From positions 1-25,801 of the IMG/VR virus record IMGVR_UViG_3300031953_000091: a stretch of DNA of 25,801 nucleotides, one strand, 5' to 3'. Each line of letters opens with the position of its first letter. Position 1 is the stretch's first letter. Position numbers and translations under genes: made by a program. Source of the stretch: a virus. Its lineage: Duplodnaviria > Caudoviricetes. Below, in pieces: positions 1 to 25,801 of this stretch. The notes beneath the pieces were generated by a model. That model had not been told where the DNA came from. It worked only from the letters and a program-made list of their open reading frames with translations, and did no database searches.

Positions 1-613
1 GGGTGAGGTGCGGGACGCCGCCGAGGATCGCGCAGAGCGTCGTGATCGCGTCGATTCGCGAGCCGTAAGCTGTCCCGAGCGGCACAGCCCGGTCAAGTAG
101 TGACTCCTGCACGGGCACGGGGCACAGTCGCCGCAGCTCCTGATACGCAGACGCCCCAGGAACAGGCGACTCGACGTTTTGGAAGTCATCGGCGCGCATC
201 GACTCGAAGCGATCCGCGAGCTTCAGGTTCACTTCCCAGCTGGTGACGATCGACCGCGTGCCGTACACCTCGTGGTGCTCAGCGGAGTCGTACGCGCGCT
301 GGATCGGATACCGGCCGAGGGGAATGTCCCACGACTGCTCACCGATGATAACCGTTCGCCAGATCGCTAGTTCCTGCCCGTAGGTGGCGAGCGGGGCAGT
401 CATGGAGCGGGGCACGAGGGACCCTGACGAGCCCAGCGCGCGGACCGTGCCTTGCGCCTGGATCTCGCCGGACCCGTCGAACTTTATTGACCCGGACGTG
501 TCGAGGCGCACGCCCGCGGCCGTTACCGCGCCGAGGTAGAAGGCGCTGCATCGCACGTCGCCGCGCTGGTTCGTCTTGAGGGCGCGGCGCACCTCCTCGC
601 TGACTTGCAGCAT
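1..613 (-). CDS. Minor tail protein (partial, runs off window start)
   Basis: Not in the ORF track. ATG at 613 abuts the stop of the upstream gene; open to position 1 (MLQVSEEVRRALKTNQRGDVRCSAFY...LATYGQELAIWR...IPLGRYPI...). Second gene after the tape measure. Confidence 0.8.
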   Translation of the reverse strand, partial: MLQVSEEVRRALKTNQRGDVRCSAFYLGAVTAAGVRLDTSGSIKFDGSGEIQAQGTVRALGSSGSLVPRSMTAPLATYGQELAIWRTVIIGEQSWDIPLGRYPIQRAYDSAEHHEVYGTRSIVTSWEVNLKLADRFESMRADDFQNVESPVPGASAYQELRRLCPVPVQESLLDRAVPLGTAYGSRIDAITTLCAILGGVPHLT

Positions 614-1984
614 CTAGGCCTCCCGGGGTGGGTTATCTATGGCGTCGAGCCAGTTCGCATACGCGGCGTTGAAAAGCGCCCACGTGGGGAAAGCGTCGAT
701 GTACGCCTGCCATGTGACGACGGGCACGATGATGTCGAAGTCGGTGCGGGTGACTTCGGCGCCTGAGAGGTCCCACCCGGTGAACAGCGACCCGTACTGC
801 GCTTCCCATACCGAGCGGTTGGGCTGGCCGATCGCAACGTTCAAGAGTCGGGGGATCCGGTGCGGTGGCGCTGAGCGGACTAGGACGATGGTGCGCATCA
901 GAATCCGGTCGAGCATCGCCGCGTCGGTGAGGCTCTCCGTGCTGCATCGCAGCGACACATCCTCGAGCAGGCCCATGGACCCCATCAGGGCGATGGTCGT
1001 GTCCCCGAGGTTGACGAGACGCATCTGCCGTGTGCGCGACAGTTTCGCGCCGAACTCAGCATCGGCATGCACGGGGACCTGTGAGAGCGGGTCCAGCGGG
1101 TCGCTGATCCACACCGTGAGCGGGTCCCCGTCGATGATCGTGTCCGCCGATTCCGTGAACCCCACGCTCACGCCGTCAGTGTCGAACTGCTCCGCCTTGT
1201 ACGTGACCGGGACGCCGATCGGTGGGGCGTAGTCGACGATGGAGAACCCACCGACTGCGAATTCCTTGGTGGCGTTGCGCACTGGGATCGTGCCGTCCTC
1301 CGATATGGCAATGACGGTGACCTCGACGGCGGCCGTGTGCAGTGTGTCGAAGAAGATGTTCACGCGCGGCCCCGGGTCTCGGTCGCCGTGGGGGGTGAGG
1401 ATCGGATAGGTGAAGAGCCGGTCCGATGCCGACGCGTTTGATGCGCCTACCCATTCCGATGACGCCGACGCTCCGTCGAACCACTCGATCACGCCCGGGG
1501 TTTGCGTGGCCGATGCCTTCGACGCCTGCAGGGTGTCGGCCGCACTCCACGCTGATCCGGCGGCGAGATCCACGGACGCCGCGATGCTTACCGTCGCGGC
1601 GTTCGGGGGAACTTCGCCGACGATGGCCCCGGCGAAGGTGATGCGCGTGACCACTCCGGCCGGCACGTACTTGTTTTCCCCGTACGTGGTGCTGATCGGT
1701 GTGCCATCCGCAGTCAGGAACGTCGCCACGAGCTTCATCACCTGATCGCGTGACGCCCGCACGTGGATTCCCAGCGAGACAGTATCGCCAGGGGTGACGG
1801 CCTGCAGGATCTTCGCGACGGCGCCCGGTGTGGACGCCGCCGTGAAGGTGAGCTGCACAAGGCCCGCAGTGTCGAACCCTGTCGTTGCCGCCGAAAAGTC
1901 AGCGGCGCCGTCTGCCTCTGCGCTCCACCCTGTGGAGTTGATGCGCAGGGACGGGTTCGTGATGATGTCGCGAATGCGAGGCAT
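614..1984 (-). CDS. Minor tail protein (distal tail-like, possible N-terminal carbohydrate-binding domain)
   Basis: 456 aa, directly after the tape measure. Beta-rich N-terminus (NPS...GW...WFDG...W.G..NAS.S) and C-terminal TW......F.TW motif typical of actinophage minor tails. Confidence 0.8.
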   Translation of the reverse strand: MPRIRDIITNPSLRINSTGWSAEADGAADFSAATTGFDTAGLVQLTFTAASTPGAVAKILQAVTPGDTVSLGIHVRASRDQVMKLVATFLTADGTPISTTYGENKYVPAGVVTRITFAGAIVGEVPPNAATVSIAASVDLAAGSAWSAADTLQASKASATQTPGVIEWFDGASASSEWVGASNASASDRLFTYPILTPHGDRDPGPRVNIFFDTLHTAAVEVTVIAISEDGTIPVRNATKEFAVGGFSIVDYAPPIGVPVTYKAEQFDTDGVSVGFTESADTIIDGDPLTVWISDPLDPLSQVPVHADAEFGAKLSRTRQMRLVNLGDTTIALMGSMGLLEDVSLRCSTESLTDAAMLDRILMRTIVLVRSAPPHRIPRLLNVAIGQPNRSVWEAQYGSLFTGWDLSGAEVTRTDFDIIVPVVTWQAYIDAFPTWALFNAAYANWLDAIDNPPREA

Positions 1985-4878
1985 TAGATACCTTCCCTGT
2001 AGCCGGCTTTGCGGGTGTCTTCTTCTTCGTCGAGCACTGATGCGACGACGGCGCGCATGACGCCCTTGAGCCCGTTGCCGAGGTCGAGGGTGCCGGTGAG
2101 CTTCATGCCCGTCATGGATCGGCTGGAGGCCGTGGGCGCGCCGCCGGCCGACCCGTTCGCAAACGACTTTGCCCCACCGGATACCAGCTGATACCCGAAC
2201 CGGTCAGCGATGTCAGCGAGGATCGCCGTAGAGCGCACTCGCTTGGACTGGGCCAGGGGGATGTACCCCTCACCTTCCGTCTCCGGTTCAGCCCACACGC
2301 GCATACTGCCTGCCTTCGCGATCTGGGCGACGTGGTTCTCTGACACGCTGCCGTTGGCGTGGTAGCTGACCACGGCGCCGTCTGCCTGCGTGATACCGCC
2401 GGACCCGCCGGGGCCCGTGGACACGTGCATGGACATCGTCGAGCCGATGCCGTTGATGAGGTCCTGAATCTTCTGCAACCGCTCTTGCGCTGCCTGTGTA
2501 TCCGCGTACGCGGTGAAGTCGGCCTTGGTGGGGATGTGCAGGATCTTGTCGCTGAGGTCCTTCGCGGCTTGTCCAGTGATGCCGAGCGCGGCGATGCGGG
2601 CGTCGATCTGCCCTTTGCTGGCCTCGAGCGAAGCCTGGTAGTCCTCGTACGATCCGCCAGAGTCCACGATGGCCTGCCCGGCGCCGCCAGCAGCCGACGC
2701 GATGTCGTCGAGGGCGGACTGAAGGGTTGCTCCCTTCTCGGTCGTGATGTCGAGGTCCGTGCCCGCTTGATTGAGGTGGGCGCCGTTCTCCTTCAGTGCC
2801 GCGTCGAAGTCCCGGTACGACGATTCGAGGTTGCGGGCGGACTCCCGTGCGTCGAGGTTCTTCCCGTTGAGTGCATCGAGCTCGTTGGCGAGGTCGAGGA
2901 CGGAAGTAGTAACCCCGTCGACGGCCTCGGTGACGGCCTCGTAAGCGGGCACAGCGTCATCGGCGGTTCCCGTCGACGACTCCATGGCGTCCTTGTGTTC
3001 CTGCCACGCACGCTTCGCCTCGGTGAGCTTGCCCTGCGTTCCGGTGATCGCCCCCTCGACTTCCTGAAACGACTTGCTGATAATGGCGCTGGAATTGCCG
3101 GACGACTCGACTTCGGCCTTATGCTCGGCGAGTTTCTCGTTGACGATCTTGAGAGCGTCGCCTTCGCCTAGGATTGCGTCCGTCATCGTGCCCAGGTCGA
3201 TCCCGCTGAGCTTCGCAGCCTTCGCGACGCCCGACGACTCCAGCTCGTTGATGATGGCCTCGCGAGTGTTCTTCGTGAACGCGCCGGTGTTCTCGTCCAG
3301 GGATGCGGTGTACGAATCCATGGTCGCTTTGCTGTCGGCCTGCTTCTTCGCGAATGCGCCGAGCACGACGGCCGCAGCGGTGAGCACGATGCCGACAGCG
3401 CCGCCGGCGGCAGCGGTGCCCCGCATGGTGGTGTTCAGTGTGGTCAGTGCCGCACGGAATGCGACGATCTTCGGGACGGCCAGCAGGAACGTGCCGCCGA
3501 GGAGCAGAGCGGCGCCGGTAGCGATGCCGATGGTCTGTACTGTGCCCTGCACGCCCTCGTCGAGGGACCCGTACCAATCCGTGACGCCGATGAGGATCTG
3601 CACCATTTCGCGCAGAGTCCCATTGGCCTGGCCGCCGGTCTTGATGAGGATCGAGTCCATGGACCCGCCGAGCAGTTCGAGGTCTCCGAGGAGGTTGTTC
3701 GTCTTATCCGCGGCCTGCTTCGCGGCGAATCCCTGGTCGTCGACGTTGTCGGTCCACTCTTTGACGCCTTCCGCGCCTGACTTGTAGAGGATGCCGGCAG
3801 CGCTTGCCGCTTCCGCGCCGAAGATCGCGCCGAGGGCGGCGGATCGGGTTTCTTCGTCGAGGTCTCCGAGGCCGTTCTGCAGCTGCTCAGCCGCGCCCTG
3901 CATGCCGATAAAGTTGCCCTGCGCGTCGAACACCTCGATGCCGTACTTCTTCATCTCCTCGGCGCCCTTGGCGACCGGGGCGGTGAGGGAAGAGATCACG
4001 CTGCGCAGGCCGGTACCGGCCTTCTCGCCGAGCAGACCGTTCGCAGCCAGCAGTGCCAGCGTGCCCACGGTTTCCTCGAGCGGGATGTTGAGGCGGGCGA
4101 ACGTGACACCGACGTACCCGAGGCCGAGAGAGAGGTCTTCGACCGAGCCTTGAGCCTTGCCAGCGCCGGCGGCGAGCAGGTCGGCGACGTGCCCGGCCTG
4201 GTCACCCTTGAGCCCGAAGACAGACAGAGTCGTGGCAGCAATTTCAGCGGCCCGCGCGACTTCGAGTTCACCCGCGGCTGCGAGTGCCAGGGATCCTTTC
4301 AGCCCGCCGCCGAGGATGTCGCTGACAGCGACGCCGGCCTTCGCAAGCTCGGTCTGTGCGTCTGCGGCTTCTTTCGCCGAGTAGATCGACGCGGCGCCCT
4401 GCTCGATCGCGGACTCTTTGAGGAGCTTCTGCTGCTCGATGTTCGCTTGCGTCGCGGCCACCGTCTTCGAGCTGGCCTCGTCGAACTTCGCGTACGTGCC
4501 CACGGTGAGCGCGGCCATCGTGAGAAGGGCCGCGCCGATGCCGACCGCAGCGACGCCGACAGTCTTGGCGGCATCCTCCGATTTCTTCTTGAGCTCTGCG
4601 ACCTCGGCGGCGGTCTGCTTCACCTTGGGGGTGGCGGTGGCTGCCTCGTCGCCGAGCTTCTTCGTCGCCGTGCCCGCGCCCTCGACGGGTGCCTTGGCAT
4701 CCTTGCTGGCCTTGCCGGTCTTGTCGACCTCGGTGCCGAGCGGTGCGACCTTCTTCGACGACGTTTCGGCGGACTTGCCGAGGTCGTCGATGGCCTTATC
4801 GGCGGCTTTCGCGTCCCGTTGGAATACCTCCGCTCCCATCATTTGGAGGGCGAAGCTGATTGCGCCTGCGTTGAACAC
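1984..4878 (-). CDS. Tape measure protein (TP901-type core)
   Basis: 964 aa, Ala-rich and helical; YSAKEAADAQTELAKAG, ADLLAAGA, G.KAGTGLRS, AIFGAEA motifs; C-terminal WAEPETEGEGYIPL; GTG start with AGAGGTG RBS. Confidence 0.95.
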   Translation of the reverse strand: MFNAGAISFALQMMGAEVFQRDAKAADKAIDDLGKSAETSSKKVAPLGTEVDKTGKASKDAKAPVEGAGTATKKLGDEAATATPKVKQTAAEVAELKKKSEDAAKTVGVAAVGIGAALLTMAALTVGTYAKFDEASSKTVAATQANIEQQKLLKESAIEQGAASIYSAKEAADAQTELAKAGVAVSDILGGGLKGSLALAAAGELEVARAAEIAATTLSVFGLKGDQAGHVADLLAAGAGKAQGSVEDLSLGLGYVGVTFARLNIPLEETVGTLALLAANGLLGEKAGTGLRSVISSLTAPVAKGAEEMKKYGIEVFDAQGNFIGMQGAAEQLQNGLGDLDEETRSAALGAIFGAEAASAAGILYKSGAEGVKEWTDNVDDQGFAAKQAADKTNNLLGDLELLGGSMDSILIKTGGQANGTLREMVQILIGVTDWYGSLDEGVQGTVQTIGIATGAALLLGGTFLLAVPKIVAFRAALTTLNTTMRGTAAAGGAVGIVLTAAAVVLGAFAKKQADSKATMDSYTASLDENTGAFTKNTREAIINELESSGVAKAAKLSGIDLGTMTDAILGEGDALKIVNEKLAEHKAEVESSGNSSAIISKSFQEVEGAITGTQGKLTEAKRAWQEHKDAMESSTGTADDAVPAYEAVTEAVDGVTTSVLDLANELDALNGKNLDARESARNLESSYRDFDAALKENGAHLNQAGTDLDITTEKGATLQSALDDIASAAGGAGQAIVDSGGSYEDYQASLEASKGQIDARIAALGITGQAAKDLSDKILHIPTKADFTAYADTQAAQERLQKIQDLINGIGSTMSMHVSTGPGGSGGITQADGAVVSYHANGSVSENHVAQIAKAGSMRVWAEPETEGEGYIPLAQSKRVRSTAILADIADRFGYQLVSGGAKSFANGSAGGAPTASSRSMTGMKLTGTLDLGNGLKGVMRAVVASVLDEEEDTRKAGYREGI

Positions 4879-5598
4879 CGGCCATCACCTCTTTCTGTAG
4901 CCAGGACGGCTCGGGGTCGTCGATGAGGCGGTGAATGGCGGACCGCACGAAATGCCATGTGCGGGTGTCGAGCGCCCGGTCAAGGTCCGGGATGAGGCCG
5001 TGCTGGGCGAGGTCCAGCTCGACCTCGCCGAAGAGCTGCGGGAGCGCGAGGCCGTACAGCTCTACTGCGGTGATGCTCCGGGCGTCGTGGTCGACTGCTT
5101 CGGTTTGCGCGACCGCTTGTTGGCCGGCAGCCGCTCGGAGGCTGTAGTACTCGCTTCGGTACGCTGGGTACGTGCCTGTGACCGGATCAGGCTTTCCAAT
5201 GCCGTACTTGGCGCGGTCTGCGTTAGTGAGATCCCCAAACTCATGGTCAGGAGCAGGAGCGCTTTTTTTGCGCCAGCCATGCCTTCACCGCCGCTCAGGT
5301 AGGCGTCGACACCGTCGAGGCCGAGGACGGTCTGCCAGTAGAACGCGGGCAGCAGAACGCTCTGACCCTCGCTGAGGCTGAGTTCGTCCTGCACCCGCTC
5401 GTACACGGCGGCGCCGACGGCCTCTTCGAGCACAGCCTCCATCTCGGAGCCGGGCCGTTGACTGGCGACGATCTCGATGAAGAGGTTCGTGAGTGCCTGG
5501 CCGCGTCGGCCGCCGAGCGGGGGAATGATGAAGGGCTCTTCGATGCCGTCGATGTGGATGGCGAGGTTGCGGCCTTGGAGTGTGGCGGTGGTGGTCAT
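4796..5598 (-). CDS. Tail assembly chaperone, -1 frameshift fusion product (gpGT-like, ~267 aa)
   Basis: The -1 frame after the heptamer is open for 155 codons to TAA at 4798-4796: SAPAPDHEFGDLTNADRAKYGIG...EVELDLAQHGLIPDLDRALDTRTWHFVRSAIHRLIDDPEPSWLQKEV. It has no own start, so it is absent from the ORF track. Confidence 0.8.
5062..5598 (-). CDS. Tail assembly chaperone (zero-frame product, gpG-like)
   Basis: 178 aa between major tail/HNH and tape measure; ATGA overlap with upstream HNH; contains A AAA AAA heptamer. Confidence 0.85.
   Translation of the reverse strand: MTTTATLQGRNLAIHIDGIEEPFIIPPLGGRRGQALTNLFIEIVASQRPGSEMEAVLEEAVGAAVYERVQDELSLSEGQSVLLPAFYWQTVLGLDGVDAYLSGGEGMAGAKKALLLLTMSLGISLTQTAPSTALESLIRSQARTQRTEASTTASERLPANKRSRKPKQSTTTPGASPQ
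5263..5269 (-). promoter_or_regulatory. Programmed -1 ribosomal frameshift slippery site (A AAA AAA)
   Basis: GCA AAA AAA GCG in frame at codons 110-113 of the chaperone gene; X XXY YYZ pattern at the canonical locus. Confidence 0.8.
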
Positions 5599-6131
5599 GA
5601 TTCTCCCTGTATAGAGTCAGCTGATTGTTGGCGAACGGAACGTCTCTTGGCTGCATGCTTCGCGTTGCGCGATCGTGCGCACTCGCGGCAAGCTCGGTAA
5701 GCGCGAATGTCTCCGTCGACAGCTACGCGCGTGCATGTTTTCGTATTTTCTGGGGTGAACTCGTGACCATGAACGCAGTGGGTTTGAGTCGCATGGTGGT
5801 TGTTCCCATGTCGCACGGTGTCGCGATTGTTTCCGACGTACGAGCCATATCGGAGGTTGCTCGCGCGGTTGTCAGTCTTGATGCCGTTGTTGTGGCAGAC
5901 GATCAACCGATCAGGTCGCGGCCCGATGAAAGCCGCTGCGACAAGATGATGAATCTTGTACGCTTTGGCGCTGCCGTTCAGGCGTAGGCCAACCGTTAGG
6001 TACCCCGATCCTGCATAGCCGAGCTTGCGGAGCCTCCCAGTGGCAACTGACCGGACTCTGCCCAGATCGGATATTTGATGCTGTGTCTCGTGCCCAGGTG
6101 TGGGCCGCCAAGTCTCTTTGGTGTTTTTCAT
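5595..6131 (-). CDS. NUMOD4-HNH homing endonuclease with C-terminal Zn-finger
   Basis: Real gene is the last 178 aa of ORF 5595..7025: ETWRPTPG...ISDLGRVRS (NUMOD4), IHHLVAAAFIG...VCHNNGIKTDNRASNL (HNH_3-like), HCVHGHEFTPEN...CREC. Confidence 0.92.
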   Translation of the reverse strand: MKNTKETWRPTPGHETQHQISDLGRVRSVATGRLRKLGYAGSGYLTVGLRLNGSAKAYKIHHLVAAAFIGPRPDRLIVCHNNGIKTDNRASNLRYGSYVGNNRDTVRHGNNHHATQTHCVHGHEFTPENTKTCTRVAVDGDIRAYRACRECARSRNAKHAAKRRSVRQQSADSIQGES

Positions 6132-6184
6132 TTCGTCCGTCAGCTCTTTCGCGAGGTCGTTTTGTTGGTGCGGATGGTGTGGGG

Positions 6185-6212
6185 GCCGGGCGGCCAGTGA
6201 TGACCGCCCGGC
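6185..6212 (-). terminator. GC-rich stem-loop after the major tail gene (no U-tract)
   Basis: GCCGGGCGGTCA-TCAC-TGGCCGCCCGGC, 7 nt after the stop codon. Confidence 0.6.
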
Positions 6213-6219
6213 AGGGGTG

Positions 6220-6966
6220 CTACGCCCGGGTGTAGGGCAGTGCGTCGCTGACGCCGATGGCGTTGGTGAGGACGATCGGTGCGGACCCGGCGGTGCCGGT
6301 GGGCACTTCGAGCACGACGATGTTCGGCTCGCCCGGGATCTGCTCGATCGACGTGACTGCCGTGCCGCCGATGGTCGCCGCGGTGATTGCGTCGACCTTG
6401 TAACCGCGCACGTACACGTTCTCCGACGCCGCAGCGCCCGTCGGAAGTGCCGACTCGAGGACGGGAACGCCGGTGCCAGCGATCGGAGAGGCGACGTCGC
6501 GCACGACACCGTTCGACGTGAGCGTGAAGGTGTACCCGCCCTTGTCTGCGTAGCCGGTGGTGAGGTCGGCGACGGTGACGGTGAAGTTGCCTTCGATCGC
6601 ACCGAGCGCGGGGTCCTTCGCGTCGAACACCTGCACGTCGACGGCGTTCGCGGCGCCGGTGGCCTTGGCGATTCCGAGCAGGGCGACGAGCCACGTCTGC
6701 GCGATGGCGCCCGTGTTGTCGCGAACCGCTTCTGCGGCGAAGCTGACCACGTAGTTGTCGCCGAGCTTGGACTCCGAGGTGCGGCCCTTGTTGCCGTAGT
6801 TCTCGCGGGTGACGACGATCTTGGTGGGGACTGCGGCGAGCGCGTTGACGTCGCCGGTGATGTTCTCCCAGGCACCGGTCCGCTTGATGCGGATGATTTT
6901 CTCGTGTGCGAGGGCGAGGGTGCCCTCGGTCTGCTGCGTGCTTTCGTACAAGCTGAGATCGGCCAC
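6220..6966 (-). CDS. Major tail protein with C-terminal Ig-like (IPT/TIG-type) domain
   Basis: 248 aa; synteny upstream of the chaperone; tail tube-like N-terminus; C-terminal VYVRGY...ATIGGTAVTS...LEVPTGTAGSAPIVLTNAIG.S; GGAG RBS before GTG. Confidence 0.88.
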   Translation of the reverse strand: MADLSLYESTQQTEGTLALAHEKIIRIKRTGAWENITGDVNALAAVPTKIVVTRENYGNKGRTSESKLGDNYVVSFAAEAVRDNTGAIAQTWLVALLGIAKATGAANAVDVQVFDAKDPALGAIEGNFTVTVADLTTGYADKGGYTFTLTSNGVVRDVASPIAGTGVPVLESALPTGAAASENVYVRGYKVDAITAATIGGTAVTSIEQIPGEPNIVVLEVPTGTAGSAPIVLTNAIGVSDALPYTRA

Positions 6967-7066
6967 GTGGGTCTCCTAAACGTGTTGGCTGAGGCCCGTG
7001 TGGGCCGTGGGTCTGGCGGGGTCACCAGTAGGCGTCACCGGTTGGTGACGCTGGATTGTGGGGGTA

Positions 7067-7498
7067 TTACGCGAGCGGCCGGCGCCCAGTGAAGTGGAAC
7101 GTCTGGATCGTCGCGCAGCGCCCGGATGAGTCAGCGGATAGCGCCAGCGATGAGAACAACTCGCACCACGACACGAACAGGCCCGGCGGGACGTTCTGCT
7201 TCTGGTCCATCGCTGCCTCGATCAGCGCGGCGAAGTTCTCCGCGGCGATCACCGAGCCCTTGATGCGGGACGTGACCTGCAGGCGATACAGCATGCCCGC
7301 GCGGCCCGTGGCGATCGGGGACAGCCACGAGAGCACGATGCAGTTGTCCAGCGTCGTCGGCAGCGCGGGCCCGTTGGTGTAGATGCCGCGATCCGTGGAT
7401 GCGTACGCCCCGGCCGAGTACACGCCGGCGCCCTGGTCGGCGAGGTGCTGGGCGACGGCCCGGCGGAAGAGGATCGGGTAAGCGTCAGGATCCGCCAC
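7067..7498 (-). CDS. Tail terminator / minor structural protein
   Basis: 143 aa from GTG 7498 (GAGG RBS): AVAQHLADQGAGVY...LQVTSR...ALSADSSGR; position just before the major tail. Confidence 0.75.
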   Translation of the reverse strand: MADPDAYPILFRRAVAQHLADQGAGVYSAGAYASTDRGIYTNGPALPTTLDNCIVLSWLSPIATGRAGMLYRLQVTSRIKGSVIAAENFAALIEAAMDQKQNVPPGLFVSWCELFSSLALSADSSGRCATIQTFHFTGRRPLA

Positions 7499-7892
7499 GG
7501 TTGACCTCTGTCTCTGCGATCTTGCGCAACTCGTCGGCGTTCTGCAGCGCGGGGTCTGACAGGTAGTGCGACTTGCGGCCGTTCTGGAAGTTGGAATTAC
7601 CCTTGTAATGGCGGCCGAGGTTGTCGACGAGTTCGCCGTCCTCATGCCATCGGGCAGAGTAGGGCGCAGAGTAAGTGACGAGGCTCTCGTCGCCGAGGGC
7701 TTTGGCCGGAACCGTATCGCCGGAGGCCACGAGGGTCCCACCGCCGCCGGAGTCCAGCGGAGCTTCCACGGACGACAGTGCGAGCAGTCGTTCAGTAGCG
7801 AGGTTCTGCCCCTTCACTGCGCCGAGCAGGATGCTCGCGACCGTGCCGTCGAGGTTGTTGGTGACGGTGACAGCGGCTCGAATGGCAGCCAT
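7485..7892 (-). CDS. Neck / minor capsid protein (HK97 gp10-like)
   Basis: 135 aa; AP.DSG..TLVASG, YSAPYSARWHE, KSHYLSDP motifs; GGAGG RBS. Confidence 0.78.
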   Translation of the reverse strand: MAAIRAAVTVTNNLDGTVASILLGAVKGQNLATERLLALSSVEAPLDSGGGGTLVASGDTVPAKALGDESLVTYSAPYSARWHEDGELVDNLGRHYKGNSNFQNGRKSHYLSDPALQNADELRKIAETEVNRGGS

Positions 7893-7907
7893 GGTGACCT
7901 CCGCTTG

Positions 7908-8636
7908 TTAGGTGATGATCGTCGCGCCCTTGCTCAGGTTGCAGAACGCGTGGGACGGTTTGATGTTTTCCATGCTGTGTGCGCCGCCCTTGGACAGCGG
8001 GTGCACGTGGTCGAAGTGGAGGTCGCTCATCGTCAGGATGTCGACCGAGCAGATGTGGCAGGTCATGCCGTCGCGGATGAGGATCGCCGAGTAGTCGACG
8101 TCGCCGATCGTCGCGGACATCTTGCGTGCCTGGTAGCGACGGGTCTGCTCGCGTGCCTTCTCAGGGTTGGCCGCATACCAGCGGCGCTGACGGTCCGCTG
8201 CGGCCTCCTTCTGGCCCGGCGCATTCCGGTACAGCAGGCCGTGCCGCGCGGTCTTCACTGGGTCATAGGCGGCACGGCAGTGACCCTTGAAGCACTCGCG
8301 GCAGTGCGAGTAGAGCCCGTCGATCCGCCGTGGGTCCGTGAAGAACTCTGTCTTCGGCATGTGCACGAGACAGGCCGTGCATGTCTTGTGGGTGCTGGCA
8401 AGGCGGCGGGCCGCGGCGGCTGCCCGCGCCTGACGTTCTGCGCCGTACTTTGATTCGCCCCATGCTGCGTGCCGCTCGCGCTGGTAGTCGGGCCGGGCAT
8501 CGAGGTACGCCTTGTTCGTGGCGTTCTCTCGCGCCTTGTTCCGCGAGTAGTAGTCCCTGCGATAGTGCGGCTTGCACATGCCGCGAGCGTTGGTCGGGCT
8601 TTCACAGCCATCGACTGAACAGGTAGAATCTGTCAT
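7908..8636 (-). CDS. HNH endonuclease with N-terminal Zn-finger repeats
   Basis: CSVDGC...RGMCKPHY; KTCTAC...EF...DGLYSHCREC; RDGMTCHIC...HFDHVHPLSKGGAHSMENIKPSHAFCNLSKG. Start at 8636 (AAGGG RBS) or 8660. Confidence 0.93.
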   Translation of the reverse strand: MTDSTCSVDGCESPTNARGMCKPHYRRDYYSRNKARENATNKAYLDARPDYQRERHAAWGESKYGAERQARAAAAARRLASTHKTCTACLVHMPKTEFFTDPRRIDGLYSHCRECFKGHCRAAYDPVKTARHGLLYRNAPGQKEAAADRQRRWYAANPEKAREQTRRYQARKMSATIGDVDYSAILIRDGMTCHICSVDILTMSDLHFDHVHPLSKGGAHSMENIKPSHAFCNLSKGATIIT

Positions 8637-8708
8637 ATCAACCCTTATCCGGTTGGTCATGCCCCGGGAGCCTGCCAGCTCGCCGGGGTCTTTCGTGTCT
8701 CCATCTTA
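8637..8708 (-). promoter_or_regulatory. Putative promoter and double-hairpin leader of the HNH gene
   Basis: TAAGAT (8708-8703), hairpin 8662-8688, then CAACC-GGATAAG-GGTTG covering the RBS. Confidence 0.5.
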
Positions 8709-8713
8709 CCGGG

Positions 8714-9052
8714 TCAAATGTAGAGTTCCACGTGGTTCGGGGTGCCCTTGTAGTCGAACAGTGCGGAGTTGAGCACTTCCGCTTCGTGCTCGCGGGGAGT
8801 GCCAGCCCACACGGTGACGCGGGAGCGCGGCAGGGTGTCGTCGGCGACGAGCAGGACGACGAACGCGGTCGACGTGATCTCTTGCCCGGCGGTCGGTGAC
8901 GTAGAGCGGCGGTCGACGACGAGGCGGGACTTCTGCTCGACGTACGCGGGCGCCGTCACGGGGTCGGCCCAGGTCGTGCCCTCGGACCCTTCGCCGGTGA
9001 GCCGCACGATGCTGACCGTGTGCGGCAGGTGGCCCTTGCGCAGGCGAGCCAT
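8714..9052 (-). CDS. Head-to-tail stopper
   Basis: 112 aa; LPHTVSI...G..W.DP...RLVVD...GQEITS; synteny. Confidence 0.8.
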   Translation of the reverse strand: MARLRKGHLPHTVSIVRLTGEGSEGTTWADPVTAPAYVEQKSRLVVDRRSTSPTAGQEITSTAFVVLLVADDTLPRSRVTVWAGTPREHEAEVLNSALFDYKGTPNHVELYI

Positions 9053-9462
9053 TACCGGTGCCAGACCGTCGAGCCGCGCAAGCCAACGTTGGCGAGGATC
9101 GCGATGGCACGAGCGCCGATGCGGGCCGCTATGGCCTCGTCAGCGCTTTGGGCCGATGAGGTGGTCCCCAAAGACACGGAACCGATCTTCACCGCGCCCT
9201 GCCCTGCCTCAGCCCCGGTCGGGTCGCCTGTGATCTCCCAGTGCTCGACGATCGCGCACGTAGCTTCGGTGAACGCTTCCGCCTCGTCGATGTCGGTGGG
9301 GTATCCATCGGCGTCGGTAGCGAAGATCGAGCGAGTGGTGAGCGATTCGACCTCGAGGGATGCAGCGCGCAGCCGCTTGAGCAGCTTCGCGTTGTCTCCG
9401 TCGAAGGCTTCCTCGGCGTGAGCGGTGTAATCCGTGGGGGTGGCGTAGACGCGCAGGGCCAT
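9052..9462 (-). CDS. Head-to-tail adaptor
   Basis: Start MALRVYATPTDY; LRAASLEVESLT, EATCAIVEHW, VKIGSVSL, AIAILANVGL motifs. Confidence 0.82.
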   Translation of the reverse strand: MALRVYATPTDYTAHAEEAFDGDNAKLLKRLRAASLEVESLTTRSIFATDADGYPTDIDEAEAFTEATCAIVEHWEITGDPTGAEAGQGAVKIGSVSLGTTSSAQSADEAIAARIGARAIAILANVGLRGSTVWHR

Positions 9463-9463
9463 G

Positions 9464-9766
9464 TCAGGCCCCCTTCCCGCGGGTGCGTCGCCGTGCGGGC
9501 GCCTGGCGTTCGACGTTCGCGGCGTCCGGGAGCTCGTCACTGGTGCCGTCGAGGTCAGCGGCGAGCGTCACGGGGAAGTCGTTTTCGAGGCCGGTGAAGC
9601 GGCCCCGGGGCAGCGGCTCCGTGACGCGATAGCCGTTCTGATGAAGAGCGCCGCGCAGGTTCGGTGCGTCGGTGAGATCGACCTCGGCCACACCGTCGAT
9701 GAAGATGATGCCGAGAGTGTCGTGGTGCTTGCCAGCGGGGCGAGTCGGGTGAAAGACGTGAGCCAT
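9464..9766 (-). CDS. Hypothetical (probable virion-associated) protein
   Basis: 100 aa from ATG 9766 with GGAGG RBS; GIIFIDGVAEV...QNGYRV. Confidence 0.7.
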   Translation of the reverse strand: MAHVFHPTRPAGKHHDTLGIIFIDGVAEVDLTDAPNLRGALHQNGYRVTEPLPRGRFTGLENDFPVTLAADLDGTSDELPDAANVERQAPARRRTRGKGA

Positions 9767-9830
9767 GGTGTGCCTCCGTGAGGGTTGGCCACCCTGCCCT
9801 GTACAGGCAGAGCAGGGTGGGGAATGTGGG

Positions 9831-12011
9831 TTACGGCTTGCCGTCGGCGAAGCTGAGTTGCTCGCGTGCGCTGGCACGCTTCCGGCCGGTGAGGTCGATG
9901 TGCTCCCTCATTTGGGCTTGTTTCGCCCGGACCTTCAGCGCAGCGCGCTTCTCATCCGCCGGTGTCCCAGCAACGGCCTCGCGCCGCTTGTACTTGCGAA
10001 TGTCGCGCTCAATGGACCGCTGCTTCTCCCGGGCAGCCTCAGCCTGTGGGTCGTACTCTTGGCCTGCCTGGGGGATCGTGAGGCCCGGAAGGTATGCCAC
10101 CTCTTTGTGGCGGCAGTTGTGCACTACAATGGAATCAGCGGTATACCAACCCCCGCCAGACTGCAGGTTGTACACATGCCCCGAGTAGCCGCGCCGTTCG
10201 ATATTGACGATGCAATCCTCCGATACCAGGCCGGAGAGAGCATCCCGAAGATCGCGGCCACCATTGGAATCAGCGGAGATACCCTCCGTCGCCGGCTGCG
10301 GTCCAGAGGCTGCACGATCAAGTCGCCCGGCGTCGATCCGACTTGGCTGCCGGAAGCTATCCGCCTCTACCGATCCGAGGGCCTCCCTCAGGTGGAAGTC
10401 GCAGATCGAGTTGGCGTCAGCCCTCAGGTCGTCCAGTTCTGGATCAGCAAGGCCGGAGAGCAGATCACGGCCAGTGAGGCCATGCGCCGCCGCCTCGCCG
10501 CGGCGAGCCCCGCCGAGCGGCAGGACCTGAGTCGCGCCGCCCATGACGCCGTCCGTGGCATGAAGCGCACTCAGGATGACCTCAACAAACGAGCCTTCGG
10601 AAAGGAACGGGGCCAGTCCCACGCCACAGCCGAGGAACTCGCCCTCGGCCGCTCCATTGAAGCTCTCGGCCTCACCGTCCGCCCGCAGCAGTCGGTCAGC
10701 AAATACAACCTCGACCTGGGCGTGGGCGATACCGTCGCCGTGGAAATCTTCGGAGGATCCTGGCACGCTTCGGGTCGTCACATGGCGCGACTTCCGCAGC
10801 GTCTCGTAGACCTCGCCGATGGGGGTTTCAACACCCTCATGATCTGGTCCGCCCGGCAATGGATGCTCGACATTCCCGCGATAGCTCAGGAGATCCTGAC
10901 CTTCCACGAGCGCACCCGCGTCGACCCATCCTTCCGTCGTCAATATCGGATGGTTTGGGGTGACGGTGACTTCGTGTCCAGCGGATGTGTGGATGATGAT
11001 GACCTCTCCCTCAAACCAACGCGAATCAGCCGCAGCGATGCCGGTCGGGGCTGACACCGGCACGAATCCCGGGAAGCAGTTGGGGTGATGAAGGCCAGCG
11101 GCACGAGCAGCGTCGAGCGTCGCGTGGATCTGCACCGTGACTATCTCGTCGCTCGTCGCATGCTGCAGCTGCACCGTCCCCGTCGTCCCATCCGTGGAGA
11201 GGATCTTGCCGACCCACGGCGCACACAGTGAGCACGAGTCACCGGCACCGACCGGGGTGACGAGGTTCACGCCGACCTGCTGCATCCGCCACACGCCCGC
11301 ATCGTTGAACGCCCGGTTCACTGCGGTGCGCCCGGCCATTTCGGCGTACGAGCCGATGCGCCAGTTCCGGTCAGCTTTATCCACGAACCCGGTGATGCCC
11401 TGCCCGAGGAACCGTTGAACGGCCAACTGCTGCGAGGCGAGGTTCGTGGACGCGCCGAGGATCGTGTTCGAGGCGGTGAAGCTGATGACGCGTTGGAAAG
11501 CGTCCTGCGGGTAGCGGGCGATGCGCAGCGCCATCGTTTCGAGGCGCGAGGTGAGGTCGAGGGTCAGCATCGTCGCGGCCTGCGATGAGGTGCCCGTCAA
11601 CGTTGTCGTCTGGGGGAGGCGCGCGGCCATGCCGAGCCGGTCAGCGGCCGCAGCCTCGCCGTGCTTCCACGCCGTCGTGATCACATCGAGTGCGGCCTCA
11701 CGGCTACCGAGCTTCCCCGACATCTCCGTGGCCAGGTACTGCAGCTCCCGCAGCGACTGTGCGCGGGTGGCTTGCAGCTCGGCGAGCGCACGGTTGCGGG
11801 CAATGGCCCGGTCGAAGAGGTCGGTCATGTGCGGCGTCATCGTCGTCTGTCGGACGATCTCCTGCAGCTCGAGGTCGCGGTACGCGCGCACGGCGACGGC
11901 GCGAATGAGAGCGTCCTCAGCGTCGGCGTACCGGGCGGCGAGGTTCACGCCCAACTCTTCGATCAAATCCCAGGCTGGAAGTCCAGCAGAGTCGGGGATG
12001 TATTTAGCCAT
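9831..12011 (-). CDS. Minor capsid protein (Phage_min_cap2 / MuF-like) containing an intein
   Basis: GITGFVDKADRNWRIGSYAEMAGRT, CSLCAPWVGKILS, TLDAARAAGLHHPN|CRH...YLPG, QRSIERDIRKYKRR. Precursor 726 aa, about 405 aa after splicing. Confidence 0.92.
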   Translation of the reverse strand: MAKYIPDSAGLPAWDLIEELGVNLAARYADAEDALIRAVAVRAYRDLELQEIVRQTTMTPHMTDLFDRAIARNRALAELQATRAQSLRELQYLATEMSGKLGSREAALDVITTAWKHGEAAAADRLGMAARLPQTTTLTGTSSQAATMLTLDLTSRLETMALRIARYPQDAFQRVISFTASNTILGASTNLASQQLAVQRFLGQGITGFVDKADRNWRIGSYAEMAGRTAVNRAFNDAGVWRMQQVGVNLVTPVGAGDSCSLCAPWVGKILSTDGTTGTVQLQHATSDEIVTVQIHATLDAARAAGLHHPNCFPGFVPVSAPTGIAAADSRWFEGEVIIIHTSAGHEVTVTPNHPILTTEGWVDAGALVEGQDLLSYRGNVEHPLPGGPDHEGVETPIGEVYETLRKSRHVTTRSVPGSSEDFHGDGIAHAQVEVVFADRLLRADGEAESFNGAAEGEFLGCGVGLAPFLSEGSFVEVILSALHATDGVMGGATQVLPLGGARRGEAAAHGLTGRDLLSGLADPELDDLRADANSICDFHLREALGSVEADSFRQPSRIDAGRLDRAASGPQPATEGISADSNGGRDLRDALSGLVSEDCIVNIERRGYSGHVYNLQSGGGWYTADSIVVHNCRHKEVAYLPGLTIPQAGQEYDPQAEAAREKQRSIERDIRKYKRREAVAGTPADEKRAALKVRAKQAQMREHIDLTGRKRASAREQLSFADGKP
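10125..10168 (+). promoter_or_regulatory. Candidate -10 box (TACAAT) and RBS (AGGT) for the antisense endonuclease
   Basis: TACAAT at 10125-10130; AGGT at 10165-10168, 7 nt before ATG 10176. No good -35 at 17 bp. Confidence 0.4.
10176..11054 (+). CDS. 2xHTH + Vsr/DUF559-like (PD-(D/E)XK) endonuclease, antisense and nested inside the intein
   Basis: 292 aa: AILRYQAGESIPKIAATIGISGDTLRRRL and AIRLYRSEGLPQVEVADRVGVSPQVVQFWI (HTHs); TAEELALGRSIEALGL...QQSVSKYNLDL...VAVEIFGGSWH...DLADGGFNTLMIW (nuclease); strong G/C third positions in this frame. Confidence 0.88.
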   Translation: MPRVAAPFDIDDAILRYQAGESIPKIAATIGISGDTLRRRLRSRGCTIKSPGVDPTWLPEAIRLYRSEGLPQVEVADRVGVSPQVVQFWISKAGEQITASEAMRRRLAAASPAERQDLSRAAHDAVRGMKRTQDDLNKRAFGKERGQSHATAEELALGRSIEALGLTVRPQQSVSKYNLDLGVGDTVAVEIFGGSWHASGRHMARLPQRLVDLADGGFNTLMIWSARQWMLDIPAIAQEILTFHERTRVDPSFRRQYRMVWGDGDFVSSGCVDDDDLSLKPTRISRSDAGRG

Positions 12012-12034
12012 GGGATGCATTCACCCCCAGTGAA

Positions 12035-12565
12035 CTAAGTCAGTCGAGCCGCGATTCTTTCCTGCAGCCGCCGTCGAGTGCGGATTAGTTCCCGTGCGGC
12101 ATCGCACGTGCGGCACCGTCGGGTGCCTTGCTTCGTGAAGTAGGTGTTACCGGCATCGAACGGATGGCCCTTGCCGCATTCCGTCATCCGGGCCAGTGGG
12201 TGCGTTCCGTGCTGTACCGCATCGAGAGCATTCTCAGAGCGAGTACCCCACCGAATATTCGACAAGCGATTGTCGAGTGAGTTGCCATTGTTGTGGCAGG
12301 ATTCACGTCCATTACTGTCCCCAAGGAACGCCAGCGCCACAGCCCTGTGTATCCCGATGGTCCTGCCCTCAAGACCTACCTGCAGGTAGCCCTCTTTGTT
12401 CAGCAGCGTCTTGAGTATCCGACCCTTGATGTGGCGGACGCGCCTGCTGTGGCCGTTCCCGCCGAAGTCGATCGTTACGTGGTCGACGGACCGCATCCGG
12501 CCATCATTGCTCACCTCGTACCAGCTCTTGAGCCCAGGGATTTGACGCCATTCGATAGACTGCAC
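12035..12565 (-). CDS. NUMOD4-HNH homing endonuclease with C-terminal Zn-finger
   Basis: EWRQIPG...YEVSNDGRMRS; IHRAVALAFLG...CHNNGNSLDNRLSNIRWGTRSEN; CGKGHPF...RRCRTC; AGGAGG RBS; lower GC. Confidence 0.93.
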   Translation of the reverse strand: MQSIEWRQIPGLKSWYEVSNDGRMRSVDHVTIDFGGNGHSRRVRHIKGRILKTLLNKEGYLQVGLEGRTIGIHRAVALAFLGDSNGRESCHNNGNSLDNRLSNIRWGTRSENALDAVQHGTHPLARMTECGKGHPFDAGNTYFTKQGTRRCRTCDAARELIRTRRRLQERIAARLT

Positions 12566-12651
12566 AGCAGCCCTCCTATCAACTAGACCTTGATGGTTGG
12601 TTAGGCCCCGGCGAGTGTTGAAGCACTCGGTTTGGGGCCGCTCTCATTCTA
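12566..12651 (-). promoter_or_regulatory. Putative promoter and hairpin leader of the HNH gene
   Basis: TAGAAT (12651-12646), hairpin 12604-12639 (GGCCCC..CGAGTG/CACTCG..GGGGCC), ACCAACC...GTTGAT, then RBS. Confidence 0.55.
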
Positions 12652-12712
12652 TCGGTTGCCGCCGGGCATCGACACTCATCGTCGCTGCCCGGTTGGCCTC
12701 CCTGCTACTGGA

Positions 12713-13042
12713 TCAGACGCGCGGCGGCCAGGACCAATGGCCGGGCTTCGGTTCCTCGGAGAACGGCACGAGCTGATTGAAGAACATGCCCGTGGGGTTC
12801 AGCACGCAGAGGCCGGCGTAGGTCTCGGCCTCGTCGGCCAGATCGGGAGCGACATCGTCGTACACGCAGGTGATGATCGCGGCGCGCGGCTCGGGCAGGT
12901 ACTCGCCGCCCGGTGTTCCGTACGAGCGGTAGTGGACGGTGCGGCCGATGCTCGGCGTCTGCACGAGCGCTCGCACATCCCGTTCGAATTCCTCCGAGTC
13001 GAGTTTGAGCTTGACGGTAATGCTTCCGATTGATGCGGCCAT
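12713..13042 (-). CDS. Conserved phage hypothetical protein
   Basis: ATG 13042 with GGAGG RBS; PSIGRTVHY...RAAIIT.V...GLCVLNPTGMFFN...GHWSWPPRV. Confidence 0.8.
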   Translation of the reverse strand: MAASIGSITVKLKLDSEEFERDVRALVQTPSIGRTVHYRSYGTPGGEYLPEPRAAIITCVYDDVAPDLADEAETYAGLCVLNPTGMFFNQLVPFSEEPKPGHWSWPPRV

Positions 13043-13120
13043 GATGCGTTCCTCCTGCAAGGGTTGTGAAGTGTACGGGGAGGCCGCGACGGTGTTCGCC
13101 GCGGCCTCAGGAGCGCTGGG

Positions 13121-13435
13121 CTACTTGCCGCGGCCCTTGGTGGTCTTCGCGGTGTCGTCCTCGATGTCGCGCGCGTCGGTTGCGACCTCGGTGGGTGCGG
13201 CAGTACCAGCGAGGTCTACGGCGGCCTTGGCTGCGGCCTCTACCTCAGCGGCGGCGATGCCTGCTGCTTCGAGTTCGGCGGCGGCCTTCTCTTCGTCGGT
13301 CGGTCCATCGGGTACGTCGGGTACGTCGGGTACGTCGACGCTCACCCAGCGTGCTAGGGCTTCGAGGTCTTCGCGGGGTTCGTCCGAGATGATGATCTGT
13401 TCGCCCGGTTCGAGCGACTGGTATGCGTGAGCCAT
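13121..13435 (-). CDS. Hypothetical protein after the major capsid (acidic, Ala-rich)
   Basis: 104 aa, AGGAG RBS; DVP x3 from a 9-bp tandem repeat at 13310-13336. Confidence 0.75.
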   Translation of the reverse strand: MAHAYQSLEPGEQIIISDEPREDLEALARWVSVDVPDVPDVPDGPTDEEKAAAELEAAGIAAAEVEAAAKAAVDLAGTAAPTEVATDARDIEDDTAKTTKGRGK

Positions 13436-13475
13436 GATGCTGTTCTCCTATTCGGGAGGGAAAGTTGAGGGGGGT

Positions 13476-13503
13476 GCGGGCGGCCGCGTGAACGACCGCC
13501 CGC
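13476..13503 (-). terminator. GC-rich stem-loop after the major capsid gene (no U-tract)
   Basis: GCGGGCGGTCG-TTCACG-CGGCCGCCCGC, 9 nt after the stop codon. Confidence 0.6.
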
Positions 13504-13512
13504 GAGGGGGAG

Positions 13513-14445
13513 CTACGCGTTAGCGCCCTTGAGCAGCACGGCACGGTTTGCGTCGAGCAGCTTCGTACCGAACAGCATGTCGGCCGAGAGGACCGTCTGC
13601 TTCTTGTTGATGTCCCAGCCGTAGGAGATCCGGATGGACAGGCCCTTGTAGCTGACCACGGCGACCTGGCCGACGTTCGCGCCGGCGGGCATCTGCAGCG
13701 GGGCGGAACCGAAAGCGAACGCGGTCTTGTGGAACGCGAGGCCGATCTCGGTCGTGGGCTGGCCGATGGCCGGGGCGGCGGCAGGCTGGCCGACGTTGCC
13801 GGTCTGGAAGGCGTCGAACCCGAAGAGATTCTTACCGATCGAGCCTTCGCGCAGAGCCGCAGTCGAGCCGGACTTCTCCGCGTGCTTGATGATGTCGCTG
13901 TTCAGCCAGCGCGCCTTCGTGGTCGGGCCGACGACCGCGAACCGGTCCTGCAGCGGCACCGACGCGAGGTCGAGCTGACGCCCAGCCTCGATGAGGACCT
14001 CGGGCTTGTCCCACGTCTCGAGGTTCGCGTCCGCAGCGGCGCCGAACCCGGCGACCTGCGTCACGTTGTCGCGCATCTTGAGGAGCGACTGGTCGATGTC
14101 CTGGGCGATGGCCTCCATCATCGGGTTCAGCAGCTGAGTGCTGAAATCCTTGATGTTGAGGGTCATGTCCTCGTCGGTGACGCCAACGGACACGTCCGCG
14201 ATGTCGCTGACGACGACGGGGATCGCGGTCTCGGTCGCGTCCTGCAGCGTGATGCCGTTCGCACGGACGAACCGGTTGGACGTGAACACGGCCGGCACGC
14301 GAATGTCGATCGTGTTGCCCTTGGCCTTGGTCGTGAACTGCGACGTGAGGTCAGTGTGCACGAGGCCGTGCATCGGGGTGGATTCGTACAGGGTAGCGAG
14401 CGCCTCTTCGGCGATCTCCTGCATGGTCAGAAACGTGTTAGCCAT
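13513..14445 (-). CDS. Major capsid protein (P22 coat protein-like)
   Basis: 310 aa; MANTFLT, GNTIDIRVP, LAFHKTAFA, GLSIRI...D.LFG.K.LD; follows the scaffold. Confidence 0.92.
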   Translation of the reverse strand: MANTFLTMQEIAEEALATLYESTPMHGLVHTDLTSQFTTKAKGNTIDIRVPAVFTSNRFVRANGITLQDATETAIPVVVSDIADVSVGVTDEDMTLNIKDFSTQLLNPMMEAIAQDIDQSLLKMRDNVTQVAGFGAAADANLETWDKPEVLIEAGRQLDLASVPLQDRFAVVGPTTKARWLNSDIIKHAEKSGSTAALREGSIGKNLFGFDAFQTGNVGQPAAAPAIGQPTTEIGLAFHKTAFAFGSAPLQMPAGANVGQVAVVSYKGLSIRISYGWDINKKQTVLSADMLFGTKLLDANRAVLLKGANA

Positions 14446-14463
14446 GGTGGTGGCCCTTCTGCG

Positions 14464-15210
14464 CTATTTGGAAGCGCGCTGGTCGCGAATCGCCTTGCGG
14501 CGGTCGTCGATTGAGAGCGGGCCCGGGGTGGGTGTGCCGCTGGGTGGTGCTCCTCCGCTGGACGGGGCCACCTGGACGCTCCGCAGTTTCGGGTTTGATG
14601 TGACCGACGTCTTGACGAGTTCGTCCACCAGGGAGCGGTACTCGGCATCGGTCGTGTCGATGGCCGCGAGCTTCGCCTGGAAGCTTGCGGAGTCTGTGAG
14701 GAGGTCGTAGTCAGCCCCGTGGGTGCCGACGACCTTGAGCAGGGCGTTGTCGAGGCGTGCAGCCTTGATGTCCGCGGCCTGCGTGGTGATGGTGGTGTCT
14801 TTCTCCTGGATCTTCGCGGAGAGAGTCTCGACGGTCGTCTCGTCATCCGCTTCGACGAGTCCGAGCTTCTGCCCGAACTCCTTGTAGATCGCCTCACTAG
14901 CGGCCTTCGCTGCGGTCTCGGCCTCGGTCTTGCCGTTGACTCGGGCGGCTGCAGCTTCCTCGCGGAGCTTCTTCACGTACGCGGCATCGAACGTCTCGAC
15001 GGGCGGCGTGACCGGCTCAGCAGGCGGCGGCGTCGGCTTCGGGGTGACGGGCTCCACTGGGGCGACGGGTGCGACCGGTTCAACGGCCGGCACCGGGGGA
15101 GTGACGGGCTCGACCGGAGCCGCGCCGCCTTCCCCGTTGATGAAGCGGATACCCATCAGGGCGAGCTTCGACGGGCGGATCGGGCCGAACGTGTGATTGC
15201 GGATGAACAT
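14464..15210 (-). CDS. Capsid scaffolding protein
   Basis: ATG 15210 with AAGGAG RBS; Pro-rich N-terminus, YVKKLREEAAAARV, coiled coil. Confidence 0.85.
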   Translation of the reverse strand: MFIRNHTFGPIRPSKLALMGIRFINGEGGAAPVEPVTPPVPAVEPVAPVAPVEPVTPKPTPPPAEPVTPPVETFDAAYVKKLREEAAAARVNGKTEAETAAKAASEAIYKEFGQKLGLVEADDETTVETLSAKIQEKDTTITTQAADIKAARLDNALLKVVGTHGADYDLLTDSASFQAKLAAIDTTDAEYRSLVDELVKTSVTSNPKLRSVQVAPSSGGAPPSGTPTPGPLSIDDRRKAIRDQRASK

Positions 15211-15261
15211 GGTGCTCCTTCGCGGCGCCTGGCCGCATTGGTGAACGCTCACCCCTGCGGT

Positions 15262-15286
15262 GAACGTGTAGAACGTGTAGAACGTG
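15262..15286. repeat. 9-bp tandem repeat (GAACGTGTA) x2.8
   Basis: GAACGTGTA GAACGTGTA GAACGTG between the portal stop and the scaffold leader. Confidence 0.85.
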
Positions 15287-15288
15287 GG

Positions 15289-16860
15289 TTAGTCGGTGAC
15301 CGTTGTCGGGTCGGCCTCGGGTTCCATCCCGTTCTCGGCCTTGATCAGCGCAGCCTCGGCCGCCGCTTCCGTAGCGTTGAGGTTCGGCTGTACGGCGCGC
15401 ACGCCCGAGATGATCGAGCGAACCCGGGCGAGCATCTCCGCCTGCGTCGTCTGCGCCCGGATGAGTGGGTTCACCTGCGACACCTCGGCGAAGGTGATCT
15501 TCGGGAGCTCCTCGATCAGCGCGCCACCCTTGCCGGGGAACACGAGGCCGTCGATGGCCAGTGCGGTGCGGGCGAGGCGGGCGAGAGCAGGGCGGACGTA
15601 CAGCGCCTTCTTGTCGCGGGTGCGCTCCGAGTCGGCCTTGTCGTCGGTGACCTCAGTGGCGGTCTTCGTACCGCCCTCGTGGATACCGAAGTGCGAGACG
15701 GAGTACCCGGCGCTCTGGGCGATCTCCCGCTTGAGCGCGACGATGGTGTCGAGGTGCTCCTGCACCCGGATTGCGAACTGGCTGATGGTGATCTGTCCGC
15801 CCTTGCCGTCGTCGACGAGCCCACCAAGCGGCGAGTACACCTGACGGTTCATGTCGAATGACGCGCCCTGCCCGCGGCCGTTGAGCTGCAGGTACGACTC
15901 GGGGACCGAGAGGCGGCCCATGCCGTTGTCGAAGTCGCGCATCAGCGACGACCACAGCGCATTGATGCGAGCGAACATCGGCTCGATGCCGAAGTAGTCC
16001 GACCGGCCAAGGTTCGCGAGGTCGCCCTTGCGGTCCCAGATCGGGTGCGGCAGCATGTTCGGCATGTGCTCGACGGTGAGGTACGGCACGCCCGTGGTCA
16101 GGACGATGTCCATCGTGTCGGCCATGGGCAGTGACTCGCCATCGACGACGGGCATCAGCTTGAGATAGTGCTCGGTCTCCGTGATCGTGTCGAGGGGGAC
16201 CTGCCGGCCCTTCTCGCCCTTGTCGCCCTTCCACAGGCTGAAGGTGATCTGCCCGGGCGTGTGCCGCTCCATGAGGCGGTAGGTGTCATCCTTGCGCTGG
16301 TACTCCGACCACAACGTGACCGCGGACAGGGCACCGTGGCGCCACTCGGGGATGGCGCAGTCGGCGCGGTACGCACGAAACCAGACGTTGTCGCGGAAGC
16401 TCTTGTCCCACACCACCGCGAGGTACGTCCACCCGTGCGCGGCCTGATACTCACCAGCGCGCAGCAGTTCAGCATGCGCGGCATCCGACGACATGATGAC
16501 GTCGAGGCGCTCCTGCGCCTGCACCCGCTCCGGTGTCGCATTCGCATCCGCGGTGTCGACAGAGTCAGGCAGGACAATGCTCGGCGCCTCAGCGAACAGC
16601 AGGTCCGCGGACAGCTGCGCGAGGTCACCGGCGACGGGGATCGACAGGGACGAACGGTTCTCGCCCACCGGCGTTCCGATGATGCCCTTGGATACGGCGC
16701 CGACGATGCCGCCGGAGTACGGCTGACCGTTGTGCATGTGCGTGGCTGGCTGGCCCTGCTGGTCAGGGATCGCGTTGACGTCGTTGGCGTACAGGGCATC
16801 GTAGATGAGCAGCTGCTTGAACGCCTCGTCGTACGGCGCCGGGGGGAAAGTGTCAGCCAT
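15289..16860 (-). CDS. Portal protein (SPP1 gp6 / A118-like)
   Basis: 523 aa after TerL; SADLLFAEAP, LGRSDY, VPESYL, QFAIRVQEH, GYSVSHFG...TATEV; GGAGG RBS. Confidence 0.92.
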   Translation of the reverse strand: MADTFPPAPYDEAFKQLLIYDALYANDVNAIPDQQGQPATHMHNGQPYSGGIVGAVSKGIIGTPVGENRSSLSIPVAGDLAQLSADLLFAEAPSIVLPDSVDTADANATPERVQAQERLDVIMSSDAAHAELLRAGEYQAAHGWTYLAVVWDKSFRDNVWFRAYRADCAIPEWRHGALSAVTLWSEYQRKDDTYRLMERHTPGQITFSLWKGDKGEKGRQVPLDTITETEHYLKLMPVVDGESLPMADTMDIVLTTGVPYLTVEHMPNMLPHPIWDRKGDLANLGRSDYFGIEPMFARINALWSSLMRDFDNGMGRLSVPESYLQLNGRGQGASFDMNRQVYSPLGGLVDDGKGGQITISQFAIRVQEHLDTIVALKREIAQSAGYSVSHFGIHEGGTKTATEVTDDKADSERTRDKKALYVRPALARLARTALAIDGLVFPGKGGALIEELPKITFAEVSQVNPLIRAQTTQAEMLARVRSIISGVRAVQPNLNATEAAAEAALIKAENGMEPEADPTTVTD

Positions 16861-16893
16861 GAGACCTCCAAGGGGTTATGAGCCCCGAAGGGA

Positions 16894-18174
16894 TTAGGCG
16901 GCGTCGAGTTGGAACTGCCAGTTCGAGCGGGGTGTATAGATGCCGTAGCGGCCCGCGTCGAGGGAGTCGTCTTCGTCCTTCACGACTTCGTCTTCACCCT
17001 TGGCTGTCGCTTTCGGGTCCCACCGGTACTCGGTGATCTCCGCGTTCCAGCCCTTGCAGCGGTCGGTGACGAGCAGTTGGTTGTTGGACAGCAGTCGGGA
17101 GATCGCGCCGACGCCCTTGAGAACGTCGTTGTGCGCGGTCTGCAGGGACATCTCATCGAACTTCCGCAGCTCGGCAGAGAAGTGCGCGGCAGCCGGGTCG
17201 ACGATTGTGTATTCCGGGGCGAACTCTGCTTCGTGCGGGGAGTGCTTCTCCCGAGTCCACGTGCGGTAGAGCACGGCTTGATCGGACGGGGCGAGTGTGG
17301 CGCCGTAGTGGTCCCGTGGGTCATAACGCCACTCATCCATGAGGACCAGGCGCGGCTTCTTCTCAGCGGTGATGCCGACACGAAGAGCAGCGGAGGCGTG
17401 CGAGACGGCGAAGTCGATGCCGTCCGAGAGGACCCGTGCGATGCGTGGCATCTTGTCGAACTCGATCACATGCCGTGCCGGGTCCCACATCGGGTACACA
17501 GCGCCGGCGGCGTTCGTCCACTGGCCGAGGATCATGCGGTCGTAGAACACACCCGAGAACGAGCGCTTCATGCGCGCTTCGTAGCCCTCGGGCAGCTTCG
17601 GGTTGTCGGCCATCGTGAGGTGGAAGTGGATGACGTCTTTCTCGTCGGCCTTGAGGATCCACTCTTTGCGCATCCAGTGGTTCATGGATGCGGGGTTCAT
17701 GGTGGCGAGGATGCGGGCACCGTCGACGCGGAGCCGGGTGACGAGCATGTTCCAGAACGCCTCAGGCAGCAGTGTCGCTTCATCCACGAGGGCGAGCACA
17801 ACAGTTTTTCCCTGAATCTTGGCGACGGACTCGGCGTTGTTCGCACCGATCAGTAGCACCTCGCGGCCAAGGATGACCGCCGACGTCGCACCCGGTGTGT
17901 ACGCGACCTGGTTGCAGATCGTCGCACCGAAGATGTCCCGGTCCTGCAACAGTACGAAGATGTTGGCGTAGATCGTCGCCAGCGTCTTACCGACGACGAT
18001 GATCAGGCCCTTGCGCGGCGCCATCCGAACAGCGATCAGGAACGCGATCACCTGCGCAACAGTCTTGCCCGCCGACACCGCACCGGACCAGAGTGAGATA
18101 GTCCGTTTGGCGCTGTCGACGATGGAGAGCAGCTGAGCCTTTGACACCTGACCGAGTAGACCCTCAAGCCCCAT
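16894..18174 (-). CDS. terL: Terminase large subunit (PBSX-like)
   Basis: Walker A-like GAVSAGKT, Walker B LVDEA, motif III ATMNP, nuclease GIDF, VDPAA, DDSLDAGRY. Confidence 0.95.
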   Translation of the reverse strand: MGLEGLLGQVSKAQLLSIVDSAKRTISLWSGAVSAGKTVAQVIAFLIAVRMAPRKGLIIVVGKTLATIYANIFVLLQDRDIFGATICNQVAYTPGATSAVILGREVLLIGANNAESVAKIQGKTVVLALVDEATLLPEAFWNMLVTRLRVDGARILATMNPASMNHWMRKEWILKADEKDVIHFHLTMADNPKLPEGYEARMKRSFSGVFYDRMILGQWTNAAGAVYPMWDPARHVIEFDKMPRIARVLSDGIDFAVSHASAALRVGITAEKKPRLVLMDEWRYDPRDHYGATLAPSDQAVLYRTWTREKHSPHEAEFAPEYTIVDPAAAHFSAELRKFDEMSLQTAHNDVLKGVGAISRLLSNNQLLVTDRCKGWNAEITEYRWDPKATAKGEDEVVKDEDDSLDAGRYGIYTPRSNWQFQLDAA

Positions 18175-18685
18175 CGGCTGGTGTCTCGTCCTGAGCGCGC
18201 AACGCCTCCGCAGCAGCCGCGAATCCAGCTGCCAGAGTGTCCAGCGTGCCCACAGCTTCGTCGAGCCCGCCATTGTCCTTCTCGAGGATGCGCGTGGACT
18301 TATCGAACGCGATGCCCGCAGCGACCATGATTGTGCGCTGAGCATCCACAGGGGCGATATCGAGAACTGCCTCAGCGAAGGTGTTGTCCTTGCCGCCAAA
18401 GTTGTACACCTTGAACGGCTTGTTGATTGAGTCGAGCATGTCGTGCGTGACGGTCATCATCTTCTGCACGAGCAGGTGACGCGACTCCGCCAGGTCGACA
18501 GTGTGAGCACGGACAGCGAGCGACGTTCGCTCCCGATCAAACGAGAGCTTCGCCTTCGCCGCCCAGCGACTCACGGTCGCCGGCGAAACACCGAGCATCT
18601 TCGCTATCGCATTGCACGAGAGACCCTGATCGAACAGCTCCCGAGCCTTCGCGCCCTTTTCCGTGAGGAATGTTGCACGTGCCAC
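18164..18685 (-). CDS. terS: Terminase small subunit (N-terminal HTH)
   Basis: GTG 18685 with GAGGTG RBS; GLSCNAIAKMLGVSPATVSRWA; overlaps the TerL start. Confidence 0.85.
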   Translation of the reverse strand: MARATFLTEKGAKARELFDQGLSCNAIAKMLGVSPATVSRWAAKAKLSFDRERTSLAVRAHTVDLAESRHLLVQKMMTVTHDMLDSINKPFKVYNFGGKDNTFAEAVLDIAPVDAQRTIMVAAGIAFDKSTRILEKDNGGLDEAVGTLDTLAAGFAAAAEALRAQDETPADGA

Positions 18686-18755
18686 AAGATCACCTCGATT
18701 GGAATGTTGGGCTGCACGGCGACGCCTGGACGCTGTGGGGATGCTTTGGGCATGC

Positions 18756-18785
18756 AAAAAGCCCCCACCGGTGAGGTGAGGGCTT
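18756..18785 (-). terminator. Intrinsic terminator upstream of terS
   Basis: AAGCCCTCACC-TCACC-GGTGGGGGCTTTTT: GC stem followed by U5. Confidence 0.75.
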
Positions 18786-18805
18786 CGGGGTGTTGCTGTG
18801 TTCGG

Positions 18806-19024
18806 TTACCGTTCGGCCCAGTTGAGGGCTGCGCCTTCGCGTTCCCATGTTCGGCCGGAGGTGCTGCCCGTCCATTCCTGAATCTGGGCGGTGGCGAAGT
18901 ATCGGTCTGCACTGGTGCGGCGCTCAATGTCGTCGCGGGCGGCGTCGAACGTGTCGTAGATGCCGTGGACCATGGAACAGTCGTAGGACTCATCGGTGAT
19001 GACGAGGAAGTGGGAGGGGTCCAT
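18806..19024 (-). CDS. Hypothetical protein
   Basis: 72 aa, TAAGGA RBS; VHGIYDTFDAA...IQEW pattern typical of small phage proteins. Confidence 0.7.
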   Translation of the reverse strand: MDPSHFLVITDESYDCSMVHGIYDTFDAARDDIERRTSADRYFATAQIQEWTGSTSGRTWEREGAALNWAER

Positions 19025-19145
19025 GCGATGTCCTTACCGGTCGGGGTTTCGGAGAATTCCGCGTGTTTATGCGGTTCTTGCTTGTGGCGCGGAGTCAAAC
19101 CCCCGTGTTTGGGGTAAGAATCACGCTGTCTACCGGGTGATGTGA

Positions 19146-19583
19146 TCAGGGCAGGAGCTTCAGCCGGTACAGTCCGCTGACGATCTCTGCCGTGATGTCA
19201 CCGACGGCATAGGCGAGGGGTTCGTTGTTGCCTAAAAAGATGCCGCGCGCTCTGCTTTCCCACCCAGGTACGTGATCCATGAAGAAGATCACGGCCGCTG
19301 CGTGAGTTGCTTCGTGCGCGATCGTGCGAGTAGTGATCTGCCCGGTCCACAGGCGAATGACGAGTACAGGGCCAGGGTCGGGGCTTGGCCACTCGAATCC
19401 TGCACGTGTCTGAACAGCCATGCCGCCGGCGACGTCCTGGCCGGGCTCCCATGTGCGGCCGCGTGCTTTCGCGTGGGCCTTCTGCATCTCAACCTTGTCG
19501 TCGTAGATGTGGACGTAGATCTGACGGCGGATGCCTGATCCATCATGCGAGGAGCGAGTCGCCACGCGGAATCGGGAGATCAT
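19146..19583 (-). CDS. Putative zincin-like metallopeptidase (HExxH)
   Basis: 145 aa; TIAHEATHAA with a downstream Glu in NNEPLAY. Confidence 0.65.
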   Translation of the reverse strand: MISRFRVATRSSHDGSGIRRQIYVHIYDDKVEMQKAHAKARGRTWEPGQDVAGGMAVQTRAGFEWPSPDPGPVLVIRLWTGQITTRTIAHEATHAAAVIFFMDHVPGWESRARGIFLGNNEPLAYAVGDITAEIVSGLYRLKLLP

Positions 19584-19589
19584 GGGTTC

Positions 19590-20150
19590 CCGTCTACTCG
19601 ATGGGGGTTCCGGCTGCCGCGCAGGATGACCAGCGACATAAAAGGGTTAGCGCCTTCAGGGGTCCTTCACTGCAATGCGGGACAGCGTTGACGCAGCGGC
19701 CGGAAAGGATGACCGCCCCAGGGAGTAGCTGGGGCGGGAGAATGTGGGGGCCGTATGCGTCTGCGGCGAACCAGCTCGTGTTTCGGCTCATGTCTGCGCC
19801 CGATCGGCCCTGTTGACCTACGCGCTCCGGTTTGATCGTCCGTGCTCTCGCTCGGGACGTGGGCTTTCCGTTGCCCTGCTCGTTATCTGCCGCCCCTGAG
19901 CTTGGGGTGAACGGGTGCGCCCTGTGGGAACACTGGCAAGTTTTGGGGGCGGGCGACCTTGTGAGTCGCCCACCAGCTCGTTTTTTCCTGCTCCCGCGGA
20001 GAGCTACACCGCTACGTCTGGGACTTCCCGGCCCCGGCAAGTGGTCCCCTGTGAGTCGTCGTCCGCCTGTTTTCATGGCTCAGCGCACGGCATCGAGTGG
20101 AGATTGCGCCTGCTGGCCTGCAGTTTGGTGAGCGGGTGTGGCTACTAGGG
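19590..20150 (-). ncRNA. Candidate structured non-coding RNA / late leader
   Basis: No credible ORF; several hairpins (19951-19971, 19861-19876, 19837-19859, 19713-19737) and internal repeats; downstream of the putative late promoter. Family not recognised. Confidence 0.4.
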
Positions 20151-20159
20151 GTTGGAGTG

Positions 20160-20208
20160 TGTCCCACCGGGACACCTACGGGACATGCCTGGGTGTCCCG
20201 GTGGGACA
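20160..20208. repeat. Perfect 17-bp inverted repeat containing five GGGACA/TGTCCC hexamers
   Basis: TGTCCCACCGGGACACC-N15-GGTGTCCCGGTGGGACA. Confidence 0.9.
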
Positions 20209-20211
20209 GGT

Positions 20212-20259
20212 AAAGCCCCGGTCACATCCGCCAATCGGCGGGAAAGACAAGGGCTTTTT
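20212..20259. terminator. Bidirectional terminator-like hairpin
   Basis: AAAGCCCCGGTC...CCGCC-AATC-GGCGG...GACAAGGGCTTTTT; T5 on the plus strand, T3 on the minus strand. Confidence 0.55.
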
Positions 20260-20283
20260 GAACAGTTGAGACAGCTATGCTGC

Positions 20284-20318
20284 TGTTACCGATTGTAACA
20301 TCAAGTGAAACATTTACA
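20284..20318 (-). promoter_or_regulatory. Putative late promoter (extended -10) with operator-like repeats
   Basis: TGTTACAAT (20300-20292) = TGn + TACAAT; direct repeats TGTTTCA/TGTTACA 12 bp apart; palindrome TGTTAC-N5-GTAACA (20284-20300); AT-rich island. Confidence 0.65.
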
Positions 20319-20353
20319 CCTATCGACAAGCAAACACGCCGGTTGGGTTTCGA

Positions 20354-20560
20354 TCAGGTCCGTTTCTTGGGCGTCCTCCCGTCAAATGTGGCCCTCTCCG
20401 TCTCGGTGATGTCGGACCTGCGCACGAGCACGCGGTGGCTGCCCGGCGTGGTGAGCGTTCTCACGTACTCGGCTTGAATCCACCGCCAGATGGTTTGGCG
20501 GTGGCGCTTCGTGACTGCCGTGGCTTCCCTGATGCTCATCCAGGCTGCCGAGTCGGTCAC
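20354..20560 (-). CDS. Small HTH DNA-binding protein (MerR/excisionase-like)
   Basis: WMSIREATAVTKRHRQTIWRWIQAEYV; GTGA overlap with the upstream gene. Confidence 0.8.
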   Translation of the reverse strand: MTDSAAWMSIREATAVTKRHRQTIWRWIQAEYVRTLTTPGSHRVLVRRSDITETERATFDGRTPKKRT

Positions 20561-21423
20561 GCTGCCCACCTCTTGGACGTGTGCGCGGCGAGGAATGCGC
20601 GTTCCGCTGCCACCCGCTCGGCCTTGACTCGCCGCTTCTCGATTGCCCTTACCGCGCGCGTCTCGGCAAGCTCAGCGGCTTTCCGCTCGCGAATGGCCGA
20701 CGTGACCTTGTCGAGCTGCGAGGCTGCGAGGATCGCATACAGCGTGTCATCCACCACGAACCCGCAATCCAGCGTCGAGCACTCGATACTGATCGCGCCG
20801 TCGAAGTCGAGCGGCGGTTTCCATAGGAGAGTGAGCTGACGGCATTCCCAGCACCTCACGTTCTTCACCTGGTGTTCGACGTCCTCGAACGGGTGCTGCG
20901 CGAGTGCGTTCTGCATCAGGCGGAAGAAGCGAACGGCAGCCTCAGCGCCATCGCCCCGTGACACCCACTCGTCGGCGTCGATCAGGTCGAGGTAACGCTC
21001 GGTGATGGCGTCGACCTCGAACACGCTCGCATCGGACGGGAACCCTGGCGCCGGGTGGCCGAGGAGCATGATCAGCTCGTCGGCTGTGCGCCACGTATTC
21101 GGGATTGGCAGGATCCATGTCGCCGAGGTTCGGATGCCGTTCTTGTCGAGTTGCTGCGCCCGTTCGATTGAACATAGGTGGGTGATCATATCGAGGGCGA
21201 TTTTCAGGGCCTCGCGCGTCTTCTCGAAGCACGAGTAGCAGAGGGCGCCGTGCTCGGCAGGCGCCGGCAAGCATCCCTTGCATTCGAGGTTCGACGGGTA
21301 GGAGCATTCGGCCTCTCGGTCGTACTGCCATTCCATGCCGTCGCAGTTGCTGGCGTGCTGGTCACGGATGACACACGATCTGATGTCTTCCATCGTCACG
21401 GTGACGCAGGGCAGGTAGCTCAT
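20557..21423 (-). CDS. Cys-rich hypothetical protein, probable late-gene regulator
   Basis: 288 aa; H...C, C.GC, LCYSC, CWEC...CSTLDC motifs; last large gene before the late promoter. Function inferred from position. Confidence 0.7.
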   Translation of the reverse strand: MSYLPCVTVTMEDIRSCVIRDQHASNCDGMEWQYDREAECSYPSNLECKGCLPAPAEHGALCYSCFEKTREALKIALDMITHLCSIERAQQLDKNGIRTSATWILPIPNTWRTADELIMLLGHPAPGFPSDASVFEVDAITERYLDLIDADEWVSRGDGAEAAVRFFRLMQNALAQHPFEDVEHQVKNVRCWECRQLTLLWKPPLDFDGAISIECSTLDCGFVVDDTLYAILAASQLDKVTSAIRERKAAELAETRAVRAIEKRRVKAERVAAERAFLAAHTSKRWAA

Positions 21424-21512
21424 TCGTGGTGCCCCCAGATATCGCGGATGATCACTGTTATGGCGATCACCGCAGCGACGATCACGATCGCCGTGTTGTT
21501 GTCCATGCTCAT
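21420..21512 (-). CDS. 30-aa single-pass membrane peptide
   Basis: MSMDNNTAIVIVAAVIAITVIIRDIWGHHE; ATGA overlaps at both ends; below the ORF-track cutoff. Confidence 0.7.
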   Translation of the reverse strand: MSMDNNTAIVIVAAVIAITVIIRDIWGHHE

Positions 21513-21790
21513 TCGTCTTCTCCGTTCGTTTGGATGTGGATCAGGGCCCGGCCCTCGGCGTCGGTGGCGCACGCGCCGTGTTCGCCGCACTCACTGCACG
21601 GCTCGTTCTGAAACGTTGCCGTTTCGTCGAGGTCGGTCGGCTCGGGGTTCCAGATGCCGAGGGGGTGCTGGGCGTCGGCGACGTCCTGCCAGAACTCGTC
21701 ATCAGTGAGGGCGGCGCGGAGATCCCGTGTCGGGCACTCCACCCCGGCGATGCGCGGCGCCGGCGGCTGGGGCGCATGCTCAGCGGTCAT
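21509..21790 (-). CDS. Hypothetical protein (PCSECGEHGAC Zn motif)
   Basis: 93 aa, ATGA overlaps. Confidence 0.75.
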   Translation of the reverse strand: MTAEHAPQPPAPRIAGVECPTRDLRAALTDDEFWQDVADAQHPLGIWNPEPTDLDETATFQNEPCSECGEHGACATDAEGRALIHIQTNGEDE

Positions 21791-22008
21791 CCTCGATACG
21801 CCTTGAGCTTGTGGCCCGCAGTGACCATGTGGCGCAGCACCTCAACCCGCATGAGTGCGCTGGCGAGCATCGGCGCGAATTGCCCGGTGTTGTCGTACAG
21901 CACCGGCTTTCCGTCGCCGCGCTTGACGACGTAATGCCATGTGCGGTGTTTGCCGCGCCCTGTTGACCAGACGCGCGCCCTCACCTTGCCCTCCGTGTCG
22001 TTCATCAT
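21787..22008 (-). CDS. Hypothetical protein
   Basis: MMNDTEGKVRARVW..., AGGAG RBS, ATGA overlaps. Confidence 0.7.
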   Translation of the reverse strand: MMNDTEGKVRARVWSTGRGKHRTWHYVVKRGDGKPVLYDNTGQFAPMLASALMRVEVLRHMVTAGHKLKAYRG

Positions 22009-22211
22009 TCGGTCTCCTGCTTTCTGACTGGGATCGTCCACAGTCGGGTGTACTTGCTGAATACGGGTTCGCCCAGGTCTTCGGGAGCGACACCGCGGGA
22101 ATGGATCTCAGAGGCGACGCGCTCCATGCCCATCGCCTCGGCGTCGGCCGCCTTGATGCGGAACTCGACGGCGCCGCCGGGCTTCTTCGCGAGGTGCACG
22201 CGCTCATCCAC
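22005..22211 (-). CDS. Hypothetical protein
   Basis: GTG 22211 (VDERVHLAKK...); stop overlaps the next start; start uncertain. Confidence 0.6.
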   Translation of the reverse strand: MDERVHLAKKPGGAVEFRIKAADAEAMGMERVASEIHSRGVAPEDLGEPVFSKYTRLWTIPVRKQETE

Positions 22212-22256
22212 GGGGCGCCCCAATGAGGATGGCGACCGCGGCGATGAGTGCGTGGG

Positions 22257-22613
22257 TCATGACTGCACCGCCTGAATGACTTCGCGCTTCGGGTATGTGC
22301 ACGTCCCTGGCTTTGAGCAAGGTGCCCAGTCGAAAGTTGGGATCTTGCACTCGATCACTCTCTCCGTGCGCGGTGGCGTCCACCCTGCAGCAATCACCGC
22401 TTCAGCAATGTGCCGATCTAGCGGCCTCACCTCAGCGAGCCCAACAGAATGACACCCGCACTGCACCTCGACAGCCGTCGCGATTACTTGGGCCAGGGAC
22501 TCGACGGGGTCGCTAGATTTGCGGGCAGTCAGCCATGCCATGAACTCCTGCTTGCCTACATTCGGCGACTTGTCGATAAGGATCTCTTTGAGCTTGTCCG
22601 AGACATCACTCAT
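22257..22613 (-). CDS. Hypothetical protein
   Basis: MSDVSDKL..., GGAGG RBS; CGC...RHIAEAVIAAGW motif. Confidence 0.7.
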   Translation of the reverse strand: MSDVSDKLKEILIDKSPNVGKQEFMAWLTARKSSDPVESLAQVIATAVEVQCGCHSVGLAEVRPLDRHIAEAVIAAGWTPPRTERVIECKIPTFDWAPCSKPGTCTYPKREVIQAVQS

Positions 22614-23092
22614 GACAACACCTCCACGGGGTAGCGGATCGAGGCGCTTTCGAACCGGCACGGCATCGGCGCGTCGTCGTCCTCGTGCGTGTATGAGGTC
22701 GCCCAGTAGTCGCCCTCTTCATCGCTGTAGATGATCCACGGACGGTGGGATGCGTCACGGATCTGCACGGATTCGCCATTATCCGCGGCCTTGTCAACGA
22801 TCTGATCGAGGTCGTGAACTGTGCCAGTGGTCGGCGACTGGGACAACTTCACCAGCATCGCGTCAGTCAGCGGGGCCTCCGAGTCGTAGCACTCCCGAAA
22901 GAACGGGTGTCTGGCAATCCTGTCCCACGCTTCGATCCGCTCGTCGACTGGCTCGGGAGTAGTCGGCGACTCAGCGGCTTCGAGGGCTACGAGCATGCGC
23001 TGAAGCGTTACCTTCGCGACACGCGGAATGTCGAAGCTGGATTTTGGATCAGCCAATATCTTGGCGTTCTCGATCAGTTCCTTGTTGCTCAT
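22610..23092 (-). CDS. Hypothetical protein
   Basis: MSNKELIENAK..., GGAG RBS, ATGA overlaps. Confidence 0.7.
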   Translation of the reverse strand: MSNKELIENAKILADPKSSFDIPRVAKVTLQRMLVALEAAESPTTPEPVDERIEAWDRIARHPFFRECYDSEAPLTDAMLVKLSQSPTTGTVHDLDQIVDKAADNGESVQIRDASHRPWIIYSDEEGDYWATSYTHEDDDAPMPCRFESASIRYPVEVLS

Positions 23093-23298
23093 TTCTTTTC
23101 CTCCATCAGGCGGGCGACGCTGAATGCCAGCGTCGGATTCAGCTCTTGCAAACCGGTGGCAGCAGTCTCGGCTTCGGGTTTCGTATCCCATCCGCTCGCG
23201 TGCATCTTGAGCGCGGTCGTGCCTCTCGGCGACACCCAGACAGCCCGCTTCATCTCGGCACTCTTGACCTTGATCCCAAAGCTCATCGAATTGCTCAT
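23089..23298 (-). CDS. Hypothetical protein
   Basis: 69 aa, GAGG RBS, ATGA overlaps. Confidence 0.7.
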   Translation of the reverse strand: MSNSMSFGIKVKSAEMKRAVWVSPRGTTALKMHASGWDTKPEAETAATGLQELNPTLAFSVARLMEEKK

Positions 23299-23636
23299 GA
23301 TTCGTCCTCTCGTGCGCTGTCTGCGCTGGTGTGGGTTACTGCTACTGGTTGGGGTGTTGAGGGGGTACGGGGTGACTCAGGGGCCGCAGCGTACGGGTTC
23401 ACGCGCAGGTGGTAGCCCGATCCTTCGAGGACATAGCCATCATCGATCAGTGCTTGCGCATAGCCCTTGTCCCATACCTCGGCATCATGTGCGGCCCGAT
23501 CTGCGGCGACCTTCGCTCTCGCGGCCCGCACGACTCCGCCGAACATCACGCGCTCCTCGGCATCCATCGGCTCTGAGCCGCGCACGCTGATGATCTCGCC
23601 GTCAACCTCAACCGGTCGGCACTCGTCGGCGCTCAC
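23295..23636 (-). CDS. Hypothetical protein
   Basis: 113 aa; AEVWDKGY...NPY motif; GTGA overlap. Confidence 0.7.
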   Translation of the reverse strand: MSADECRPVEVDGEIISVRGSEPMDAEERVMFGGVVRAARAKVAADRAAHDAEVWDKGYAQALIDDGYVLEGSGYHLRVNPYAAAPESPRTPSTPQPVAVTHTSADSAREDES

Positions 23637-24139
23637 TCGCCCAGCCCCTCATTCATCGGGGTCGCCGCATAGACCTCGTTCTGCCGCTGCAGGTCGGCCG
23701 TGTGAGCGGCCGCCAGGGCGTCGGTGGCGTACGGGTTGTCGTGCGGGTGTTCAGCGGCATCGGGGTCGCTCGACAAACCACGCGCACAGAACGATTCGTC
23801 GTCCCTGCCCGCTTCGTAGCCCTCGGTCCACGCATCAGCCTTGACCTGAGCCAGGGCGTCGGTGGGCAACTGCGAGAGGATGCGCCGCGCCTCCGGGCCA
23901 ATGTCGCCGGTGAGATTCTGCACCCGCTCGATTGCCGCATACGCTGCATCCCGCTCGGCCTCGATCCTCCGCACGTAGACCAGATCCTCGGCGGCCGTCA
24001 GCTTGAGTTGCGCTACTACGTCGGCATGCTCAGAATTCACCAAATCCTCAGCCGCCCTGAGATTTGCCACCTCCCGTTCAAGTCGCCCGCATTCTTCCTT
24101 GGCGACTTCCAACATTTCGCCTGCGTCATTTACGCCCAT
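23633..24139 (-). CDS. Hypothetical coiled-coil protein
   Basis: MGVNDAGEML..., GGAGG RBS; KADAWTEGY...NPY motif. Confidence 0.7.
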   Translation of the reverse strand: MGVNDAGEMLEVAKEECGRLEREVANLRAAEDLVNSEHADVVAQLKLTAAEDLVYVRRIEAERDAAYAAIERVQNLTGDIGPEARRILSQLPTDALAQVKADAWTEGYEAGRDDESFCARGLSSDPDAAEHPHDNPYATDALAAAHTADLQRQNEVYAATPMNEGLGE

Positions 24140-24359
24140 CTGACGCCTCCACGATCGTCGCGATGGTGTCGGTCGCCAAGAGGACAGGCGTGTCCGCGTA
24201 GGTGCGTTCACCGGTCGGCTTGCGCCACGTGACCTTGATAAACGCGTTCGCGTTGACAGTCCTCAGTAGGTCATTGAGGTTCACGTTGTAATCCGTGTCG
24301 TAGGTGCCGAAACGCTCATCAGGTTCAGTCATATCCTTGAACTCAATCTTGATTCTCAT
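24126..24359 (-). CDS. Hypothetical protein
   Basis: 77 aa, GGGAAG RBS, overlaps both neighbours. Confidence 0.7.
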   Translation of the reverse strand: MRIKIEFKDMTEPDERFGTYDTDYNVNLNDLLRTVNANAFIKVTWRKPTGERTYADTPVLLATDTIATIVEASDGRK

Positions 24360-24594
24360 TGCTTCCCTGCTCTCCCTTGATCTCTGCCCGCTTATCGAGC
24401 CATGCCTGCGCGCGTTCGGTCCTTATCTGCTCAGCCCTACCCAGCGCCCACCGATCGGCCTGCGCCGCGAATGCGTGAGCGACTGCCCACACTTGCTCGG
24501 CGCGAACGGCATCTACTCGGCGCTTGGCGAGGATGAGTTCGGCTCGGTGTCGGAGTCGTTGTGCCTGCCTCGTGGTCCTGATGCGTCGGGTCAC
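24343..24594 (-). CDS. Hypothetical protein (basic, helical)
   Basis: 83 aa, GTGA overlap. Confidence 0.6.
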   Translation of the reverse strand: MTRRIRTTRQAQRLRHRAELILAKRRVDAVRAEQVWAVAHAFAAQADRWALGRAEQIRTERAQAWLDKRAEIKGEQGSNENQD

Positions 24595-24974
24595 TGGGTG
24601 GCCTTCGCGATCTTGTCGAGAACGTAATCGCGGCTAATGTCAGCGTCGAAGTACGTGGCACCCTCAGCGCCCCAGAACGGGATCAGCCGGACCTCGTCGG
24701 CTATCTCTTCCAGCGCCTCCGCTTTCGCCGCGGCCACGTCCTCAGCCGAGAACACATCCCGCTCCAACGCATCCCCCACCGGCAGGCCAGCCTCACGCAA
24801 CACCAGTTCGTATTGCGCCGCCCGCTTCGCCGCGATCGCATACAAGCCCCGCCAGCGAAACGGATCCACCGTGCCAGCCGCGAACCCCAGGCGAAACTCC
24901 GTCTCCGGGTTACACGCCCGACCATCGCCACGCTCAACCTTCCGCGCCGCCCATGCCTCATCTGACTTCTTCAC
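24591..24974 (-). CDS. Hypothetical protein
   Basis: GTG 24974 overlapping the upstream stop, GAGG RBS; AKAEALEEIAD motif. Confidence 0.7.
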   Translation of the reverse strand: MKKSDEAWAARKVERGDGRACNPETEFRLGFAAGTVDPFRWRGLYAIAAKRAAQYELVLREAGLPVGDALERDVFSAEDVAAAKAEALEEIADEVRLIPFWGAEGATYFDADISRDYVLDKIAKATQ

Positions 24975-25264
24975 TTCTCGCCCCTCGTTTCGGTCAATAC
25001 GGTCTTCGTGTACGTGCGCTCGATAGTTGCGACCTCGGTCAGGTCGGTGAACACCTCGATGCTCGCGACCGTCAGACCGAACTCCCGCGCGTTGTTTCGC
25101 TGCTCCCACTGCTGCCGCTCGACGAACTCGCGCCGGTCCCGCGGGGTGAAGTAGTCGGGCCGATGCGGCTTTGACCGCAGCGTGATCTCGTGCCCGTTCG
25201 ACAGGGTCACCTCCAACCGGATCACCTCACTGAAATCCCGCTTCGTGATTCGCTCAGTGCTCAT
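24971..25264 (-). CDS. Hypothetical protein
   Basis: MSTERITKRDF..., GAGGAGG RBS. Confidence 0.72.
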   Translation of the reverse strand: MSTERITKRDFSEVIRLEVTLSNGHEITLRSKPHRPDYFTPRDRREFVERQQWEQRNNAREFGLTVASIEVFTDLTEVATIERTYTKTVLTETRGEK

Positions 25265-25413
25265 TGCTCTGCCTCCTCTTTCGGTTCGTTCTTGCATCTG
25301 ATGGCGCTCTTCCCAAACGGCGTCCGGCACGCCGAACAGATATGCTCCGGCGGTGAATCCCACGACCGGCCCGGCGTCGGCTGCGGCGCATTGAACGCGC
25401 CCTTGAGTGTCAC
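25261..25413 (-). CDS. 50-aa hypothetical protein (CxxC)
   Basis: MTLKGAFNAPQPTPGRSWDSPPEHICSACRTPFGKSAIRCKNEPKEEAEQ; 4-bp overlaps at both ends; below the ORF-track cutoff. Confidence 0.62.
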   Translation of the reverse strand: MTLKGAFNAPQPTPGRSWDSPPEHICSACRTPFGKSAIRCKNEPKEEAEQ

Positions 25414-25801
25414 GCTGCGAGGCCAAACAATGCGCCGAGCGACTCAGCAACGGCCGCGCCCAGGTCCCGCGAATTCGGCGGCGTCACGGCATTCCCTGAT
25501 TGCTTCACCTGCTCCCGCTTCGTGCCGAGCAGCTTGTAATCACCGGCGAACCCCATGCCCCGCTTGATCTCGTCAGGCGTCAGCATGCGGAAGACACAGT
25601 CCTCAACATCGACGGACCCCGTCAGCAGCGAATACCTGTCGACGGTCGTCAGCGTGCGATGCGGGTCACTCGTCGGCGCCGGGATGCTCGTCCCGTAGTA
25701 CGGCACCAAAAGCGACTGGTGCCCGGCCGTCGTGATCGTCCGAAACTCCTCGCTCGCTGGCGTCGTCATCTCGGCGCCGCCGGTGTTGTTCCGCATGACG
25801 A
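25410..25801 (-). CDS. DNA (cytosine-5) methyltransferase, C-terminal part (runs off window end)
   Basis: Motifs IX/X: FRMLTPDEIKRGMGF..DY...QSGNAVTPP; repeated TITT/TLTT target-recognition segments. Confidence 0.9.
   Translation of the reverse strand, partial: VMRNNTGGAEMTTPASEEFRTITTAGHQSLLVPYYGTSIPAPTSDPHRTLTTVDRYSLLTGSVDVEDCVFRMLTPDEIKRGMGFAGDYKLLGTKREQVKQSGNAVTPPNSRDLGAAVAESLGALFGLAA

Follow-up and report, generated by a model that had tools for sequence, protein, structure and literature searches.

An intein in a phage minor capsid gene and the Vsr-like nuclease gene on its antisense strand as a probable dual-coded homing element

In the window (the whole 25,801-nt stretch of viral record IMGVR_UViG_3300031953_000091 that was analysed) the phage minor capsid gene holds an intein, and the opposite strand of that intein carries a gene for a protein with helix-turn-helix (HTH) units and a Vsr-like nuclease domain. 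We favor the possibility, at a probability of roughly 80%, that the intein and the antisense nuclease gene act as one homing element with both reading frames under selection. The original prediction had put this layout forward as possibly novel, together with a model in which a free-standing endonuclease invaded the intein, but both are already contained in a preprint on actinobacteriophage inteins with an antisense VSR-like homing endonuclease (Gosselin, Arsenault and Gogarten, bioRxiv 10.1101/2025.01.02.630785). A single copy therefore adds little, and the family data count for more. The host gene and the splicing parts of the intein are as follows.

9831..12020, minus strand: phage minor capsid protein gene (PF06152; Pfam E 1.1e-38; PHROG minor head protein)
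10116..11078, minus strand: class 1 intein, 321 aa (splicing residues, 963-nt skips, profile match to intein structures)
10881..11078, minus strand: N-terminal splicing region, intein residues 1-66, without the segment usual after block A (block B position, hhalign gap)
10950..10961, minus strand: block B, T40-P-N-H43, antisense to M259-V-W-G262 of the nuclease protein
10116..10220, minus strand: C-terminal splicing region, intein residues 287-321, holding blocks F and G, with Asn at F:4 and without the F:13 His

Class 1 inteins are recognised by Cys or Ser at position 1, Thr-B7 with His-B10, His-G6, Asn-G7 and Cys, Ser or Thr at +1 (PMC4031507). All of these residues are present here (C1, T40, H43, H320, N321 and C+1), in agreement with the earlier reading of an intein with blocks A, B, F and G, and the +1 Cys is found in 101/101 relatives. 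The Pfam Intein_splicing match (E 5e-6) is below that family's cut-off; a profile of the family compared with structures of the Mtu RecA intein gave E 6e-10. The 729-aa precursor comprises a 314-aa N-extein, the intein and a 94-aa C-extein, and the insertion point is H-P-N|C in the capsid protein, with no palindrome at the site. The in-frame insertion is absent at 15 of 17 homologous loci; the C-terminal part measures 92-94 aa in 12 of the 15 intein-less loci. Contigs in which exactly 963 nt are skipped, that is, the intein-less allele, occur in three of four runs, and the closest extein (91% DNA identity; L182 and L183) is intein-less. The 54 exteins scanned for host domains gave 15 PF06152, 29 MuF, 1 VG15 and 9 with none.

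The splicing domain is some 18-25 residues short. An hhalign comparison with a Hint-type splicing domain, which is evidence from sequence, gave a probability of 98% with an 18-residue gap, and block B lies at residue 38-41 in 101/101 relatives, whereas it lies at 60-88 in 18 parsed loci of unrelated inteins. Two common but optional assisting residues of block F are also lacking: at F:4 the 101 relatives have Asn (85), Asp (14) or Thr (2), with Asp present in 13/14 unrelated inteins, and a His near F:13 occurs in only 5/101 relatives. We considered whether intein residues 70-140 are the missing Hint segment relocated downstream and rejected this, the profile probability being 1-3%. A single-sequence fold of the intein reached pLDDT 33.6, one clade dominates the mutual-information signal within it, and in the Atlas the intein clusters at 0.88 or less, with no usable match for residues 70-140.

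The antisense gene and its domains lie at the following positions.

10176..11054, plus strand: nuclease gene, 292 aa, HTH-HTH-helical linker-Vsr/EDxHD-like domain
10203..10304, plus strand: HTH 1, residues 10-43 (PF13384, HTH_23, E 1e-8; helices in the model)
10338..10451, plus strand: HTH 2, residues 55-92, missing from shorter family members (PF13518, HTH_28, E 5.5e-7)
10626..10922, plus strand: nuclease core, residues 151-249, with E154, D180, E190 and H197 (structure comparison; conservation in 178 proteins)

Structure prediction returned the HTH-HTH-Vsr fold that had been proposed for this frame (pLDDT 91.4), and the two HTH matches are joined by a match to the MTES_1575 nuclease (E 2e-7). 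The model aligned to Vsr (1cw0) with Z 10.4 and rmsd 2.6 (115 residues aligned, model residues 148-271), to I-Bth0305I (3r3p) with Z 8.9 and rmsd 2.7 (94 aligned, residues 151-249) and to ngo0050 with Z 8.8 and rmsd 1.9 (88 aligned). In the consulted sections of their preprint, Gosselin et al. report Z 10.6 against 1CW0 (residues 144-267) for their model and an HHpred match of their nuclease to 3R3P; our nuclease profile matched 3r3p at E 7.5e-4. Foldseek matched nothing at E 0.001 or better. Among 178 proteins found by profile, E154 is kept in 171, D180 in 178, E190 in 176 and H197 in 173; the pattern-found set, which is inflated at A188-H197, was not used for these counts. Profile alignment equates E154, D180, E190 and H197 with E170, D196, an extra acidic residue and H213 of I-Bth0305I, which, in the parts of PMC3239194 consulted, likewise has N-terminal DNA-binding modules and a C-terminal Vsr-like domain. 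The two differ in that I-Bth0305I has NUMODs and resides in a group I intron, whereas the protein here has HTH repeats and a helical A-A-H-D-A-x-R-G linker, is antisense to an intein and is only predicted to cleave. Furthermore, D222 of I-Bth0305I lacks a counterpart: the residue here is L206, a position that varies between F, H, L, A and T and is flanked by Arg205 and the invariant Arg209, and the N208/H64 position is Phe. On this comparison the nuclease is best described as EDxHD-like, not as a strict EDxHD member. Several GenBank relatives are without the G-G-x-W-H motif and L091 has an early stop, so some family copies may be dead.

The ends of the nuclease ORF lie 60 and 24 nt inside those of the intein, in codon register with the intein frame, exactly as first described, and the doubly read stretch amounts to 879 bp. 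The ORF spans intein residues 9-301 and thus overlaps the splicing domain, block B included, and not the middle alone; the last helix of the nuclease core (residues 233-249) is on the antisense of intein residues 53-69, and this helix with the C-terminal hairpin covers the antisense of splicing-domain residues 31-69. It was claimed to be the sole credible plus-strand gene, and its codon score (0.18; intein frame 0.05) is indeed the best among 21 plus-strand ORF stretches. Both frames are open in register in 180/180 entries (124 distinct nucleases) and 31/31 genome loci, 211/211 in all. The chance of a stop-free intein-frame middle is about 0.11 for the window copy, and this middle is open in 101/101 divergent relatives versus 18 expected. 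Selection per strand (15 pairs) points the same way as the proposal that the plus frame is primary in the middle: dN/dS there is 0.33-0.34 for the antisense frame versus 0.64-0.83 for the intein frame. Over the N-terminal splicing overlap the values are 0.64 (antisense) and 0.36 (intein frame), and in the exteins 1.19-1.45 (antisense) and 0.13-0.14 (host frame). The codons of the intein middle had been attributed to G/C third positions of the plus gene. The bias toward C-ending codons is more than an effect of genome GC, being above the usage of the exteins in low-GC3 loci too (0.40 vs 0.22, 14 loci), so the intein frame shapes it.

The middle of the intein had been read as G/A/V/E/D-rich filler without a nuclease motif. 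Residues 71-286 do lack any LAGLIDADG or HNH pattern, which sets this intein apart from the canonical kind with an in-frame nuclease, and their G/A/V/E/D content is 49% versus 38% in the N-extein; the middle has no Pfam or PDB match, and Pfam over 31 family members returned Intein_splicing and PT-HINT only. However, the description as filler fails for residues ~82-120, which are constrained in the intein frame.

10719..10835, minus strand: constrained part of the intein middle, residues 82-120 (per-column codon test)
10734..10745, minus strand: F-H-G-D motif, intein residues 112-115, antisense to V187-A-V-E190 of the nuclease

The per-column codon test gave z>=4 in 17 of 39 columns across residues 81-120 versus 0 of 155 across residues 121-280. 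F, H, G and D are kept in 89, 99, 99 and 100 of the 101 relatives, where 50, 22, 50 and 54 would be expected, and the motif recurs in 11/13 distinct GenBank phage loci and in 8/8 parsed loci from an independent pattern. It is written antisense to the active-site strand of the nuclease. The intein frame may have co-opted this part of the nuclease shadow, likely to patch its shortened splicing domain structurally or catalytically. A more specific proposal, tentative and in our estimate somewhat unlikely, is that (i) the His and Asp of F-H-G-D replace those missing from block F; (ii) the shortened splicing domain needs the segment and (iii) the splicing domain provides the nuclease with promoter, ribosome site, start and stop as well as its last helix. 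If this were true, one set of codons would encode the active sites of two enzymes, one on each strand, and the intein would be unable to become a mini-intein through loss of the nuclease. Should splicing require the F-H-G-D segment, it would represent a new splicing-domain variant and a function born in an antisense shadow.

It is conceivable, though we consider it doubtful, that the constraint on F-H-G-D reflects a DNA or RNA signal, such as an operator, rather than a motif of the intein protein. Even AT-rich phages retain these 12 bases, five near matches to them occur in the window versus 1.35 expected, and the failure of residues 70-140 to align with the missing Hint segment fits a signal too. 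Our reasoning against it is that variation in these bases follows the Asp and Gly degeneracy of the intein frame (GAC 76, GAT 22; all four GGN), that columns 86-88 and 97-120 nearby are constrained as well, and that the motif is constant although the DNA of the insertion site varies widely.

The splicing machinery itself, through blocks F and G, likely supplies the start signals of the nuclease gene, as codon usage in the relatives suggests.

10176..10178, plus strand: start codon ATG, lying opposite the His301 codon where block F begins (relatives' start codons)
10164..10168, plus strand: predicted ribosome-binding site, GAGG-type in most relatives, weak CAGGT here (codon bias)
10125..10130, plus strand: predicted -10 box TACAAT, lying opposite the block G codons Ile317-Val318, without a clear -35 (codon bias)

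The 101 relatives start with ATG in 78 cases, GTG in 12 and TTG in 1. Codon choice in the intein frame is skewed at each signal: His is CAT at the start position in 78/90 (25 expected), Leu is CTC at the ribosome-site position in 79/96 (30 expected), and at the -10 position ATT is used in 61/81 (16 expected) and GTA in 25/32 (2.6 expected). The z values of 9-15 at these positions overstate independence, as the relatives share ancestry. Synonymous change is 0.21 in blocks F-G versus 0.43-0.51 elsewhere. In the window copy the -10 box has p 0.017 in 300 shuffles, the ribosome site is weaker than in synonymous shuffles (-3.7 versus -6.8 kcal/mol), a consensus promoter scan requiring a -35 gave no match, and no 5' leader hairpin exceeds shuffles (z 0.55). 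Ten of the 101 relatives, all ending S-S-N, have a full -35/17/-10 match instead. The GTA bias at the -10 position is seen in unrelated inteins too (10/18 vs 4.0). TAYAAT occurs in 7/21 unrelated inteins versus 50/70 family members; in the control as regrouped by hand, with 5 duplicate rows dropped, L211 counted as a cut family member and L206 and L208 as unrelated QueF-type inteins, the figures are 7/21 unrelated versus 7/11 family. An antisense stop falls within intein residues 1-22 in 97/101 relatives versus 22/101 for a control stretch. The open plus frame reaches back to 9765, but a start there (a 429-aa ORF) was rejected: the codon score of 9765-10175 is -0.34 and relatives start at the His codon.

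In our working model the head gene would be translated with its intein, and splicing would excise the intein together with the antisense shadow of the nuclease, restoring the H-P-N-C-R motif. The nuclease would be made from its own plus-strand transcript, with the -10 box in block G, ribosome site and start in block F and the stop in the first intein codons; because all of these lie within the intein, the whole cassette would travel with it. During mixed infection the nuclease would cut the intein-less allele close to the insertion point, and repair would then copy the intein into it. Mobility, as the original prediction had it, finds support in inteins that are 100% identical within divergent exteins (L042/L044, exteins 74/65%; L044/L125, exteins 78/67%). 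No two-sided conversion tract was seen for the window copy. The pair L001/L181 was rejected as proof of homing: what it shares with the window is the intein plus 717 nt of the N-extein, with a difference upstream, but the downstream part is identical too, which indicates a crossover.

As to how the element arose, we infer a free-standing origin of the nuclease, the model shared by Gosselin et al. in the sections consulted. The earlier version, reverse insertion into a mini-intein, needs amendment: the position of the last core helix and hairpin over splicing residues 31-69 argues against simple insertion between two halves, and the nuclease gene may have been extended over the splicing domain after capture. 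An unlikely alternative, with the same present function, is that an in-frame Vsr-like intein domain was flipped. Consistent with a flip, no free-standing nuclease copy is present among the 211 loci, and the one register seen everywhere fits a single founding event, of either kind. On the other hand, no in-frame Vsr-like intein was found (two same-strand matches are HNH-HTH inteins), among GenBank phages the intron-borne I-Bth0305I (E 0.01) is the closest relative outside inteins, and Dassa et al. 2009 (PMC2677866) report, in the text consulted, Vsr-like genes that are encoded separately between the halves of split inteins.

We think it quite improbable that the window copy is silent or no longer homing, that is, intact by recent ancestry and poorly expressed or catalytically weak. 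The weak ribosome site, the lack of a -35, the family-wide absence of a D222 equivalent and the persistence of intein-less close relatives in the same runs would suit such a copy. Against this, the ORF is intact with E154, D180, E190 and H197, TACAAT is preserved through rare ATT-GTA codons at a locus of 66% GC, and the family shows selection throughout and recent transfers. We give very little weight to the view that the antisense protein is mainly a DNA-binding regulator, or that the antisense transcript holds down the head operon at an early stage of infection, with homing secondary. Family members do carry one to five HTH units, the PHROG matches of the nuclease are to DNA-binding and regulator families, and a real promoter would make convergent transcription unavoidable; nevertheless, the active-site residues are the most conserved positions of the nuclease, and a patchy distribution, together with identical inteins inside divergent exteins, suits a selfish element. 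Finally, open antisense frames are frequent in GC-rich genes and many occur in the window, but the notion that the plus ORF is a mere shadow of a GC-rich coding strand can be dismissed given the confident nuclease fold with its structural match to Vsr, the catalytic conservation, the lower plus-frame dN/dS and an open plus frame in 41-50% GC phages too.

The homing element thus favored resembles several described systems. In the consulted sections of the Gosselin et al. preprint the intein is likewise contiguous with the nuclease as a separate antisense ORF, and minor capsid genes are among the hosts of non-canonical inteins; the hosts cited there are IPR006528, whereas the host here is PF06152. 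The minor capsid inteins of Gordonia phages Malisha, Fosterous and Angelicage are homologous in both frames (28-33% for the intein, 32-34% antisense). The terms 'promoter', 'start codon' and 'Salmonella' do not occur in the main text of the preprint, nor do its consulted sections mention the short splicing domain or the F-H-G-D motif. Dassa et al. describe, in the text consulted, a Vsr-like endonuclease gene that lies within the locus of an intein, has expression signals of its own and overlaps the intein coding sequence over short stretches; that intein is split with overlaps of 6-69 bp, whereas ours is contiguous, and the words 'antisense' and 'opposite strand' are absent from that text. The ShiLan phage methylases (PMC11855218, consulted in part) also hide a homing nuclease in another frame of a host gene, but on the same strand, of HNH type and without a splicing domain. 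A search of the literature outside subscription journals and preprint supplements turned up no further publication dealing with this architecture, its promoter or the shortened splicing domain. The points that go beyond the preprint's main text are the size of the family and its spread over phyla, the overlap with the splicing domain, the likely start signals in blocks F/G, the short splicing domain and F-H-G-D. The locus is a natural example of ~880 bases encoding two folded proteins on opposite strands, and it offers a testable answer to the question of how hidden antisense nucleases get expressed.

At an E-value of 1e-30 or lower the family amounts to 1,558 protein clusters, with hosts from Actinomycetota to those of enteric phages, across several phyla; Escherichia phage Snoke and Gordonia phages are among its members. 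This supposedly rare architecture is in fact common and has been overlooked in annotation: of 17 GenBank regions, one lists the antisense ORF, as hypothetical.

The element in the window is well supported as real and as a further example of a layout whose first description dates from 2025, in which an intein carries a nuclease gene on its antisense strand. The head-tail module of the phage fills the window and is coded on the minus strand; the features discussed here are the following.

9831-12020, minus strand: minor capsid protein gene (PF06152), carrying a 321-aa insert
10116-11078, minus strand: intein, with Cys1, T40-P-N-H43, His-Asn and Cys+1
10176-11054, plus strand: antisense nuclease ORF, 292 aa, inside the intein and in codon register
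12035-12565, minus strand: free-standing HNH-type endonuclease gene, just upstream of the minor capsid gene
7908-8660, minus strand: free-standing HNH-type endonuclease gene in the head-tail module
about 5595-6130, minus strand: free-standing HNH-type endonuclease gene in the head-tail module

Among 17 loci found with the N-extein, the insert was absent exactly at the intein site in 15 and present unchanged in two, and contigs from three of four runs contained an exact 963-nt skip at the intein. The coordinates and description of the intein and plus-strand ORF in the original prediction stand. Its estimate of novelty was too high, as the layout is already present in the preprint by Gosselin, Arsenault and Gogarten (bioRxiv 10.1101/2025.01.02.630785). 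The preprint describes contiguous inteins of actinophages that carry VSR-like nucleases in antisense, with structural matches that agree with those of the nuclease studied here; it also cites older antisense LAGLIDADG cases and gives the same origin model as had been proposed for the window, namely a free-standing endonuclease invading an intein. Apart from the preprint, a search of the open literature found no paper on this architecture. The family-level details that merit focused experiment are its breadth, the overlap with the splicing domain, the built-in start signals and the shortness of that domain, together with its constrained antisense-shadow motif.

The claim that the antisense strand encodes HTH units and a Vsr-like nuclease is borne out by several lines of evidence: (i) the ORF had the best codon score among 21 plus-strand stretches; (ii) Pfam matches comprised two HTH units plus an MTES_1575-type nuclease below cut-off; (iii) a 33-row nuclease profile matched ngo0050 (E 1e-6), I-Bth0305I (7.5e-4) and Vsr (0.057); and (iv) the predicted structure (mean pLDDT 91.4) had Vsr (Z 10.4), I-Bth0305I (8.9) and ngo0050 (8.8) as its top structural matches among 48,161 chains. 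Foldseek gave no match to this model at E 0.001. Using the residues named for I-Bth0305I in PMC3239194, we found that E170, D196 and H213 correspond to E154, D180 and H197, which are kept in 171, 178 and 173 of 178 proteins; E190 is kept in 176 of the 178, and D222 of I-Bth0305I has no equivalent. Judging by sequence and model, the antisense protein would work as an EDxHD nuclease does, though it is not an EDxHD member in the strict sense. In several GenBank phage copies among L003, L004, L009 and L011-L015 the nuclease G-G-x-W-H is partly or wholly missing (L003 retains it); those without the full motif still have antisense F/L-H-G-D and may be altered or inactive nucleases. In one further relative (L091) the nuclease frame is broken by an early stop, and in another (L113) the nuclease profile matched two segments.

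Selection was compared on 15 independent pairs. In the intein middle dN/dS was 0.33-0.34 in the nuclease frame versus 0.64-0.83 in the intein frame, which makes the plus frame the more strongly selected one there. The corresponding values were 0.64 and 0.36 in the N-terminal splicing region, and in the exteins 1.19-1.45 for the antisense frame versus 0.13-0.14 for the host frame. In all of 101 divergent relatives the nuclease frame is free of stops from intein residue 24 to block B+30 (54.5 expected), and 97 of them have a nuclease-frame stop within residues 1-22, whereas a control stretch has one in 22 of 101. Two parts of the modelled nuclease lie over the splicing domain: the core's last helix (233-249) on intein residues 53-69, and two strands (256-271) on residues 31-46; the folded nuclease and splicing domains therefore have codons in common. 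This differs from the preprint, which places antisense ORFs typically outside the splicing domain.

The intein middle had been described as filler. This held for residues 121-280, where a per-column test on the 101 inteins gave no intein-frame signal, but not for residues 82-120, where the signal is clear and strongest at F112-H-G-D115, these four residues being kept in 89, 99, 99 and 100 of 101 inteins against 50, 22, 50 and 54 expected. F-H-G-D also recurs in two sets found independently of the nuclease pattern (11 of 13 loci in one, 8 of 8 parsed loci in the other), phages that have lost the nuclease G-G-x-W-H included. Once the nuclease residue is taken into account, the intein frame leans towards small and acidic residues, with a net charge of -8.7 where +2.6 would be expected, and a charge below expectation in 89 of 101. 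The splicing domain also departs from the norm: block B lies at residue 38-41 versus 60-88 in unrelated inteins, an 18-residue gap follows block A, and in block F most members have neither F:4 Asp nor F:13 His, common assisting residues of inteins (PMC4031507). We infer that the constrained segment may serve as a patch for the splicing domain; it does not align to the piece missing after block A. Alternatively, the F-H-G-D constraint may reflect a DNA or RNA signal.

On the antisense strand, the His codon preceding V-Y-N-L in block F gives the start codon of the nuclease, which reads ATG in 78, GTG in 12 and TTG in one of the 101. Relative to each gene's own extein codon use, the block F His codon was CAT in 78 of 90 (25 expected), the Leu codon yielding GAGG on the antisense strand was used in 79 of 96 (30 expected), and the block G codons yielding TA(T/C)AAT were similarly enriched (ATT 61/81, 16 expected; ATA 39/51, 7 expected; GTA 25/32, 2.6 expected), as was ACA, yielding an extended -10 (26/40, 6 expected). 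Control codons nearby gave z 1.4-3.0 and block A GTA z 5.1; unrelated inteins had no ATT or ACA bias and some GTA bias. Synonymous change in blocks F-G was about half the extein level. The case that start signals of the nuclease gene would be written in blocks F and G is thus strong but indirect, the relatives not being independent. The window's copy has TACAAT at 10125-10130 as predicted -10, no -35, and a weak predicted ribosome site. Ten of the 101, all with an S-S-N end, have a -35/17/-10 match elsewhere than the block G box. This clade (L064, L068, L075, L076, L087, L088, L092, L094, L157 and L175) lacks the penultimate His and has Asp at F:4; the antisense of its Leu-Ser-Ser codons is TTGACA, 17 nt from a TATAAT-type box.

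The family is broad. By tblastn, 107 GenBank phage records matched, 62 of them Salmonella phages and others from Pseudomonas, Gordonia, Klebsiella, Vibrio and further hosts. Of 600 viral and 597 metagenome stretches, pattern scans upheld 563 and 448, and from each of these two groups only the best 80 were retained; among 60 genome stretches 32 passed, which yielded 31 loci. In 180/180 entries of the first set (seven being the window's own element; 124 distinct nucleases) and 31/31 genome loci, the antisense frame is open in the same register and no other. Wherever the ends were parsable, the locus proved to be an intein, inserted into a head morphogenesis protein at an x-P/x-N|C-type site; the 54 exteins scanned comprised 15 PF06152, 29 MuF, one VG15 and nine without assignment. 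With E 1e-30 as the cut-off, a profile search that took no account of genomic context counted 1,558 clusters. The closest genome match lies in a Microbacterium contig (51%), and by this match the phage likely has an actinobacterial host. Over 10655-10970, runs X1, X6, X7 and X8 contain more divergent members of the element, some exceeding the window's copy in contig depth. The preprint's discussion of endonuclease VII-like inteins names Angelicage (a Gordonia phage, L015), Affeca, Keitabear and Sedona. In the minor capsid genes of these phages, however, it is the Vsr-like protein that the antisense strand matches; the discrepancy might come from a second intein or from mixed-up labels.

Inteins 100% identical occur in exteins only 65-78% identical (L042/L044 and L044/L125), and two Salmonella phages have inteins 96% identical in exteins 71/88% identical; in other pairs extein identity is equal or higher. 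The extein nearest to the window's copy (91% DNA identity) has no intein. On these comparisons, homing is likely in the family at large and, for the window's copy, plausible. Two close intein-less relatives (L185 and L186, about 2940; C-part 405 aa) read H-P-N-D-R-C, and because Asp replaces the +1 Cys a splicing intein could not be accommodated at this site; it is possibly an escape allele.

Two of the window's three HNH-type genes are NUMOD4-HNH and one is HNH/EndoVII-like. The stretch with the gene at 12035-12565 has no match in three relatives (L181, L182 and L183). ORF 5595-7025 (476 aa) is probably over-extended, since a tail-tube-like ORF (6220-6966) occupies another frame. L206 (1227-2717) and L208 (1185-2681), both on the minus strand, have unrelated QueF-type inteins, and L251 has a second Hint-type insert (about 2740-3393) within the same MuF gene.
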